Shown one piece after another: positions 1 through 58,428 of a stretch of DNA of 58,428 bases. How positions within the stretch are numbered: the first letter of the stretch is position 1; each line of letters opens with the position of its first letter. The stretch is from an uncultured Eubacteriales bacterium (GTDB lineage Bacteria > Bacillota > Clostridia > TANB77 > SIG350). The position numbers were made by a program, and so were the translations under genes. The stretch spans positions 1 through 58,428 of the forward strand of contig CAZFOR010000004.1 in the NCBI GenBank assembly GCA_964520895.1, in the 5' to 3' direction. The notes below the pieces were generated by a model, which was given only the letters and a program-made list of their open reading frames with translations, did no database searches and had not been told where the DNA came from.

Positions 1-2255
1 TAAGTATGCCAGATTTTGATATAGATTTTTGTTATGAAAGACGAGGAGAAGTAATAGATTATGTCGGTAGAAAATATGGTATTGATCATGTTTCACAGAT
101 TATAACATTTGGTACAATGGCTGCAAGACTTGTAATTAGAGATGTAGGTAGAGTACTTGGCATGGAATATTCAAAAGTAGACCAAATTGCAAAAATGATA
201 CCTATGGAAATACATATAACAATAGAAAAAGCATTAGAAATGAATAGTGAATTTAAGTTGTTATATGAACAAGATGAAGAAATAAAAAAATTAGTAGATA
301 TTTCTAAAAGATTAGAGGGATTACCAAGACATGCATCAACACATGCAGCAGGTGTAATTATAACAAAAGAACCTGTAGATAGATATGTACCTTTATATAA
401 AACAGATGCAGGTATTACTACACAATATACAATGACTAATTTAGAGGAACTAGGTCTTTTAAAAATGGACTTTTTAGGGCTTAGAACACTTACAGTTATA
501 AAAGATGCAAAAGAGATTATAAAACATAATAAAGGTATAGATGTTCAAATTGATAAAAATATGGATGATGCAAATGTATTTAAATTATGGGCAGAAGGCA
601 GAACAGATGGTGTATTTCAGTTCGAAAGTGGTGGAATGAAACAATTTATGAAGGAATTAAAACCAGATAGTTTAGAGGATTTAATTGCTGGTGTTTCACT
701 GTACAGACCAGGGCCTATGGATCAAATACCTAGATATATTAAAAATAAATTAAATCCAGAACATATCGAATACACACATCCAAGTCTTCAAAATATTTTG
801 AAGGTAACTTATGGATGTATGGTATATCAGGAACAAGTTATGCAAATCTTTAGAGAACTTGCAGATTATACATTAGGACAAGCTGATTTAGTAAGAAGAG
901 CAATGGGTAAGAAAAAACTTGATGTAATGGCAAAAGAAAGAGAAAACTTTATAAAAGGTGCTGCAAAACATGATATTGATGAAAAGTCTGCAAATAAGAT
1001 TTTTGATGAAATGTCTGAGTTTGCAAAATATGCTTTTAACAAATCACATGCAGCCTGTTATGCAGTAGTTGCATATCAAACAGCATATTTAAAAACATAT
1101 TATCCTGTTGAATATATGGCAGCTATTTTAAATAGTTTTTTAGGAAATCAAACTAAGGTATCACAATATATTGAAGATTGTAGAAAAAATAATATTGAAA
1201 TATTAAAACCTGATATAAATAAAAGTTATGCTAAGTTTACTGCAATTGAGGATAAAATAATGTTTGGTATGGCATCTGTTAAAAATGTTGGAGAAGGTGC
1301 TGTTGATTTAATTGTAAAAGAAAGAAAAGCAAATGGTCAGTATAAAGATTTTATTGATTTTTGTGAAAGAATATCAGGTGAACAGGTTAATAAAAAATGT
1401 GTTGAGAGTTTAATTAAAGCAGGTGTGTTTGATGAATTTGGTGTAAATAGATCAACGTTATTAGCTTCATTTGAGAACATTATCGAAGGTATAAATAGTC
1501 AAAACAAAAAAAATATTGAAGGTCAAGTTTCTATGTTTGATTTAGGTAATAGTAATGAGCAAAAAATACAAAAATATGAATATGTAAAAATTGAGCATGA
1601 GAATAAAAAACAGTTATTGTCAAATGAGAAGGATATGTTAGGAATATATATATCAGCACATCCATTAGATGATTTTAGAGATGAGATAATTAAGAAAACC
1701 AATATTAATAGTTTAACAATAAACGAATATGATGAAGATAAAATAAATGGTGGAAATAGTGAGTTAATAAAAGATGGTCAAGATGTTATATATGCAGGTA
1801 TTATAGTTAATAAAAAGCTTATGAATACTCGAAATAATCAAATGATGGCATTTATTACTGTTGAAGATTTATATGGAACAGCAGAAGTCGTTATTTTTCC
1901 AAAAGTATTATCAAGATTTTCAGCTGTTTTACAAAATGAAAATATTATATTAATTACTGGAAAAGCAAGTGTAAGAGAAGATGAGGCAACAAAAATATTA
2001 GCAAATGATATAGTTGAAATTAAACATAAAAAAACAAATGTTGTTAATTTTAATATACAAAATTTAGGTCAAGATGATTTGAAAAAATTTAATGGAATGA
2101 TTAATTTCTTTGCAGGTGATAATGGTAATTGTGAAATAACAATAAATAATAGTAAAGAAAAAGTCATTACAAATGTATTTATGACAAATCAAATACTAAG
2201 TGAATTTAAAGGACTAGTTGGCGAAAATAATGTAGAAATATATGAAAAGGAGTAG
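1..2255 (+). CDS. dnaE: DNA polymerase III alpha subunit DnaE, C-terminal ~750 aa; the 5' end lies outside the window
   Basis: ORF 6..2255 is open to the window edge. It carries Pol III alpha motifs: PDFDIDF, GLLKMDFLGLRTL, FQFES, YRPGPM, NKSHAACYA. TAG stop. Confidence 0.9.
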   Translation, partial: SMPDFDIDFCYERRGEVIDYVGRKYGIDHVSQIITFGTMAARLVIRDVGRVLGMEYSKVDQIAKMIPMEIHITIEKALEMNSEFKLLYEQDEEIKKLVDISKRLEGLPRHASTHAAGVIITKEPVDRYVPLYKTDAGITTQYTMTNLEELGLLKMDFLGLRTLTVIKDAKEIIKHNKGIDVQIDKNMDDANVFKLWAEGRTDGVFQFESGGMKQFMKELKPDSLEDLIAGVSLYRPGPMDQIPRYIKNKLNPEHIEYTHPSLQNILKVTYGCMVYQEQVMQIFRELADYTLGQADLVRRAMGKKKLDVMAKERENFIKGAAKHDIDEKSANKIFDEMSEFAKYAFNKSHAACYAVVAYQTAYLKTYYPVEYMAAILNSFLGNQTKVSQYIEDCRKNNIEILKPDINKSYAKFTAIEDKIMFGMASVKNVGEGAVDLIVKERKANGQYKDFIDFCERISGEQVNKKCVESLIKAGVFDEFGVNRSTLLASFENIIEGINSQNKKNIEGQVSMFDLGNSNEQKIQKYEYVKIEHENKKQLLSNEKDMLGIYISAHPLDDFRDEIIKKTNINSLTINEYDEDKINGGNSELIKDGQDVIYAGIIVNKKLMNTRNNQMMAFITVEDLYGTAEVVIFPKVLSRFSAVLQNENIILITGKASVREDEATKILANDIVEIKHKKTNVVNFNIQNLGQDDLKKFNGMINFFAGDNGNCEITINNSKEKVITNVFMTNQILSEFKGLVGENNVEIYEKE

Positions 2256-2258
2256 TGT

Positions 2259-3563
2259 ATGAAACGCGAGATTTTAACATTTGATGAAGCTGTAAATGAG
2301 GCTAGTAGATGTTTAAAATGTAATAACCCTGGATGCAAAAAAGCGTGTCCATTATCTAATGATATTCCTTTGTTTATTGAGCAAATAAAAAATAAAAATA
2401 TTGAAAAGGCATATGAAATTTTGTGTGAAACGAGCATAATGCCAGAGGTTTGTTCAATTGTATGTCCTGTTTGTGGACAATGTGAGGGAAATTGTGTATT
2501 AGGTATAAAAGGAAATAGTATACAAATAAGTAAGTTAGAGCAGTTTGTATCACACAATATGTTAAAAGATAATAAGTATTTAGAATATTTTAATAGTGAA
2601 AAAATAATTAAAAACAAAAATAAAAAGGTTGCAATAATTGGTATGGGACCTGCTGGAATTGGAGCAGCATATTATCTAATAAAAAAAGGTTTTGATGTAA
2701 CTATATTTGAAAAGGAATCTAATGCAGGTGGGATATTGATTTATGGGATACCAGAATTTAGGTTGTCAAAAGATATTGTTTCAAAAGTAGTTGATAAATT
2801 AGTAAGATTAGGTGTTAAAATTAAATATAATATGAAATTAGGTGATAATTTATCAATTGATGGTTTACGAAAAGATGGATATAATGCAATTGTATTATGT
2901 TTGGGATTAACAAAACCTAATAAATTAAATGCAGATGGTGAAAACTTAGAAAATATTTTAAATGGAAATGATTTTTTATACCAATATAATATTCATAAAG
3001 ATAAAGAAGATTATATTAACAATAAAGATATTGTAATTGTGGGTGGTGGAAATGTAGCAATTGATTGTGCAAGAGCGTCTATTAGATTAAAAGCAAAAAC
3101 TGTTAATATATTATATAGAAGATCAATTAATCAAATGCCTGTATCTAAACAAGAATATGAAGAGGCAATTAGTGAAGGTGTACAAATACGATACTTAACA
3201 TTACCTATTAAATTTACAGGAGATAATAAAGTTAAAGAAGTAGAGTGTGTGAAAATACAACTAGGGGATATTGATGAAACTGGAAGACAAAGTCCAATTG
3301 AAATTGAAAATTCTAATTTTAAGATTAAAACAGATTATGTTATTAATTGTTTAGGAAGTAATTTAGATTTGGATTTTATTAAAGATAATATACCTAATAT
3401 TGAGATAAATAATAATAGAGTAGAAACTAATGAATATGGAATGACAAATATATCAGATATATTTATTGCAGGAGATATGTTAAATAAAACTAAAAAAGTA
3501 GCATATGCAATACATACTGGAACACTAGCAGGTATAGGGGTAGAAAGATATTTAAATAAATAG
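2259..3563 (+). CDS. GltD-family NAD(P)H-dependent FAD oxidoreductase (glutamate synthase small-chain-like) with an N-terminal Fe-S region
   Basis: Cys-rich N-terminus (CLKCNNPGCKKACP, CPVCGQCEGNC). Two dinucleotide-binding motifs (IIGMGPAGIGAAYY, VGGGNVAIDCA). Confidence 0.8.
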   Translation: MKREILTFDEAVNEASRCLKCNNPGCKKACPLSNDIPLFIEQIKNKNIEKAYEILCETSIMPEVCSIVCPVCGQCEGNCVLGIKGNSIQISKLEQFVSHNMLKDNKYLEYFNSEKIIKNKNKKVAIIGMGPAGIGAAYYLIKKGFDVTIFEKESNAGGILIYGIPEFRLSKDIVSKVVDKLVRLGVKIKYNMKLGDNLSIDGLRKDGYNAIVLCLGLTKPNKLNADGENLENILNGNDFLYQYNIHKDKEDYINNKDIVIVGGGNVAIDCARASIRLKAKTVNILYRRSINQMPVSKQEYEEAISEGVQIRYLTLPIKFTGDNKVKEVECVKIQLGDIDETGRQSPIEIENSNFKIKTDYVINCLGSNLDLDFIKDNIPNIEINNNRVETNEYGMTNISDIFIAGDMLNKTKKVAYAIHTGTLAGIGVERYLNK

Positions 3564-3592
3564 ATAAAAGTATAGGTGCTTTTATCTATTTT
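3563..3592. terminator. Hairpin terminator after the gltD-like gene, shared with the convergent small ORF
   Basis: GATAAAAG-N8-CTTTTATC stem followed by a T-rich run. Confidence 0.55.
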
Positions 3593-3744
3593 TCTGTTAT
3601 ATAATCTTCCATCATTTTGTTTATTTTTTGGATTTGTTTTAATTCATTTAATTTTTTATTATTCTTTTTATCAATATATATTGTAAACAAAATTTCTAAT
3701 AAAATAATTATTACAAAATATATTAAAATATATATGTAAATCAT
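3586..3744 (-). CDS. Hypothetical 52-aa protein with an N-terminal hydrophobic helix, divergent from the XRE gene (not in the ORF track; below its size cutoff)
   Basis: ATG preceded by AGGTGA at 5 nt. Translation: MIYIYILIYFVIIILLEILFTIYIDKKNNKKLNELKQIQKINKMMEDYITEK. Confidence 0.3.
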   Translation of the reverse strand: MIYIYILIYFVIIILLEILFTIYIDKKNNKKLNELKQIQKINKMMEDYITEK

Positions 3745-3848
3745 ACTAATCACCTGTAGATATTATATATCTAATGTATACATTAGTCAAGTTATAACAT
3801 ACTTATATTGTAGGAATGTTTTATATAAAATTAATATAGGTGATTAAT

Positions 3849-4055
3849 ATGGTATATTTAGATATTGGGAAATTACTAAAAAGTAGGAATAAAACTAAAT
3901 ATTGGTTAGTTAAACAAATGGAATCAAGTTATCCAACTATTAATGATTTGATTAACAATAATACAACAAGTATTAGGTTTGAAACAATTAATAAATTATG
4001 TGAGATTTTTGAGTGCACTCCAAATGATATAATAAAATATAAAAAGGATAAATAG
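3849..4055 (+). CDS. Small XRE/Cro-type helix-turn-helix transcriptional regulator
   Basis: 68 aa with an HTH_26/YozG-like pattern (WLVKQMESSYPTINDLINN...INKLCEIFECTPNDII). ATG at 3849 lies 5 nt after AGGTGA. Confidence 0.75.
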   Translation: MVYLDIGKLLKSRNKTKYWLVKQMESSYPTINDLINNNTTSIRFETINKLCEIFECTPNDIIKYKKDK

Positions 4056-4133
4056 GAATTAATTGATAAACTAGCTTAAATTGGTTGAGAAAAGTGAAAT
4101 AATATGTTAAGATATTAATATATTATTTTTATT

Positions 4134-4208
<75 letters not shown>

Positions 4209-4451
4209 AAAAATAGCATGTAGAAAGTCCGTAATATCAATAGCTTTGCTTAATGATATTATTTTTTTATACTAATAATATCATTAGATACATTCAATAG
4301 TACTATATTTCGTTGATAATTTTGAGTAATAAATATTATAAATTAATATAAATATAAAACATATATTGTAGTGTAAATTAATAGAATGTAGCATATAATA
4401 AGACCGTAAAAAAACCGTTTTTCAAAAGTTTTACGGTTTCATCCGTAAAAC

Positions 4452-4480
4452 TTGACTATTTTATTAAAAACTTGTATAAT
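4452..4480 (+). promoter_or_regulatory. Sigma-A-type promoter for the AAA ATPase gene
   Basis: TTGACT, 17-nt spacer, TATAAT preceded by TG (TGTATAAT). It sits about 20 nt upstream of the RBS. Confidence 0.55.
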
Positions 4481-4500
4481 ATATTTAGAGGTGAAAAAAG

Positions 4501-5703
4501 ATGTTAATAAGAGAAGAATATTTAAATAGATTAATAGAGAGTAAAGATTTAAATTTGATAAAAGTTATAACAGGTGTTAGAAGAAGTGGTAAAAGTACAT
4601 TGTTATTACAATATAAAGAATACTTATTATCTGAAAATGTATTAGAAGAAGATATAATATATATAAATTTCGAGAGTGCTCAATGGTATGATATTAAAGA
4701 TTATAAACAACTGTATGGTTATATAACAACCAAAATAAATAAAACAAATAAGAAAAAATACATTTTATTAGATGAAGTTCAAAATGTAGATAAATGGGAA
4801 AAAGCAGTAAATTCATTATTGGTAGATGTTAATTCTGATATTTATATAACTGGATCTAATGCATATTTACTATCTAGTGAACTTACTACATTAATTGCTG
4901 GTAGAGTATTGACAGTAAAAATATATCCTTTTTCTTTAAAAGAATTTTTAGCAGAATATCCTTTTAATAATAATGATGACAAATTTGAAAAATTTGATAA
5001 ATATTTAAAATATGGTGGAATGCCAATGATAGTTAATATGAAGGATAATGAACAATTAATTATTAACTATTTAAATGATTTAAAAGAAGTGGTTTTAAAA
5101 AAAGATGTAATTAATAGAAATAATATTAAGGATATAGTTTTTTTAGATAATCTAATAAAGTATATGGCATCTTGTATAGGAAATTTAACTACACCTTATG
5201 CTGTTGCTGATTATATGAAGAAAAACGGTAGTACAGTAACTAATGAAACAGTCGATTCATACCTAAAAATGTTAGAAAATGCTTATTTTTTATATCGAGT
5301 ACCAAGATATGAATTAAAAGGGAAACAGCTATTAAAAACACAAGGTAAGTATTATTTTATAGATAATGGATTAAAAAATATGATAGATGGTATTTCTTCT
5401 TATGATAGTGGTAGTAGTTATGAAAATTTAGTATATATAGAGTTATTACGAAGGGGTTTTGAAGTATATGTAGGGCAATATAATAATATTGAAATTGATT
5501 TTATTGCTATAAAACCTAACGAAAAGATTTATTATCAAGTATCAAGAAGTATTATGGACGAAAAGGTTGAGGAAAGAGAGAAAAAATCATTACTTGCTAT
5601 AAATGATAATTATAAAAAGGTTATATTAACAATGGATAATGTAAAAAACAAACAAATAGAGGGTATAGAGGTTATTAATATTATAGACTTTTTACTTGAT
5701 TAA
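4501..5703 (+). CDS. AAA-family ATPase of the DUF4143 type
   Basis: Walker A GVRRSGKST and Walker B ILLDEVQ. The length and C-terminal region are typical of the AAA_14/DUF4143 family. Confidence 0.75.
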   Translation: MLIREEYLNRLIESKDLNLIKVITGVRRSGKSTLLLQYKEYLLSENVLEEDIIYINFESAQWYDIKDYKQLYGYITTKINKTNKKKYILLDEVQNVDKWEKAVNSLLVDVNSDIYITGSNAYLLSSELTTLIAGRVLTVKIYPFSLKEFLAEYPFNNNDDKFEKFDKYLKYGGMPMIVNMKDNEQLIINYLNDLKEVVLKKDVINRNNIKDIVFLDNLIKYMASCIGNLTTPYAVADYMKKNGSTVTNETVDSYLKMLENAYFLYRVPRYELKGKQLLKTQGKYYFIDNGLKNMIDGISSYDSGSSYENLVYIELLRRGFEVYVGQYNNIEIDFIAIKPNEKIYYQVSRSIMDEKVEEREKKSLLAINDNYKKVILTMDNVKNKQIEGIEVINIIDFLLD

Positions 5704-5740
5704 AATTGTTATAATATTAATTTATAGAAAGGAAATTAAA

Positions 5741-6448
5741 TTGAAAGATTTAACATTTTTTACACAAAATAAAATAGCTCATCGAGGTTTACATGACAAA
5801 GGAAAAGGAATATTGGAAAATACAATTGAGGCATATGCGAAAGCTATTGAAAAAGGATATATAATAGAACTTGATTTACATTGTATAAAAGATGGAGAAG
5901 TAGTAGCTTTTCATGATAACAATTTAAAAAGAATGACAGGAATAAATAAAAAAATAAAGTTATGTACATATAATGAGTTAATGAAAATAAATGATATGTA
6001 TATACCTAAATTTAAGGAAGTATTACAATTAGTAAACGGCAGAGTTCCTTTATTAATAGAATTAAAAACAGATAGAAAAGTAGGTGTATTAGAGAAAAAA
6101 GTAGTTGAGCTTTTAAAAGGATTTAAAGGAGATTATGCCATACAAACTTTTAATCCATTATCATTAATATGGTTTAAAAACAATGCACCAGAAGTAATAC
6201 GAGGACAACTATCTAGCAATTTTAAAGATAGCAAAGATGTTTTTAAAAAGGTTATATTAAAAAATATGTTACTAAATTTTATTTCAAAACCAGATTTTAT
6301 ATCATATCAAATAAATTGTTTAACTGATAAACAAATAAAAAAGATAAGAAAATCAAAATTATTATTAGGTTGGACTGTAAAGGATAAACAAACATATGAT
6401 GATTTAATAAATAAGTATGATAATTTGATATCTGAGAATATTTTATAA
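5741..6448 (+). CDS. Glycerophosphodiester phosphodiesterase family protein
   Basis: GDPD motifs IAHRGL, IELDLH, FHD. The TTG start at 5741 follows AAAGGA; the track ORF starts earlier, at 5696. Confidence 0.75.
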   Translation: MKDLTFFTQNKIAHRGLHDKGKGILENTIEAYAKAIEKGYIIELDLHCIKDGEVVAFHDNNLKRMTGINKKIKLCTYNELMKINDMYIPKFKEVLQLVNGRVPLLIELKTDRKVGVLEKKVVELLKGFKGDYAIQTFNPLSLIWFKNNAPEVIRGQLSSNFKDSKDVFKKVILKNMLLNFISKPDFISYQINCLTDKQIKKIRKSKLLLGWTVKDKQTYDDLINKYDNLISENIL

Positions 6449-6597
6449 AAATGTATAATAAAGTTTTTTATGTTATTTATAACTTTATATTTTTTGCTAT
6501 AAATAATATTTACATTTCTTCAAAATTCAAATTACATCCATTGTATTATTGTAAAAACTAATATATAATTATTTGAAATAAAAGAAGAGGAGAACTT

Positions 6598-8172
6598 ATG
6601 AAAAAGAACGTTGTTAAAACTTTTAGTTTTATATTTATATTTACATTAATATCAAAAGTATTAGGATTACTTAGAGATGTTTTTTTTGCAAAATATTATG
6701 GAACAGGATATATTGCAACAGCTTTTTTTGCATCAATTAGAATACCTACACAGTTACTAGATATAGGTTTAGGTGCTGCGATAGCATCAACATTTATACC
6801 TGTATTTAATGAAATAGGACAAAAAGATGGAAAAGAAAAGGCAGACAAATTTGCTAATAACTTTATAAATATTATTGCATTAATATCAACTGCAATATCA
6901 ATTATTGGTATAATATTTGCACCACAAGTAGTTGAGTTGTTAGCAGGTGGATTTGAGGAGCAGACATTTAATTTAACAGTTCAATTAATTAGAATAATGT
7001 TTCCAATGATTATATTTACAGCTATTGCATTTTCATTTGTAGGATTTTTACAGTCATATGGTCAGTTTAATATACCTGCAATGATAAGTGGTGTATCAAA
7101 TATAGCAATAATTATATATTTAATATTATTTAGAGAAAAATTTGGTATACACGGTGTTGCATGGTTTATGTTAGTTGCATGGGCACTTCAAGTTATAATA
7201 CAATTACCATCTGCATATAAACATGGGTATAGATTTAAGCTTAAGATTGATTTTAAAGATCCAAACATACGAAAAGTTTTTTATTTAGCAATTCCAATTA
7301 TAATTAGCACATCAGTATTACCAATAAATAACTTAGTATGTACAAGACTTGCATCAGGTATGGGTGATAGTGCTGTTGCAGCATTAGAATATTCATATAA
7401 GATATATATTGTATTAGTAGGTGTATTTACATATGCAATAGGAAATATGATTTTTCCTGAACTTTCAAGAGCAAGTGCAAATAGTGATAAAACAACATTT
7501 ACTGATATAATTCAAAAAGGTATTAGAATAATGTCATATTTATTAATACCATTAACATTAGGGTTTATAATTTACAGAACTGATATTATATCAGTTATAT
7601 ATCAAAGAGGTGAATTTGATATTAATTCAACACTATTAACATCATCTGCATTACTATTTTATGCAATAGGAATGATAGGTTTTGGTATTGTTGAAATAAT
7701 GAATAAATCCTTTTATGCAAGACAAGATGCAAAAACGCCACTTGTAGTAGGAATTATAGTTGTTATTACAAATGTTATATTAAGCTTTATACTTTCAAGA
7801 TATATAGGATTTACAGGACTTGCATTATCAACATCATTAACATCAATAATAAATGCAATATTACTTACAATATTTGCAAACAAAAAAAATGGTGGAATTA
7901 TTACAAAACATTTAATATATACAATTATTAAAATAATTATATGTACAATTATAATGGCGCTTACTGTATATATAATAAATAATGCATTAATTTCAATATT
8001 GTTTGGTAGTACAATTATTAATATAATAAGAATAGGTATAGGGACAATATTAGGTTTAATGATGTATTATGGATTTAGTTTAATATTAGAAATAGAGGAA
8101 AGTAATATACCTATTAATTTTATTAAAAACAAACTTCAGACAAATGGGGACGGAGGCAAATTGTCTGATTAA
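6598..8172 (+). CDS. murJ: Lipid II flippase MurJ (MviN family)
   Basis: 524 aa and polytopic. The N-terminus LGLLRDVFFAKYYGTG is typical of MurJ. The last 11 codons (QTNGDGGKLSD) are encoded by repeat copy A. Confidence 0.85.
   Translation: MKKNVVKTFSFIFIFTLISKVLGLLRDVFFAKYYGTGYIATAFFASIRIPTQLLDIGLGAAIASTFIPVFNEIGQKDGKEKADKFANNFINIIALISTAISIIGIIFAPQVVELLAGGFEEQTFNLTVQLIRIMFPMIIFTAIAFSFVGFLQSYGQFNIPAMISGVSNIAIIIYLILFREKFGIHGVAWFMLVAWALQVIIQLPSAYKHGYRFKLKIDFKDPNIRKVFYLAIPIIISTSVLPINNLVCTRLASGMGDSAVAALEYSYKIYIVLVGVFTYAIGNMIFPELSRASANSDKTTFTDIIQKGIRIMSYLLIPLTLGFIIYRTDIISVIYQRGEFDINSTLLTSSALLFYAIGMIGFGIVEIMNKSFYARQDAKTPLVVGIIVVITNVILSFILSRYIGFTGLALSTSLTSIINAILLTIFANKKNGGIITKHLIYTIIKIIICTIIMALTVYIINNALISILFGSTIINIIRIGIGTILGLMMYYGFSLILEIEESNIPINFIKNKLQTNGDGGKLSD
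8136..8168 (+). repeat. 33-nt GC-rich palindromic unit, copy A: TCAGACAAATGGGGACGGAGGCAAATTGTCTGA
   Basis: Exact string comparison with the copies at 8237, 50078, 57744 and 57783. Confidence 0.95.
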
Positions 8173-8236
8173 TTAAAAAGTTGAAAAGATTAGAAAATAT
8201 TTATATAGATTTTTAATCTTTTTTTATAGATTATAA

Positions 8237-8269
8237 TCAGACAATTTGCCTCCGTCCCCATTTGTCTGA
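8237..8269 (-). repeat. 33-nt GC-rich palindromic unit, copy B, inverted relative to A
   Basis: Its reverse complement is identical to copy A. Confidence 0.95.
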
Positions 8270-8274
8270 ACTCA

Positions 8275-9504
8275 TTATTTTTGCTGTATTAAAACTAACC
8301 CAGTTTTATCAATACTTGTTTTTACATTAACATTAAAGCATGAGTATCTATAATTTTGTGACCAATTTACTTTTTCCCATTCATCCCATGTTAAAAAATT
8401 TTTTACTGCAGATCTTCCAAATCCAGATATATCTGAATTGAATACTTTAGATGTTTTATATAAATAATCTTTAATATTACTTTCTAAGATAAAACTTAAT
8501 TCTCTTTCAATTTCTTTTGAATTTTCTTCATTAATATAATCAACTTCATTGTTTACAGATATTATGTTAGCTTTAAGTGATATATCAATATTAATCAATG
8601 GCACAGAATCTACAAAATCAACTTTTATTTTTGTGTTTTTATCTTTAACTAAATTAAAAGAGATTATATTATCAGATGACATTGGATCATATATAGAGTA
8701 ATGTGACTGAGTAAATGAGTTATTTGTCATTAAATAATATATTGTTTCTTCACCTGTTAATTCACCAATCATTTTACAATTACGAAAGACTGCAAGACCT
8801 ATTGTTTCTGTTTCTGGGCCACCCTTTTTATTGAGTTCGCCTGCAGTAACATTAGCATCATTTGGTTTATATGATTGTTGATGTATTTGTTGTGAGTGAG
8901 TAGTATTGCTAATATTGGACAATAGTGCTACAGGTTCTCTATATGTTGATTGAGATGCTAATATAAATCCAAATAAATATGAATTGGCTGTAAATCCAGT
9001 ATATGGATAAGAAGTTAATAATAATTCATAAAATTTTGATATGTTTTTTTCTAATCCTGGTTTAGTATTATTAATGTAATTTTGAGCGCTACATTTTGAA
9101 ATTAATATATACATATTAGTTCTAAAATTCCTATCATTAAAAATTGTTGTTGTATACTCTTCTATATCTTCAAAAGCTATTTCCTCACTAAAAACAACTA
9201 TTTTGTTATGAGATAAATTTAATTGTTTACTAATATACGAATTTACTAAACTTATAGCTGAATAAATTGAAGGAGCATCAATTGTTGTAACAGTTGACAA
9301 TTTATCAAAATTTGCATCATCAGATTCAATAGCAATAGGATTTGCAAACTCGAAAGTTACTTCAATATTACCTGGATTTGTTTTACTTTTATCAATTCCC
9401 ATTGCTATAACATAAGCAGCTTCATTTATTTCTGTTTTATCATAACAACCAGTTAGAAAAAATAAGCACAGAGCACTAATTGCTATTAACAATATTTTTT
9501 TCAT
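8275..9504 (-). CDS. Spore germination protein, Ger(x)C-family lipoprotein
   Basis: Lipobox LFFLTGC after a signal peptide, followed by the GerAC-like motif YVIAMGIDK. ATG at 9504 follows AGGTGA. It is the last cistron of the ger operon. Confidence 0.8.
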   Translation of the reverse strand: MKKILLIAISALCLFFLTGCYDKTEINEAAYVIAMGIDKSKTNPGNIEVTFEFANPIAIESDDANFDKLSTVTTIDAPSIYSAISLVNSYISKQLNLSHNKIVVFSEEIAFEDIEEYTTTIFNDRNFRTNMYILISKCSAQNYINNTKPGLEKNISKFYELLLTSYPYTGFTANSYLFGFILASQSTYREPVALLSNISNTTHSQQIHQQSYKPNDANVTAGELNKKGGPETETIGLAVFRNCKMIGELTGEETIYYLMTNNSFTQSHYSIYDPMSSDNIISFNLVKDKNTKIKVDFVDSVPLINIDISLKANIISVNNEVDYINEENSKEIERELSFILESNIKDYLYKTSKVFNSDISGFGRSAVKNFLTWDEWEKVNWSQNYRYSCFNVNVKTSIDKTGLVLIQQK

Positions 9505-10601
9505 ATTCACCTCTATTTTTTGTATATTTAATTTTTGCAATAACCATTAATATTAATGGATATACAAATACGGATGGAATTATATAATAATCTTTTAGCA
9601 CTAGTTGTAAATCAATTGTAGATAAAAGATTTTTAGGTAAAGTAGATATATAAAAAACAACTAGAGCTATAATTATATTTGGTATAATACTTTTTTTCTT
9701 TTTAGTATTAACCAAAATATTATATGAATATACTAATGCATGAAAACATGATACTAATACTAAAAAAGAAATTAATAAAAAGCATAATATAAATGGTATT
9801 TCTGTCCTTTGAAAAAAGGAGTTTAAATTAGTTAAATTTGATAATTCATATAGTGAAAATAGATTGCGTGATATATATGGATATGCAAATATTAATACAT
9901 TTGCTGTTATACATAAAAACATAAAAATAAAGGATGCTATTATATACCATTTTGATACTTTTTTAATTTCTTTTAGATTTTGTAGAAAAGGTACAAAAAC
10001 AAAAAGAAATGTAATTCCAATATATGAAGTTATTCTCTCGATACCGTTTATGAATATGGTATCTAATCCATTACCAAGTATGGGAAACAACCTTTCAAAT
10101 TTAAAAAATTGTGCTGAAAAAGCAAGTGTTAATATTATTACAAAACCACAAATAGGAACAATGTATCCACTTGCTCTAATTATTCCTTCTAAACCACAAA
10201 TACTTCCGTATTACCATTGCAATAACAAAAAAAGACGATATATATATTAAAGGAGATGTATTAAAAAGTAGTATTTTAACTGATTCACTAATTTGTCTTA
10301 AAAATATAAATGTTATTATAAAAAAAAGAGATAAGTACATAAAAACAGTTATTTTGTATAATATTTTTCCGCCTACAAATTTAGAAATGTCAAAGATGTT
10401 TTTACCTGAAAATGGTTTATACAATTTATAAATTATATACATATATATAAACACAATAACAAAAATGTAAATGCTAAGTATGGGACCAGCATTTCCAACA
10501 AGTCTTGCATAGAAAAGTGGAAGGGCTAGAATTAACTGAGCTAAAGTAAAATTAAAAAAATAGCAAAACACACTAAAAACGGATGTGTATTTCAGGTTCA
10601 T
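9476..10601 (-). pseudogene. Spore germination protein Ger(x)B (amino-acid-permease-like), reading frame broken once
   Basis: ORFs 10176..10601 and 9476..10090 lie in different frames and together span about 375 codons. The downstream frame is open back to 10210 (…YGSICGLEGIIRASGYIVPICGF…), so the shift lies in about 10176-10213. Confidence 0.7.
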
Positions 10602-10602
10602 A

Positions 10603-12193
10603 TTATACCTCTTTTCTCTTATCCCATTTTCTACTTATTTTAGGGGATTTGATTTTATCTAATTGGTTTAAAAATGGTGGCCTAAATGAATTAAGCCAAG
10701 GTGGTGATAAAAATATGCCATCTCTAAAAGGTTTTACTTCATATTTGTTATATGATACAAAATATGGTATTCCAAAAGTATATACAGTTGTTAGTAAAAT
10801 AAAATGTATTATTACTCCAAAAAGTATTCCTAAAAAACCGCCAATACTTGCAAGTAAAATATACCCAAATCGTATTAATCTAAAACTTAATGCTAATGAA
10901 TAGTTTGGTGTAGCAAAGGAGCTTATTCCAGTTATAGCAACAATTAATATTAATATTGGACTTACTAATTTTGCATCAACAGTAGCCTGTCCGAAGTAGT
11001 ACTGCACCAACAATACCAAGCGAAGAACCAATAGAACCTGGCATTCTTGTACTAGCTTCTCGTATAAGCTCAAAAGACAGTTCCATTACTAGTATTTCAA
11101 CTAGAAGCGGAAAGGGTATTTGTTCTTTTATCGCAGATATTGAAAATAGCAAATCTGTTGGTAGTAAATAAATATGGTAGCTTGTAAGTGCAATATATAT
11201 TGCAGGTAAAAATAGTGAGAAAAAGTATGCAACTAATCTAATTAATCTTAGAAAATTTGCAAATTGGAACTTTATATTATAGTCTTCACTTGAATGAAAG
11301 AAATCCCAAAATGTAAATGGAACAACAAGTACATTAGGTGAATTATCAACAATAATGCAAATTCTACCTTCTGTTAAATGTGATACTACTTTATCAGGTC
11401 TTTCTGTGCTTAATATTTGTGGTTCAAATAACATTGGGTGGTCTTCTATATAATGTTCTAATTGACCAGAATTTAGCATAAAATCAACACTTATACCTTG
11501 TAATCTTTTGCGTACTTTATCTATAATATTTGGATTTGCTATATTTGAGATATATCCCATAATACATGTTCTTTTATTTTTTTTACCAATATATGTTTTT
11601 TCTAAAATTAAGTTTTCGTTATTTACTAATCTTCTTAAAATAGAAACATTAGATTTCAAGGATTCAACAAAAGATTCATGTGGTCCTTTTACTACTAATT
11701 CATTTACAGGTTTATCTATTGTTCTATGTTCAAATTTTTTTGTATCACAGATATAGCAAGTATTTAATGTGTCAATTAATAAAGCTGAATAACCATAGTT
11801 AATATTTTTAACTATTTCCTCAAATGTGTTTTGCTCTCTAATATTTCCTTGTGATAGTATTTCATTTTTAACAAAATCATATAGTTGAATATTATTATGA
11901 AATTCGGGTTTTTCTAACATTAAAGGTTTTAGTATAAAATTATTAATTGAATCTGAATCAGTTAAACCTTCAACAAATATAAGGAGACAAGCATATTCTT
12001 TGTTATTAAAAGTCATAGAGAAATCTCTGAAAACAATATCAGCATTAAGTTTTATATCATATAATTCTTCTAATATTTTTTTATTCTCAAATACATTTGT
12101 TGAAATATTTTTTTTAAGTAAACTTTGTTTATTTTTACTTTTTTGTTTTTGTTTTAATCTCTTTAATATTTTCATATATGTATTATTAGACAT
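10603..12193 (-). pseudogene. Spore germination protein Ger(x)A, reading frame broken once
   Basis: The GerAA-like N-terminus (DIVFRDF, LIFVEGLTD) continues in ORF 10603..11073 (GQATVDAKLVSPILILIVAITGISSF). The junction reads GGT GCA GTA CTA CTT c GGA CAG GCT, with one extra base near 10991-10996. Confidence 0.7.
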
Positions 12194-12355
12194 TTTTATA
12201 AAAATATGTAAGTTAATAATAAAGATAATATTTAGACGTATATGAATCTTTTTATTAATAAAATTGAATATTATAAGGATATAAAATGTGGTAGTTGACA
12301 AAAAAAATAAATATAATAGTATAAGTATGTAAAATTATAAGGAGGAAAATAGAAT

Positions 12356-13627
12356 ATGAATATAGCGAAAAGAGGAATAAGTCTAATATCAATAATAATA
12401 ACAATAATAATAATAGTGATATTAACAGCAACGGTAATAGTCAATATAACAAGGGAAAATAATATTATAGATAATACAAATGATTCAGTAAAACTACACA
12501 ATATGACGATATATAGAGAAGAATGTATAAGTAATTTAATGAAAAACAATTACAAAGTGGAGAAACATTTGACAAAAATTCATTAAATATTATATATGAT
12601 GAAATGCCAAGTGATACTCAAGAGCAAAAAATAGAAGCATTAGAATTACATTATAATAAATTGCATGAATATGTACCAAGTATAAAAAAGGAAGAAACCA
12701 GTAAATGGGCTATAATAAAAGGTGAACTTAAATATGTTGATATAACAAATGAAAAAGAATTTGAGCTAGCAGCACAATTAGATATGGTGGATTTAACAAA
12801 AGTAATAGGTGGTAAAATAAAGTCAGGCGAATTGCAAGTTGGAGATTATATTAAATACAAAACAGGAACAGGTAATTATACTCTTAAAAAAGAAAAAACT
12901 GGATATGGAACACAAGAATATATGAACTGGTATATTAAAAATTATGGTAAAGAGCCAACAATAGCTTCAGCAGATCAAACATATACATCAATAGGGACAG
13001 AAGAACTATGGAGAGTATTATCAATAAATGGAACACAAGTATCAATAACGAGATCAGAACCATTGAAGATATTGAAGTTATTTGGGAAAACAGGATATAA
13101 TAATGCAATACAAGAGTTAAATAGCTTGTGTAAAATATATAGAAATGACAAATACGCAAAAGAAGCAAGAAGCATAACAATAGAAGATATAAATGAAGTA
13201 ATAGGATAGAATCAGTCAGATATGGAGACATATGGAGGAGGAAGTGGTGTACCAGAAGGATATGGATATACTAAAATATATAATTCGGTAGAGTATAAAA
13301 GTAATTATTATAGGTATTTAGGAACAGATAAAATAAAGGATACAGAAAACAAAAAATATACGATGATATTTAGAAATTCAGGAAATAATAATAACATATC
13401 TTATTGGGTTGCATCTCCATGTTTTAGTGTCGGGACTTCTGTTGCATATTCTCACATTAGAATTGTAGCTGCTCGGAGTGGTAGGAGGATATTATTTGTT
13501 AGATAGTAATGATAATGAAAGAGAAGGCAGTATAGGTATTAGACCAGTGGTCATACTAAGATCAATTATAAACATATCTAAAGGAGAAGGAGAAAACTCA
13601 CAAGAAAATCCATGGGTACTTGAATAA
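12356..13627 (+). pseudogene. Pilin-like (N-terminal hydrophobic segment) secreted protein, broken by two frameshifts and one in-frame TAG
   Basis: Four collinear ORF pieces. The shift between pieces 1 and 2 is at the A5 run 12542-12546. An in-frame TAG lies at 13207-13209. A further shift lies near 13466. The C-terminal tail reads GIRPVVILRS. Confidence 0.6.
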
Positions 13628-13728
13628 AAATTAATTATATTTAAAAGGTATTTTATTACCAAATATATTGCAAATAATGAGCATTTGTGATAAAGTTTGT
13701 GTATAAATATTGAAAGGAATGATAATAG

Positions 13729-14439
13729 ATGAAGAAAGATATAATAGTTATAATAATAGCTGTTCTAGTATTAATTGTAGGCCTTATTGGAATATATTTA
13801 TATAGAAATGCGAACAAAGTAGAGCCTAAATATAGTCATGATGAAATTTTTGCTTTAATTCAAAAAGGATTAACTAATATGAATAATATATATGCTGAAA
13901 GAACTTCTCTAGATACAAGTAGATGGGAATCAAATAAAGCATGGTATTTAAATGGAAAGTATAAAATTGAGACTGATAAAACAGTTAGAATTATAAATTT
14001 AAGTGAAAATAAAATGTATATATGGGAAAAAAATAATAATTTGGATAAAGTTATAGAAACACAAGTAGATACAATAAAGTATGTTAATGATGAAGGATAT
14101 GCTGGAATAATGAATAGAAATAGAGTAACTAAAAATGAAACAATAGAGTTTAGATATATGGGTGAAGAAATATGCCAGGGAAAAGATTGTATAAAATTTA
14201 AAACTATTGTTAGCAATTCATTTACTGGTAGCTTGATTGATTATGGTGAAGCATATTGGATAGATAAAGAGTCCGGATTAATATTAGGATATGGTGTAGA
14301 ACCATTAGAATCTAATGAGATAGTAAAAATTTATGAATATACTAATATAAGTATTGGAACTTTAACTGAAGAAGATTTTAAATTACCAGAAGATAGAGTT
14401 GTATCAAAAGTTGACTTAGTTAAACCAAGTGAAAATTAA
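13729..14439 (+). CDS. Hypothetical membrane-anchored or secreted protein
   Basis: N-terminal TM helix (IIVIIIAVLVLIVGLIGIYLY). No motif recognised. RBS GAAAGGAATG upstream. Confidence 0.5.
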   Translation: MKKDIIVIIIAVLVLIVGLIGIYLYRNANKVEPKYSHDEIFALIQKGLTNMNNIYAERTSLDTSRWESNKAWYLNGKYKIETDKTVRIINLSENKMYIWEKNNNLDKVIETQVDTIKYVNDEGYAGIMNRNRVTKNETIEFRYMGEEICQGKDCIKFKTIVSNSFTGSLIDYGEAYWIDKESGLILGYGVEPLESNEIVKIYEYTNISIGTLTEEDFKLPEDRVVSKVDLVKPSEN

Positions 14440-14461
14440 TATAAAAAAGGAGTAATTAATT

Positions 14462-14965
14462 ATGGATAATGAAAAGAAGTTAATAATAAAACCTAAGATA
14501 AGTATAAGATATTATTTTATCAGAAACATATGGATGTTTTTAGTATTAGCATTAGTTTTTATACTTGGATTAATAGTAAAAAGTAAATTCGGTACTATGC
14601 CTGAAAGTATGCAAGAGTTTGGTTCACATTTTATAAATATAGTTTGGGGTATATCAACAATTGGAATAATAGTGGCATATTTATATAAAACAATACAAAT
14701 GTATTTGCATACAAGAAGAATAACATATACTTTTTTTGATACATATTTAAGGTTTGAAGATGAGTTTTTAAACAAAAACTCAAAAGATATTAACTATGAT
14801 AAAATTACTGAAATATCTATGTCACAAAGTATATGGGACAGAATGCTACAAACAGGTATTATACATATAAAAACTGCAGTAGAAAGTGATGTTGGTATAT
14901 ATATGCCATATATAGTTAATCCAAAAGAAGTTGTTGAAGATATTAGAGAAGTAATAGGAAAATAG
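14462..14965 (+). CDS. Membrane protein with a bacterial PH (bPH_2/YdbS-like) domain
   Basis: Two TM helices are followed by a YdbS/YdbT-like segment (ITYTFFDTYLRF…INYDKITEISMSQSIWDRMLQTGIIHI). Confidence 0.55.
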   Translation: MDNEKKLIIKPKISIRYYFIRNIWMFLVLALVFILGLIVKSKFGTMPESMQEFGSHFINIVWGISTIGIIVAYLYKTIQMYLHTRRITYTFFDTYLRFEDEFLNKNSKDINYDKITEISMSQSIWDRMLQTGIIHIKTAVESDVGIYMPYIVNPKEVVEDIREVIGK

Positions 14966-14974
14966 GGATGTGTA

Positions 14975-16816
14975 ATGAATAAATTAACAAATAAACAATT
15001 ATTAAAAATACAAAATCCAATAATATATAGTGGAGGAGAATTAAATCAAGTAATTAAAAAACCTGATGATGTTTTAATCAGGTTTGCTTTTTGTTTTCCA
15101 GAAGTATATGAAATTGGTATGTCATATTTAGGTATGAAAATATTATACAATATTTTAAATAATAGGGAAGATACATATTGTGAAAGAGTATTTGCACCTA
15201 GTATGGATATGGAAAAAATAATGAGAGAAAATGATATTGAAATATATGGACTAGAATCAAAAGATAGTATTAGAAATTTTGATTTTGTAGGTTTTACACT
15301 TCAATATGAATTAACATATACTAATATATTAAATATATTAGATCTAGCTCATATACCTATATATAGCAAAGATAGAGATGAAACAATGCCTTTTATATGT
15401 GCTGGTGGTCCATGTGCATATAATCCTGAACCATTAGCACCTTTCATTGATTTTTACATATTAGGTGAAGGTGAAGAGTCTATGAATGAAATAATGGATT
15501 TGTATTCTAAATGGAAAAAGAAAAATGGTAGAGGGGATAGATTAGAGTTTTTAAAAATTGTTGATAAATTAGATTGTGTTTATGTTCCTTGTTTATATTC
15601 TGTGGAATATGACAAAAATGGTGTTATATCAAGTTTTGAGAGAATAGATGGGACTAATAAACATATTAAGAAAAGAGTTATAAAAGATATGGACAAAGTA
15701 TGTTTTCCAGAAAAACCAATTGTTCCATATACTAGTATTATACATGACAGGATAATGTTAGAAATATTTAGGGGTTGTATTAGAGGTTGTAGATTTTGCC
15801 AAGCAGGATACATATATAGACCTGTTAGGGAGAAAAGTGTAGATAGGTTATTAGAACTTGCAAAAGAGAATATAAAAAATACAGGATATAACGAGATATC
15901 TTTGATTTCACTTAGTACAAGTGATTATACTAATTTTGATGATTTAGCAAATAGGTTAATTGAACAAACACAAGACAAAAAAATAAGTATATCTTTACCA
16001 TCACTTAGAATTGATTCGATTAATGAAAAGTTGTTAGATAAAATAAATGGTGTTAGAAAATCTGGATTAACTTTTGCACCAGAAGCGGGAACTCAAAGAC
16101 TTAGAAATGTTATAAATAAAAATGTTACAGAAGAGGATATTTTTAAGGCGTGTGAAATTGCATTTAAAAAAGGTTGGAATGTGGTAAAACTATATTTTAT
16201 GATAGGATTACCTACTGAAACAATGGAAGATATACAAGGAATTGTTGATGTTGCGAATAAGGTTGTGGATAAGTATTTTGAAATTAACAAAGGGAAAAGG
16301 GTTAAAAATGTTAGAGTAACAATAAGTGTATCAACTTTTGTACCAAAACCATTTACAGCATTTCAGAATTGCCCACAAGATAGTAAAGATGTAATAATTA
16401 AAAAATTGGATTATTTAAGAAATCATTTGAAAAGTAGAAATATTTCTTTTAATTGGAATAATCCAGATATAAGTATGTTAGAAGCTTTTATTGCAAGAGG
16501 TAATAGAAAAGTTTCAGATACAATATATGAGGCATGGAAATTAGGTGCTAAATTTGATGGATGGGATGAGCATTTTGATATTGAGAAATGGAGAAAAGCT
16601 TTTGAGTTATCTAGTATTAATCCAGCAGATTATGTTACTAGAACAAGAGATGTAAATGAAATATTACCATGGGAATTTATTGATATAGGTGTTACAAAGA
16701 AGTTTTTGCAAAAGGAATATGAAAAGGCTTTAAAAGAAGAAACTACTCCAAATTGTAGACAGTCTTGTAGTGGCTGTGGTGCAATATGTTTTGAAGGTGG
16801 TGTATGTTTTGAATAA
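14975..16816 (+). CDS. B12-binding-domain radical SAM protein (TIGR03960-type)
   Basis: The CxxxCxxC-type motif CIRGCRFCQAG. At 613 aa it is followed by its usual DUF2344 partner. Confidence 0.8.
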   Translation: MNKLTNKQLLKIQNPIIYSGGELNQVIKKPDDVLIRFAFCFPEVYEIGMSYLGMKILYNILNNREDTYCERVFAPSMDMEKIMRENDIEIYGLESKDSIRNFDFVGFTLQYELTYTNILNILDLAHIPIYSKDRDETMPFICAGGPCAYNPEPLAPFIDFYILGEGEESMNEIMDLYSKWKKKNGRGDRLEFLKIVDKLDCVYVPCLYSVEYDKNGVISSFERIDGTNKHIKKRVIKDMDKVCFPEKPIVPYTSIIHDRIMLEIFRGCIRGCRFCQAGYIYRPVREKSVDRLLELAKENIKNTGYNEISLISLSTSDYTNFDDLANRLIEQTQDKKISISLPSLRIDSINEKLLDKINGVRKSGLTFAPEAGTQRLRNVINKNVTEEDIFKACEIAFKKGWNVVKLYFMIGLPTETMEDIQGIVDVANKVVDKYFEINKGKRVKNVRVTISVSTFVPKPFTAFQNCPQDSKDVIIKKLDYLRNHLKSRNISFNWNNPDISMLEAFIARGNRKVSDTIYEAWKLGAKFDGWDEHFDIEKWRKAFELSSINPADYVTRTRDVNEILPWEFIDIGVTKKFLQKEYEKALKEETTPNCRQSCSGCGAICFEGGVCFE

Positions 16817-17504
16817 AATAAGGTTAAAATATGAAAAAAATGATGAAGTTAAATATTTAGGACATTTAGATACTGTAACTGTATTTGATAGAGTTTTTAG
16901 AAGAAGTGATATTAAAATTAAATTTTCAGAAGGATTTAATCCTAGACCTAATTTTGTTTTTGCACTTCCTTCTGGTTCAGGTCTTATTAGTAAATCAGAA
17001 TATATAGAAATTGAATTAGATGAAGATGAAAAGCATGATATGAAACATATAATTGAAAGTTTAAATACATTACTGCCAATTGGATTTAGAATACTAGAAG
17101 GAAAGTATGTTGATAACAACAAGAGTTTAATGGCAAAGGTTAATTCTTCTAAGTATGAAATAAATGTGTTTTTTAAGGATATAGAAGATAAAGAATATGA
17201 AGATATTTTTGGTAGAATTATAGAAATATTTAATAAAGAAACTATATTAACAAAAAAGAAAACTAAAAAACAGGATAAACAAGAAATGATTGATATTAAA
17301 CCATATATAATGGAGATATCTTTTGATAAAATAACAGATAATAATCTAAAAGGAATATGTATTAACCTATATTCAAAAGCAGGTAGTGTACAAAATTTAA
17401 GACCAGATTATATTATAAAAGTAATAGAGGATAATGAGATAGATATTTATGATTATCAGATAATTAGAAAAGAACTAATTTTAAATGATTATATAAACAA
17501 GTAG
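16809..17504 (+). CDS. Radical-SAM-associated protein (TIGR03936/DUF2344-type)
   Basis: The N-terminus LNKIRLKYEKNDEVKYLGHLD is typical of the family. TTG at 16809 lies 8 nt after AAGGTGG and overlaps the upstream stop. Confidence 0.65.
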   Translation: MNKIRLKYEKNDEVKYLGHLDTVTVFDRVFRRSDIKIKFSEGFNPRPNFVFALPSGSGLISKSEYIEIELDEDEKHDMKHIIESLNTLLPIGFRILEGKYVDNNKSLMAKVNSSKYEINVFFKDIEDKEYEDIFGRIIEIFNKETILTKKKTKKQDKQEMIDIKPYIMEISFDKITDNNLKGICINLYSKAGSVQNLRPDYIIKVIEDNEIDIYDYQIIRKELILNDYINK

Positions 17505-17551
17505 TAATATTTGCTAACATTTATCATATTTATATTATGAGGTGATATAAT

Positions 17552-17956
17552 ATGAAAAAAGATGTTACACAAATAAAAGAGGGAAGTAGATTTAAATATA
17601 TTGTAAAAGGAAGTGTGTTTAGTTATATTTTTACAATATTACTTGTATTTATATATTCAGTTATTTTAGCATATACAAATGTTTCTGATATTACTATTTC
17701 ATCTGTTGTTATAGGTATAATGTGTGTATCAATATTTACTTCATCATGTATGTTTTGCAGACAAATAGGTGCAGATGGGTTGATTAATGGAACAATTATA
17801 TCTATAATATACATAGGAGTAATATATATAGTAAGTAGTTTTTGGAAAACAGGTTTTTACATTGATAAAAATTCTATTTTAATGATTATTACAACAGTTG
17901 TATTAGGTGCAATAGGAGGAATTATTGGGGTTAATCTAAAAAGGGTTACTAGATAA
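17552..17956 (+). CDS. Small integral membrane protein (possibly TIGR04086-type)
   Basis: 134 aa with four predicted hydrophobic helices. RBS GAGGTGA. Confidence 0.45.
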   Translation: MKKDVTQIKEGSRFKYIVKGSVFSYIFTILLVFIYSVILAYTNVSDITISSVVIGIMCVSIFTSSCMFCRQIGADGLINGTIISIIYIGVIYIVSSFWKTGFYIDKNSILMIITTVVLGAIGGIIGVNLKRVTR

Positions 17957-17977
17957 TAATGAGAAAGGAAAGTTAAA

Positions 17978-18637
17978 ATGATTACATTAAAAGAAATAGA
18001 AAATAATGAACTAGTTAAAAGATTTATAATTAATTGTCAGAGGCAATTAGATGAATTAGGATATACTGAACATTCTACTAGACATGCAAAATTTGTGGCA
18101 CTATTAACAGGTGATATTTTAAAAGAATTAGGTTATGATGAGAAAACAGTTAATTTAGGACAGATTGCAGGATATTTACATGATATTGGCAATTCAGTAA
18201 ATAGAGACCAACATCCACTTACAGGAGCGATTTTGGCATATAACACATTGCTACAAATAGGTATGGATAATAATGATGCAGCAGAAATAATGATGGCAAT
18301 TGGTAACCATGATGAAAATAATGGTACACCAGTGACACCAATTTCAGCAGTACTAATATTAGCTGATAAATCTGATGTTCATAAAAGTAGAGTTAGGAAC
18401 AAAAACAAAAATACTTTTGATATACATGATAAAGTAAATTACTCTGTTCAAAAATCAAGATTAATTGCAAATAAAAAAGAGAAAAAAATAACATTATCTC
18501 TTTTAGTTGATACAGAAGTAACTGAGATAATGGATTATTTTGAAATATTTACTTATAGAATGTTGATGTCTAAAAAAGCTGCTAAATTCTTGGGATTAAA
18601 ATTTGAATTGATAATAAATGATAATAGAATAATGTAA
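17978..18637 (+). CDS. HD-domain phosphohydrolase
   Basis: H…HD motif (HSTRHAKFVA … YLHDIGN … GNHDE). Confidence 0.7.
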   Translation: MITLKEIENNELVKRFIINCQRQLDELGYTEHSTRHAKFVALLTGDILKELGYDEKTVNLGQIAGYLHDIGNSVNRDQHPLTGAILAYNTLLQIGMDNNDAAEIMMAIGNHDENNGTPVTPISAVLILADKSDVHKSRVRNKNKNTFDIHDKVNYSVQKSRLIANKKEKKITLSLLVDTEVTEIMDYFEIFTYRMLMSKKAAKFLGLKFELIINDNRIM

Positions 18638-18653
18638 TTTAAGTTAGAGAGCG

Positions 18654-18688
18654 AAAAATGGTATCAAATAAATGATACCATTTTTTTT
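18654..18688. terminator. Bidirectional intrinsic terminator between the HD gene and rpsI
   Basis: AAAAATGGTATCA-N6-TGATACCATTTTT with flanking A and T runs. Confidence 0.7.
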
Positions 18689-18695
18689 ACACAAA

Positions 18696-19106
18696 TTATC
18701 TTTTACTAAATTGTGGTGCTTTTCTAGCTTTTTTAAGACCGTATTTTTTTCTTTCTTTCATACGAGGATCTCTTGTTAAGAATCCAGCTGATTTTAATTG
18801 TGGTCTTAATTCTTCACTTGATTCAACTAATGCTCTAGAAATTCCATGTCTAATTGCACCAGCTTGACCAGTGAAACCTCCACCGATTACTTTAATGTTT
18901 ATATCAAATTTATCAAGAGTATTTGTTAAATTTAATGGTTGTCTTACTATATATTTTAATGTATCTGTTCCAAAGTATTCATCTAATGTTTTGTTATTAA
19001 TAGTAATTTCACCTTTTCCAGTTGTTAATCTTACTCTTGCAATAGATTTTTTTCTTCTTCCAGTACCATAATATTGTACTTTGTTTTTACTCCTTGCTTT
19101 TGGCAT
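18696..19106 (-). CDS. rpsI: 30S ribosomal protein S9
   Basis: [16 protein letters not shown] … [19 protein letters not shown] … [12 protein letters not shown]. Confidence 0.95.
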
Positions 19107-19120
19107 TTATATTCCCCTCC

Positions 19121-19555
19121 TTAAAAGTTCCAAATTTCAGGTGCTTGAGCATCATGTCCGTGCTCTGCATCTTTATATACTCTTAGTTTACGTATCATTG
19201 ATCTACCTAAACTGTTTTTTGGAAGCATACCTTTTACAGCTAACATAAATGCTCTTTCAGGTTTACTTGCCATTAAATCTTTTGCTTTTATTTCTTTCAT
19301 GTTTCCAATATAACCAGTATGTCTTCTATAAATTTTTTGTTCCATTTTTTTACCAGTAAAAATTGCTTTACTAGCATTAATTATAATTACATGATCACCA
19401 GTATCTAAATGTGTTGAATAAATAGGTTTATGTTTTCCTTTTAAAAGCTTTGCAGCTTCTGCACTGATTCTACCTACTGGTTTATTTTCAGCATCAATTA
19501 TATACCATTTTCTTGTAATTTCACTTTTCTTTACACTATATGTAGTATTACTCAT
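19121..19555 (-). CDS. rplM: 50S ribosomal protein L13
   Basis: RKWYIIDAENKPVGRISA…GDHVIIINA…YRRHTGYIGN. Confidence 0.95.
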   Translation of the reverse strand: MSNTTYSVKKSEITRKWYIIDAENKPVGRISAEAAKLLKGKHKPIYSTHLDTGDHVIIINASKAIFTGKKMEQKIYRRHTGYIGNMKEIKAKDLMASKPERAFMLAVKGMLPKNSLGRSMIRKLRVYKDAEHGHDAQAPEIWNF

Positions 19556-19569
19556 GATAATACATTCCC

Positions 19570-19659
19570 TCCAATCATTTACTATTATTTGATAATGTCA
19601 CCGGGGCAGGTTAACATTAACTGCCATATAATTTTAATACAATTTGCATTAAAAGTCAA
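19570..19659 (-). promoter_or_regulatory. rplM-rpsI promoter plus a structured 5' leader (possible L13-type autoregulatory leader)
   Basis: On the minus strand: TTGACT, 17-nt spacer, TAAAAT (19631-19659). A GC-rich hairpin GGCAG-N11-CTGCC (19605-19625) then precedes the RBS GGAGGG. Confidence 0.35.
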
Positions 19660-19754
19660 CATAAAACGAAAAAAATATTAGAGATTTGAAAAAATTTTAA
19701 AAATGTAGTAAAATAGATATATGTTAAAATAAAATAATTTGAAAGGATAAATAA

Positions 19755-20171
19755 ATGGAATATAATATGTTTAATCATATATATAATGAAATAGAGGTAA
19801 ATACAATGTCTCCATTGATATGGGCATATATAGGTGATAGTGTATTTGAAATATATATGAGAGAGAAGATGATAGAAAAAGGAATACCTAGTAATACAAA
19901 ATTACATAGGGAGACAACAAAATATGTAAAAGCACAATCACAATCTCAAATGTTAAAAGTATTAAATAGTATTTTGACAGAAGATGAGTTAAATATTGTA
20001 AGAAGAGGTAGAAATGCTAATTCAAATACTATACCTAAAAATGCAGATGTAATGGAGTATAAAAATGCAACTGCATTAGAAGCTTTAATAGGTTACCATT
20101 TCCTAACGGGAAAGTATGATAGGATATTAGAAATAATGGATTATATATATAATAATTTTGAAGTGAAATAG
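19755..20171 (+). CDS. mrnC: Mini-ribonuclease 3
   Basis: 138 aa with the RNase III-like signature LIWAYIGDSVFE and RRGRNA…ATALEALIGY. Confidence 0.8.
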   Translation: MEYNMFNHIYNEIEVNTMSPLIWAYIGDSVFEIYMREKMIEKGIPSNTKLHRETTKYVKAQSQSQMLKVLNSILTEDELNIVRRGRNANSNTIPKNADVMEYKNATALEALIGYHFLTGKYDRILEIMDYIYNNFEVK

Positions 20172-20278
20172 TAGAATAAAAAAAGATTACAAGAAGTCTA
20201 TATAAATATAGATTTCTTTTTTATTGTCTAAATTACATATATATCTGAATTTATACAAATAATATACATGGTGAGAAA

Positions 20279-20560
20279 ATGTTTAGAAAAAAAATAATTA
20301 AACCTAATGAGGTTATCATTAAATTAAACGAGATAATTCAAAGACTAGATGAATATATATTAATTAAAGAGAATAAAAAAAGATTTATATTAGGAAATTT
20401 AATTGCTGGAATTACCAGAGGGTTTGGTATAGCAATAGGTATAATAATTTTTAGTGCTATAACAATTATTATACTAAGAAACCTAGTTACTCTACCAGTA
20501 ATTGGAAAGTATATTGCTGAAATAGTTAATATAGTTGAAGTTTATTTATCACAAATGTAA
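20279..20560 (+). CDS. Small membrane protein (DUF5665-like)
   Basis: 93 aa. GNLIAGITRGFGIAIGIIIFSAITIIIL is a single or double TM segment. Confidence 0.45.
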   Translation: MFRKKIIKPNEVIIKLNEIIQRLDEYILIKENKKRFILGNLIAGITRGFGIAIGIIIFSAITIIILRNLVTLPVIGKYIAEIVNIVEVYLSQM

Positions 20561-20712
20561 ATAATTTAATGAAACACATTATTTTTTATATGAAATTAAA
20601 AAATAAAACAACATATATACGAAAAAACACATTATATATAATTTGTCCAAATTTATATTTTTTATTTGATATAACATAATCAGAACAAAGATATATCGAA
20701 GGAGAAAGATAT

Positions 20713-21339
20713 ATGATTGAAAATATATGTGACAAAATAACAAATAAGATTAAGAGTAAAAATCCTAATATGGATACAGAGAGATTAGAAGTAATAAATT
20801 TTGGTTTACAAGTTTTAATTGGTGAAGTTCCTAAGATTATGCTAATATTTTTATTTGCTTGGTATTTTGAAATATTAAAATTAACTTTAATAACATTTGT
20901 AGCAATTTCAATATACAGAACACAGGCAGGTGGATTCCATTTGGAGGGACATTTAAGTTGTTTAGGTTTTAGTTTGTTAGTATTTTGTGGAACAAGTTTT
21001 TTAGCAAAAACAATTGTGACTGAAAACGTATATTTACTATATACTCTTTATGGACTAATATTAATTTTTAATTTGTTAGTAATAAATAAATATGCACCAG
21101 CAGATACAGAGAAAATACCAATTATAAATATGAAAAGAAGAAGAACAAAGAAAATCTGTTCATATATAGCAGTAATTATTTTATATGTATTTGCAATATT
21201 TATATCAACTGATCAAGTAGTATCAAATATATGTGTGTTAGCTACATTGATACAAAGTATATGCATGACACCAATAACATATAAAATATCTAAATGTGAA
21301 TATGGAGAAATTACAAAGTTAGAGATGGACATGATATAA
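20713..21339 (+). CDS. agrB: AgrB-family accessory gene regulator protein (AIP-processing membrane peptidase)
   Basis: 208 aa, polytopic, with the AgrB signature RTQAGGFH. It is followed by a short AgrD-like ORF. Confidence 0.85.
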   Translation: MIENICDKITNKIKSKNPNMDTERLEVINFGLQVLIGEVPKIMLIFLFAWYFEILKLTLITFVAISIYRTQAGGFHLEGHLSCLGFSLLVFCGTSFLAKTIVTENVYLLYTLYGLILIFNLLVINKYAPADTEKIPIINMKRRRTKKICSYIAVIILYVFAIFISTDQVVSNICVLATLIQSICMTPITYKISKCEYGEITKLEMDMI

Positions 21340-21436
21340 GATATATATATAATACATGGCACAAAAACTATATTATTACTTTTATCGCAGCTATGTATTA
21401 TTAATATAAATACAAGATATAGAAGGAGGTGAATTT

Positions 21437-21544
21437 ATGACAAAAATATTAGCTAACTTAGCTGAAAAATATGCTAAATTAGGTGCAACAAGTGTATTAT
21501 TTGTATGGCATCAACCTAAAGCACCTAAAAGCTTATTAAAATAA
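21437..21544 (+). CDS. agrD: AgrD-like autoinducing-peptide precursor, 35 aa, without cysteine (not in the ORF track)
   Basis: RBS GGAGGTGA lies 6 nt upstream. Translation: MTKILANLAEKYAKLGATSVLFVWHQPKAPKSLLK. It has an amphipathic N-terminus and a QPxxPKSL tail, and sits directly after agrB. Confidence 0.7.
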   Translation: MTKILANLAEKYAKLGATSVLFVWHQPKAPKSLLK

Positions 21545-21653
21545 ATAATATTTAGCTTACTTACTTTTACATAAAATGTAAAAAAGATTTCATATATTAA
21601 TTACCTTTAAACAACCATATAGATCCTAACTATATGGTTGTATTTTTATACAT

Positions 21654-22994
21654 TTAAAAAAGAACTTCAAGTTTTTGAATAAAGAATTTATCATTTTTAT
21701 TTGTTTTTAATTCAAGATTATCATATTTTTTTAATAATTCTTTTACCTCCCATAAACCAAATCCTGATTTTTTCTTTTTTGTTGAAAAATCTTTTTCAAA
21801 TATTTTGTTCGTATTTATATCCTTGTTTGCATATGTATTTTTAATAGTAAAGTTCTGTTTTCTATTGTAAAAATCAATTGATACATGTATTTCAACTAAT
21901 TTATCTTCACATAAACTAGCTGCTTCAATTGCATTATCAAATAATATTCCAAATATTTTAACAAAATCAAATATATTGGTATTTATTGTAGAATAATCAA
22001 AAAATGATATTAGATTAATTTTAACACCTTTTGTATCAGCATAATCATATTTTGCTAAGAACAATCCAAATAATGGAGGATTGTTTATTACATCAGGATT
22101 TAATAATGATAAATTATTTACTTTTTGTATTTCAGGAAGTAAACCAGTTTCATAATAATTTTCAAGACCATCTAAATCTTTCATTTGTATATATCCACCA
22201 ATTGCTTGAATGATATTATTTATATCGTGTTTAAAGCCTCTATTAGAATCAACTAATTTACTTAAATTTTTGTTATATAAATTTGCTGTTTCTAATTCTC
22301 TATCAGTAATATATGATTTGTTAAATTTATATGTATTGTATGTACCAATTAAGAAAAACACAAATGCACAAATTATATTGTATACAATATATGATGTTGG
22401 GATTTCCATATCAATTAAAATAAGAAATATCATATTTGGACAAACAATAAATAGTATAGCAAGTATCGTTAACGTAATTCTAAATTTATCTGCCTTATTT
22501 ATTTCATCAGATAAATTTAGATTAATTTTAAAAAATTTAGAAATGTATACTGTTATAAATGTTCCAAAATAAAGAAAAATGGTGAAAAGACATTTATATA
22601 TAGGTATAGAGTTAGCTTGATATATATCTAAAAATATAACTTTACAAACAAAAATATTAATTATATATTCAAAAAGTACAATTAATAATGATTGTATACA
22701 TTGTAAAATAATACTTTTAAATATAGATAAATTAAAGAGCTTAACCTCAAGTACAATAATTAACGCAAAAATTAAAATAAAACTGTAAGGCAGAGGTATA
22801 CTTAATCTTATTATACTGCACAATATTGTAGATATTATTAGAAATATTAATAATCTTTTTTTAGTTACATTTATATTATATATAGTTTTTGCTAGATAGT
22901 AGTATAAGCACATTTCGATTAAAGTTAATGGAAATGTTAAAATTCCACATAAAAACTGATTAGGTGTAAAAAAATAATTTATTATATTTTGCAT
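21654..22994 (-). CDS. AgrC-like sensor histidine kinase (6-7 TM sensor plus HPK10/GHKL), copy 1
   Basis: Polytopic N-terminal half, H-box FKHDINN, and C-terminal GHKL (FDNAIEA … SGFGLW). Its start overlaps the stop of the LytTR regulator gene. Confidence 0.85.
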   Translation of the reverse strand: MQNIINYFFTPNQFLCGILTFPLTLIEMCLYYYLAKTIYNINVTKKRLLIFLIISTILCSIIRLSIPLPYSFILIFALIIVLEVKLFNLSIFKSIILQCIQSLLIVLFEYIINIFVCKVIFLDIYQANSIPIYKCLFTIFLYFGTFITVYISKFFKINLNLSDEINKADKFRITLTILAILFIVCPNMIFLILIDMEIPTSYIVYNIICAFVFFLIGTYNTYKFNKSYITDRELETANLYNKNLSKLVDSNRGFKHDINNIIQAIGGYIQMKDLDGLENYYETGLLPEIQKVNNLSLLNPDVINNPPLFGLFLAKYDYADTKGVKINLISFFDYSTINTNIFDFVKIFGILFDNAIEAASLCEDKLVEIHVSIDFYNRKQNFTIKNTYANKDINTNKIFEKDFSTKKKKSGFGLWEVKELLKKYDNLELKTNKNDKFFIQKLEVLF

Positions 22995-23686
22995 GTTTGA
23001 ATACCTCCTAAATCTGGTAAAAATTTTGTACTATATTTTAATTCTTGTTTGTTTTTTAATATTATAGTTTTAGTTTTCTCATGAACGCAAACAATGTGGT
23101 TTCTATTTACTATATATGATTTACTTATCTGTATAAAGTTATCTGTCAGACAAGATAAAAGTTCTAAAAAAGAAATATACAATTCAATAGTATTGATAGT
23201 TGTATAAAAAATAGATTTAGTAACTTGTTTCTCAACATAAATTAGTTCATCTAAATTAATAATAGCATTTTTAATTTTAGTAAAATGTCCATGTGGAGTA
23301 TGTAACTTATTTTCATGTATTCTAACTAAGGTTTCTTCTAAATGAGGGTTTATAGAGGGCTTTGGAATAAAGTCAAAAGGATTGCAAGTAAAAGACAATG
23401 GCATCTTATCCATTCTTGAAGAAAGAAAAACAATAATAATATTTTTATCAATTTTACGCAGTTTGTTACCAAGATCTATACCATCCATATGGTTAGTTTT
23501 TAAATCAATATCTAGTAACAAAATATCAGTTTTATTCTCAGAAGCATAATTATATACTTTATCAGGGTCGCCAGTTGACAAAACACATTTTAAATCTAAA
23601 TCATGTTTGATAGAAATTTTCTTAAGACTTAATTCAACATCTTTTCTAATTATTTCTTCATCATCACAAATAATAATATTTAACAT
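22982..23686 (-). CDS. LytTR-family response regulator (AgrA-like), copy 1
   Basis: Receiver domain (IIICDDE … LLLDIDL) plus a C-terminal LytTR domain (ELIYVEK … ISKSYIVNRNHI). Confidence 0.85.
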   Translation of the reverse strand: MLNIIICDDEEIIRKDVELSLKKISIKHDLDLKCVLSTGDPDKVYNYASENKTDILLLDIDLKTNHMDGIDLGNKLRKIDKNIIIVFLSSRMDKMPLSFTCNPFDFIPKPSINPHLEETLVRIHENKLHTPHGHFTKIKNAIINLDELIYVEKQVTKSIFYTTINTIELYISFLELLSCLTDNFIQISKSYIVNRNHIVCVHEKTKTIILKNKQELKYSTKFLPDLGGIQTCKI

Positions 23687-23845
23687 AAAATCCCCACTTT
23701 CTGAATATATTTTAATTAAGAATAAACAGACTTGAGCAACACAAAATATTCAACTTAACATATTTAAAACCGACATTAATATATTATTACTTTTGTATAA
23801 TTTTGTCAATTAGTTTTTGAAAAGATATAAAATGTGAAAAGATAT

Positions 23846-23883
23846 AAAGGAACTCATATTTTTTAAAAATATGAGTTCCTTTT
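23846..23883. terminator. Long palindromic bidirectional terminator downstream of abiEii
   Basis: AAAGGAACTCATATTTTT / AAAAATATGAGTTCCTTT. Confidence 0.65.
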
Positions 23884-23897
23884 GAATATATAATGAA

Positions 23898-24741
23898 TTA
23901 TTTTATAATGTTTGCAATTTCTTTTACTGCTAATATTGTTTCTTCATAAGTAATATCTTCAGCATAAAAGTAATCTCTTCTATAATTGTTCCAAAGTTTT
24001 TTTAATGTATCATCTGTTTCAATTGTATTAATTATTAAATCGATTTGCTCTAAGTTGCTTTGTGTTTCTCTAGAATTAAATTTATTAATAATTGCTTTTT
24101 TTAATATATTTTTATTATAGTTTTGACTTTGTAGTTTTTGTATAATGTACAAATCATAGAAATCTCTGGCTCTCGTATTTGCAGTACTTCTTGATATAAT
24201 AGTTTCGAACTTTTCACTTATAATAGTTTCCAAATTATAAGCTAGAACATTAATCTTTCTATCTTCAAATAATAAATCAAATTCATATTCTATTTCACTC
24301 GGAGTTATTGTGTCACCAGTTGTTATATCAATTCTGAAATTATGAATTATTGTTTGAAATTTTGCATTTAGTGTTACTCTATATCCTAAATAATCTGCTT
24401 CATCCCTAATATTTTTAATCATGACTATTTCAAAAGACACATCATCATCAACATCTATTTGTATGATTTCATTTAATATTTCATTTAATTTTACTTCTGA
24501 TAATTCAAAACCTTTTATTGTTGCATCCATATCTAATGTGTTTCGTAGATCTATTCCTACCATTGCACTTATTAGCATTCCGACCTTTTAATATAAAATT
24601 ATTTTTATATTTTGAAATAGATATTCTTTCCAACAATCTTTCTAGCATATAGTTTTGCAGTATAATATTGGCATTGACATTTGTATCTTTTGATAAATTT
24701 CGTATCCATGCTTTTAATTGTGCTGGGTTTTTAGCTATCAC
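23898..24741 (-). pseudogene. AbiEii/AbiGii-family nucleotidyltransferase toxin (type IV TA), frameshifted
   Basis: ORFs 24505..24741 (…NFILKGR) and 23898..24578 (MLISAMVGIDLRNTLDMDA…) together span about 281 codons. There is a one-base shift near 24576-24586. Confidence 0.7.
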
Positions 24742-25331
24742 ATTAACACCTCCATATAATTTTTTACTTTTTCAATAATATTTAATTTTTCTGCATACTC
24801 GTATAATTTTATAATGTTTTTATCTTTTCTTTCAACATATCTTTTCATTGCATCGGAAAATAAAGAAGCATCAATTTTATCTTTGTTTCGTATAATATCA
24901 CAAATAGTTCTTTCTAAATCATAACAATAAACTTCGTTTTGAAAAGGTGTCTTAATTTTTGTCTTGCCAATTTCATATAATTCTTCTTTTAAGTAAAAAA
25001 ACACATAATTATTATCTTTTAAAAGTCTACTATTATAATTTGAAGGAACAGTAGACATTAGTTTAATTGGTGTTCTATCAGATAATTGGTGAAAATATAA
25101 AGCTGTTGAATGTGAAAAAATAGCCTTATTACATATATGTTGAAAAACAACATAATTATCTTCGATAATATTGTTGTCTATATATAGTCCTCTTTCTATT
25201 CTTTCTATCAATCCTTTTTGAACTAGTCTTGTTAATGACATTTTACTAATATTTTCTTTTTTTAATAAAGATGTTTTTATAATGCCATTGCTATTTTTCA
25301 ATAATTCTAATACTTTTTCTTCATCAGTCAT
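24738..25331 (-). CDS. AbiEi-family antitoxin/transcriptional regulator (type IV TA)
   Basis: wHTH N-terminus (MSLTRLVQKGLIERIERGLY). Its stop overlaps the abiEii start by 4 nt. ATG at 25331 follows GGAGGTAA. Confidence 0.75.
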   Translation of the reverse strand: MTDEEKVLELLKNSNGIIKTSLLKKENISKMSLTRLVQKGLIERIERGLYIDNNIIEDNYVVFQHICNKAIFSHSTALYFHQLSDRTPIKLMSTVPSNYNSRLLKDNNYVFFYLKEELYEIGKTKIKTPFQNEVYCYDLERTICDIIRNKDKIDASLFSDAMKRYVERKDKNIIKLYEYAEKLNIIEKVKNYMEVLM

Positions 25332-25519
25332 ATTTGTTACCTCCGTTCGTATATATTTTAGCATATCCGAATAGAGGTAACAAGTCTTTTTAATAAAAAT
25401 ATAATTTTATCTATAAAAAATTATTACATATAAAGATATATTTGGTATATAAAATAAAAAAATAGAAGAACCAAATAGTGGAGATATAAATGGTTTTTCT
25501 ATTTTATAAATATTTGAGT

Positions 25520-26860
25520 TTAAAAAAGAACTTCAAGTTTTTGAATAAAGAATTTATCATTTTTATTTGTTTTTAATTCAAGATTATCATATTTTTTTAA
25601 TAATTCTTTTACCTCCCATAAACCAAATCCTGATTTTTTCTTTTTTGTTGAAAAATCTTTTTCAAATATTTTGTTCGTATTTATATCCTTGTTTGCATAT
25701 GTATTTTTAATAGTAAAGTTCTGTTTTCTATTGTAAAAATCAATTGATACATGTATTTCAACTAATTTATCTTCACATAAACTAGCTGCTTCAATTGCAT
25801 TATCAAATAATATTCCAAATATTTTAACAAAATCAAATATATTGGTATTTATTGTAGAATAATCAAAAAATGATATTAGATTAATTTTAACACCTTTTGT
25901 ATCAGCATAATCATATTTTGCTAAGAACAATCCAAATAATGGAGGATTGTTTATTACATCAGGATTTAATAATGATAAATTATTTACTTTTTGTATTTCA
26001 GGAAGTAAACCAGTTTCATAATAATTTTCAAGACCATCTAAATCTTTCATTTGTATATATCCACCAATTGCTTGAATGATATTATTTATATCGTGTTTAA
26101 AGCCTCTATTAGAATCAACTAATTTACTTAAATTTTTGTTATATAAATTTGCTGTTTCTAATTCTCTATCAGTAATATATGATTTGTTAAATTTATATGT
26201 ATTGTATGTACCAATTAAGAAAAACACAAATGCACAAATTATATTGTATACAATATATGATGTTGGGATTTCCATATCAATTAAAATAAGAAATATCATA
26301 TTTGGACAAACAATAAATAGTATAGCAAGTATCGTTAACGTAATTCTAAATTTATCTGCCTTATTTATTTCATCAGATAAATTTAGATTAATTTTAAAAA
26401 ATTTAGAAATGTATACTGTTATAAATGTTCCAAAATAAAGAAAAATGGTGAAAAGACATTTATATATAGGTATAGAGTTAGCTTGATATATATCTAAAAA
26501 TATAACTTTACAAACAAAAATATTAATTATATATTCAAAAAGTACAATTAATAATGATTGTATACATTGTAAAATAATACTTTTAAATATAGATAAATTA
26601 AAGAGCTTAACCTCAAGTACAATAATTAACGCAAAAATTAAAATAAAACTGTAAGGCAGAGGTATACTTAATCTTATTATACTGCACAATATTGTAGATA
26701 TTATTAGAAATATTAATAATCTTTTTTTAGTTACATTTATATTATATATAGTTTTTGCTAGATAGTAGTATAAGCACATTTCGATTAAAGTTAATGGAAA
26801 TGTTAAAATTCCACATAAAAACTGATTAGGTGTAAAAAAATAATTTATTATATTTTGCAT
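25520..26860 (-). CDS. AgrC-like sensor histidine kinase, copy 2 (protein identical to copy 1)
   Basis: The 446-aa translation is identical to 21654..22994. Confidence 0.85.
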   Translation of the reverse strand: MQNIINYFFTPNQFLCGILTFPLTLIEMCLYYYLAKTIYNINVTKKRLLIFLIISTILCSIIRLSIPLPYSFILIFALIIVLEVKLFNLSIFKSIILQCIQSLLIVLFEYIINIFVCKVIFLDIYQANSIPIYKCLFTIFLYFGTFITVYISKFFKINLNLSDEINKADKFRITLTILAILFIVCPNMIFLILIDMEIPTSYIVYNIICAFVFFLIGTYNTYKFNKSYITDRELETANLYNKNLSKLVDSNRGFKHDINNIIQAIGGYIQMKDLDGLENYYETGLLPEIQKVNNLSLLNPDVINNPPLFGLFLAKYDYADTKGVKINLISFFDYSTINTNIFDFVKIFGILFDNAIEAASLCEDKLVEIHVSIDFYNRKQNFTIKNTYANKDINTNKIFEKDFSTKKKKSGFGLWEVKELLKKYDNLELKTNKNDKFFIQKLEVLF

Positions 26861-27552
26861 GTTTGAATACCTCCTAAATCTGGTAAAAATTTTGTACTAT
26901 ATTTTAATTCTTGTTTGTTTTTTAATATTATAGTTTTAGTTTTCTCATGAACGCAAACAATGTGGTTTCTATTTACTATATATGATTTACTTATCTGTAT
27001 AAAGTTATCTGTCAGACAAGATAAAAGTTCTAAAAAAGAAATATACAATTCAATAGTATTGATAGTTGTATAAAAAATAGATTTAGTAACTTGTTTCTCA
27101 ACATAAATTAGTTCATCTAAATTAATAATAGCATTTTTAATTTTAGTAAAATGTCCATGTGGAGTATGTAACTTATTTTCATGTATTCTAACTAAGGTTT
27201 CTTCTAAATGAGGGTTTATAGAGGGCTTTGGAATAAAGTCAAAAGGATTGCAAGTAAAAGACAATGGCATCTTATCCATTCTTGAAGAAAGAAAAACAAT
27301 AATAATATTTTTATCAATTTTACGCAGTTTGTTACCAAGATCTATACCATCCATATGGTTAGTTTTTAAATCAATATCTAGTAACAAAATATCAGTTTTA
27401 TTCTCAGAAGCATAATTATATACTTTATCAGGGTCGCCAGTTGACAAAACACATTTTAAATCTAAATCATGTTTGATAGAAATTTTCTTAAGACTTAATT
27501 CAACATCTTTTCTAATTATTTCTTCATCATCACAAATAATAATATTTAACAT
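26848..27552 (-). CDS. LytTR-family response regulator, copy 2 (protein identical to copy 1)
   Basis: The 234-aa translation is identical to 22982..23686. Confidence 0.85.
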   Translation of the reverse strand: MLNIIICDDEEIIRKDVELSLKKISIKHDLDLKCVLSTGDPDKVYNYASENKTDILLLDIDLKTNHMDGIDLGNKLRKIDKNIIIVFLSSRMDKMPLSFTCNPFDFIPKPSINPHLEETLVRIHENKLHTPHGHFTKIKNAIINLDELIYVEKQVTKSIFYTTINTIELYISFLELLSCLTDNFIQISKSYIVNRNHIVCVHEKTKTIILKNKQELKYSTKFLPDLGGIQTCKI

Positions 27553-27702
27553 AAAATCCCCACTTTCTGAATATATTTTAATTAAGAATAAACAGACTTG
27601 AGCAACACAAAATATTCAACTTAACATATTTTAAAACGACATTAATATATTATTACTTTTGTATAATTTTGTCAATTAGTTTTTTGAAAAGAGGTATATT
27701 GT

Positions 27703-28503
27703 ATGAAAAAAAATATTATTTATATATTAATATTAGTAATTATATTATTGATATTTATACTATTAAAATTTAACAATAGCGTAATATCAGTATCTTCAAA
27801 CAACATTGCAAATGATAAAAAAGTTTGCTGGGGATTAGTACGAAAAAATAATAACGAGCAACCTGATTTTCATAAACCAGATACAAATATTTTAGATAAA
27901 TATAACGGAATATATGTAGGAAATAATGAAAAGAAATACTTATATCTAACATTTGACGAAGGATATGAAAATGGATATACTGCTCAAATATTAGATGTAC
28001 TAAAACAAAATAATGTAAAAGCAGCCTTTTTTATAACATCAGATTATTTAAAAACAAGTAGTGATTTAGTAAAAAGAATAATTGATGAAGGTCATATCCT
28101 AGGCAATCATACAAACAAACATCCAAGTCTTCCAAGTTTAATTAATGAAAAAGCTGTAAAAGATGAGCTTATTATTTTAGAACAAAAGGTAATGGATGAT
28201 TATGGATATAAGATGGAATTTTTTAGACCACCAAAAGGAGAATACAACGAGTTTAGTATGAAATGTATAAATGAGTTAGGATATACAACTGTTATGTGGT
28301 CATTTGCATATGATGACTGGAATGTTAATTCACAAAAAGGTGAAGAGTATGCAAAACAAAAAATAATTGATAATTTCCATCCAGGTTCAATAATGTTATT
28401 ACATGCAGTGTCAAAAGATAACGCAAATGTATTAGACTATGTTATTAAAAATGCTATTGAGCAGGGATATGAGTTTAAAAGTTTAGATGAATTTGAAAGA
28501 TAA
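27703..28503 (+). CDS. Polysaccharide deacetylase of the sporulation PdaA/PdaB type (delta-lactam-biosynthetic de-N-acetylase-like)
   Basis: N-terminal TM, then NodB-domain motifs LTFDEGY, GNHTNKHPS, FRPPKG, LLH. Confidence 0.75.
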   Translation: MKKNIIYILILVIILLIFILLKFNNSVISVSSNNIANDKKVCWGLVRKNNNEQPDFHKPDTNILDKYNGIYVGNNEKKYLYLTFDEGYENGYTAQILDVLKQNNVKAAFFITSDYLKTSSDLVKRIIDEGHILGNHTNKHPSLPSLINEKAVKDELIILEQKVMDDYGYKMEFFRPPKGEYNEFSMKCINELGYTTVMWSFAYDDWNVNSQKGEEYAKQKIIDNFHPGSIMLLHAVSKDNANVLDYVIKNAIEQGYEFKSLDEFER

Positions 28504-28516
28504 TTATGAGGTGAAT

Positions 28517-28783
28517 ATGTTTAAGAAAATTAAGAAGATTGAGCAAGCCCTAGAAATATCCGAAGGTATAATAGATGATATTACAAAAGTAAGTTGTTTG
28601 GGAAATGAGAAAGTAATTATTGAAAATTATTTAGGAATATTAGAATATGAAGATTATATGATTAGAATAAATACAGGGTCAGGTGATATATTTATTTATG
28701 GAACTAATTTAGTAATAAATGAACTTAGTAAAGATGATATCCTTATAAATGGTAAGATACATAATATAGAATTTGAAGATTAA
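28517..28783 (+). CDS. yqfC: Sporulation protein YqfC
   Basis: 88 aa, YabP/YqfC-like (ITKVSCLGNEKVIIENYLGILEYEDYMIRI). It lies immediately upstream of yqfD. Confidence 0.8.
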   Translation: MFKKIKKIEQALEISEGIIDDITKVSCLGNEKVIIENYLGILEYEDYMIRINTGSGDIFIYGTNLVINELSKDDILINGKIHNIEFED

Positions 28784-28821
28784 CAAAAAATATAATAGAT
28801 AAAAGAAAGGTAGGAATATAT

Positions 28822-30003
28822 ATGTTACTTACATATATTAAAAATATTTTATTTGGAAAAATAACAATATTAGTTGAAGGTTTTTTTATAGAAAAATATA
28901 TTAACATTTGTATGGTAAGAAGGATAGGGCTATATAATATTAGAAGAGAAAATAGTTCTATTTTTCTTGCTGATACAACAATTAAAGAATTTAAAAAATT
29001 AAAAAGTGTTTGTAAAAAAACAAAATGTAAAATGAAGATAGTTAAAAAAACCGGACTACCTTTTTTATTACATAAATATAGAAAAAGAAAAATAACGATT
29101 TTAATGATAGTACTAGCAATTGCAATGATAGTATTTGCAAATAGCTTTATATTTAATATTCAAGTAATTAATAGTGATGATTTAGAATATAATCAAATGC
29201 TAATAGATAAATTAAAAGAATATAATGTAGATAAATTTACATGCAAGTATTTTATTGACAATGACTATATAAAAAACCAAATGATAATAGGGATAGAGGA
29301 CTTATCATGGATAGAATTAAATGTAAAAGGTGTTACATTATTAGTAGATATACATAGAAGAGATTTAAAACCTAATATTGTTGATAAAAATGTTGCATGT
29401 AATATTGTAGCTACGAAACCTGGCGTTATTGAAAAAGTAGTTGTAAGGGAAGGATTTAAAGCAGTAGAAATAGGTGGGGTAGTTGATGTAGGAGATATAT
29501 TAATATCAGGTATTATACCATCTACATTAATTAATGATAGATTTGTGCATTCAGATGGTGAAGTTTTCGCAAAAGTGTGGTATAGTAAAAAAGTAGAAAT
29601 ACCGTTTTATGAGGAAAAAATAACATATACAGGTAATGAAGAAAAAAAATATGGAATAAATTTTATAAATAAAAAACTTTTTTTCTCAAAACTATCTACA
29701 AATTTTAAAGAATATGATACAATGTTAAATGAAAAAAGAATATCCGTAGATAAATACGTTTTACCAATAAAATATTATGAAGTTGTTTATACAGAAAAAA
29801 ATACTCAGATAATAAATAGAACAAAAGATGAAGCAATAAATTACGGGTTAGATGTATTACAAAAAGAACTAAAAGAAATGATTCCACAAGATACAGGTAT
29901 TTTAGATACTAGAAATATTATTACAGAAAAGTTAAACGGGGTTGAAGTTGAACTAATATACGAATGCTCAGAGCAAATAGGAACAGAAGAGAAAATAAAT
30001 TAA
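28822..30003 (+). CDS. yqfD: Sporulation protein YqfD (stage IV)
   Basis: 393 aa with a central TM. The YqfD-like length and its position after yqfC support the call. Confidence 0.75.
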   Translation: MLLTYIKNILFGKITILVEGFFIEKYINICMVRRIGLYNIRRENSSIFLADTTIKEFKKLKSVCKKTKCKMKIVKKTGLPFLLHKYRKRKITILMIVLAIAMIVFANSFIFNIQVINSDDLEYNQMLIDKLKEYNVDKFTCKYFIDNDYIKNQMIIGIEDLSWIELNVKGVTLLVDIHRRDLKPNIVDKNVACNIVATKPGVIEKVVVREGFKAVEIGGVVDVGDILISGIIPSTLINDRFVHSDGEVFAKVWYSKKVEIPFYEEKITYTGNEEKKYGINFINKKLFFSKLSTNFKEYDTMLNEKRISVDKYVLPIKYYEVVYTEKNTQIINRTKDEAINYGLDVLQKELKEMIPQDTGILDTRNIITEKLNGVEVELIYECSEQIGTEEKIN

Positions 30004-30023
30004 TTACGAGGGGGAAATATACG

Positions 30024-31298
30024 ATGTCTGGTAATAAATTGAACAATGATTTTGATCAAAAGGATAATCAATTAATAGTAGTAAAGGAGCATAATAATTT
30101 ATTTGATAAAGCTATTAAGAACTTATCAAAAACAATATATTTTTCAAATGGAAGTTTTAAAAATATATTTATTGGAATGAAAAGAAGTAAGGTTATTAGA
30201 GCATTTAGAAAATACAAAAATATTTCTAATATTCCAGATGAAGAAAAGAGAGAATTAATAAATAAAAGATATGATAATGCATATAATGAGTATTTAATAG
30301 CATTAGATAATTATGTTGTATCTTGTATTTACCCTAAGGTTAAAGACAATAAAGGAAGTTATGAAGAAAATAAAATAATAGAGAGATATTTAGAAATTTC
30401 TAATTTAAAAGAAACAGAACATATGGAATATAAATACAAAAGACAAAGATTTTTAATTGAGCAAGATTTCTTTACTGTGCTAAAAATGAAAAATCTATAT
30501 TTTGTTGAAACATATAAAGAATTCTATGTTTTTAAAATGGATAATATATATAAAACATTACTTAGAAATTATAGTATTAAATTAATGGAAAAAGATAAAG
30601 GCAAATCAATTTATGATGAGATGTTTAAGGAATTAGAGCAATATATAATTGATGTATTACCATATAAAATGCAATTAAGTAACCAAGATGTATATAAAAC
30701 TATTTTAAAGGAATATAACAAGTTAGAAAGATTTAAATATGAAGCAGATAATTCAAACAGAGTAAAATATATAGAAAAAAACATGCTTCTATTAGCAATA
30801 AGTAGGGATTTATTTACACATAGCCTGCCACTTGTTGCAGCAGAGCAATGTTATGTTAAATTATTAAAAGAAGCTAGGGAATTGATAGTTGTAGCTGATA
30901 CTTTTTCTAAAAAAGAAGAGGTGTATAAATTAATTATGAGCTTAATAGAATTCTATAATATTAAACTTTTATCTAAAAAAACATATTGGGACAATCCTAA
31001 AATTAGAGAAGAATATAAAAAGTTTTGGGATGAATATAGCAGAATATCAAAACTAGAAAATATTGATTATTCAGAATATGTTAGACAAAAAGAAAGTTTG
31101 TTTATATATTATGAACTAAAATTATTAAATAGAGTTGATAATGATAAATATAATCAAATAAAACAGTTTTATAGAATTAAATTAAAAGAACTAAAAGGCT
31201 TAAAGAAAATGAGAAATAAATATATAAATCTAGAAAATAAAAAATACACATTAAAAAATAAAGATGATATAAATAAAATTAAATGTGTAAGCATATAA
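30024..31298 (+). CDS. Hypothetical Lys/Glu/Tyr-rich protein
   Basis: ATG at 30024 follows GAGGGGGA. No recognisable motif and no TM. Confidence 0.5.
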   Translation: MSGNKLNNDFDQKDNQLIVVKEHNNLFDKAIKNLSKTIYFSNGSFKNIFIGMKRSKVIRAFRKYKNISNIPDEEKRELINKRYDNAYNEYLIALDNYVVSCIYPKVKDNKGSYEENKIIERYLEISNLKETEHMEYKYKRQRFLIEQDFFTVLKMKNLYFVETYKEFYVFKMDNIYKTLLRNYSIKLMEKDKGKSIYDEMFKELEQYIIDVLPYKMQLSNQDVYKTILKEYNKLERFKYEADNSNRVKYIEKNMLLLAISRDLFTHSLPLVAAEQCYVKLLKEARELIVVADTFSKKEEVYKLIMSLIEFYNIKLLSKKTYWDNPKIREEYKKFWDEYSRISKLENIDYSEYVRQKESLFIYYELKLLNRVDNDKYNQIKQFYRIKLKELKGLKKMRNKYINLENKKYTLKNKDDINKIKCVSI

Positions 31299-31324
31299 AA
31301 TAATATTAAAATGGAGAAATTAAC

Positions 31325-32200
31325 ATGGTAGTTGAAAAAGTATTTTTTGATACAGATGATGAGGTGGAATTATTTGGACTATTACATAGTCCGAGTGAAA
31401 AAACAAATAAATGTGTTATAGCAGTTCATGGTTTAGCAAGTAATTGCTTAAAAAAGAGAGATGACAGTTTAGCTAAAATAATGTGTCAAAATAATATATC
31501 ATATTTTTGTTTTAATAATAGAGGACATGATGTTGTTAGTAACATAACGAAACAGGGAAAAAAGAAATTATCAGGAGCGGCATATGAAGATGTACTAGAT
31601 TCATATTATGATATAAAAGCAGCAGTAAACGAAATAAACAAAAATGGATATAATGAAATCTATATACAAGCACATAGTTTGGGTTGTGTTAAAACAATAT
31701 ATACATATAATAAATTATTAGAAAATAAAGAAGAGAATATATTAAATCTAATTAAAGGAATTATGTTATTGTCTTTTGTTGAGGTGCAAGATATTGAAAA
31801 TGATAAACAAAAAGTTAATGAATTAATACAGTATGCGATAGAAAAAGAAAAAATTGGGTTAGAAGATAAATTAATTGAAGGTATACCAATTATTAATATA
31901 ATTAGTGTGAAAACATTTTTAAGATATTTCAAATACAATGAAGAAATACTATATCCACGATATAGTGATGATAAATATGATTTTCAAGAGGTGAATAATA
32001 TTAAATGCCCAATATTTATGAGGTGGGGTAATGTTAATGAAATAATTAGACAAGATGCGTCTAAGCTAGTTGAGCTTGTTAATAGTAAGATAATAAATGA
32101 TAAAAAAGATATTAACCTTATTGATGGTGCAGGACATAACTACCATGAAAAATATGAACAATTAGCTAATGAAGAAGTTAATTTTATTAATAATATATAA
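31325..32200 (+). CDS. Alpha/beta-fold hydrolase
   Basis: HG oxyanion motif (AVHGLASN), nucleophile elbow AHSLG, and a C-terminal GAGH. Confidence 0.65.
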   Translation: MVVEKVFFDTDDEVELFGLLHSPSEKTNKCVIAVHGLASNCLKKRDDSLAKIMCQNNISYFCFNNRGHDVVSNITKQGKKKLSGAAYEDVLDSYYDIKAAVNEINKNGYNEIYIQAHSLGCVKTIYTYNKLLENKEENILNLIKGIMLLSFVEVQDIENDKQKVNELIQYAIEKEKIGLEDKLIEGIPIINIISVKTFLRYFKYNEEILYPRYSDDKYDFQEVNNIKCPIFMRWGNVNEIIRQDASKLVELVNSKIINDKKDINLIDGAGHNYHEKYEQLANEEVNFINNI

Positions 32201-32220
32201 TATGAAAAGGAAAAAGTTAA

Positions 32221-32715
32221 ATGGAAATATTGATTGAACATAATTACGAAGATATAGTAGATACAAAATACGAAAAAATGATTGAGGAATATAAAGATAC
32301 TATTAAGAGATGTGTTTCTTTGTGCTTAGATGAAGAGAAAATATTAACAAATAATATAGAAATATATATTAGATATACAGATAATGAGAATATACAATCT
32401 ATTAATAAACAATATAGGGATATTGATAGCCCAACAGATGTATTATCATTTCCAATGTATGACACTTTTGACGAAATTATTAGACAAGAGTTTAAAGAAA
32501 TGCCATTTATCACATTTGGAGATATAATAATATCAATACAAAGAGTTGAAGAGCAAGCAAAAAAATATGAACATTCTTTTGAAAGAGAATTAATATATTT
32601 GATAACACATGCCATGTTTCACTTGTTAGGGTATGACCATATGGATGAAAATGATAAAGTAAAAATGAGGGCAAAAGAAGATAAAATTATGAACATATTA
32701 GAAATAGTAAGATAA
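32221..32715 (+). CDS. ybeY: rRNA maturation endoribonuclease YbeY
   Basis: Metal motif HAMFHLLGYDH. 164 aa. Confidence 0.9.
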   Translation: MEILIEHNYEDIVDTKYEKMIEEYKDTIKRCVSLCLDEEKILTNNIEIYIRYTDNENIQSINKQYRDIDSPTDVLSFPMYDTFDEIIRQEFKEMPFITFGDIIISIQRVEEQAKKYEHSFERELIYLITHAMFHLLGYDHMDENDKVKMRAKEDKIMNILEIVR

Positions 32716-32750
32716 ATATAAATAGTATTTGAATTAAAGGGGTAAAAAAT

Positions 32751-33980
32751 ATGGATGAATTTAATAATGAAGAAAAAGTAAATCAAACTAATGAGGTAAA
32801 TGGAGAGAATAATTTAAATGAAGAACCAATAAATCAAGAAACAACTAATAATGAAGAAGTAAGCAATAATGACAATGAAATAAACAAACATAAAAAAGCA
32901 AAGTATGCAAAAAATACACAAGATGATGATACAAAAATAACAAAAAAACAAATAGTAATAGTAATTTTGTTATTAGTAGGACTTCTTGCTATTGGACTAC
33001 TTTTAGGATTTTCAGCATTTAAATATAATGAACTACATAGTAAACCAATAATAAAAAATACAAGTGGATTAGAAGAAAATAAACAAGATACAGTTCAAAA
33101 GGAAATACAAATATTTAAAGGTGATAGTAGACCAATTGCTGTAATGATAGATAATGAAAAACCTGCTTGGCCACATGCTGGATTAAATGAAGCATATTTA
33201 TTATATGAAATAATAATTGAAGGCGGAGAAAGCAGAATAATGGCACTTTTTAAAGGTGCAACAACAAAGAAAATTGGACCGGTTAGAAGTGCAAGACATT
33301 ATTTTTTGGATTATGCTATGGAAAATGATGCAATATATGTGCATTTTGGATGGAGTCCAAAGGCACAATCTAATATTAAAAAATATGGAATTAATAATTT
33401 AAATGGTGTAACAAATGATGGAACAATTTTTTGGAGAGAAGGAAATAAAAATTCATACCATAATGCTTTTACTAGTATAGAAAATATAACTAAAAAATCA
33501 GAAAAAAAAGAGTATAGAACAACATCATTAGATAAAGGAGTATTTACTTATTCTGCTGATGAAGTATTGTTAAATACAGGTTTAAGCGCTAAAACTATTA
33601 ATTTAAAATATTCAGGTTTACAAAACGTAAAATATGTATATAATGAACAAACAAAAATGTATGACAGATACATGAGAGGTAGCTTACATAAAGATAGATT
33701 TACAGATGAAACATTTACAGCTAAAAATATAATTGTTTGTTATATTAAAAATGGATTACTAGATGATCCAGAAAATAAAGGTAGACAAGAATTATATAAT
33801 TCAGGTGAAGGTGAAGGATTGTATATAACAAATGGTGAATATATCAATATAAAATGGAGTAAATCAGATGATAAAGAAAAAACAAAATATTATGATTTAA
33901 ATGGAAAAGAAATCGTATTAAATGATGGTAGAACATGGGTACAAATTATACCTATTGGTAATAAAGCAGTTATTGAATAA
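32751..33980 (+). CDS. DUF3048 (YerB-like) membrane-anchored protein
   Basis: Acidic low-complexity N-terminus, one TM, then PIAVMIDNEKPAWPHAGLNEAYLLYEIIIEGGESRIMALF. Confidence 0.7.
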   Translation: MDEFNNEEKVNQTNEVNGENNLNEEPINQETTNNEEVSNNDNEINKHKKAKYAKNTQDDDTKITKKQIVIVILLLVGLLAIGLLLGFSAFKYNELHSKPIIKNTSGLEENKQDTVQKEIQIFKGDSRPIAVMIDNEKPAWPHAGLNEAYLLYEIIIEGGESRIMALFKGATTKKIGPVRSARHYFLDYAMENDAIYVHFGWSPKAQSNIKKYGINNLNGVTNDGTIFWREGNKNSYHNAFTSIENITKKSEKKEYRTTSLDKGVFTYSADEVLLNTGLSAKTINLKYSGLQNVKYVYNEQTKMYDRYMRGSLHKDRFTDETFTAKNIIVCYIKNGLLDDPENKGRQELYNSGEGEGLYITNGEYINIKWSKSDDKEKTKYYDLNGKEIVLNDGRTWVQIIPIGNKAVIE

Positions 33981-34003
33981 ACATTTAAATGTTATATCAA
34001 AGC

Positions 34004-34056
34004 AAAAAAATAAAGCTGTACAACTCTCGATAGAATTGTACAGCTTTATTTTTTTT
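34004..34056. terminator. Bidirectional terminator between the DUF3048 and HAD genes
   Basis: AAATAAAGCTGTACAA-N12-TTGTACAGCTTTATTT with flanking A and T runs. Confidence 0.7.
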
Positions 34057-34591
34057 ACTTGAATTCATTTAAGCAAAACTTTTCGATTATGTCTGTTACA
34101 CCGTTATTGTTATTGTCAAATGGTGAAACGTAATTGGCACAGTTTTTTATTTTCTGTATTGCATTATCTGTTGTTGCACCAATTCCAGCGTAGCGTATTA
34201 GTTCAATGTCATTAAAATCATCCCCAATTGCTAAAACGTCATCAAAAGAAATATTAATCTTTTTGCATAATGAATTTACACCGGTTGCTTTGGTAATTAA
34301 ACCATCAAATGGTAAAGATGCAAGAACCATATTAAAGAAACATCTTAATTTACTTGTTAATTTAGTGTTAGTATTGATATCCCAAATGCACATTCCGTCA
34401 GAGGTAATTAAATAATCAGCATTGCATTCCATAGCTAGTTCAATTGAACTTTTGTATGAACGTCCAGTTGCTATGCAAACCTTAATGCCTAATTGCTTAG
34501 CTGATAATATTGAATCTAAGTCTCTGAGAGATATTGTTTTGTAGTAAGATAAAAGCGTTCCGTCAAGGTCTAAAACCATTAATTTAATCAT
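34055..34591 (-). CDS. Cof-type HAD-IIB phosphatase, unusually short (reduced cap region)
   Basis: Motif I DLDGTL, motif II ATGRS, motifs III/IV GDDFNDIEL. It is only about 178 aa, whereas the family is usually around 260 aa. Confidence 0.6.
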   Translation of the reverse strand: MIKLMVLDLDGTLLSYYKTISLRDLDSILSAKQLGIKVCIATGRSYKSSIELAMECNADYLITSDGMCIWDINTNTKLTSKLRCFFNMVLASLPFDGLITKATGVNSLCKKINISFDDVLAIGDDFNDIELIRYAGIGATTDNAIQKIKNCANYVSPFDNNNNGVTDIIEKFCLNEFK

Positions 34592-34749
34592 TCTTTTCAC
34601 TCCTTAAAATAAGTTTGTGTATATTAATAGGTATTTCGTTTACATAAATATATCATTTTTATATAATTTTGTCAAATTAATATAAAAAGGTATGGACAAA
34701 TTTTAAGAAACAATGTAAACTAGTGTATAGAAAAAGGGGGACACATAAA

Positions 34750-36348
34750 ATGATAAGTACAAATAATTTAACATTAAAGTTCGGAACAAGAGCATTATTC
34801 GAAGATGTTAATATAAAATTCACAAAAGGAAACTGCTACGGATTAATAGGCGCAAATGGTGCTGGAAAAACAACATTTTTAAAAATATTAGCAGGAGAGA
34901 TTGAATCTACAAAAGGGGAAGTAATTATTGAAAAAGGACAAAGAATGTCTGTTTTAAAACAAAATCACAACGTATATGATGAATATACAGTTTTAGATAC
35001 GGTAATTATGGGGAATGAAGAGTTATATAATATAATGAAAGAAAAAGATGCAATATATATGAAACCAGATTTTTCGGAAAAAGATGGTATAAGAGCTGGT
35101 GAATTAGAAGAGAGATTTTCGGAGTTAAATGGGTGGATGGCAGAATCAGAAGCATCAACATTGTTGAATTCACTAGGGATTAATTCAGAATTACAAAGTA
35201 AATATATGAAAGATTTATCATCAAATGATAAAGTTAAGATATTGCTTGCACAAGCATTATTCCAAAATCCTGATATTTTGCTATTAGATGAACCTACAAA
35301 TGGACTAGATGAAAAAACTGTAAGATGGCTTGAAGAGTTTTTAATTGATTTTGATAATACAGTAATAGTAATATCACATGATAGACATTTCCTAAATAAA
35401 ATATGTACACATATAGCTGATATCGATTTTGGCAAAATTCAAATATACGTAGGAAATTATGATTTTTGGTATGAATCTAGTCAACTTATGCTAAAACAAG
35501 TTAAAGAAGCTAATAAAAAGAAAGAAGAAAAAATTAAAGAATTACAAGAATTTATATCAAGATTTAGTGCTAATGCTTCTAAATCAAAACAAGCTACTTC
35601 AAGAAAAAAATTGCTTGAAAATATAGTACTAGATGATATTAAACCATCAACTAGAAAATATCCATATATAGACTTTAAATTTGAAAAAGCGCTAGGAAAT
35701 GAAATATTGGAAGTAAAGAATTTAACAAAAGTAGTTGATGGAAAAACTGTTTTAAATAAAATTACATTTAAAGTAAAAAAGGGCGATAAAATTGCTTTTA
35801 TTGATAATGATGGAATTGCAAGAACAGCTCTATTTAATATAATTGGTGGTGTAGATAAAGGTGACCAAGGTGGATTGATATGGGGGAAAACACCAATTGT
35901 TTCATATTTCTCAAAAAATAGTGATGATGAATTTAATAGTAATGAAAATATAATTGAATGGTTAACTAAATATTCAACAGATAAAGATGAAACTTATGTA
36001 AGAGGATTTTTAGGTAGAATGTTATTTTCAGGTGAAGAAGCATTTAAAAAAGTAAAAGTATTATCAGGAGGAGAAAAGGTTAGATGTTTAATGTCAAAAA
36101 TGATGGTTAGTGGTGCTAATATGTTAGTATTAGATGAACCAACAAACCACTTGGATTTGGAGTCAATAACATCACTAAATAATGGACTTATAAATTTTGA
36201 TGGTATAGTTTTATTTGGAACACATGATTATCAATTAATGCAAACAACAGCTAATAGAATAATTGAAATAACTGATGAAGGTATAATAGATAAACAAATG
36301 ACATATGATGAGTATTTACAATTTAAACAGAAAAATTTAAAATCATAA
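34750..36348 (+). CDS. ABC-F family ATPase (two ABC domains, no TM domain)
   Basis: Two Walker A / signature / Walker B sets (GANGAGKTT, LSSNDK, LLLDEPTNGLD; then LSGGEK, LVLDEPTNHLD) with a charged linker. Confidence 0.85.
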   Translation: MISTNNLTLKFGTRALFEDVNIKFTKGNCYGLIGANGAGKTTFLKILAGEIESTKGEVIIEKGQRMSVLKQNHNVYDEYTVLDTVIMGNEELYNIMKEKDAIYMKPDFSEKDGIRAGELEERFSELNGWMAESEASTLLNSLGINSELQSKYMKDLSSNDKVKILLAQALFQNPDILLLDEPTNGLDEKTVRWLEEFLIDFDNTVIVISHDRHFLNKICTHIADIDFGKIQIYVGNYDFWYESSQLMLKQVKEANKKKEEKIKELQEFISRFSANASKSKQATSRKKLLENIVLDDIKPSTRKYPYIDFKFEKALGNEILEVKNLTKVVDGKTVLNKITFKVKKGDKIAFIDNDGIARTALFNIIGGVDKGDQGGLIWGKTPIVSYFSKNSDDEFNSNENIIEWLTKYSTDKDETYVRGFLGRMLFSGEEAFKKVKVLSGGEKVRCLMSKMMVSGANMLVLDEPTNHLDLESITSLNNGLINFDGIVLFGTHDYQLMQTTANRIIEITDEGIIDKQMTYDEYLQFKQKNLKS

Positions 36349-36457
36349 TATATAAAAAACGCTTTAGGATCAAAAACTTAAAGTGTTTTTTCTTACATAT
36401 TAGTATTGACAAAAGAACAAATGTTTGATATATATGTTATATGAGGAGGTAATAATT

Positions 36458-37156
36458 ATGGTATATACATATAATAAATTAGTAAGAGATAAAATTGTTG
36501 AAAACATTGAATTAAAAGGTAGTAAATGCACATATAAAATATTAGATGATGAGAAATATTCAAAAGAGCTAGATAAAAAATTACTAGAAGAAGCTAATGA
36601 ATATATTACAGATCATAGTATTGAAGAAATGGCAGATTTAATGCAGGTTATAACAGATATATGTAAATCAAGAAATTTAAACAAAGATGATATAGAAAAA
36701 ACAATGCAACAAAAATATGATAAAAAAGGCGGGTTTAGTAAAAAAATATATTTGAAAACAGTTGAGGAAGATGAGTTTTATAAAAAAGAAGTTGATAGTA
36801 AAAATCAAAATCAAATAGACTTATTAAAAAGGCTTGATGAAAATGATAGTTTAAGAACAGTTCAAAATTATATTAAAGAAGTAATTGATATTAGAGGATT
36901 TAGCAACCAACCGATTGGAAATACAATGTTACTACTATTAGAAGAGGTTGGGGAATTAGCAAAAGCAATACGAAAAAATGCTACTAACATGTCTATTGAT
37001 ACACAAAAATTGTATAATTATGATACAATAGACAGTGAAGTAGCAGATGTATTTATAGTTCTTACAACTATTTGTAATAAATTAAATATAGATTTATTTA
37101 ATTCGATAATTGAAAAAGAAAAACAAAATTCGCAAAGAGTTTGGAAAAAGGATTAA
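36458..37156 (+). CDS. MazG-like nucleotide pyrophosphohydrolase (two all-alpha NTP-PPase-like halves)
   Basis: LLEEANEY…EEMADL and LLLLEEVGELAKAIRK…EVADVF are EExxE/D-type MazG motifs. Confidence 0.6.
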   Translation: MVYTYNKLVRDKIVENIELKGSKCTYKILDDEKYSKELDKKLLEEANEYITDHSIEEMADLMQVITDICKSRNLNKDDIEKTMQQKYDKKGGFSKKIYLKTVEEDEFYKKEVDSKNQNQIDLLKRLDENDSLRTVQNYIKEVIDIRGFSNQPIGNTMLLLLEEVGELAKAIRKNATNMSIDTQKLYNYDTIDSEVADVFIVLTTICNKLNIDLFNSIIEKEKQNSQRVWKKD

Positions 37157-37398
37157 TGTTTTCTTTTATCAATAATATTTAATAATATACCTATTGTAAT
37201 ACCTTGTAAAAATAGCATAATGGATGTTTGATATAACTCAATAGCTAAATTATATGTATCTACTGTTTGTAAAGATTTGTTTACAAAAATGTTTCCAGAA
37301 ATGAAACAAAAAACAAGAGATATTGACAATATTAGGTATGTTATTAATTTACTATTTTTATTTAAAGAACTAATTTCAGTTAAAACTGATTTAAACAT
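37153..37398 (-). CDS. Hypothetical small membrane protein downstream of rpsT
   Basis: ATG at 37398 follows GAGGTGA. Two hydrophobic helices. Its stop overlaps the mazG-like stop by 4 nt (convergent). Confidence 0.4.
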   Translation of the reverse strand: MFKSVLTEISSLNKNSKLITYLILSISLVFCFISGNIFVNKSLQTVDTYNLAIELYQTSIMLFLQGITIGILLNIIDKRKH

Positions 37399-37475
37399 AA
37401 AAATCACCTCAATATATGTTACTTGTATATTAATAATAACATATATTGGGGTGATTTTCAAAAGTAATTATTACC

Positions 37476-37733
37476 TTATTTTACAGTATTTACTTTTTTA
37501 GCTAATGCTGATTTTTTTCTATTTGCAGTGTTTTTCTTTAATACACCTTTTGCACAAGCTTTGTCAACTGATTTTACAGCTGATTTGAAAGCATCTTGAA
37601 CATTATCATTTTTTTCAATAGCTGTATCTAATTTTTTAACAGCTGTTTTGTATTGTGATTTAATCATACTATTTTGTAATGTTTTTGTTTTTATTACTTC
37701 AACTCTTTTTTTTGCTGATTTAATATTTGGCAT
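37476..37733 (-). CDS. rpsT: 30S ribosomal protein S20
   Basis: MPNIKSAKKRVEVIKTKTLQN… 85 aa. Confidence 0.95.
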   Translation of the reverse strand: MPNIKSAKKRVEVIKTKTLQNSMIKSQYKTAVKKLDTAIEKNDNVQDAFKSAVKSVDKACAKGVLKKNTANRKKSALAKKVNTVK

Positions 37734-38054
37734 TTGTATTGCACCTCCTTATAACTTTAACTAAATTTTGCAAATACTATTTTAACATGTTATAAAAGGT
37801 TTTTCAAGTAATATTGCAAAAGTTATTAATAAAAGTTTACTTTTAGTAGATAAAATTAGTATAAAAAAAGTAAAAGTTTGCTTTTCTGACCTGTTTTAGT
37901 GCAATATTCATAATTTTTCTATTGACATAAGTATATGAATAATATATAATATACGTATTGCAAAAATGATTAAATTAAAAAGCAAGATAAATATTAATAT
38001 AATTAATATTTTAATATAATACATACTCCAGTAATTGGAAGGAGGGGAAAAGAT

Positions 38055-38228
38055 ATGTCAGAAATTAGAGTAAGAGAAAATGAAAATTTTGATAATGTTT
38101 TAAAAAGATTTAAAAGACAATGTGCAAAAAACGGAGTTTTAGCAGAGGTAAGAAAAAGAGAACATTATGAAAAACCTAGCGTAAAGAGAAAGAAAAAATC
38201 AGAAGCAGCTAGAAAAAGAAAATTTTAA
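38055..38228 (+). CDS. rpsU: 30S ribosomal protein S21 (57 aa; not in the ORF track)
   Basis: RBS GGAGGGG. Translation: [57 protein letters not shown]. Confidence 0.95.
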
Positions 38229-38242
38229 TAGAGGGTGATATT

Positions 38243-38686
38243 ATGGATTTGAAAGAACAATTAATGATAGACCTAAAAGATGCTATGAAAAACAAAGATG
38301 TAGTAGCAAAAAACACTATCACATTAATTAGAGCAGCAATATTGCAATATGAAAAAGATAAATTAACAACATTGGATGAAAATGGTGTTATAGATATAAT
38401 TTCAAAACAATTAAAAACAAGAAAAGATGCTTTAGTTGAATTTGAAAAAAGTGGTAGACAAGATTTAATTGATGGACTAAATGAAGAAATTAAAGTAGTA
38501 CAAAGATATTTACCAGAAGCATTATCAGAAGAAGAATTAACAAATATTATTAAACAAACAATAGTAGAAGTTGATGCAAAAGACATGAAGGATATGGGAA
38601 AAGTAATGAAAGCGGTTAAGGAAAAGACACTTGGCAAAGCAGATGGTAGAACAATTAATGAAATTGTAAAAAAAGAATTAGCATAA
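38243..38686 (+). CDS. yqeY: GatB/YqeY-domain protein
   Basis: LKDAMKNKD…RAAILQYEKD…RKDALVEFEKSGRQDLI…E. Its position after rpsU matches the arrangement in Bacillus. Confidence 0.85.
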   Translation: MDLKEQLMIDLKDAMKNKDVVAKNTITLIRAAILQYEKDKLTTLDENGVIDIISKQLKTRKDALVEFEKSGRQDLIDGLNEEIKVVQRYLPEALSEEELTNIIKQTIVEVDAKDMKDMGKVMKAVKEKTLGKADGRTINEIVKKELA

Positions 38687-38937
38687 AGTATTAAATAGAT
38701 AGAGACTAAATTCTATCTATTTTTTTACGTGTAAATATTGATAGAACAAACAAAAGTTTACATAAACGGTTGATAAAGTTGCCAAAATATAGTATAATTA
38801 TATTGAATAGTGTATATCAATAAAAAGCCAACTTGAGTTTCATGTTGGCGGATAAATCCTTATTATCCCATTTTCTTCGGAATTGGGTTAAATATATGAA
38901 CAAAATAAAAATTAAACAATATGAAAGGATGAAAATC

Positions 38938-40167
38938 ATGAAAAAATCAATTATCGCGTTAGTTTTAGCATTAGTTATGTTAGGAGGTACAGTATCTGCG
39001 TATAACAGTTATATGTCGGATTGGTTTTACCAAAGCACATACCAAACATTGGGTCAGCCTCAGGTTAACGAAAATTTGACGGTGTATGCAAGAAGATCTA
39101 TTCCTATGTTGATACTTGGAAGAACTCTTATTAAGGCGGGTTCGCTAGCAGTAGTAAATACATCGGTTATAAGTCCGTTTACGGATTTAGGATATTTGTA
39201 TCCTACTGACCAGCAAGTAATTGTTTCCATGTACCTGAATGGAATTGTTCAGGGCAATGGGGATGGAACCTTCACTCCTGAAAAATTTGTTACAAGAGCC
39301 CAAATGACAGCACTTGTGTACAGAACTTACAATAAAGTAAGTGGAAGGTCGGCTACAAACTACTATTCTGGAAGTCAGGGCTTTTACTACAATGATCTTG
39401 AAGGACATTGGGCAAAAGACGAGGTTAATGCCGCAACAGCATTGGGAATTGTCGATGGAAACGGAAACGGCACATTTTCTCCAGATGCATTTGTAACAAT
39501 TGAAGAAAGTCTCAAAATGATAACCCGTATGTGCGAGTTACTCGGTTTAGACCTCAATCAGTTGGCAGCAGCAATTTCCTCAACTATTGATGTTGTTTTT
39601 TATGGTAACATTAGTGGCGGAGGATATTACGGTTCTTATGACTACAATGTAGCTGTTGGAAGTTCGATTAATGTGTACTTCGACAACATAAGTACGATTT
39701 CGTCGTACACAGTAAACCAGAACAATATTGTTACTGTTACCAAATATAGTAAATACCTAAAAGTAAAAGGTAACAGAGCAGGGACGGTTCAGATAACTGC
39801 TAGAAATAGTAGTGGTAGAACTGAAACGAAGGTAATTCGTGTAGGTTCTGGTTCTGGAAATTATGACTATGACTATGATTACACTGTTTCCACAGGAAAT
39901 AGCGTAAAGGTATATTTCGATAATATATCGAATATATCATCATACAGTGTTTCACAGTCGAATATCGTTACCATTACCAAGTATAATTCATATTTGCTTG
40001 TGTATGGTAGAAATAATGGTATCGTAGAAATAACTGCTAGAAACAGTAACGGCAGAACTGAAACAAAAATCGTTCGTGTCGGTTACGGTTCTAATAGTGG
40101 CAACGATGAGCGTCCATACCATGATATGGGCGATGACGACACAGGTCGTATCATTGATGCCAGATAA
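38938..40167 (+). CDS. Secreted S-layer-homology (SLH) domain protein with two C-terminal Ig-like repeats
   Basis: Signal peptide MKKSIIALVLALVMLGGTVSA. Two SLH motifs (GIVQGNGDGTFTPEKFVTRAQM; GIVDGNGNGTFSPDAFVTIEE). Clearly higher G+C than its neighbours. Confidence 0.8.
   Translation: MKKSIIALVLALVMLGGTVSAYNSYMSDWFYQSTYQTLGQPQVNENLTVYARRSIPMLILGRTLIKAGSLAVVNTSVISPFTDLGYLYPTDQQVIVSMYLNGIVQGNGDGTFTPEKFVTRAQMTALVYRTYNKVSGRSATNYYSGSQGFYYNDLEGHWAKDEVNAATALGIVDGNGNGTFSPDAFVTIEESLKMITRMCELLGLDLNQLAAAISSTIDVVFYGNISGGGYYGSYDYNVAVGSSINVYFDNISTISSYTVNQNNIVTVTKYSKYLKVKGNRAGTVQITARNSSGRTETKVIRVGSGSGNYDYDYDYTVSTGNSVKVYFDNISNISSYSVSQSNIVTITKYNSYLLVYGRNNGIVEITARNSNGRTETKIVRVGYGSNSGNDERPYHDMGDDDTGRIIDAR
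39637..40104 (+). repeat. Internal tandem duplication (about 75 and 81 codons) within the SLH gene
   Basis: YDYNVAVGSSINVYFDNISTISSYTVNQNNIVTVTKY…ARNSSGRTETKVIRVG versus YDYDYDYTVSTGNSVKVYFDNISNISSYSVSQSNIVTITKY…ARNSNGRTETKIVRVG. Confidence 0.85.
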
Positions 40168-40330
40168 TTGATTACACTTATTCAGAATATGCCTCAAGCT
40201 TTATGCTTGGGGTATATTTCTTTTTTTATTGAATATATATAAATCACAATTGTTGAAATATATTAATAATTGTGATATAAAATAGAATAGTTATTTAAAA
40301 ATTTGGTAATAATGTTAATGGAGGAATATT

Positions 40331-41593
40331 ATGGAAGATAAAATATTAAAATTGAATAATGATATAAATGTACATTACTTAAATGATATGAAATACAAAA
40401 CAAACTTTATATCAGTTTTTATGACAGTGCCACTTAATAAGCAAACTGTTACATTAAATGCATTAATTCCAGCAGTTTTAAAAAGAGGTACTAGTAGATT
40501 AAACACTATGAAAGATATTGAAATTGAGTTAGAGGAGATGTATGGCAGTGATATGAACTGTGGGTTAGATAAACTAGGAAAAAATCATACATTAAAATTC
40601 TATATTGAAAGTGTGAAAGATAACTTTGCTCATGAAAATTTACTTGAAAAAAGCATACAAAATATTTCAGAGCTAATTTTATCACCATATTTAGAAAACA
40701 ATACATTTAGTAAAGAATATGTAGAGCAAGAAAAACAGACGTTAGATATAGTTATAAATGACAAAATAAATGATAAAGCAGTATATTCAAAATTTAGATG
40801 TATTGAAGAAATGTATGAAAAAGATGAATATGGTATTTATGTTTATGGATATAGCAAAGATTTAAAAAATATTACAAGTGAAAACCTATATAATCAATAT
40901 GTTAATATTTTAAAAACAGCTAAAATAGATATATTTGTTTATACAAATGAAAATGAACAAACAGTTGTTGGTTTAGTTAATAAATATTTTAAAAATGATT
41001 ATTTAAATCAAAGAAGTAATATATATTCACCACAAAACTGCACAGTTAATCCAAAAGGTGAAGTAAAAATAATACATGAATGTTTAAATGTAAATCAAGG
41101 GAAATTAGTAATTGGATTAAATATAACAGATACAAATTTAAATGTTTATGATGTAATTGTATGTAATGCAATATTGGGGGTTGGTGCTAATTCTAAAATG
41201 TTTAGAAATGTTAGAGAAAAAGAACATTTAGCATATAGTGCATCATCTAGTTATATACGAAATGCAAATGCAATACTTGTTTCAACAGGTATTGAACTTG
41301 CAAACTATGATAAAGCATTAAAGGTTATTAATGAGCAAATTGAGGATTTGAAAAATGGTAATATTACAGAAAATGAAATAAATGATGCTAAAAAAGTTAT
41401 TATAAGTAGCTATAAAGCGTTGTTTGATGAACAATATAAAATAATAAATTACTATATAAACCAAAGTTTATCAAATAGTAATATTAGTATACAAAAAGCA
41501 ATAGATGAAATACAAAAAGTTGAACTACAAGATGTTATAAATGTGGCAAATAAATTCACTGTTGATACAATCTATTATTTGAAAAATAGTTAG
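40331..41593 (+). CDS. M16-family peptidase-like protein, non-catalytic partner (no HxxEH motif)
   Basis: 420 aa of insulinase-fold length, paired with the downstream M16 gene as in ymfF/ymfH-type pairs. Confidence 0.7.
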   Translation: MEDKILKLNNDINVHYLNDMKYKTNFISVFMTVPLNKQTVTLNALIPAVLKRGTSRLNTMKDIEIELEEMYGSDMNCGLDKLGKNHTLKFYIESVKDNFAHENLLEKSIQNISELILSPYLENNTFSKEYVEQEKQTLDIVINDKINDKAVYSKFRCIEEMYEKDEYGIYVYGYSKDLKNITSENLYNQYVNILKTAKIDIFVYTNENEQTVVGLVNKYFKNDYLNQRSNIYSPQNCTVNPKGEVKIIHECLNVNQGKLVIGLNITDTNLNVYDVIVCNAILGVGANSKMFRNVREKEHLAYSASSSYIRNANAILVSTGIELANYDKALKVINEQIEDLKNGNITENEINDAKKVIISSYKALFDEQYKIINYYINQSLSNSNISIQKAIDEIQKVELQDVINVANKFTVDTIYYLKNS

Positions 41594-41603
41594 GAGGTGT
41601 AAT

Positions 41604-42884
41604 ATGCAAATAATTGAGAATAAAGAGATAAATGAAAAAATATATATTGAAAAACTAGAAAATGGTTTAGATATATTAGTTATACCTAAAAAAGGTTTTT
41701 TACAAAAAAGTGTTATGTTTGGGACTAAATTTGGTTCAATTAATAACAAATTCAAGATAAATAATGAAGAAATTCAAGTACCTGACGGAATAGCACATTT
41801 TTTAGAACATAAGGTGTTTGAACAAGAAAGTGGCCAAGATGCACTTATGACGTTAGTAGCACTTAGTGCAAATCCTAATGCATATACAACATCAGACCAT
41901 ACGGTATATTTTTTTGATACAATTGATAATTTTGATGAATGTATAGATATGTTATTTGATTTTGTACAAAGTCCATATTTTACAGATGAGAATGTACAAA
42001 AGGAGCAAGGTATAATTGGGCAAGAGATACAAATGTATGATGACCATCCAGGTTTTCAAGTTTATATAAATTTATTACAAAATCTATATGTGAATCATCC
42101 AATTAGAATTGATACAGCAGGCACAATAGAGTCTATTTCTAAAATAGACAAAGAAACATTATATAAAGTATATAATGCATTTTATGATGTTTCAAATATG
42201 GTAGTTTGCGTATGTGGAGATGTTGATGTAGATGATATTATACAAAAAGTAAAACAGTTAGTTCCTGAAAAAAGTAAAAGGGATAAAATTGAGGAAATAT
42301 TCCCTGAAGAGCCAGAAAGCATTAATAATGAAAAAAGTCAAAAGATTATGAGTATTAATACACCACTATTTTCAATTGGTTTTAAGGATAATAACTTATC
42401 TAAAAGAAGTAATAAGCAGAGGATTAGATTTGATATTGCTGTTCAAATTGCTATGGAAATGTTAATTGGAAAAAGTAGTAAATTATATCAAGAGTTATAT
42501 AATCAAGGGTTACTTACAGATCCAGTTGATAAATCATATAATTATGAAAAAGATTATGGTTTTGCAATAATTGAAGGGTATTCTAAAAAGCCTAATGAAA
42601 TATATGAGAAACTTAAACAAGAGATAGAGCAAATATCAAGTAGTTTATCTAAAACAGATTTTGATAGAATAAGAAAAACATTAGAAGGAGAGTTCTTATT
42701 TGATTTTAATAATGTACCTAAAATTGCAAGAATGATTTTTGCAGATTATATAAAAGGTATTAATACATTAGATTATGCAAATGAATACAAAGAGGTAAAT
42801 ATAGATGATGTTAAAAAGGTTTTTGATTTGTTTATAAATAAAAACAATATGGCAATATCAGTTATAAAGGAAAGGGATGATTAA
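41604..42884 (+). CDS. M16-family zinc peptidase (insulinase-like)
   Basis: Inverted zinc motif HFLEH (GIAHFLEHKVFE). Confidence 0.8.
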   Translation: MQIIENKEINEKIYIEKLENGLDILVIPKKGFLQKSVMFGTKFGSINNKFKINNEEIQVPDGIAHFLEHKVFEQESGQDALMTLVALSANPNAYTTSDHTVYFFDTIDNFDECIDMLFDFVQSPYFTDENVQKEQGIIGQEIQMYDDHPGFQVYINLLQNLYVNHPIRIDTAGTIESISKIDKETLYKVYNAFYDVSNMVVCVCGDVDVDDIIQKVKQLVPEKSKRDKIEEIFPEEPESINNEKSQKIMSINTPLFSIGFKDNNLSKRSNKQRIRFDIAVQIAMEMLIGKSSKLYQELYNQGLLTDPVDKSYNYEKDYGFAIIEGYSKKPNEIYEKLKQEIEQISSSLSKTDFDRIRKTLEGEFLFDFNNVPKIARMIFADYIKGINTLDYANEYKEVNIDDVKKVFDLFINKNNMAISVIKERDD

Positions 42885-43683
42885 AATAGTTAGTTTTCCT
42901 AATTTAGGGCTAAGTTTTAATATATCACCTGTTGCATTTAATATTTTTAATATATCAATATATTGGTATGGAATAATTTTAGTTATAGGATATTTAATTG
43001 GAGTAATTTTAATAAAAATAAATGATGGATTATATGAAATAAAGTGGGAACAAGTAATTGAAGTTCTCACTTTTGCTATTTTATTTGGGATAATAGGTGC
43101 TAGATTATATTATGTTTTGTTTAATTTAGATTATTATTCAAATAACCTAAATCAAATATTTAATATATCAAATGGTGGAATTGCAATATATGGTGGTTTA
43201 ATAACAGGTGTAATTACTATATTTGTATTTTCTAACATATATAAATATAAATTTTTAGATATGTTAGATTATATAGTTCCGTTTGTTGCATTAGGACAAG
43301 CAATAGGTCGATTTGGAAATTTTTTTAATATAGAAGCATATGGAGATATTACAGATACATTTTTGAAAATGAGAATATTCGATAATATTACAAATGAATA
43401 TATAGATGTACATCCTACATTTTTATATGAATCAATATTAACATTAACTATATTTTTAATTATATATATTAATAGAAAAAACAGAAAGTTTCAAGGACAA
43501 CAAACCCTAATATATTTGATGTTATATGGTTTTGGAAGAAGTATAATTGAACAATTCAGGATAGATAGTTTGATGTTAGGGGATATTAAAATATCACAAT
43601 TGTTATCAATAATATTATGTATATTTTCAATAATATTATTAACATATAATTTGATAAAAACAAAATTAAAAAAAGTAAAGTAA
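42877..43683 (+). CDS. lgt: Prolipoprotein diacylglyceryl transferase
   Basis: YWYGIILVIGY…GARLYYV…GGLITG…GRFGNFFN. Confidence 0.9.
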   Translation: MIKIVSFPNLGLSFNISPVAFNIFNISIYWYGIILVIGYLIGVILIKINDGLYEIKWEQVIEVLTFAILFGIIGARLYYVLFNLDYYSNNLNQIFNISNGGIAIYGGLITGVITIFVFSNIYKYKFLDMLDYIVPFVALGQAIGRFGNFFNIEAYGDITDTFLKMRIFDNITNEYIDVHPTFLYESILTLTIFLIIYINRKNRKFQGQQTLIYLMLYGFGRSIIEQFRIDSLMLGDIKISQLLSIILCIFSIILLTYNLIKTKLKKVK

Positions 43684-43841
43684 ACAAAACTAAATACATA
43701 AAAAATAGTACATTATAGGGAGTTTTGTAGTAATAGATAGAAAAAAATAGTTTTTAAAATGTGAAAAAAAGAAAAGTACTTTTTATAATTGACGAGCCTG
43801 TAAAAATATGGTAATTTTGTATTAATATAAGAGGTGATTTC

Positions 43842-43979
43842 ATGAATAATGTTGAAATAAATAATAAAAGAGATGAATTGGATAAACTTATAAATGAAGA
43901 TGCACCTTACTCAGAAATATATAGAGTAAGTGTTGAACTTGATGAATTAATCGAAAGATTTTACGGGATAGGTAAGTAA
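43842..43979 (+). CDS. Spo0E-like sporulation regulatory (aspartyl-phosphatase family) small protein, 45 aa (not in the ORF track)
   Basis: RBS GAGGTGA. Translation: MNNVEINNKRDELDKLINEDAPYSEIYRVSVELDELIERFYGIGK. The helical hairpin with S-x-ELD resembles the Spo0E family. Confidence 0.45.
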   Translation: MNNVEINNKRDELDKLINEDAPYSEIYRVSVELDELIERFYGIGK

Positions 43980-44113
43980 CAGAAAAACATTAATTAAAAA
44001 ATTATAATATTGCAAATGAGCAGTATTATAGTTTTTTTGCTTATCCGTAATTGTTTTGTTACAAACACATTACAGAAAAGTTACAAAAAAATGAACTTTT
44101 TTTGTAAAAGTAC

Positions 44114-44175
44114 TTGCAATATATAAAAATGTATATTAAAATATAGTCAAAGTGGAAGAAAGTGTCACAAAGTGG
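44114..44175 (+). promoter_or_regulatory. dcw/mraZ promoter followed by three MraZ-box-like direct repeats
   Basis: TTGCAA, 17-nt spacer, TAAAAT (44114-44142). Then AAAGTGG, AAAGTGT, AAAGTGG at 44149, 44159 and 44169, an exact 10-nt period. Confidence 0.55.
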
Positions 44176-44202
44176 TAGGGAAATAAAAAAGAGGTGAGAA
44201 AA

Positions 44203-44634
44203 ATGTTCATTGGTGAATATGCTCATACAGTTGATATAAAAGGCAGATTAATAATGCCAGCAAAATTTAGAGAAGAGTTAGGGATAACATTTATTGTAAC
44301 CAAAGGGTTAGATGGATGTTTATTCGTGTATTCAAAAGCCGAATGGGCAGTTTTAGAAGAAAAATTAAAAACACTTCCTTTTACTAGTAAAGATGCTCGT
44401 AGCTTTAATAGATTCTTTTTTGCAGGTGCAAATGAATGTGAAGTTGACAAACAAGGAAGAATTTTGATATCACAAAATTTAAGAGATTATGCTAATCTTA
44501 CAAAAGATGTTGTAATAATAGGGGTATCTACAAGAATTGAAATTTGGGATAAAGAAAAATGGGATAATTATTGTAACAATGAAGATGTAAGCCCAGATGA
44601 TATAGCAGAAAAGATGTCATTACTAGGAATATAA
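44203..44634 (+). CDS. mraZ: Transcriptional regulator MraZ
   Basis: [26 protein letters not shown] … second SpoVT/AbrB-like half [16 protein letters not shown]. Confidence 0.95.
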
Positions 44635-44840
44635 AAATGGTATAACCTAACATCATGTTAGTGTATATATATACAAAAGATGAAAATTTAAATTTACTAA
44701 AGACAAATAATCAAATGCACAAAAGTTAAAAGAGGATTTTTACAAAGGATAAAACATGTAAGTTACTAAAGAAAAAGTTACATGGCAGCTTACTAATAGC
44801 TGCCATTGTAAACTAAATTATGCTTTTATGGGGTGACAAA

Positions 44841-45764
44841 TTGGAATTTAATCACTATTCAGTAATGTTAAATGAATGTATTGATAATCTAAATATTAGA
44901 AAAGATAAAATATATGTTGACGGGACTATGGGAGGAGCAGGACATTCATTTGAAATTGCTAAAAAACTTAATAATTCAGGAATGTTAATAGGAATAGATC
45001 AAGATAGTGATGCAATATCTGTTGCAACAGACAGATTAAAAGAATTTACAAATATTAAAATAGTAAAAGATAATAATTCAAATATTAAAAAAATATTAAA
45101 TGATTTAGAGATAAATAAAGTTGATGGAATATTATTAGATTTAGGTGTTTCATCATATCAATTAGATAATAAAGATAGAGGATTCTCATATAATAAAGAT
45201 GCATCATTAGATATGAGAATGGACCAAACTCAAGCATTATCAGCGAAAAATGTCGTAAATGAATATAGTTATGATAAATTAGTTAAAATATTGTTTGATT
45301 ATGGTGAAGAAAAATATGCGAAAAGTATAGTTAAAAAAATATGTGAATATAGGGAAAATAAACAAATAGAAACAACAATGGAATTAGTGGATATAATAAA
45401 AACAGGTATAGGTAAATATGATGACAAACATCCAGCAAAAAGGACATTTCAAGCTTTGAGAATAGAAGTTAATGGTGAATTAGATTTACTTCAAAAGAGC
45501 ATAAGAGATATGATAGATGTATTAGCCCCAAATGGTAGATTTTGTGTTATTACATTCCATTCATTAGAAGATAGAATAGTAAAAAATATCTTTAATGAAT
45601 ATATTGGAAAATGTACATGTCCAAAAGATTTTCCTGTTTGTATTTGTGGAAACAAACCAATAATAAAAATAATAAACAAGAAACCAATATTACCAACTGG
45701 GGAAGAATTAGAAATAAATTCAAGATCTAAAAGTGCAAAATTAAGAGTAATAGAAAAAATATAA
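44841..45764 (+). CDS. rsmH: 16S rRNA (cytosine1402-N4)-methyltransferase RsmH
   Basis: HYSVMLNE…DGTMGGAGHS…DLGVSSYQLD…RIEVN. I prefer the TTG start at 44841; ATG at 44820 is an alternative. Confidence 0.9.
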   Translation: MEFNHYSVMLNECIDNLNIRKDKIYVDGTMGGAGHSFEIAKKLNNSGMLIGIDQDSDAISVATDRLKEFTNIKIVKDNNSNIKKILNDLEINKVDGILLDLGVSSYQLDNKDRGFSYNKDASLDMRMDQTQALSAKNVVNEYSYDKLVKILFDYGEEKYAKSIVKKICEYRENKQIETTMELVDIIKTGIGKYDDKHPAKRTFQALRIEVNGELDLLQKSIRDMIDVLAPNGRFCVITFHSLEDRIVKNIFNEYIGKCTCPKDFPVCICGNKPIIKIINKKPILPTGEELEINSRSKSAKLRVIEKI

Positions 45765-45796
45765 ATTTATGTATAATTAGAAAGAAGGTGAATAAA

Positions 45797-46273
45797 ATGG
45801 TAACAAATAGTAGATATGAATATGGAACTAGTCCCAGAAAACTAGATAACCCAGCCAGACCGAAAACTACTAAAAAAACTAAAAAGAAGGTAAAAGTAAA
45901 TAATAAAAAAGTACAATTACATAAATTTAAAGTGTTTAGTTTAATTGCAATTGGATTTACAGTAATGTTTACACTATGTTATCGTTATTCACTTATTAAT
46001 CAAAAATTTAATGATATTCAAAAATTGAAAAAAGAATATGTTGCACTTCAAACAGCAAATGATCAAATTCAAATAAATATACAAAACGGATTAGATTTAA
46101 CTAGTATTGAAAGACATGCGAAAGATAAATTAGGAATGCAAAAACCAGAAGCTAATCAAATTAAATATATTGATATTGAAAAAGAAGATAAAGTTGTATT
46201 AAATGACGAAATAATAGTTGAAGAAAATATTTTCCAAAGTTTTTGGGGAAACATTGCAAAATTATTAGATTAA
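45797..46273 (+). CDS. ftsL: Cell division protein FtsL-like
   Basis: Basic N-terminus, a single TM (VFSLIAIGFTVMFTLCY), then a coiled-coil region. The position between rsmH and the PBP gene supports the call. Confidence 0.65.
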   Translation: MVTNSRYEYGTSPRKLDNPARPKTTKKTKKKVKVNNKKVQLHKFKVFSLIAIGFTVMFTLCYRYSLINQKFNDIQKLKKEYVALQTANDQIQINIQNGLDLTSIERHAKDKLGMQKPEANQIKYIDIEKEDKVVLNDEIIVEENIFQSFWGNIAKLLD

Positions 46274-46340
46274 AAGCTAGAATATAAAGATAAAAATTTA
46301 TCTTGTATACTTCTAGCTTTTATATATTTAGGAGGCAAAT

Positions 46341-48536
46341 ATGCAAATGAATAGTTTGAAAAATAAAAAGAGAATGTTATTTATTATGGGGATATTTGTA
46401 ACATTGTTTGTAATATTGATTATCAGGCTTTTTTGGTTACAAGTAGTTAGAGCTGCTGATCTTAGTCAAAAAGCATATGAACAGCAAACAAGAGATAGTT
46501 TAATTAGTCCTAAAAGAGGAACAATTTATGATACAAATAAAAAACCATTGGCAATTAGTGCCTCTGTTGAAACAATAGTTGTTAATCCTACAAATATTAA
46601 AACAGATGAGGATAGACAAAAAATAGCTAAATATTTTAGTGATAATTATGGATTAAATTATGATGAAACACTAGAAACAGTAAGTAAAACAAAAAGTTCA
46701 TCATTAGCTTTAATGAAAAAAGTAGAAAAAGATGTAACTGATAATGTAAGACAATGGATTAGTACTGAAAAAATAAAAGGTATTAGTATAATAGAGGATA
46801 CTAAGAGATATTATCCATTTAATAATCTAGCATCACATATTATAGGATTTTGTGGAACAGATAATCAAGGATTATATGGAATAGAACAAAAATATGAAAA
46901 ATATTTAAAGGGTGTACCTGGAAAAATTGTTACAGCAAAAGATGCAAATAATAACGAAATGCCATTAGAAAGTGAAACATATATAAATCCTGAAGATGGA
47001 TACAATATTACACTTACTATAGATGAAGTAATACAACATACTGCTGAAAGATATTTAAAACAGGCGGTTTATGAAAATGAATGTCAAAATGGTGGTGTTG
47101 CAATTGTAATGAGGCCAAAAACAGGCGAGATACTTGCAATGACATCTATGCCAGATTACAACTTAAATCAACCATTTAGCCCTAATACAGATGAATTAAC
47201 AGCAATATGGGATACAATGACAAAAGAAGAAAAAATAAATGCACAAAATGCAATGTGGAGAAATGATGCGATTTCTGATACATATGAACCTGGTTCAACA
47301 TTTAAAGTAATAACATCAGCTATCGCAGTTGAAGAAAAAATAGTTGATCCAGATACACCAGGTTTTCATACTTGTGTTGGGCATATAACAATTGGTGGTG
47401 CTACAATGAAATGTTGGAGATACTATAATCCACATGGTTCACAAACTCTTACAAATGCACTTCAAAATTCATGTAATCCAGCATTTGTACAATTAGGATT
47501 AAAAATAGGTAAAACTACATTTTATAAATATTTAAGAAGTTTTGGATTAACAGAAAGAACAGGTATAGATTTACCTAGTGAATCAGGAAGTAATTTCCAT
47601 AAAGAAGAAAAAGTTGGATCTGTTGAGTTAGCAACTTTATCATTTGGTCAAAGATTTGAAATAACACCACTTCAATTAGTTGCAGCAGTTTCATCAATAG
47701 CAAATGGTGGTAATTTAATGAAGCCTATGATTATAAAAGAAATAACAGATGTTAATGGTAATGTTATTCAAAAAAATGAACCTGTTACAGTTAGACAGGT
47801 ATTATCAAAAGAAACATCTGAAAAAGTATTATCAATGATGGAAAGTGTTGTATCAATTGGTACTGGTAAAAATGCACAAATTGCGGGATATAAAATTGGT
47901 GGTAAAACTGGTACAGGTGAGCAAGGTACTGTAAATACTCAGTATGTTGCATCATTTATAGGTGTTGCACCAACTACTAATCCAGAGATAGTGGTATTAG
48001 TAGCACTAGATCAACCAACAGGTGCACAAGGAAGACAAGGTGGTCAAATAGCTGCACCAGTTGCACAGAAAATAATGACAGATATTTTAGCATATTTAGA
48101 AATACCACAAGATTATGAAGTAGAATCAACTGGCACTACAAATGAAATTCAAGTTCCTGATGTTAGAACTAAGACAATTACAGAAGCTATAAAATCACTA
48201 CAAAACTTAGGTTTTACTGTCGATATAAATTTTGATGGTGATAGAAATGTAGCAACAGTTGTTGACCAAATGCCTGTTGTTGGAACTAAACTTAAAAAAG
48301 GATCAATTGTAAAATTATATGCACAAGATAATGATGTAAGGGTTTCTGTTACTGTACCAGATTTAATAGCAAAAACTCCATCAGAGGCACAAGAAATATT
48401 AAAACAAAATGGATTAAATATGAAGACAAGTGGTGCAGGTGTAGTAGCTTCACAAGACCCACCATCAGGTACAGAGGTTGAACAAGGTACAATTATTAGA
48501 TTAGAATTAAAAAATGCTGCTGCAAATTTGGAATAG
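46341..48536 (+). CDS. Class B penicillin-binding protein with two PASTA domains (SpoVD/PBP2B-type)
   Basis: TM anchor, SxxK (STFK), SxN (SCN), KTG (KTGT), and two C-terminal PASTA repeats. Confidence 0.9.
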   Translation: MQMNSLKNKKRMLFIMGIFVTLFVILIIRLFWLQVVRAADLSQKAYEQQTRDSLISPKRGTIYDTNKKPLAISASVETIVVNPTNIKTDEDRQKIAKYFSDNYGLNYDETLETVSKTKSSSLALMKKVEKDVTDNVRQWISTEKIKGISIIEDTKRYYPFNNLASHIIGFCGTDNQGLYGIEQKYEKYLKGVPGKIVTAKDANNNEMPLESETYINPEDGYNITLTIDEVIQHTAERYLKQAVYENECQNGGVAIVMRPKTGEILAMTSMPDYNLNQPFSPNTDELTAIWDTMTKEEKINAQNAMWRNDAISDTYEPGSTFKVITSAIAVEEKIVDPDTPGFHTCVGHITIGGATMKCWRYYNPHGSQTLTNALQNSCNPAFVQLGLKIGKTTFYKYLRSFGLTERTGIDLPSESGSNFHKEEKVGSVELATLSFGQRFEITPLQLVAAVSSIANGGNLMKPMIIKEITDVNGNVIQKNEPVTVRQVLSKETSEKVLSMMESVVSIGTGKNAQIAGYKIGGKTGTGEQGTVNTQYVASFIGVAPTTNPEIVVLVALDQPTGAQGRQGGQIAAPVAQKIMTDILAYLEIPQDYEVESTGTTNEIQVPDVRTKTITEAIKSLQNLGFTVDINFDGDRNVATVVDQMPVVGTKLKKGSIVKLYAQDNDVRVSVTVPDLIAKTPSEAQEILKQNGLNMKTSGAGVVASQDPPSGTEVEQGTIIRLELKNAAANLE

Positions 48537-48600
48537 ATAAATAATTATGATATAATACAAATATTAAAAATACATACATATATAGTTAGGGAGGTTAAAA

Positions 48601-50073
48601 ATGAAATTAAGTTATTTATTACAAAATGTTGATGTTAAAAATATTGATGAAATTGAGGATATTGATATTACTAATATTGAAAGTGATTCAAGAAAGGTTA
48701 AAGAAAATACACTTTTTATCTGTATAAAAGGTGAAAAGGCAGATGGCCATGAATATATTGAAGAAGCTATTGAAAAAGGTGCAATTGTAGTAGTTATAAA
48801 CGAGGATTATGTTAAAGAGGTAAAAAAACTAAAAATACCATATGTTGTTGTTACAGATAATGAAAAAGCAATGGCACAAATTGCTTGTAACTATTTTGAT
48901 AATCCATCTAAAAAATTTAAATTAGTTGGTATTACAGGCACAAAAGGGAAAACAACTACAACTTATATGATTAAAAATATATTAGAAAAAGCAGGTAAAA
49001 AAGTTGGATTAGTAGGAACTATTGCTAATATGATAGGTGATAAGAAATATGATACTCAAAATACAACACCTGGTGCAATTGAATTACAAGCTTTATTTTA
49101 TAAGATGGCACAAGAAAATGTTGATGTAGCCGTAATGGAAGTATCATCACATGCACTTGCAATGGATAGAGTATATGGATGTGATTTTAATATAGGTGTA
49201 TTTACTAATTTATCACAAGAACATATGGATTATCATAAAACTTTTGATAATTATGTTGAAGCAAAAGCAAAATTATTTAAAATGGCTAAACAAGGTTTTG
49301 TAAATTGTGATGATGTTTATTCACTAAGAGTAGAGAAAATGGCAGAATGTCCAATTACAACATTTGGTTTAGATAATGGACCTAAAATATTTGCAAAAGA
49401 TTTGATTATAACTAATAGTTATGTTGAATTTAAATTAATGGTAAATAACAGACCAGAAAGAGTTAGAGTAGGAATACCAGGTAGATTTACAGTATATAAT
49501 TCATTAGCTGCAATTAGTGTGGCTACTGCATTAAATATTGATTTTGAATATATAAAAGCAGGACTTGAGGATGTAAAAGTTCCAGGAAGATCTGAAATGG
49601 TACCTAATATGCATGGTAAAACAATAATGATAGATTATGCACATTCACCAGATAGTTTAGAAAACATATTAAAAGCGGTTAAATCATATACAAAAGGAAA
49701 ATTAATATGTGTATTTGGTTGTGGCGGTGATAGAGATAATGCTAAAAGACCTATGATGGGTGAAATATCAGGTAAAATAGCAGATTTTACTGTAATAACA
49801 TCAGATAATCCAAGAACAGAAGATCCTAAGAAAATAGTAGAGCAAATTGAAGAAGGTATGAAGACTACAAAAGGTAGATATGTTGTTGTGCAAGATAGAA
49901 CTAAGGCTATTGAGTATGCAATTAAGATGGCTGGTAAGTATGATATTGTTGTACTTGCAGGTAAAGGACATGAAACATATCAAATACTTAAAACAGGGAA
50001 AATACATTATGATGAAAGAGAAATTGTTGCACAAATACTTAAGAAAATGCCTATTCCAGAGGATTTAATTTAA
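48601..50073 (+). CDS. murE: UDP-N-acetylmuramoyl-L-alanyl-D-glutamate--2,6-diaminopimelate ligase
   Basis: GITGTKGKTTT P-loop and the DNPR motif (SDNPRTEDP) typical of meso-DAP-adding MurE. Confidence 0.9.
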   Translation: MKLSYLLQNVDVKNIDEIEDIDITNIESDSRKVKENTLFICIKGEKADGHEYIEEAIEKGAIVVVINEDYVKEVKKLKIPYVVVTDNEKAMAQIACNYFDNPSKKFKLVGITGTKGKTTTTYMIKNILEKAGKKVGLVGTIANMIGDKKYDTQNTTPGAIELQALFYKMAQENVDVAVMEVSSHALAMDRVYGCDFNIGVFTNLSQEHMDYHKTFDNYVEAKAKLFKMAKQGFVNCDDVYSLRVEKMAECPITTFGLDNGPKIFAKDLIITNSYVEFKLMVNNRPERVRVGIPGRFTVYNSLAAISVATALNIDFEYIKAGLEDVKVPGRSEMVPNMHGKTIMIDYAHSPDSLENILKAVKSYTKGKLICVFGCGGDRDNAKRPMMGEISGKIADFTVITSDNPRTEDPKKIVEQIEEGMKTTKGRYVVVQDRTKAIEYAIKMAGKYDIVVLAGKGHETYQILKTGKIHYDEREIVAQILKKMPIPEDLI

Positions 50074-50077
50074 ATTA

Positions 50078-50110
50078 TCAGACAAATGGGGACGGAGGCA
50101 ATTTGTCTGA
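50078..50110 (+). repeat. 33-nt GC-rich palindromic unit, copy C (one A>T change that lengthens its own stem)
   Basis: TCAGACAAATGGGGACGGAGGCAATTTGTCTGA, starting 4 nt after the murE stop and ending 22 nt before the mraY start. Confidence 0.95.
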
Positions 50111-50132
50111 ATTATAGAAAGATGGTGGAAAA

Positions 50133-51086
50133 ATGAATATACAAATGAAATATTTATTATTATCATTTGCAATAACAGTAGTATTAGGGTTAATAGTAAT
50201 ACCTGTACTTAAAAAATTAAAAATAGGTCAAGTAGTAAGAGATGATGGACCTAATTCACATTTATCAAAAGCAGGAACACCTACTATGGGTGGAATTATA
50301 ATATTAATAGCAATAATTTTATTATCAATAGTTCTTTATATAAAATATCCACATATTTTACCTATTGCAATTATTACATTAGGATATGGTATTATTGGAT
50401 TTATTGATGATTTTATAAAACTTATATTAAAAAATCCAAAAGGATTGGCACCAAGGTATAAGATGCTTGGACTATTAATAGTTGCAGTAATATTTGTAAT
50501 ATATTTACAATACATATTAAATATAGGAACAGATATCCAAATACCATTTTTGAAAATATTTATTAATCTACCGATGTGGATATATATACCATTTGCAGTT
50601 TTTGTAATATTAGCTTGTACAAATGCATTAAATTTAACAGATGGATTAGATGGTTTAGCTAGTGGAGTAGTAGCTATAATAATGACATTTTTTACAATAG
50701 TTAGTGTTATGTATAATAATATTGAGATGTCACTTTTTAGCAGTATTGTAACAGGAAGTGTAGTAGGATTTTTGTTGTTTAATTTAAAACCTGCTAAAGT
50801 ATTTATGGGAGATACTGGTTCACTTGCATTAGGTGGAGCTTTTTGCGCAGTGGCACTTTATTTGAAATTACCATTAGTATTAATTATAGTAGCTGCAATT
50901 TGTGTTGCAGAAGCAGTTTCAGTTATAATTCAAGTACTATATTTTAAGAAAACAGGGAAGAGATTTTTTAAGATGGCACCATTACATCATCATTTTGAGT
51001 TATCAGGTTATAGTGAGTGGAAAATTGTATGGATATTTTGGATAATTACAATAATTTTATGTGTTATTGGAATTTTTGCAATATAA
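50133..51086 (+). CDS. mraY: Phospho-N-acetylmuramoyl-pentapeptide transferase
   Basis: GTPTMGG…DDFIK…NLTDGLDGLA…MGDTGSLALGG. Confidence 0.95.
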   Translation: MNIQMKYLLLSFAITVVLGLIVIPVLKKLKIGQVVRDDGPNSHLSKAGTPTMGGIIILIAIILLSIVLYIKYPHILPIAIITLGYGIIGFIDDFIKLILKNPKGLAPRYKMLGLLIVAVIFVIYLQYILNIGTDIQIPFLKIFINLPMWIYIPFAVFVILACTNALNLTDGLDGLASGVVAIIMTFFTIVSVMYNNIEMSLFSSIVTGSVVGFLLFNLKPAKVFMGDTGSLALGGAFCAVALYLKLPLVLIIVAAICVAEAVSVIIQVLYFKKTGKRFFKMAPLHHHFELSGYSEWKIVWIFWIITIILCVIGIFAI

Positions 51087-51099
51087 ATTGGAGGTAATA

Positions 51100-52200
51100 A
51101 TGAAAGATAAACAAATGGATTTTATTTTACTTGTAACAACACTAATACTGTTATCATTAGGTGTAATAATGGTACTTAGTGCAAGTGCACCATATGCCTT
51201 AAATAGATATAATGATAGCTATTTTTTTGCAAAAGATCAATTAATATATGCTATAGTAGGTGTTGTAGCCATGCTTATAATTTCAAATATAGATTATAGG
51301 ATATATAAAAGGTTTGCGAAAATTGGTTTAGTCATTGGTATAGGACTAATACTAGCTGTTTTTATACCAGGACTTGGTGTTACTAGATCAGAGGCAACTA
51401 GGTGGTTAAATATAGGTTTTACAACATTTCAACCATCAGAGCTTACTAAACTTTCAGTTATATTGTTTTTTTCAGCTATATTATCAGAAAAAAAATATCA
51501 AGAAAAAATGCAAAAATCATTTTGGGGATTTTGTATGTTTCTATTAGTACCAGGTGCTATAACTTTAATATTATTAAAACAACCACATATGAGTGCTGCA
51601 ATTGTAATATTAGTTATATCTTTTGCAATTATGTTTGTTGCAGGATGTAAGCTTAAACATTTATTTACATTATTACCATTTGGTATAGCAGGTGTTGTTG
51701 GTATGATAGCAATGGCACCATATAGATTAGATAGATTAAAATACTGGTTAAATCCATGGTCAGATATAAAAGGAGATGGATGGCAGCTGGTGCAATCATT
51801 AATGGCAATTGGGTCTGGTGGTATATTTGGATTAGGACTTGGACAGAGTAGACAAAAATATATGTATCTACCAGAACAACAAAATGACTTTATATTTGCA
51901 GTTATATGTGAAGAGCTAGGATTAATAGGTGCTTTGTTTATAATACTTATTTTTGCGGTATTTATTTGGAGAGGAATATTGATAGCAACTAAATGCAAAG
52001 ATAAATTTGGTTCATATATGGCAACAGGAATAACTACAATGATAGGATTACAAGCAATATTTAATATTGCGGTTGTAACAGGAACTATACCAGTAACAGG
52101 AATGTCACTACCATTTTTTAGTTATGGTGGAACAGCATTATCAATTTTACTTGCATCAACAGGGATATTACTAAATATTTCTAAAAATTGTACGAAATAA
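51100..52200 (+). CDS. SEDS-family peptidoglycan polymerase FtsW/SpoVE
   Basis: FQPSELTKL…MPEQQNDFIFA-like (LPEQQNDFIFAVICEELG)…PFFSYGGT. ATG at 51100 follows GGAGGT. Confidence 0.9.
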   Translation: MKDKQMDFILLVTTLILLSLGVIMVLSASAPYALNRYNDSYFFAKDQLIYAIVGVVAMLIISNIDYRIYKRFAKIGLVIGIGLILAVFIPGLGVTRSEATRWLNIGFTTFQPSELTKLSVILFFSAILSEKKYQEKMQKSFWGFCMFLLVPGAITLILLKQPHMSAAIVILVISFAIMFVAGCKLKHLFTLLPFGIAGVVGMIAMAPYRLDRLKYWLNPWSDIKGDGWQLVQSLMAIGSGGIFGLGLGQSRQKYMYLPEQQNDFIFAVICEELGLIGALFIILIFAVFIWRGILIATKCKDKFGSYMATGITTMIGLQAIFNIAVVTGTIPVTGMSLPFFSYGGTALSILLASTGILLNISKNCTK

Positions 52201-52229
52201 TGTAATGCTAATATAAAGGGGAGGAAATT

Positions 52230-53342
52230 ATGAGAGCTTTAATTGTAGCTGCTGGAACAGGTGGACATATAACTCCAGGTATAAGTATAGCAAATAAAAT
52301 ATTGCAAGAAGATAAAAATAGTAAAGTACTATTTGTTGGAACAAAAAAAGGTATGGAAAATGACCTTATTAAAAAAGAAGGATATAATATTGCACACATA
52401 CGTGCAGAAGGAATTAGAAGAGAAATAACAATAGAAAATATTAAAAGTATAATTACACTTCTTTTAGGAATAAGAGATGCGAAAAAAATAATAAAGAATT
52501 TTAAGCCAGATATTGTAATAGGAACTGGTGGTTATGTCTGTTACCCTATATTTAAAATAGCAACAAGATTAAAGATACCAACAATATTACATGAAAGTAA
52601 TTCTATACCAGGAAAAGTCGTAACTACAATGGCTAAAAAGGTTGATACAATTTTAGTTGGATTTGAAGATACTAAAGATAAAATTAAAAATTGTAATAAT
52701 GTAATATATACAGGAACTCCTACTAAAATGAGTAAATATATACCAGAAGAGAATTTAAGAAGAAAGTTAGAACTTGCAGAAGATTTACCAGTTCTTTTAA
52801 TAACTGGTGGCAGTCAAGGTGCAAGAAAACTTAATGAATATTTAGTAGATATTATTTGTAATGAACAAAAAAAGAATTATCAAATTGTTTTTGTTACAGG
52901 ACCTAAACAATATGAAGATGTAATTACAAATATTCAAAAAAAGAATGTGAATATAGAAACCTTAGAAAATGTAAAAATACTACCATATGTATATAATATG
53001 AATGAATATATGGCAGTTTCTGATTTAATAATATCAAGAGCTGGTGCTTTAAGTATTACTGAGATATGTATTATGGGGAAACCTAGTATATTAGTACCAT
53101 ATCCATTTGCTGCTGAAAATCATCAAGAATATAACGCGAAAATAGTAGAAAATGCAGGTGGTGCAAAGGTGTTATTTGAAAGAGAATTAACAAGTGCTAA
53201 ACTAAATAATGCAATTGAAGATATTATTAATGATAAATCAAAGATGTATGAAATGGGAAATAGTGCAAGGAAAGTAGCTGTACTTAATGTAGAAGATAGG
53301 ATATATGTAGAAATAAAGAAATTACTTATAGGTAAGATGTAA
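52230..53342 (+). CDS. murG: UDP-N-acetylglucosamine--N-acetylmuramyl-(pentapeptide) pyrophosphoryl-undecaprenol GlcNAc transferase
   Basis: AAGTGGHITP…GTGGYV…TGGSQGA…RAGALSITE. Confidence 0.95.
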   Translation: MRALIVAAGTGGHITPGISIANKILQEDKNSKVLFVGTKKGMENDLIKKEGYNIAHIRAEGIRREITIENIKSIITLLLGIRDAKKIIKNFKPDIVIGTGGYVCYPIFKIATRLKIPTILHESNSIPGKVVTTMAKKVDTILVGFEDTKDKIKNCNNVIYTGTPTKMSKYIPEENLRRKLELAEDLPVLLITGGSQGARKLNEYLVDIICNEQKKNYQIVFVTGPKQYEDVITNIQKKNVNIETLENVKILPYVYNMNEYMAVSDLIISRAGALSITEICIMGKPSILVPYPFAAENHQEYNAKIVENAGGAKVLFERELTSAKLNNAIEDIINDKSKMYEMGNSARKVAVLNVEDRIYVEIKKLLIGKM

Positions 53343-53361
53343 GAAAAATAATAAAAAACTA

Positions 53362-53390
53362 TTGACATTAGTAAAAATTGGTAATATAAT
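53362..53390 (+). promoter_or_regulatory. Consensus sigma-A promoter of candidate antitoxin sRNA, module 1
   Basis: TTGACA (53362-53367), 17-nt spacer, TATAAT (53385-53390). Confidence 0.7.
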
Positions 53391-53396
53391 ATAAAC

Positions 53397-53461
53397 ATAA
53401 TAGAACCAATACAAATCCAATGGTTTTCACGAAAAAAAGAGCGATGTAACCGCTCTTTTTT
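53397..53461 (+). ncRNA. Candidate antisense/antitoxin small RNA, module 1 (about 65 nt)
   Basis: It runs from the consensus promoter to the intrinsic terminator and has no ORF. It contains a 15-nt motif complementary to the toxin RBS/start region. Confidence 0.55.
53432..53461. terminator. Bidirectional intrinsic terminator shared by the convergent transcripts, module 1
   Basis: A7 run, then AGAGCG-ATGTAAC-CGCTCT, then a T run. Confidence 0.7.
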
Positions 53462-53476
53462 CATTTTTTATGTATT

Positions 53477-53539
53477 CTATTTTTGAGTAACAATAATTAA
53501 AAGTAATAATAGAACTATAAAAGCAACCATTAGTTCCAA
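53477..53539 (-). CDS. Candidate type I toxin, 20-aa hydrophobic peptide, module 1
   Basis: GGGAGGTG SD, 7 nt, TTG start. Translation: (M)ELMVAFIVLLLLLIIVTQK, ending at a stop just before the shared terminator. Confidence 0.55.
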   Translation of the reverse strand: MELMVAFIVLLLLLIIVTQK

Positions 53540-53576
53540 TGGTCTTCACCTCCCATCTTTTTCGTGGGATGAGAAT

Positions 53577-53605
53577 ATTATACTACCATAAATTACCAAA
53601 AGCAA
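53577..53605 (-). promoter_or_regulatory. Promoter of the candidate toxin mRNA, module 1
   Basis: On the minus strand: TTGCTT, 17-nt spacer, TATAAT. It is followed by the 5' hairpin UCCCA-N9-UGGGA, which overlaps the SD. Confidence 0.6.
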
Positions 53606-53672
53606 GAGAAATCCATCGCAAGTTTCGACATAAAAAAAGGAAAACTAAATGTGTTATTTTTATAAAAAACTA

Positions 53673-53701
53673 TTGACATTAGTAAAAATTGGTAATATAA
53701 T
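53673..53701 (+). promoter_or_regulatory. Consensus sigma-A promoter of candidate antitoxin sRNA, module 2
   Basis: TTGACA (53673-53678), 17-nt spacer, TATAAT (53696-53701). Confidence 0.7.
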
Positions 53702-53707
53702 ATAAAC

Positions 53708-53770
53708 ATAAAGATTATTATAAAAATCCAAATGGAATCACGAAAAAAGAGCGTACTAGCGCTCTTTTTT
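53708..53770 (+). ncRNA. Candidate antisense/antitoxin small RNA, module 2
   Basis: Same layout as module 1. Its 15-nt motif is perfectly complementary to the RBS/start region of its own toxin. Confidence 0.55.
53743..53770. terminator. Bidirectional intrinsic terminator, module 2
   Basis: A6 run, then AGAGCG-TACTAG-CGCTCT, then a T run. Confidence 0.7.
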
Positions 53771-53785
53771 CATTTTTTATGTATT

Positions 53786-53848
53786 CTATTTTTGAGCAGT
53801 AATAATTAAAAGTAATAATAGAACCATAAAGAGAATTATTAATTCCAA
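53786..53848 (-). CDS. Candidate type I toxin, 20-aa hydrophobic peptide, module 2
   Basis: GGGAGGTG SD, 7 nt, TTG start. Translation: (M)ELIILFMVLLLLLIITAQK. Confidence 0.55.
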   Translation of the reverse strand: MELIILFMVLLLLLIITAQK

Positions 53849-53885
53849 ATGGAATCACCTCCCATCTTTTTCGTGGGATGAAAAT

Positions 53886-53914
53886 ATTATACTACCATAT
53901 ATTACCAAAAGCAA
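53886..53914 (-). promoter_or_regulatory. Promoter of the candidate toxin mRNA, module 2
   Basis: On the minus strand: TTGCTT, 17-nt spacer, TATAAT. Confidence 0.6.
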
Positions 53915-54043
53915 GAAAAATCAATCGCAAGTTTCGACATATAAGAAGTGTAATTTTTATATAAATATTTTAAATAAAATTGTATGCAAAAATATAATTA
54001 AATGATATAATCACTTTAATAAAAAAATTAAGGGGATGATAAA

Positions 54044-55189
54044 GTGAAAGTAAGTGTTATAGGTTCAACAAAACCAGGATTTGAATTAGATGTAAAAAGT
54101 GCATTAGATTTTGGAGGAAAATCAGCAGGTATTTGTTATTTATCAAATACATTTAATGATATATTAAAAGAAAGTGAAGAGAAAACTCAAAAAAGAATTA
54201 ATCAAACATTAAATAATAAGCATCATTCAGTATATGATCATGTATCATATAATCTATTGTTACAAGGTGTTCCTAAAATATTAGCAATGATAATAAATAA
54301 TGAAAAACAGTATACTACATCAGAAAAATCAGCAAGATATACACAAATGGAATTAGTTGGAGAAGAAAAACTGTTATATGATAAATGGTTAAATATATTT
54401 ATTGACAAAATATCAGAAAAATACCCAGAAATGGATGAAAAGAAGGTATTAAAACTTGCACAAGAAAATGCAAGAGGATTAACAAGTGTATTTACAATTA
54501 CTACAATGGAATATACTACAACATTAAGACAATTAAATAATATTATGCACATGTTTAATGAATATATTGAACAAGAAACAACAAATGAATTTGAAATTAA
54601 AATAAAGAAATATATGAAAGAATTTAATGATAATTTACAATATCTATATATTGAAGAGTTATATGATAAATCAAAGAGAAGAAGGTTATCATTGTTTGAT
54701 AATATGGAAAAACACAATGAAATATATGATGAAGTATATTGCAGTACATATAAAGCGAGTTTTGCGCAACTTGCACAAGCGCAAAGACATCGTACATTAA
54801 ATTATTCAATAAAAGTCTTAGAAAAACCAGAGTTCTTCACACCAATAATAATTAAAGATGATACAGAACTTTCAAATGATTGGATAAATGATATATCAAA
54901 ATTAAAAGACAATTATCCTCAATCAATGTATGTAGATGTTTGTGAAAGAGGAACATACGAGGATTTTGCATTAAAGTGTGTAGAAAGATTATGTTCATGC
55001 GCGCAACTAGAAATTTCACTTCAAACTCGTGATACATTAGATAAATATTTGGAAGGTGTTAAAAACACTAATAAAGAGGTATATGAATATTTAAAAGATT
55101 ACGATGTTGGTGGTAGATGTGGAATTAAAGGATATAGATGTTCTACTCCATGTAATTGGGGTGTTAAACAGTTGCAAAGATTAGTATAG
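54044..55189 (+). CDS. Divergent, elongated ThyX-family (flavin-dependent thymidylate synthase-like) protein
   Basis: GTG start after AAGGGGA. HHSVYDH, SEKSARY, ENARGL…T…LRQL and RLCSCAQLEISLQTR resemble ThyX motifs. RHRTLNYS occurs only at residues 248-255. Confidence 0.55.
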   Translation: MKVSVIGSTKPGFELDVKSALDFGGKSAGICYLSNTFNDILKESEEKTQKRINQTLNNKHHSVYDHVSYNLLLQGVPKILAMIINNEKQYTTSEKSARYTQMELVGEEKLLYDKWLNIFIDKISEKYPEMDEKKVLKLAQENARGLTSVFTITTMEYTTTLRQLNNIMHMFNEYIEQETTNEFEIKIKKYMKEFNDNLQYLYIEELYDKSKRRRLSLFDNMEKHNEIYDEVYCSTYKASFAQLAQAQRHRTLNYSIKVLEKPEFFTPIIIKDDTELSNDWINDISKLKDNYPQSMYVDVCERGTYEDFALKCVERLCSCAQLEISLQTRDTLDKYLEGVKNTNKEVYEYLKDYDVGGRCGIKGYRCSTPCNWGVKQLQRLV

Positions 55190-55200
55190 GAGAGATAATA

Positions 55201-56094
55201 ATGGACAAAATTGATTTACATATTCATACAAAGTATTCTGATGGAAGTCATACATTAATAGAAATATTACAAATGACGCAAATGAATGATTTGAAATATA
55301 TTTCAATAACAGATCATGATAATATAGATGTTTATGAGGAATTGAAAGATTTAGATGTATCAAAATATTATAGTGGAAAAATAATACCAGGTATTGAATT
55401 AAAAGCTATCTATAATAAAACACCAATTGAAGTATTAGGATATAACTATGATAGACAAAAACTAAAACAATCCAAATGGGTTAAAAATGAAACTAAGCAA
55501 AACATACAAAATATATATTTAGAGAAATTAAAGCAATCCGGGAAAAAATTAGGATTAATATTTGATGATGATTTATGTATTAAAGATGGTAATTTTGCTA
55601 ATAACACATTTTATAATGAAGTTATTAAATGTGAAAGAAATATGGAAATATTGAATAAAATGGGAATAACAAATATTAAAGTATTTTATAGAGATTTTGT
55701 TTGCAATCCTAATACACCTTTTTATATTGATGAATCAGAAGTTCAAATGTCTATTTTGGAGGCTGTAGAATTGATACATAGTTGTGGTGGTATTGCACTG
55801 CTTGCACATCCATTAGGAACATATTGTGTTGAAAATCCAGAAGAGTTTGTAAAGCAAATAGTTAATTTAGGAATATTAGATGGATTAGAATGTATGCACT
55901 CTTGTATAACGAAAGAGCAAAGCGAATTTTTAATGGATTTATGTAATAAGAATAATCTTGTGATGTCAGGTGGAAGTGATTTCCATAGGGAAGAGAGAAA
56001 TAAACTTACATTTGTTAATTTTGGAAAAGAGCAAATACCACTTAAATTAATAGACAAATTACTAGAAAAGATTGATATAAAAGAAATAAAATAG
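55201..56094 (+). CDS. PHP-domain metal-dependent phosphoesterase (TrpH/YciV-like)
   Basis: DLHIHTKYSDGS…ITDHD…LAHP…GGSDFH. Confidence 0.8.
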   Translation: MDKIDLHIHTKYSDGSHTLIEILQMTQMNDLKYISITDHDNIDVYEELKDLDVSKYYSGKIIPGIELKAIYNKTPIEVLGYNYDRQKLKQSKWVKNETKQNIQNIYLEKLKQSGKKLGLIFDDDLCIKDGNFANNTFYNEVIKCERNMEILNKMGITNIKVFYRDFVCNPNTPFYIDESEVQMSILEAVELIHSCGGIALLAHPLGTYCVENPEEFVKQIVNLGILDGLECMHSCITKEQSEFLMDLCNKNNLVMSGGSDFHREERNKLTFVNFGKEQIPLKLIDKLLEKIDIKEIK

Positions 56095-56097
56095 TTT

Positions 56098-56137
56098 ATA
56101 GAAGTATATAATAGTTAAATATATTATATACTTCTAT
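56098..56137 (+). terminator. Hairpin terminator after the PHP gene
   Basis: ATAGAAGTATATAAT-loop-ATTATATACTTCTAT, a 15-bp stem. Confidence 0.6.
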
Positions 56138-56256
56138 TAATATATTTAACAAATAATGAATATTGATATATTATAAAACATATGGTATAATGTGGATATC
56201 AAAAAAATAAATAGTTGGAAAATTTTGAGAAGCTACAAAATAGGAGGTAATTAGTA

Positions 56257-57730
56257 ATGAAAATTACAAATTCAATAAATCGGAAAAAAAGAGGAATTTA
56301 TTCCTTTAAATGATAATGAGGTAAGAATGTATGCATGTGGTATAACTGTATACGATTTGAGTCATATAGGTCATGCTAGGCAAGCAATAGTATATGCAAT
56401 GATTACAGATTACCTTAGGTATAGAGGATATAATGTAAAATATGTACGTAATTATACTGATGTTGATGATAAAATTATAAAAAAGGCTAATGAGCTTGGT
56501 AAAAATGCATTAGAGTTTTCAAAAGAGCAAATAGACGAAACTGAAAAAGATATGGCTAATTTACATGTTACAGATGCAGATGTAAAAACTAAGGCATCAG
56601 AATATATAGAAAGGATTATTAAATTTGTTGAAACACTTGTTGCAAATGGTCATGCATATGCAACAGATAAAGGTGATGTATATTTTTCAGTAAAGACTTT
56701 TCCTGAGTATGGGAAATTATCACATAGAAAAATTGATGAACTTTTAAATGGTGTTCGTATAGATTTAGAAGAAGGGAAAAAAGATCCAGTTGATTTTGCA
56801 TTATGGAAAAGCGCAAAACCTGGTGAGATATATTGGGAGTCTCCTTGGGGAAATGGAAGACCTGGATGGCATATTGAGTGTTCAGCAATGGCGCTAGATA
56901 CACTTGGAGAAACAATAGATATTCATGGTGGTGGAAGAGATTTGTTATTTCCACATCATGAGAATGAAATTGCACAAACTGAAGCATTAACAGGAAAACA
57001 ATTTGCTAAATATTGGTCACATTGTGGATTAATTAAAATTAACGGAGAAAAAATGAGTAAATCTCTTGGTAATTCATTAACAATAAGAGATGCACTAAAA
57101 ATGTATAATTATGAAGTAATTAAATATGTAATGTTCTCAAAACATTATGCATCAGATATGGATTTACTAGATAGTGATTTCCAACTTGCAGAAGGACAAT
57201 TATACTATTTTTATACAACAATTAAGGCAATGGAGGATTTTATACTTGAAAATAAAGAAAGTGATATATTTGAAATACTAGATGATGATATTGTAAGTTC
57301 AATTATACCAAATTTTATTGAAGTTATGGATGACGATTTTAATACATCAGCAGCTATTGCAAATTTATTTGCTATATTTAAATATGTTAATAATATAATA
57401 AAAAGTGCAAATAAAGGTAATAAACAAATAGTTGCAAATACTTTAGCTAAAATCTTAAAAGATTTAAAAGAAGTATATTCTATTTTAGGTTTTTTTGGTC
57501 AAAGACCAGAACAGTTTATTACAAAAATGAAAGAAAAATATATTGAAAAATTAAATATTGATACAAAATATATTGAGAGTCAAATATTTAGAAGAAGTGA
57601 AGCTAAAAAGATAAAAGATTTTGAAACAGCTGATTTGATAAGAAATGAATTAGATGAAAAAGGAATTATTTTAAATGATACAGTTAATGGTACAAAATGG
57701 GATGTAAAAGCATTATATAAAATGGATTAA
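56257..57730 (+). CDS. cysS: Cysteine--tRNA ligase; as sequenced, the N-terminal 11 codons are out of frame because of one extra A in the A7 run at 56284-56290
   Basis: HIGH (SHIGHARQ) and KMSKS motifs lie in ORF 56327..57730. Upstream, ATG at 56257 follows GGAGGT. Removing one A restores [33 protein letters not shown]. Confidence 0.85.
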
Positions 57731-57743
57731 TAATAAAAGAAGT

Positions 57744-57776
57744 TCAGACAAATGGGGACGGAGGCAAATTGTCCGA
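57744..57776 (+). repeat. 33-nt GC-rich palindromic unit, copy D
   Basis: TCAGACAAATGGGGACGGAGGCAAATTGTCCGA (one T>C change relative to copy A). Confidence 0.95.
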
Positions 57777-57782
57777 AATATT

Positions 57783-57815
57783 TCGGACAATTTGCCTCCG
57801 TCCCCATTTGTCTGA
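57783..57815 (-). repeat. 33-nt GC-rich palindromic unit, copy E, the exact inverted partner of D
   Basis: Its reverse complement is identical to copy D. The spacer is AATATT. Confidence 0.95.
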
Positions 57816-57901
57816 TTTAACATATTCATCAAAATTTGTCATAAATGTTTGAAAATTATATAAATATAAAATATAATATATTCATAAAGGGGAGATTAAA
57901 T

Positions 57902-58428
57902 ATGAGAAAAAGTAAAAAGGCTGAATATAAATATAAGATATTTGGAATAGCAGTAATAGCAATTATGGCAGTAATATTTTCAATGTATGGTGATAGAATA
58001 AGTACTAATGTAGATAATAATATTAAACAAGATAATATAATAAATGATAATGAATTAAAACAAGATAATGTAATAAATGATAATGAATTAAAACAAGATA
58101 TGTCTGATTTAAAGATATACTTTTTCGATGTAGGTCAAGCAGATAGTGCATTAATTGTAAATGAAGGAAAAACAATGTTAATTGATGCTGGTAATGAAGC
58201 AAATGGTAATCAAATAGTACGTTATTTAGAAAAATTAAATATTGATAAAATAGATTATTTAATTGCTACACATGTACATGCTGACCATATTGGTGGGATG
58301 GATAAAGTAATTAATAATATAGATATTGGTAATGTGTATATGCCATATAGTACACATACAACTAAACAATTTGAACAACTAATTACATCAATAGAAAATA
58401 AAAATTTGAGTATTACACAAACTAATCT
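57902..58428 (+). CDS. Membrane-anchored metallo-beta-lactamase-fold protein (ComEC C-terminal-domain-like); the 3' end lies outside the window
   Basis: RBS GGGGAG and ATG at 57902. One TM, then YFFDVGQADSALI…LIDAG…ATHVHADHIGG. The ORF is open to the window end, so it is absent from the ORF track. Confidence 0.7.
   Translation, partial: MRKSKKAEYKYKIFGIAVIAIMAVIFSMYGDRISTNVDNNIKQDNIINDNELKQDNVINDNELKQDMSDLKIYFFDVGQADSALIVNEGKTMLIDAGNEANGNQIVRYLEKLNIDKIDYLIATHVHADHIGGMDKVINNIDIGNVYMPYSTHTTKQFEQLITSIENKNLSITQTN

Follow-up and report, generated by a model that had tools for sequence, protein, structure and literature searches.

A palindromic repeat at the murJ/gerAC gene ends of an AT-rich Clostridia genome probably belongs to a REP/RAYT-like family associated with an HUH/Y1 nuclease gene

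In the 58,428-nt stretch of DNA that we analysed (the window), we found that two convergent genes, murJ and a gerAC-type gene, meet at an inverted pair of 33-nt units. The features of this locus, the other unit sites in the window and one gene elsewhere in the same genome (G000; 1.27 Mb, 26% GC) are as follows.

6598-8172, + strand: murJ, lipid II flippase (PF03023, 324.8 bits, residues 30-463)
8136-8168, + strand: left unit, TCAGACAAATGGGGACGGAGGCAAATTGTCTGA, 33 nt, G-rich form (G-form), read from the sequence
8169-8236, no strand: spacer, 68 nt; contains the stop codon of murJ (8170-8172) and, at 8183-8223, an AT-rich hairpin
8237-8269, - strand: right unit, 33 nt, exact reverse complement of the left unit
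8275-9540, - strand: gerAC-type germination lipoprotein gene, convergent with murJ
50078-50110, + strand: single unit with 1 mismatch; a Mur ligase gene (48601-50073) lies on one side and mraY (50133-51086) on the other
57744-57815, no strand: tight doublet, in which two units and AATATT together form a perfect palindrome of 72 nt; cysS lies 13 nt upstream
G000, contig C7, 34435-35274, outside the window: HUH/Y1 nuclease gene, PF01797 match, the only gene framed by units

The left and right units at murJ differ by 0 mismatches, which bears out the inverted, identical pair with 68 nt between its members that the initial annotation had described, and the gerAC stop codon lies 5 nt beyond the right unit. 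Each unit can form an 8-bp stem, TCAGACAA/TTGTCTGA, around a 17-nt loop that contains GGGGACGG. The arms had been expected to pair, and they do; however, the stem is these 8 bp, and the GC-rich core sits in the loop. The trinucleotide ACT is present on either flank of the pair, as first reported.

The murJ reading frame runs through the left unit, which overlaps the last 37 nt of the ORF, and the TAA stop codon begins 2 nt past the unit. MurJ ends in ...IKNKLQTNGDGGKLSD*, and its last 11 codons (QTNGDGGKLSD) are repeat-derived, with the unit encoding QTNGDGGKLS(D), as the initial annotation had proposed. When murJ 3' ends were compared, this tail was found in 0 of 3 orthologues from the same family and in 0 of 12 readable metagenome homologues, and the native tail in the nearest relative is KNTVNE. 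The metagenome scan returned homologues of at most 57% identity and no conspecific MurJ. The left unit may have landed in, or right after, the last murJ codons, so that the native tail would have been exchanged for 11 repeat-encoded residues; this swap was probably neutral, because the Pfam MurJ domain stops at residue 463. We found no empty murJ/gerAC site, because downstream synteny differs in the three relatives compared (G001-G003), which carry other genes downstream of murJ.

Between the two units, the AT-rich hairpin leads into a T7 tract (8219-8225) and by its appearance looks like the murJ terminator, bracketed by the pair as had been suggested. A consensus terminator scan called none at the pair because it demands at least 3 G-C pairs in the stem. 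Folded as RNA, the 134 nt of the pair give a single composite hairpin (-79.2 kcal/mol, z -15.2, 0 of 200 shuffles as good), which may end or stabilise the murJ and ger transcripts as a by-product. Known RNA families were also searched and rejected: Rfam at gathering thresholds reported only a tRNA in the window, and at E ≤ 1 the segment 8080-8320 gave only sub-threshold plant miRNA precursors and sRNAs, as any long hairpin does.

The unit is repeated well beyond this locus. In the window there are 5 matches at up to 3 mismatches, those outside the pair starting at 50078 (+), 57744 (+) and 57783 (-), as compared to a mean of 0.00 matches in 100 dinucleotide-preserving shuffles. Across the genome, the search at up to 3 mismatches gave 20 matches, and 0 with a reversed control; a motif found nowhere else, which would have counted against the initial annotation, is thus not what we observe. 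The family is small and comprises 26 units at 19 sites on 14 contigs: 7 inverted doublets, 10 sharp-ended single units and a further 2 units that frame one gene. A stop codon is at most 10 nt away at 12 of the 19 sites, as compared to 4.8% of random intergenic positions under a rough ORF model, so the anticipated preference for 3' gene ends is present. The suggestion of REP/BIME-like elements at convergent gene ends holds for the gene ends but not for convergence, since of the 6 other doublets just 1 lies between convergent genes. Of the single units, about 7 are in the C-form and 3 in the G-form when oriented by their flanking genes, a difference that is not significant. A CRISPR array was ruled out, as the copies are inverted pairs and singles and not direct arrays.

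To judge how units arrive at their sites, we have two orthologous spacers. The spacer between the Mur ligase gene and mraY is 59 nt in G000 (4 nt, the unit and 22 nt) as compared to 17-22 nt in 3 of 3 relatives, all of which lack the unit. Similarly, the spoIIIAE/AF spacer is 125 nt in G000, made up of a 109-nt doublet (its 43-nt inner spacer included) and 16 nt, as compared to 20 nt in the relative G002. Comparison with these empty sites shows that the single unit and the complete doublet were each inserted. The sites downstream of cysS and of a 2-hydroxyacid dehydrogenase gene are uninformative as empty sites, the context differing in relatives. Contigs from two other studies share the repeat junctions, which are therefore not an assembly artefact. 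In one study (X5) the contigs have the same murJ/gerAC arrangement, and in another (X11) they include sequence flanking other copies; these sites therefore seem to be fixed. Contigs of X5, X8, X11 and X12 contain no junction that bypasses the element, although contigs break at the units and would not reveal rare variants.

We next considered the doublets as a class. All 7 are ordered G-form then C-form, as is the pair around the nuclease gene. The two arms of a doublet are identical in 6 of 7 cases, as compared to a mean of 3.7 differences between units; in 4 doublets, private variants are present on both arms, and 3 of the 4 tight doublets are perfect palindromes of 72-74 nt. The spacers of the three wide doublets (21, 43 and 68 nt) are unrelated to one another. 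Doublets fold at -44 to -79 kcal/mol and single units form weak hairpins (-6 to -8 kcal/mol as DNA). From these sequences, doublets usually appear to behave as single pieces, with arms that change together as in REPINs. They look like non-autonomous derivatives of the pair around the transposase gene, because the order of G-form to C-form is the same in both, and 'MITE-like' is a fair term in that one sense.

Both arms at murJ match the family consensus, so their identity is by itself little informative. It is quite possible, although we lean the other way, that the murJ pair arose from two separate insertions of single units, each beside a stop codon, around a murJ/ger terminator hairpin that was already there. 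Such an origin agrees with arms that match the consensus, as expected of fresh copies, with the preference of single units for positions beside stop codons and with a 68-nt spacer that is unlike the others; moreover, without the element the convergent genes would be left with almost no spacer and no terminator. Against two separate events, at spoIIIAE/AF the entire doublet together with its 43-nt spacer is extra relative to G002, and one orientation in 7 of 7 doublets, with private variants shared by both arms in 4, is more readily explained if a doublet moves as a piece.

The initial annotation had called for a search for a RAYT-type transposase, and we found one bracketed by the 33-nt unit (C7:34435-35274). 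One unit lies 7 nt past the stop codon of this gene and the other 22 nt before its longest start. The best model for the protein is NCBIfam REP_Tyr_transpos (NF047646) with 62.3 bits, a score below the curated cut-off of 80 bits, and the IS200 model gives 23.8 bits. In an AF2 model of the 258-aa nuclease (pLDDT 83), the C-terminal part is helical, and the first structural match is 4ER8, E. coli TnpA-REP (E 3.6e-6, TM 0.71), with the IS608 and ISDra2 transposases ranking behind it; by sequence alone, 4ER8 gives E 0.26. All 12 homologues compared retain HUH, the catalytic Tyr and YIHxNP without change. HTH_23 is detected in 2 of the 12 and HTH_28 in 1, and the G000 protein has no HTH model match at E ≤ 0.01. 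An ordinary IS200 TnpA fragment is present on contig C62, which carries no unit.

These results bear on the proposal that the 134 bp are a classical MITE, that is, a single insertion with terminal inverted repeats moved by a DDE transposase and a 3-bp ACT target duplication. The 33-nt arms could act as terminal inverted repeats, and besides ACT around the pair, ATTA is found on both sides of the single unit at 50078. However, of 17 sites only 4 have a flanking direct repeat of at least 3 nt (ACT, ATTA, TTT and AAA), two of these repeats are runs of A or T and their lengths vary from 3 to 4, showing that no regular target duplication is made. HUH/Y1 relatives in IS200/IS605 produce no target duplication. 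Given also the unrelated spacers of the wide doublets, the sharp-ended single units at 10 sites and a Y1 nuclease as the only gene framed by units, we consider the MITE proposal highly improbable and do not follow the first of the two alternatives in the initial annotation.

We found the unit in 0 of 40 relatives, including those of the same genus, and genomes of the same genus and family have neither the unit nor the nuclease gene. A degenerate unit pattern matched 0 stretches in genome contigs, a scan that possibly did not include the source genome. Of 200 other genomes in the order, 63 contain a nuclease homologue. At 30 homologous loci, the G-form motif is found upstream of the gene at 26 and the C-form downstream at 25, with both at 23 and the reverse layout at 3; over these loci, G-form and C-form motifs total 46 and 4 upstream and 6 and 37 downstream. 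An enclosing stem of at least 6 bp is present in 58 of 83 units; when flanks were swapped 200 times, such stems numbered 16.9 on average and 29 at most. The stems differ between genomes (49 distinct sequences) while the loop motif GGGAC(G/A) is kept; loop motifs in relatives are GGGGACAC or GGGGACAG, and also GGGACGG or GGGACGT. GGGGACGK exceeds its reversed control in G000 (19 v 4), G024 (124 v 4), G008 (27 v 6) and G007 (47 v 14), all of which possess the nuclease gene, and the motif is also enriched in G009 and G016, in which no nuclease homologue was detected.

One could instead regard the units as host-selected structural signals (a terminator, an mRNA 3' stabiliser or a protein-binding site), with the Y1 gene as an incidental neighbour or passenger. 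The clustering of 12 of 19 sites next to stop codons, the strong folds of the doublets, the sameness of insertion sites in other samples and the co-variation of the arms all agree with selection by the host. In contrast, the unit is missing from all 40 relatives searched and is therefore no conserved signal, orthologous spacers function in its absence, single units fold only weakly and the gene-plus-hairpin layout, with stems that differ, is found again at 23 of 30 loci in the order. We therefore regard a purely host-selected origin as improbable, though less so than a MITE; a possible secondary, exapted role of the units is part of our main reading.

By published description, the closest known relatives of this family are REP/RAYT systems, specifically the TIRYT or 'TIRtron' type (Di Nocera 2013, PMC3733652). 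The classical REP/RAYT and REPIN systems of E. coli and Pseudomonas (Bertels et al. 2017, PMC5581495; see also Bertels and Rainey 2011) share with it a single-copy HUH-Y1 gene framed by inverted intergenic palindromes, inverted doublets with co-changing arms, the lack of a regular target duplication and a location behind genes, and the nuclease has E. coli TnpA-REP as its best structural match. In contrast to classical REPs, the unit has no GTAG tag (the tetranucleotide is absent from both strands), its loop is not short but 17 nt long with a conserved motif, and 26 units, rather than hundreds, are present in a Gram-positive, AT-rich genome. With IS200/IS605 elements the nuclease shares the enzyme superfamily (PF01797), and recognition of single-stranded DNA hairpins would be expected by analogy; however, 23.8 bits is below the IS200 cut-off of 55, and here the two ends are formed by one hairpin, present in inverted orientation.

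TIRYT/TIRtron elements carry a RAYT-like Y1 gene that is longer than classical RAYTs and has a C-terminal helical extension; their flanking inverted repeats have a GGGGWSAS-type motif, and there is also a moderately abundant dispersed family in dimers (PMC3733652, PMC6006769). The G000 family resembles these in its Y1 gene, which exceeds classical RAYTs in length, has a helical C-terminal part and is framed by inverted repeats, and in a flanking repeat that is moderately abundant, dispersed and organised in dimers. GGGGACGG agrees with GGGGWSAS at 7 of 8 positions, and relatives have GGGGACAC or GGGGACAG. It differs in having a compact 33-nt hairpin with a loop motif where TIRYTs have a long TIR. 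According to Quentin et al. 2018 (PMC6006769), TnpA-REP subclass 2.1 is probably TIRYT/'TIRtron', and no REP-like sequences were found near genes of this subclass. The C-terminal extension in subclass 2.1 is of the HTH type (Bac_DnaA_C, HTH_23 or HTH_28).

CGTC-tagged REPs (PMC3733652) have CGTC as an unpaired terminal tag, stems of 8-9 bp, loops of 4-5 nt and no transposase. The reverse strand of our core, CCGTCCCC, contains CGTC, and head-to-head dimers predominate in both; however, here a transposase gene accompanies the repeats and the motif is enclosed in a 17-nt loop, which rules out membership in that family. The terms 'Firmicutes' and 'Clostridi' are absent from the main text of Di Nocera et al. 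(PMC3733652). Within the literature searched, such systems are characterised mainly in Proteobacteria, and Bertels et al. 2017 (PMC5581495) remark that Group 1 RAYTs alone are 'also found in the Clostridia', with flanking 16-mers that average 12 occurrences. The same literature contained no enzyme of the nuclease's subclass shown to act on such repeats, and nothing on the 33-nt repeat or, in any detail, on REP/RAYT repeats of Clostridia, although the supplementary species lists of Di Nocera 2013 and Quentin 2018 may hold Clostridia examples.

Taken together, these data suggest, with a probability of roughly 0.8, that the 33-nt unit is a REP-type hairpin, that the murJ/gerAC pair is a REPIN-like doublet and that the family has been spread in trans by the RAYT/TIRYT-type HUH-Y1 nuclease. 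The genome's one nuclease of this type would make and spread units through single-stranded DNA and would recognise the hairpin via the conserved loop motif GGGAC(G/A); from sequence and genome context, we infer that it binds, cuts and copies the units. A more specific and tentative proposal, which we think unlikely to hold in all its parts, is that the enzyme reads the loop word GGGAC(G/A) while the stem drifts, itself builds the doublets and places copies directly behind stop codons. A drifting stem would leave each genome of the order, which comprises small-genome Clostridia, with a private repeat family. Doublets built by the nuclease via strand-switch or fold-back joining would explain the perfect 72-74-nt palindromes, the private variants shared by both arms and the one fixed orientation, which matches that of the pair framing the nuclease gene. 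If true, this would provide a compact, tractable model of hairpin recognition and copying by domesticated Y1 nucleases, and the system would also give rise to new terminators and new tails of proteins.

On our main reading, the odd GC-rich palindrome and the odd MurJ tail are side products of a repeat family that has a nuclease of its own, and annotators should therefore not treat the tail as a conserved feature. The loop that is kept while stems change across 30 loci gives a concrete recognition hypothesis, testable with oligonucleotides. This is a known kind of bacterial repeat system that is little described in Clostridia, and G000 offers a clear REP/RAYT-like (TIRtron-type) case in AT-rich, small-genome Clostridia, with two empty-site comparisons.

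The 33-nt REP-like hairpin unit that lies at the end of murJ is found together with its exact reverse complement by pattern search of the window, and five copies are present there in total at up to 3 mismatches, compared to none in 100 shuffles. The features of the window are as follows.

6598-8172, plus strand: murJ ORF (PF03023, 324.8 bits, domain residues 30-463)
8136-8168, plus strand: 33-nt unit TCAGACAAATGGGGACGGAGGCAAATTGTCTGA
8237-8269, minus strand: exact reverse complement of TCAGACAAATGGGGACGGAGGCAAATTGTCTGA
8275-9540, convergent with murJ: GerAC-type lipoprotein ORF, stop codon 5 nt from the right unit
50078-50110: third copy of the unit (≤3 mismatches)
57744-57776 and 57783-57815: tight pair of units (≤3 mismatches)

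Window search and ORF reading bear out the initial annotation, which had described an identical inverted pair with its left copy inside the murJ frame. The DNA fold of a single unit (–6.1 kcal/mol, z –4.1) is an 8-bp stem topped by a 17-nt loop, and the GC-rich core lies in this loop. The 134 nt of the murJ/gerAC junction form one long composite hairpin, with RNA folding energies of –79.2 kcal/mol (z –15.2) on the plus strand and –75.2 kcal/mol (z –16.3) on the minus strand. Within it, an AT-rich inner hairpin at 8183-8223 leads into a T7 tract; a consensus terminator scan made no call at this hairpin because the scan requires three G-C pairs. The ORFs between 9476 and 12301 appeared fragmented in the ORF reading.

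The murJ ORF ends in IKNKLQTNGDGGKLSD followed by the stop codon, and therefore the final 37 nt of murJ consist of the left unit and four further bases. The C-terminus of MurJ in G000, the genome to which the window belongs, reads IPINFIKNKLQTNGDGGKLSD, while that of a same-genus orthologue (71% identity) reads IPVDYIKNRKNTVNE; the tails of two same-family orthologues are different again from both, and the repeat-encoded tail was absent from all 12 readable tails of more distant metagenome MurJ homologues (14 loci, 2 mis-framed and dropped). The tail is therefore repeat-derived, as first proposed, and takes the place of a few native residues. At G000:C20:14070-14075 (locus L061), we also noted a 2-hydroxyacid dehydrogenase that falls two residues short of its three orthologues and whose TAA stop directly abuts a unit of a doublet (two inverted units). 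This may be a second, smaller case of a protein end trimmed by the repeat.

In the G000 assembly (1,270,212 bases, 78 contigs with the window as contig C4, 26.0% G+C), the inner 31 nt of the unit gave 20 matches at ≤3 mismatches and a looser search (≤7 substitutions) gave 25 copies, with none for the reversed control in either search. Including one degenerate arm found via the core, the total comes to 26 units, spread over 19 sites and 14 contigs: seven inverted doublets (spacers of 6, 6, 8, 8, 21, 43 and 68 nt), 10 solitary units, and two units placed one on each side of a single gene. Unit borders are sharp, the flanks beyond the 33 nt being merely A/T-rich, and all sites are intergenic save for the murJ overlap. 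At 12 of the 19, a stop codon is no more than 10 nt away, as compared to 4.8% of random intergenic positions under a rough ORF model (binomial 6e-12), and several of the remaining sites are a few bases 5' of the next gene's ribosome-binding site. Both the genome-wide repetition of the unit and its preference for 3' gene ends, which had been put forward for checking from the window alone, are thereby upheld. The unit was found in none of the 40 relatives searched, same genus included, and was absent from a degenerate-pattern scan of one genome per species.

Filled and empty states can be compared at two orthologous junctions. The distance from the Mur ligase stop to the mraY start is 17-22 nt in three relatives and 59 nt in G000, where it consists of 4 nt, the unit, and 22 nt that align with the relatives' ribosome-binding region. 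The spoIIIAE/spoIIIAF spacer is 20 nt in the relative G002; in G000 it is a whole 109-nt doublet (43-nt spacer included) plus 16 nt that match the G002 ribosome-binding region. By sequence comparison, these junctions show a filled state in G000 and an empty state in relatives, that is, insertions of a unit and of a doublet. No regular target duplication is seen: direct repeats of at least 3 nt flank just 4 of 17 sites (ACT at murJ, ATTA at mraY, and runs of T and of A at one site each), and the repeat is 0-1 nt at the other 13. Insertion thus occurs without regular duplication, with units located behind stop codons.

The arms are identical in six of the seven doublets, whereas units differ from one another at a mean of 3.7 positions; four doublets carry private variants on both arms, and of the four tight doublets, three form perfect palindromes of 72-74 nt. 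The seventh doublet runs up against a gene end, and there its arms differ at four outer positions. For the murJ pair, two insertions around an older terminator, as against arrival as one piece, are conceivable and somewhat doubtful. Judging from their arms, doublets behave as single pieces.

Pfam Y1_Tnp (PF01797) matches two places in G000, both outside the window, and one of them is framed by units.

C7:34395-34427: unit past the nuclease stop, 7 nt from the stop
C7:34435-35274, minus strand: nuclease gene (PF01797), 279 aa from the first start
C7:35297-35329: inverted unit before the nuclease gene, 22 nt from the longest start
C62:1-330 (locus L001): ordinary IS200 TnpA fragment (PF01797, 65.8 bits), running off the contig end

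The suggested search for a RAYT-type transposase elsewhere in the genome led to the C7 ORF, which is RAYT-like. The start of this ORF is more likely at MARISRK, after a GGAG site, which would give 258 aa. The two framing units differ at 4 positions; in the direction of the coding strand, the gene is preceded by the G-rich form and followed by the C-rich form, an order common to this pair and all seven short doublets. No 33-nt unit was found on C62. The nuclease scores 62.3 bits on the NCBIfam REP-associated tyrosine transposase model, below the curated cut-off of 80, and 23.8 bits on the IS200 model. A PDB sequence search returned only 4ER8 (E. coli TnpA-REP bound to a REP hairpin), weakly (E 0.26); for an AlphaFold model based on 12 homologues (pLDDT 83), 4ER8 was the top structural match (E 3.6e-6, TM 0.71 on target), with the IS608 and ISDra2 transposases next. 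These data show a dispersed hairpin family with inverted copies framing a RAYT-like HUH-Y1 gene. A T-box leader (Rfam RF00230, 110 bits; L002:2045-2265, equal to G000:C7:35390-35610, outside the window) has the nuclease gene and the upstream unit of that gene on one side, and a putative isoleucyl-tRNA-synthetase-like ORF on the other.

Nuclease homologues were present in 12 of 40 relatives (single protein as query) and in 63 of 200 other genomes of the order (profile; 1 to 6 matches per genome). A large protein collection held 547 matches at E≤1e-10, named, where named, only as 'transposase [Clostridia bacterium]'. More than one copy can occur: G192, G091, G045 and G057 show up to 6 matches each, some of them interrupted by internal stop codons. 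All 12 aligned homologues retain the HUH histidines, the tyrosine and the YIHxNP motif. In 11 of the first 12 loci, GGGAC(G/A) lies upstream with its complement downstream. Among the best 30 loci of the wider search, which are related genomes and not independent trials, the word lies upstream in 26, the complement downstream in 25 and both in 23, with the reverse layout in 3; motif totals are 46 versus 4 upstream and 37 versus 6 downstream, and an exact enclosing stem of at least 6 bp surrounds 58 of 83 motif units, as compared to a mean of 16.9 and a maximum of 29 when 3' flanks were swapped between loci (200 trials). The 49 distinct stem sequences around the motif vary from genome to genome. 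GGGGACGK exceeds its reversed control in four genomes with the nuclease gene (G000, 19 v 4; G024, 124 v 4; G008, 27 v 6; G007, 47 v 14) and is at or below control in most genomes without it; in G009 (161 v 39) and G016 (30 v 13) it is enriched and neither query detected a homologue. The same design is conserved across the order, with the loop motif kept and the stems drifting. In G024, the related repeat is far more abundant (for example C1:35230-35412, C1:49722-49792 and C2:11236-11305), in tandem arrays with a period of ~31 nt and in inverted pairs 36 nt apart.

The closest description of the G000 system is the TIRYT/'TIRtron' (Di Nocera et al., 2013; PMC3733652), in which RAYT-like genes are framed by inverted repeats, some sharing a GGGGWSAS motif and some making up dispersed families of moderate abundance with a dimeric arrangement. 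The G000 unit reads GGGGACGG, 7 of 8 positions, and exact GGGGACAC or GGGGACAG occur in relatives. According to Quentin et al., 2018 (PMC6006769), TnpA-REP subclass 2.1, with C-terminal HTH-type extensions, probably corresponds to TIRYTs, and no REP-like sequences were found beside its genes; HTH models match a few nuclease homologues but not the G000 protein. Bertels et al., 2017 (PMC5581495) describe Group 1 RAYTs as 'also found in the Clostridia' and give a mean of 12 occurrences for the 16-mers that flank them. A classical GTAG REP was rejected for the unit, as was a CGTC REP; in PMC3733652, REPs of the latter kind carry their tag at the end, have loops of 4-5 nt and lack an associated transposase.

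The stretch is present in runs of 10 studies, which are metagenomes of bioreactors, wastewater, manure and landfill, with no RNA run among those listed. In four runs, each from a different study, contigs end at units; those of one study cover 7800-8147, 8149-8263 and 8241-8568 with 0-1 differences, and in those of another the flanks of three further copies are present, one of them the copy beside the nuclease gene. The same junctions in other studies' contigs mean that the arrangement is real and shared between samples. Among the contigs of these four runs, which could not reveal rare events, none skipped an element and no movement of units was seen.

By analogy with IS200/IS605 and E. coli TnpA-REP, the nuclease would bind the hairpin on single-stranded DNA, and would cut and join at the hairpin borders, so that both units and doublets would be spread in trans. 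The doublets would behave as strong hairpins in RNA or DNA and may end or stabilise transcripts.

Follow-up and report, generated by a model that had tools for sequence, protein, structure and literature searches.

Two tandem candidate type I toxin-antitoxin modules of par-like organisation in a murG-thyX spacer of an uncultured gut Clostridia genome

What is encoded by the ~0.70 kb spacer that separates murG from thyX in the genome of an uncultured gut Clostridia bacterium? In the window (the whole stretch of 58,428 nucleotides that was analysed), this spacer is flanked upstream by MurG (PF03033/PF04101) and downstream by a Thy1-domain protein (PF02511), and it lies directly after murG, where the dcw cluster ends. 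A first-pass annotation, made from the sequence, had proposed that it is built of two tandem units of ~283 bp carrying par/Fst-style type I toxin-antitoxin candidates. Two tandem units are indeed present, but 283 bp is the length of their conserved cores only and the real period is ~310 nt (309-311 nt). They share an exact 50-nt repeat (53351-53400 = 53662-53711) and a 189-nt repeat of 89% identity (53451-53639 versus 53760-53948), and their identity averages ~90% in pairwise alignment. Each unit comprises a candidate peptide gene and a candidate sRNA gene, whose features are collected in Table 1. No further copy of the unit was detected elsewhere in the 58-kb window. The two promoters found at the unit ends form 34-nt imperfect inverted repeats that are 71% complementary.

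Logan contigs from three SRA samples, which encode identical or 90%-cluster MurG / ThyX proteins, were compared with the window. All of them end within the repeat and agree letter for letter with the window where they overlap it, so that no variation is seen among samples. These contigs back the assembly independently. In the nearest relative (ThyX 64% identical), murG and thyX are syntenic, the spacer measures 116 nt and the module is absent. Because this relative keeps the same murG-thyX synteny without the module, the cassette appears to be accessory rather than part of dcw function.

Table 1. Features of the two tandem units of the murG-thyX spacer, with their positions in the window.
Feature	Unit	Positions	Strand	Details
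Antitoxin-sRNA promoter	1	53362..53390	+	TTGACA-17-TATAAT, 12/12 consensus
Antitoxin-sRNA promoter	2	53673..53701	+	TTGACA-17-TATAAT, 12/12 consensus
Predicted antitoxin sRNA	1	53397..53469	+	~72 nt; fold -16.6 kcal/mol, z -4.5
Predicted antitoxin sRNA	2	53708..53779	+	~72 nt; fold -20.1 kcal/mol, z -5.7
Seed block a (DRa-like)	1	53416..53430	+	versus mRNA 53549-53535, SD 3' end through UUG; 14 Watson-Crick + 1 G.U
Seed block a	2	53727..53741	+	versus mRNA 53858-53844, first SD base through UUG; 15/15 Watson-Crick
Seed block b (DRb-like)	1	53397..53406	+	versus toxin codons 9-12, 53515-53506
Seed block b	2	53708..53714	+	versus toxin codons 6-8, 53832-53826
Bidirectional intrinsic terminator	1	53433..53461	both	sRNA / toxin mRNA overlap region
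Bidirectional intrinsic terminator	2	53742..53771	both	called on both strands
Candidate toxin promoter	1	53577..53605	-	TTGCTT-17-TATAAT; putative start site A53570
Candidate toxin promoter	2	53886..53914	-	TTGCTT-17-TATAAT; putative start site A53879
5' stem-loop	1	53546..53569	-	UCCCA-N9-UGGGA overlapping SD GGGAGGUG
5' stem-loop and SD	2	53855..53878	-	identical to those of unit 1
Predicted toxin mRNA	1	53428..53570	-	~143 nt; fold -34.8 kcal/mol, z -3.6
Predicted toxin mRNA	2	53737..53879	-	~143 nt; fold -38.9 kcal/mol, z -4.9
Candidate toxin ORF	1	53477..53539	-	TTG start, 20 codons, MELMVAFIVLLLLLIIVTQK
Candidate toxin ORF	2	53786..53848	-	TTG start, 20 codons, MELIILFMVLLLLLIITAQK

On the + strand, both units carry the sigma-A promoter that had been described as perfect, and every consensus position is matched in each. 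Three such perfect sites occur in the 58-kb window where 0.11 would be expected, the third being the one that drives rpsU. The start site of the sRNA was placed 7 nt past the -10 hexamer and its 3' end in the U-run that follows the terminator. The length predicted in this way replaces the ~65 nt given by the first-pass annotation, and both predicted sRNAs fold far better than shuffled sequences. The claim of a shared bidirectional terminator was borne out, since a terminator-like hairpin flanked by an A-run and a T-run was found in each unit; the region contains 3 terminator matches versus 0.2 expected. The ORF of the opposite strand ends 15 nt ahead of the terminator stem and the predicted overlap between sRNA and mRNA is the terminator region only. 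In the minimum-energy fold, the terminator loop of unit 1 has only 3 nt (UAC) and no YUNR U-turn, which makes a par-style loop-loop initiation doubtful in this unit. The terminator loop of unit 2 contains CUAG.

The convergent promoter reported for the - strand is also present in both units. It matches the consensus at 9/12 positions overall and at only 3/6 in the -35 hexamer. These sites fall below the threshold of the promoter scanner and were read by eye from the sequence; they are conserved in both units. As the sRNA promoter is as close to consensus as that of rpsU and the -35 hexamer of the toxin promoter is weaker, the arrangement fits an antitoxin made in excess. Downstream of the putative toxin start site, the pattern TCCCA-N9-TGGGAGGTG occurs exactly twice in the window versus 0 expected. 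The hairpin sequence that had been proposed to sequester the SD is present and identical in the two units, but the predicted stem-loop is weak, not significant by itself (-6.7 kcal/mol, z -1.5, with 12 of 200 shuffles folding equally well), and pairs just the GGGA of the SD GGGAGGUG. In unit 1, 7 nt separate GGUG from the UUG start codon. Both predicted toxin mRNAs adopt a common four-domain fold made of the 5' stem-loop, a start-codon hairpin, a helix joining the ORF and the 3' UTR, and the terminator. No separate long-range helix sequestering the mRNA 5' end appears in these predicted folds, which are computed from the putative start site; the 5' stem-loop, beginning at nucleotide 2, may stand in for such an upstream helix.

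Both TTG-initiated 20-codon ORFs announced by the first-pass annotation were recovered, and comparison of the two peptides confirmed six residue differences, every one conservative. Among the 665 ORFs of 15-45 codons found in the six frames of the window, these are the only two in which an SD precedes the ORF and the peptide has a hydrophobic stretch of 12 residues or more, and both the SD and its spacing are near-ideal. The ORF pair differs by 10 substitutions in 63 nt and yet remains open and strictly hydrophobic, an outcome that was obtained in only 2.7% of random-substitution simulations. By this measure, the ORF behaves as a coding sequence under substitution. Residues 3-18 of the peptide are uncharged and largely hydrophobic, with a strictly hydrophobic run of at least 12, so that the 20-residue product has the small size (<60 residues), the hydrophobicity and the predicted transmembrane helix expected of a type I toxin. 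Neither peptide contains Pro, Gly or Trp. They end in TQK or AQK and are devoid of the C-terminal cluster of charged or bulky residues that is typical of Gram-positive type I toxins. The hydrophobic core, 16 residues long, is short for a bilayer.

Other readings of the same strand and of its surroundings were considered and rejected. A 40/46-codon GTG ORF overlaps the SD without any spacer and continues through the terminator, an 8-codon AUG ORF located within the 5' hairpin has no SD, and an in-frame ATG at codon 4 is available as a start in unit 1 only. An AgrD-like pheromone precursor would require features that the peptide does not have, namely a Cys/Ser ring residue and a charged tail. 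The block conserved ahead of the toxin promoter is a poor match to the LexA/Cheo box CGAAC-N4-GTTCG.

In each unit, the 5' half of the sRNA contains two blocks complementary to the initiation region and the early codons of its own toxin mRNA. When the terminator overlap is excluded, the predicted duplex energies are -32.5 and -30.3 kcal/mol for the cognate pairs versus -23.3 and -13.1 kcal/mol for the non-cognate ones. The background was given by mononucleotide shuffles, against which the cognate duplexes have z values of -7.9 and -8.5, and by ~9,600 same-length windows of this genome, against which the cognate seeds rank 1st and 2nd. Since two chance genomic windows approach the cognate energies (-29.8 and -31.7), duplex energy is not decisive by itself. 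In addition to the 5' seed blocks, the 3' ends of sRNA and mRNA are fully complementary in silico over ~40 nt. The trans-complementary blocks, which are the counterpart of DRa/DRb in enterococcal par, are absent from the first-pass annotation. Within the sRNA2 seed, a core of 13 nt is also found to match the coding strand of agrB (20933-20945; 0 expected by chance).

The differences between the units are not evenly spread. The three predicted RNA-RNA contact regions, namely the 5' portion of the sRNA, the loop of the terminator and the target on the mRNA, differ at 31 of 88 positions versus 16 of 202 elsewhere, which amounts to a six-fold enrichment (Fisher p = 4e-8). Not a single difference affects the sRNA promoters, the SD hairpin or the 3' UTR, and the toxin promoters differ at 3/41 positions. 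Judged from the two sequences, sRNA and target have changed together and each sRNA fits its own mRNA best overall. Block b of sRNA1 pairs better with mRNA2 (12/12) than with its own mRNA (10/12), which means that orthogonality is incomplete. Direct observation covers the sequence elements, the sRNA-mRNA complementarity, the co-divergence of the units and the conservation of the ORF.

Does the locus belong to a described family? Rfam was searched at E up to 10 with the locus and at gathering thresholds with the whole window, and nothing relevant was returned. The best E value was 0.13 or worse and concerned unrelated sRNAs; BsrG scored 14 bits versus a cut-off of 55. None of the type I antitoxin covariance models (RNA II/Fst, SprA1as, RatA, SR4, Sib and others) reached its gathering score, and riboswitch, T-box and leader families gave no match. 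With both peptides as queries at E up to 10, Pfam and NCBIfam gave only three chance-level matches, and PADLOC gave none. That the peptide lies outside described families, as had been suspected, is consistent with this lack of Pfam, NCBIfam, PADLOC and Rfam matches and with the absence of the Fst signature. By its sequence, the peptide is not a member of the Fst family.

Larger collections were scanned with the pattern TATAAT-N5-9-TCCCA-N7-11-TGGGAGGTG, which reaches only relatives that share this hairpin and -10 hexamer. It matched 9 times in 185,579 GTDB representative genomes, and the three Bacillota/Clostridia matches, once inspected, proved to be chance occurrences in unrelated sequence. 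The same holds for all seven matches obtained in JGI metagenomes. Pattern scans of IMG/VR gave zero matches. The whole unit, compared by blastn, had no match in plasmids and three 45-nt chance matches in phages; neither collection gave a tblastn match to the peptides, probably due to the low-complexity filter. As no homologue was found beyond this population, the comparative evidence consists of two paralogues only, which are ~90% identical and not independent.

Taken together, these results suggest that the spacer probably consists of two tandem paralogous type I toxin-antitoxin modules, organised like par (Fst/RNA II) or SprA1/SprA1as. All the elements that the first-pass annotation had listed for a par-style architecture could be verified in the sequence, the 5' stem-loop as a weak hairpin touching the SD, and DRa/DRb-like blocks co-varying between the units come in addition. 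From this sequence evidence we infer transcription, its start sites, translation, toxicity and repression according to the following scheme. The moderate - strand promoter would give rise to a ~143-nt mRNA whose extreme 5' end folds into a stem-loop pairing part of the SD, and a second hairpin would hold the UUG start codon. Translation of this mRNA would yield a 20-residue peptide consisting of one hydrophobic helix. On the model of other type I toxins such as IbsC, which has 19 residues, the peptide is expected to insert into the membrane and to be harmful if over-made. The consensus-perfect + strand promoter would produce a ~72-nt sRNA that converges on the mRNA, shares its terminator and has a ~40-nt complementary 3' end. 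The 5' blocks of this sRNA would pair with the stretch running from the SD 3' end to the start codon and with the interior of the ORF, so that ribosome binding is blocked, and the 3' duplex could also anchor the sRNA-mRNA complex or direct its degradation. Divergence of the modules, mainly in the contact regions, would leave each sRNA best suited to its own mRNA.

Three other explanations have to be weighed against this one. The ORF could encode a small membrane protein that is repressed by the sRNA and is not a toxin; it would have a physiological role such as the modulation of a membrane enzyme or transporter, possibly tied to the dcw genes, and the sRNA would tune its level. We consider this unlikely, even though the architecture fits any antisense-regulated small ORF equally, the cassette adjoins murG where the dcw cluster ends and the peptide lacks the strongly charged C-terminal tail that Gram-positive type I toxins typically carry (PMC6563280). 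No such gene is present in the closest relative, whose murG and thyX are arranged likewise, a perfect antisense promoter opposed to a weaker one for the ORF suggests that the product has to be kept off, and hydrophobic peptides of the size of IbsC are toxic (PMC8309996). [quoted passage not shown] This last feature also bears on the proposal that the units are a non-coding intergenic repeat (MITE-like, or a promoter/terminator "insulator") whose ORF and complementarity are by-products of internal repeats: divergence is centred on the mutually complementary segments, with compensation, and the ORF has stayed open and hydrophobic through its 10 substitutions, as only 2.7% of random simulations do. 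It also has a near-ideal SD and spacing that single it out, with its paralogue, among the ORFs of the window. The inverted repeats at the unit ends do resemble terminal inverted repeats, and the two known copies both lie in one spacer with no homologue in the libraries searched; however, a mobile repeat family would not be expected to lack any other copy in the 58 kb, the GTDB representatives, the JGI metagenomes and IMG/VR. We therefore hold this second explanation to be quite improbable.

It seems very improbable that the + strand transcripts act mainly elsewhere, as trans-acting sRNAs or as terminated leaders governing read-through into thyX, with the match to the ORF being secondary. Their promoters do face thyX, but thyX possesses a promoter-like site of its own (53969-53998), and a leader function finds no counterpart among riboswitch, T-box or leader families. 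A trans target is suggested by the agrB match of the sRNA2 seed; this site is internal to the agrB ORF and has no counterpart in sRNA1, whereas the longest and best complementarity is to the initiation region of the neighbouring mRNA and co-varies with that region.

As far as the sequences tell, the layout is already known and the peptide belongs to no described family. The chances appear evenly divided that the locus is the first representative of a hitherto undescribed family of Gram-positive type I toxins that are ultrashort (20 residues) and carry no Fst/Ldr signature, a family equipped with a complete par-style RNA circuit and represented by tandem paralogues that have co-diverged toward orthogonality. 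If this is true, the 20-residue peptide would be, to our knowledge, the shortest type I toxin in Firmicutes and the two units would make up a naturally occurring pair of orthogonal devices for RNA repression, each compact at ~310 bp. In that case, par-type regulation would either be far older and more widespread than the Fst peptides or have arisen more than once. Validation would bring the smallest Gram-positive type I toxins down to the size of IbsC and would uncouple the par regulatory layout from the Fst peptides. It would also supply a duplicated sRNA/mRNA pair, minimal in size and partly orthogonal, of use for studying how antitoxin specificity evolves after duplication and for the design of RNA regulators. 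The locus also illustrates how modules of this kind escape notice: the ORF is too short for gene callers, and assemblers break contigs within the repeat.

Among known systems, par (fst RNA I / RNA II of E. faecalis pAD1 and the chromosomal par-like loci of Firmicutes) resembles the candidate modules in its convergent promoters, its shared terminator and an ORF that stays clear of the sRNA. In both cases, two direct-repeat blocks pair the 5' part of the sRNA with the initiation region and a 5' stem-loop touches the SD, the predicted one of the candidate modules being weak. The antitoxins are of comparable size, RNA II having ~65 nt versus ~72 nt here. Unlike par, the peptide has 20 residues instead of ~27-35 and the mRNA ~143 nt instead of ~210, no separate 5' upstream helix is evident and the loop of unit 1 has no U-turn. 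The peptide also differs from the Fst/Ldr superfamily in that it has neither PXXXG(C), nor the conserved Trp, nor the charged C-terminal tail, and it does not match the Fst profile. The par layout itself has been described as convergent promoters and a bidirectional terminator, with DRa/DRb spanning the site of initiation and the SD held in a 5'-SL, and the U-turn motif is not present in every par homologue (PMC7472228).

Fst/RNA II and SprA1/SprA1as are the families in which the two RNAs pair beyond their overlap. In SprA1/SprA1as of S. aureus, this overlap is confined to the 3' end of the mRNA, as predicted here, with a functional pairing predicted at the RBS and start codon (PMC8594479). 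PepA1 is different: it has 30 residues, belongs to the Fst/Ldr superfamily with PXXXG(C) (PMC7472228) and shows no sequence similarity to the peptide. The closest parallel in toxin size is IbsC, which has 19 residues and is still toxic at 15 (PMC8309996). The Ibs/Sib systems of E. coli share with the candidate modules an ultrashort, near-purely hydrophobic toxin, a tandem arrangement in one intergenic region and target-recognition regions that differ between paralogues. They are Gram-negative in distribution, have no sequence similarity to the locus, and Sib is antisense to the entire ibs ORF (PMC8594479), whereas the predicted sRNA stops short of the ORF here.

Within the Clostridia, type I toxin-antitoxin systems have been characterised experimentally only in C. 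difficile, and Fst-like loci have been reported from just two clostridial species (PMC6563280). The C. difficile systems (e.g. CD2517.1-RCd8) come from the same bacterial class and also combine a small membrane peptide with a convergent antisense RNA, but their toxins have 34-59 residues and lysine-rich tails, and many are located in prophage(-like) regions or beside CRISPR arrays (PMC6563280). The present module occupies a core dcw/thyX spacer, and the sequence of its peptide shows no relationship to theirs. Finally, duplicates arranged in tandem within a single intergenic region are regarded as a hallmark of type I loci (PMC2887945). In zorO-orzO / zorP-orzP of E. coli O157:H7, although the toxin has 29 residues and the host is Gram-negative, a tandem type I duplication likewise enlarges the spacer, to 1.2 versus 0.3 kb (PMC2887945), compared with ~0.70 versus 0.12 kb for the locus described here.

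The spacer between murG and thyX (53343-54043) was found to hold a tandem duplication that repeats every 309-311 nt, and its two units share a mean identity of 90% in pairwise alignment. The first-pass annotation had read two tandem units of 283 bp here, each carrying convergent promoters, a shared terminator, an SD-sequestering hairpin and a tiny membrane-peptide ORF. These elements were located in both units, far above chance expectation, and the tandem arrangement stands, with the period replacing the proposed unit length. Logan contigs from three SRA samples stop within the repeat (the 3' ends of L001 and L014 and the 5' ends of L011, L012 and L013), and in the parts that flank it they match the window without a difference. 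The repeat is the break point of short-read assemblies from three SRA runs; the identical flanks in all three samples speak for a genuine duplication rather than a peculiarity of one assembly.

Coordinates of the features of units 1 and 2 and of related sites in the window
Feature	Unit 1 or single site	Unit 2 or second site	Strand	Remark
MurG				spacer flank; PF03033/PF04101
Thy1-domain protein				spacer flank; 381 residues; PF02511
Exact repeat, 50 nt	53351-53400	53662-53711
Repeat, 189 nt	53451-53639	53760-53948		89% identity
Logan contig ends	~53380-53394	53801
sRNA promoter, perfect TTGACA-17-TATAAT	53362-53390	53673-53701	+	promoter scan
Predicted sRNA	53397-53469	53708-53779	+
Hairpin, G+C-rich core between A-run and T-run	53433-53461	53742-53771		~40 nt past + promoter
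Toxin promoter, TTGCTT-17-TATAAT	53605-53577	53914-53886	-	direct sequence reading
Predicted toxin mRNA	53570-53428	53879-53737	-
SD hairpin, TCCCA-N9-TGGGAGGTG	53569-53546	53878-53855	-
ORF, TTG start, 20 codons	53539-53477 (MELMVAFIVLLLLLIIVTQK)	53848-53786 (MELIILFMVLLLLLIITAQK)	-	7 nt past SD hairpin
First seed block = its repeat	53416-53430 (TCCAATGGTTTTCAC) = 53535-53549	53727-53741 = 53844-53858
Second seed block = its repeat	53397-53406 = 53506-53515	53708-53714 = 53826-53832		unit 1: codons 9-12
TCGCAAGTTTCGA block	53616-53628	53925-53937
Third perfect TTGACA-17-TATAAT	37922-37950		+	~100 nt upstream of rpsU (S21, 38055-38228)
AgrB	20713-21339		+
GHKL histidine kinase (446 residues) + LytTR response regulator (234 residues)	21654-23686	25520-27552		two copies
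AbiEii/AbiEi type IV toxin-antitoxin pair	23898-24578	24738-25364		one pair, two genes; bracketed by kinase/regulator copies

Perfect -35/-10 pairs occur three times in the 58 kb against 0.11 expected. Since the third precedes rpsU, the perfect consensus appears to mark strongly expressed genes in this organism, and with this site as an internal calibration the sRNA promoters would be of ribosomal-protein strength. Three terminator-like matches were scored in the region (0.2 expected from shuffles), the unit 2 hairpin on both strands. The pattern TCCCA-N9-TGGGAGGTG is present exactly twice in the window (0 expected). Only 3 of the 665 ORFs of 15-45 codons in the six frames of the window encode a run of 12 or more residues that are all strictly hydrophobic, and the combination of such a run with an SD is found in just the two unit peptides. 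A short + strand transcript was predicted as proposed, at about 72 nt rather than ~65 nt; the 5' hairpin over the SD is also present, with only modest strength. Just upstream of the toxin -35, both units keep a G+C-rich block, TCGCAAGTTTCGA, an imperfect palindrome (TCG-N7-CGA). A regulator of toxin transcription could use this block as its operator; the sequence does not match a Cheo/LexA box.

With start sites placed 7 nt past each -10 hexamer, the overlap of sRNA and toxin mRNA is confined to the terminator. Outside this overlap, the sRNA 5' part repeats, in degenerate form and direct orientation, the + strand sequence opposite the toxin initiation region. Since the sRNA and toxin genes run oppositely, these DNA repeats give rise to RNA complementarity, a feature absent from the first-pass account. 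In unit 1, the first block is complementary to the mRNA stretch that leads from the SD 3' end over the UUG start codon, a single T/C difference giving a G.U pair; in unit 2 the match is 15/15. RNAduplex energies of the 5' parts only were -32.5 and -30.3 kcal/mol for the cognate pairs sRNA1-mRNA1 and sRNA2-mRNA2, against -23.3 kcal/mol for sRNA1-mRNA2 and -13.1 kcal/mol for sRNA2-mRNA1. Shuffled seeds gave -11.5 ± 2.7 and -8.8 ± 2.5 (cognate z = -7.9 and -8.5), and the cognate seeds rank first and second among ~9,600 same-length windows on both strands of the 58 kb. On full-length co-folding, a perfect ~40-bp 3' duplex dominates and the cognate pairs are again favoured.

The two units have the same sRNA promoters, SD hairpin and 3' UTR; 3/41 positions differ in the toxin promoters, and the central codons have hardly changed. 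Differences concentrate in the three contact regions (sRNA 5' part, 14/36; terminator loop, 5/7; mRNA target, 12/45), which total 31/88 versus 16/202 elsewhere (odds ratio 6.3, Fisher p = 4e-8). The mRNA change from CCAATGGTCTTCAC to CCAAATGGAATCAC within the core seed is mirrored in the sRNA, a case of compensatory change between paralogues. The ORFs differ by 10 substitutions in 63 nt, with one synonymous change and six residue changes (M/I, V/I, A/L, I/M, V/T and T/A), without any stop codon or any exchange for a polar or charged residue; such preservation was matched in just 2.7% of random-substitution simulations. Both mRNAs share a predicted fold composed of a 5' stem-loop, a UUG hairpin, a helix that joins codons 7-12 to the 3' UTR, and the terminator (z = -3.6 and -4.9; sRNA folds, -4.5 and -5.7).

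Together, these results support the earlier par-style type I toxin-antitoxin reading on stronger evidence than before, namely complementarity in trans and co-divergence; what the mechanism adds to these and to the sequence itself, we infer. A strongly transcribed sRNA would pair, at the terminator common to both RNAs and at two 5' blocks, with a more weakly transcribed mRNA encoding a tiny membrane peptide. One 5' block would mask the ribosome-binding site and start codon and prevent translation, which the 5' stem-loop and start-codon hairpin would damp as long as pairing is incomplete. That the peptide is toxic is suggested by the precedent of IbsC (19 residues), which keeps its toxicity when shortened to 15 residues, at least 10 of them hydrophobic (PMC8309996); that the ORF instead encodes a regulated, non-toxic small membrane protein is unlikely.

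A non-coding repeat element is a still poorer explanation, although the cassette edges are imperfect inverted repeats formed by its own two promoters: these ends, 34 nt each in unit 1 (53359-53392 versus 53575-53608), show 71-80% complementarity across 25-34 nt when unit 2 is included, and may hint at the origin of the module. However, no other copies turned up in the window or in the pattern scans of the collections, the SD and its spacing are ideal, the ORF is preserved between units and the divergence is compensated. Hardly credible is a different primary role for the + strand RNA, whose sole hint is that the 13-nt sRNA2 seed core, TCCAAATGGAATC, occurs a third time inside agrB (20933-20945, - strand). 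Over these 13 nt, the agrB mRNA is perfectly complementary to sRNA2 (zero matches expected from 100 shuffles), and the 34-nt window around the site gives the top non-cognate duplex with mRNA2 (-31.7 kcal/mol). No agrB-type counterpart was found for the sRNA1 seed, and the site may be either a trans target or coincidental. agrB belongs to an agr-like quorum-sensing locus (20713-27552), in which the two kinase copies are 100% identical as proteins and the response-regulator copies share identical Pfam match statistics. This perfect 2-kb direct repeat may be a genuine duplication, with an AbiE module inserted between the copies, or an artefact of MAG assembly.

The closest relative found, an ENA pig/human-gut metagenome scaffold (L022; ThyX 64% identical), retains the dcw-cluster order mraZ ... 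mraY-ftsW-murG-thyX. Synteny breaks right after thyX, since ruvA-ruvB-metK follow there and a PHP-domain gene and cysS in the window. Because its murG-thyX spacer (9150-9265) is 116 nt long and lacks the cassette, the latter is a lineage-specific insertion of ~0.6 kb in a core spacer; the zorO/zorP spacers (1.2 kb vs 0.3 kb) offer a parallel (PMC2887945). More distant relatives (about 55% identity) bear the label 'MAG: Clostridia bacterium'. Nothing related to the cassette or peptide turned up in Rfam, Pfam, NCBIfam, PADLOC, PLSDB plasmids or INPHARED phages, nor in GTDB representatives, JGI metagenomes and IMG/VR, an absence weaker than it appears because one exact pattern class was scanned in the latter and 20-residue queries are unsuited to protein tools. 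Support currently comes from one population, in which the toxin and antitoxin roles are candidates.

The par-type layout is already known and the module, a variant with an orphan ultrashort toxin candidate, is not a new category; not surprising in kind, it should be useful for studying the evolution of antitoxin specificity. Conserved features of par RNAs are convergent promoters, a bidirectional terminator, DRa/DRb spanning the site of initiation, a 5'-SL at the SD and a 5' upstream helix (PMC7472228). The first two and DRa/DRb-like blocks are all present here and the 5'-SL is present but weak, whereas a separate upstream helix was not seen in the predicted folds. The peptides lack the PXXXG(C) motif, conserved Trp and charged tail of Fst/Ldr toxins (PMC7472228), and on sequence grounds the module is not a demonstrable member of that family or of any Rfam antitoxin family. 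They also differ from C. difficile toxins, which have 34-59 residues and lysine-rich tails and are often prophage-linked (PMC6563280). Ibs peptides are alike in size and composition, but each Sib RNA is antisense to the whole ORF, unlike the sRNAs here. In Fst/RNA II and SprA1/SprA1as, the asRNA overlaps the 3' end only, spares the ORF and interacts outside the overlap (T1TAdb, PMC8594479), exactly the layout seen here, and the module thus appears to work like par/SprA1.

Follow-up and report, generated by a model that had tools for sequence, protein, structure and literature searches.

In the type I toxin-antitoxin system SprA1/SprA1AS of Staphylococcus aureus, the small RNA (sRNA) pairs through its 5′ domain with the initiation region of the toxin mRNA. 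This system and Fst/RNA II are the two families in which pairing takes place outside the 3′ overlap of the transcripts (T1TAdb, PMC8594479). In the par system (Fst/RNA I/RNA II) of the Enterococcus faecalis plasmid pAD1 and its chromosomal relatives, convergent promoters are combined with a shared bidirectional intrinsic terminator, and direct repeats that are transcribed in opposite directions pair over the initiation region of the toxin. A 5′ stem-loop of the par toxin mRNA closes the Shine-Dalgarno sequence (SD), and the sRNA is short, with ~65 to 70 nucleotides (nt) (PMC7472228). RNA II of pAD1 gives no protection against RNA I of EF0409, an observation that was attributed to variation of the direct repeats (PMC7472228). 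Repression restricted to the cognate partner is also known for Sib/Ibs, which relies on two recognition domains, one for the initiation region and one for the open reading frame (ORF) (PMC2943612). In the case of ZorO-OrzO, 15 contiguous base pairs suffice for the repression of zorO by OrzO (PMC3919570). Type I toxins span 20 to 60 amino acids (aa) (PMC8594479), and one of the hallmarks of type I loci, used also to search for them, is their tandem duplication within intergenic regions (PMC2887945). Here, we describe a locus that probably consists of two type I toxin-antitoxin modules, arranged in tandem and with a layout of the par type, that encode 20-aa peptides at the lower end of this size range.

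The window, i.e., the whole stretch of 58,428 nt that was analyzed, comes from an uncultured, Clostridia-like organism of 25.6% GC that is barely represented in public data. The two modules, of ~310 nt each (53351-53661 and 53662-53965), are located in tandem between murG (52230-53342) and thyX (54044-55189). The murG-thyX spacer is 701 nt long here versus 116 nt in the closest relative, indicating that both modules are an insertion. The closest ThyX among 5.8 billion proteins is 64% identical, the others being ~55% identical and some of them labelled as Clostridia metagenome-assembled genomes; the genome encoding the 64% identical ThyX carries no module between murG and thyX. The toxin side of module 2 was found letter-exact in two independent Logan assemblies (L001 and L002), and exact look-ups of ThyX and MurG returned only short Logan contigs that ended at the repeat.

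Each module contains two convergent promoters. The sRNA promoter of module 1 (53362-53390, + strand), TTGACA-17 nt-TATAAT, matches the sigma-70-type consensus at 12/12 positions, and the 50 nt at 53351-53400, comprising this promoter and the start of the sRNA, recur unchanged in module 2 (promoter at 53673-53701, + strand, TTGACA-17 nt-TATAAT). The toxin promoter of module 1 (53577-53605, − strand), TTGCTT-17 nt-TATAAT, falls below the sRNA promoter with 9/12 matches; its counterpart in module 2 is also TTGCTT-17 nt-TATAAT (53886-53914, − strand). A bidirectional intrinsic terminator, formed by a GC stem flanked by an A run and a T run, is common to the sRNA and the toxin mRNA of each module. 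In module 1 it is an 11-bp A/U-flanked GC stem with the loop AUGUAAC (53433-53461), and in module 2 a stem of 13 to 14 bp with CUAG within the loop (53742-53771). Terminator scoring retrieved the hairpin of module 2 on either strand and that of module 1 on the + strand only, and both mRNA folds end in the terminator hairpin.

All transcription start sites are predicted; those of the sRNAs were placed according to the −10 boxes, and the 3′ ends of the sRNAs according to the terminators. The predicted antitoxin sRNAs, of ~71 nt in module 1 (53397-53467, + strand; minimum free energy [MFE] of −16.6 kcal/mol, z = −4.5) and ~70 nt in module 2 (53708-53777, + strand; −20.1 kcal/mol, z = −5.7), consist of a mostly open 5′ part of ~36 nt followed by a strong terminator hairpin. 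The predicted toxin mRNAs, of ~146 nt (53425-53570, − strand; −34.8 kcal/mol, z = −3.6) and ~144 nt (53736-53879, − strand; −38.9 kcal/mol, z = −5.4), have the same order of domains, namely, a 5′ stem-loop, a start-codon hairpin, a long helix of the ORF and 3′ untranslated region (UTR), and the terminator. All four RNAs fold better than shuffled sequences (z of −3.6 to −5.7). The predicted 5′ stem-loop of the module 1 mRNA, UCCCA-N9-UGGGA (53551-53569, − strand), overlaps the GGGAGG SD (53549-53554) and would partly occlude it; that of module 2 (53860-53878, − strand) is likewise predicted to occlude the SD at 53858-53863. This overlap was seen in both MFE and centroid folds of the two mRNAs. 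With 5 bp only and the same sequence in the two copies, the stem has no support from covariation.

The putative toxin ORFs (53477-53539 in module 1 and 53786-53848 in module 2, − strand) begin with a TTG codon located 9 nt 3′ of GGAGG and have a conserved 3′ UTR between their stop codon and the terminator. They encode peptides of 20 aa, MELMVAFIVLLLLLIIVTQK (GRAVY, 2.29) and MELIILFMVLLLLLIITAQK (GRAVY, 2.28), which contain no P, G, or W and have QK as their only tail. The two ORFs are separated by nine nonsynonymous changes and one synonymous change, which leave the start, stop, length, and hydropathy unchanged. This pattern fits a peptide that would need only to be a hydrophobic helix, with the 5′ codons of its gene doubling as an RNA target. 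Comparison of the peptides with Pfam and NCBIfam revealed no match to any toxin family model, including those of Fst and Ldr at E ≤ 10, and the Pfam scan reported none for the Ibs family at the same threshold. At the gathering score, Rfam detected only tRNA across the window; at E ≤ 10 it returned subthreshold chance matches, the best of which scored 24.7 bits against a cutoff of 60 bits (BsrG, 14 against 55). Two other candidate products were rejected. GTG frames of 40 and 46 aa have their GTG inside the SD, cross the terminator, and specify peptides that are not hydrophobic. An sRNA-encoded peptide was discarded because the 25-aa ORF of the module 2 sRNA (sRNA2) lacks an SD and is absent as a conserved ORF from the module 1 sRNA (sRNA1).

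A first-pass annotation of this DNA had reported a 15-mer in each sRNA that recurs opposite the initiation region of the toxin gene of the same module, and all four 15-mers were recovered at the positions that it gave. In module 1, the sRNA recognition block (53416-53430, + strand), UCCAAUGGUUUUCAC (the 15-mer as TCCAATGGTTTTCAC), corresponds to the target block GUGAAGACCAUUGGA in the toxin mRNA (53535-53549, − strand; + strand, TCCAATGGTCTTCAC), which comprises the last base of the SD, the spacer, and TTG plus 2 nt. In module 2, the recognition block UCCAAAUGGAAUCAC (53727-53741, + strand; the 15-mer as TCCAAATGGAATCAC) corresponds to GUGAUUCCAUUUGGA (53844-53858, − strand; + strand, TCCAAATGGAATCAC). 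The repeats are direct in DNA, 117 to 119 nt apart, and their identity ends sharply at both edges of the block in both modules. The annotation had deduced that transcripts from opposite strands would form a duplex of 15 bp that covers the TTG start, with the single T/C difference of module 1 becoming a G-U wobble. The convergent promoters, the shared terminator, and the mapping of the block agree with this deduction, and the wobble consists of U in the sRNA opposite G in the mRNA. As also claimed, the boundaries are the same in both modules, since the block pairs with nt 22 to 36 of each predicted mRNA, beginning with the final G of the GGGAGG SD and ending 2 nt past TTG.

Pairing extends beyond the 15-nt block through additional, module-specific helices formed by each sRNA with the toxin ORF. 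In module 1, a 5′ box of the sRNA (53397-53410, + strand) provides a 10-bp helix (nt 1 to 10 with 53506-53515) and a 4-bp helix (nt 11 to 14 with 53524-53527). In module 2, the 5′ box (53708-53721, + strand) provides helices of 7 bp (nt 1 to 7 with 53826-53832) and 5 bp (nt 10 to 14 with 53835-53839). Each sRNA thus has two repeat boxes, the block and the 5′ box, in the manner of DRa plus DRb of par. The likeness to DRa/DRb proposed by the annotation is also upheld by the overall layout, including the predicted stem-loop that sequesters the SD at the 5′ end of the mRNA.

Duplex energies between the 5′ part of the sRNA and its own mRNA were −32.5 kcal/mol in module 1 and −30.3 kcal/mol in module 2. 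Dinucleotide shuffling gave means of −13.2 and −11.7 kcal/mol (z = −7.1 and −6.7, respectively), and none of 2,000 shuffles reached the observed energy. For the block only, the cognate duplexes (sRNA1 with mRNA1, −22.3 kcal/mol; sRNA2 with mRNA2, −22.6 kcal/mol) were far more stable than the noncognate ones (sRNA1 with mRNA2, −10.8 kcal/mol; sRNA2 with mRNA1, −10.2 kcal/mol), in agreement with the poorer cross-pairing that the annotation had expected. The gain upon full-length cofolding was −36.9 kcal/mol for sRNA1 with mRNA1 and −28.1 kcal/mol for sRNA2 with mRNA2 versus −10.7 kcal/mol for sRNA1 with mRNA2 and −11.1 kcal/mol for sRNA2 with mRNA1. When opening energies were added to the duplex energies, the cognate values were −13.9 kcal/mol (sRNA1 with mRNA1) and −15.4 kcal/mol (sRNA2 with mRNA2). 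Among the noncognate pairs, sRNA2 with mRNA1 was unfavorable (+3.9 kcal/mol), whereas sRNA1 with mRNA2 still reached −4.6 kcal/mol (hybrid, −23.3 kcal/mol). The latter value results from the 5′ end of sRNA1, ATAATAGAACCA, within the 5′ box, which matches the module 2 ORF (53815-53826) at 12/12 positions and its own ORF at 11/12. Orthogonality is therefore incomplete and asymmetric, and the division into two specificity classes that had been suggested is only partly borne out.

Five of the 15 ungapped columns of the block have been replaced between the modules, the changes being mirrored at the recognition and target sites, with a probability of ~1.4 × 10^−6 under a crude assumption of independence. 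Differences between the modules affect 14/36 positions of the 5′ part of the sRNA and 12/44 positions of the target region (together, 26/80), in comparison to 9/179 positions elsewhere, so that they are ~7-fold denser in the pairing regions (Fisher P = 1.4 × 10^−8). The sRNA promoter and start (the 50 nt mentioned above), the core of the ORF, the toxin leader, and the 37 nt formed by the 3′ arm of the terminator and the toxin 3′ UTR are identical or nearly so, and the terminator loops are wholly different. The covariation invoked by the annotation is borne out in that the five columns changed in step at both sites, but it involves two sequences only; it represents one strong comparison of two copies rather than a phylogenetic pattern.

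From this arrangement we infer transcription of both strands, toxicity of the peptide, a block of its translation, and an order of RNA contacts, along the following lines. The weak − strand promoter would produce an mRNA of ~145 nt for a 20-aa membrane-type peptide. In this mRNA, the SD would be partly shut by the 5′ stem-loop and the TTG start would lie within a local hairpin. The convergent + strand promoter, of consensus strength, would produce an abundant sRNA of ~70 nt ending at the same bidirectional terminator. At the DNA level, the initiation region is directly repeated in the open 5′ part of the sRNA, which makes the two complementary as RNA. Their duplex would comprise a 15-bp helix reaching from the last base of the SD over the start codon, together with one or two shorter helices within codons 3 to 11. 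This pairing would block ribosome loading, and the duplex would then probably be cleaved. By analogy with par, the complementary terminator hairpins may make the first contact. Since the pairing determinants have diverged together in each module, each sRNA would be expected to have a marked preference for binding the mRNA of its own module.

Other readings of the locus were weighed against two type I modules. The antisense pairing could be real and the 20-aa product an ordinary small membrane protein, or at any rate nontoxic, the modules then being small-protein genes regulated by sRNAs. The lack of a matching toxin family model and of a charged or bulky tail at the C terminus, as is typical for numerous type I toxins (PMC2887945), would be compatible with such genes. 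However, the modules have features of type I systems: they form a self-contained, tandemly duplicated insertion that the closest relative lacks, their antitoxin promoter is much stronger than that of the mRNA, translation initiation would be occluded in three ways, and the length and hydropathy of the peptides are similar to those of the 18- to 19-aa Ibs toxins (PMC2943612 and bioRxiv 10.1101/2025.05.26.656083). This makes a nontoxic product unlikely. In a type I system, control could also run through the obligatory 3′ overlap of the transcripts at the shared terminator, leading to duplex cleavage and mRNA decay, with the 15-nt block being accessory or a relic of the origin of the module by partial duplication. 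The transcripts must indeed overlap by ~35 to 40 nt at the terminator, whose loops have diverged completely between the modules, and many Gram-positive type I systems act via 3′ overlaps (PMC8594479). A relic would nonetheless not retain identity at 14 or 15 of 15 positions with 5 of 15 columns replaced in step and identical boundaries, and the two families sharing this layout interact outside the overlap (PMC8594479). We consider control through the 3′ overlap to be quite improbable.

Two further explanations dispense with an RNA-RNA function. Being direct and separated by 117 to 119 nt in the DNA, the repeats might act as protein-binding sites or be by-products of local gene conversion or template switching. 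Two repeat sequences would then demand two binding specificities, and the modules contain no regulator gene. Patches of 15 nt with nonhomologous flanks are too short for homologous conversion, and their sharp boundaries are alike in the two modules. In addition, one repeat belongs to a terminated sRNA, and its partner coincides exactly with an SD-start region of the opposite strand. A role, or an origin, confined to the DNA is thus very improbable. That the similarity arose by chance in AT-rich (25.6% GC) sequence is hardly conceivable: although runs of at least 15 Watson-Crick or G-U pairs occurred in 4/2,000 shuffles for module 2, the duplex energy of neither module was attained in any shuffle, the blocks occupy the same position in both modules, and their changes are mirrored. 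Complementarity by chance is excluded. Two type I modules acting through cognate antisense pairing at the initiation region thus remain the probable interpretation.

Relatives of the modules were sought in several collections. Within the window, patterns allowing up to three mismatches and blastn-short searches revealed no copy beyond the two. Exact searches of viral contigs with a 26-mer of the toxin leader, a 35-mer of the 3′ UTR, and a 29-mer of the sRNA promoter gave no match, nor did a 21-mer in JGI metagenomes. A loop-degenerate 17-base pattern had five matches in viral contigs, all unrelated, and 36 in GTDB species genomes, all attributable to chance and mostly in genomes of moderate to high GC content. 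The signature SD-N6-DTGGAR-N42-54-CARAARTAR had three chance matches in viral contigs and 42 matches in metagenomes, none of which specified a comparably hydrophobic peptide; the sole intact in-frame 20-aa ORF among these 42 (L065) was judged to be a chance match. Against plasmids and phages, blastn with module 1 (word size of 11) returned only promoter-like or AT-rich chance pieces, the best match, a Clostridium perfringens plasmid, proving on inspection not to be homologous, and tblastn with the 20-aa peptide returned nothing. Homology searches with the overlapping 40- and 46-aa frames, which are spurious ORFs, yielded no candidates, and none of nine module ORFs was present in a collection of 15 billion proteins. 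Since the DNA scans were exact pattern matches, which would miss divergent relatives, and since the organism has hardly any public representation, absence of relatives is not established. The module sequence CACCTCCCATCTTTTTCGTGGGATGA may be used, together with the sRNA promoter, as a k-mer query for further modules.

Judged from its sequence, the locus constitutes a new sequence family within a well-known type of bacterial toxin-antitoxin switch. That duplicated type I loci recognize their targets in a copy-specific manner has already been demonstrated for par, Sib/Ibs, and Zor/Orz, and the present locus therefore reveals no new mechanism. More tentatively, it may represent an undescribed type I family of an uncultured, very low-GC, Clostridia-like lineage, combining a 20-aa toxin unrelated to Fst with the full par-type RNA architecture, in which diversifying selection on the sRNA seed, the target, and the terminator loop of the copies would have led to near-orthogonal antitoxins. 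Confirmation of this would mean that par-type regulation also serves a sequence-novel, minimal (20-aa) toxin family and that the design based on convergent promoters, direct repeats, and a shared terminator is not tied to Fst peptides. The modules would then also offer a pair of compact, naturally occurring sRNA/mRNA switches that are nearly orthogonal, with a 15-nt seed and ~12 kcal/mol of discrimination on otherwise identical scaffolds, useful for the study of cross-talk avoidance in duplicated antisense systems and for synthetic RNA regulators.

Among the described systems, par resembles the modules in its convergent promoters and shared bidirectional terminator, in the direct repeats pairing over the initiation region, in the 5′ stem-loop (predicted here) closing the SD, and in the size of its sRNA. 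The par peptide is longer (~33 aa versus 20 aa), and the mRNA is shorter here (~145 nt). None of the Fst hallmarks, i.e., PXXXG(C) in the hydrophobic domain, a conserved Trp residue, and a charged C-terminal tail (PMC7472228), is present in the 20-aa peptides. The YUNR U-turn of the terminator loop of the par toxin mRNA has an equivalent in module 2 (CUAG) but not in module 1 (loop GUUACAU), and this motif is absent from some par homologues (PMC7472228). The upstream helix that protects the 5′ end of RNA I was not found in the folds obtained here, in which the mRNAs, as delimited by their predicted start sites, open with the SD stem-loop. In the absence of Fst hallmarks and of any Pfam, NCBIfam, or Rfam match, the modules would be par-like in their working and are not classifiable as Fst.

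The RNAs of SprA1/SprA1AS overlap at their 3′ ends and pair functionally outside this overlap (PMC8594479), as proposed here, but the toxin PepA1 is a member of the Fst family of ~30 aa without sequence similarity to the 20-aa peptides. Ibs/Sib of Escherichia coli comes close in the toxin, an almost purely hydrophobic peptide of 18 to 19 aa, and in its tandem or multiple copies (PMC2943612). In contrast to the modules, this system is proteobacterial, and Sib is a full-length cis-antisense RNA covering the whole ibs ORF, whereas the sRNA described here is convergent, ends at the terminator 3′ of the toxin ORF without overlapping any codon, and pairs via displaced direct repeats. ZorO-OrzO/ZorP-OrzP of E. 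coli O157:H7 is, like this locus, a tandem duplicate, and the copy that is repressed depends on a short variable region within the sRNA (PMC3919570). Unlike the sRNAs of the modules, the Orz sRNAs are divergent, located 5′ of the mRNA without overlap, and base pair within the 5′ UTR; the toxin of this system has 29 aa. With all of these systems in mind, the sequence of each module contains what generally defines type I toxin-antitoxin loci, namely, a gene for a small hydrophobic peptide and an antisense RNA complementary to its mRNA.

The spacer between murG and thyX, which carries the two tandem modules, is 701 nt long in the window (positions 53343 to 54043) versus 116 nt in L004 (positions 4885 to 5000), the contig of the nearest relative, whose ThyX is 64% identical to that of the window. 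This difference in length indicates that the entire two-module block is lineage-specific, inserted DNA. Directly upstream of the -35 box of each toxin promoter lies one copy of a small inverted repeat, ATCGCAAGTTTCGAC, conserved in both modules (positions 53613 to 53630 and 53922 to 53939), which may act as an operator or an insulating hairpin.

Predicted folds of both toxin mRNAs contain a local hairpin at the start-codon region, spanning nt 27 to 46 of the first mRNA (window positions 53544 to 53525, minus strand) and nt 23 to 40 of the second (positions 53857 to 53840, minus strand). The two hairpins differ both in sequence and in register. Since the start-codon region is predicted to fold locally in each mRNA, the recognition block, i.e., the 15-nt sRNA stretch complementary to the initiation region of its own toxin mRNA, is partly self-complementary in each module, and first contact with the sRNA could thus occur between hairpins.

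An SD-in-stem leader similar to that of the toxins, CACCTCCCATTAAAATACTGGGATGA, precedes a small membrane-protein ORF in IMG/VR phage contigs of ~50% GC (L006, positions 5541 to 5566; also L007, L009, and L010). Its resemblance to the toxin leader was judged to be due to chance.

Elsewhere in the window, a perfect direct duplication of 2,113 bp (positions 21653 to 23765 and 25519 to 27631) encodes, in each copy, an AgrC-like GHKL histidine kinase (446 residues) and a LytTR response regulator (234 residues). An AbiEii/AbiEi type IV toxin-antitoxin pair (positions 23898 to 24578 and 24738 to 25364, minus strand) sits between the copies, and an AgrB-like gene is located at positions 20713 to 21339. 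The 100% identity of the copies points either to a cassette that was inserted or duplicated very recently or to an artefact of the assembly.

The window (25.6% GC) also contains five copies, with at most one mismatch, of a hairpin element of 33 nt whose loop is GC-rich, TCAGACAAATGGGGACGGAGGCAAATTGTCTGA, at positions 8136 to 8168, 50078 to 50110, and 57744 to 57776 (plus strand) and 8237 to 8269 and 57783 to 57815 (minus strand). The element, which matched no Rfam family at the gathering score, directly follows gene ends and forms inverted pairs in two cases. It could represent a REP-like repeat or one associated with terminators.
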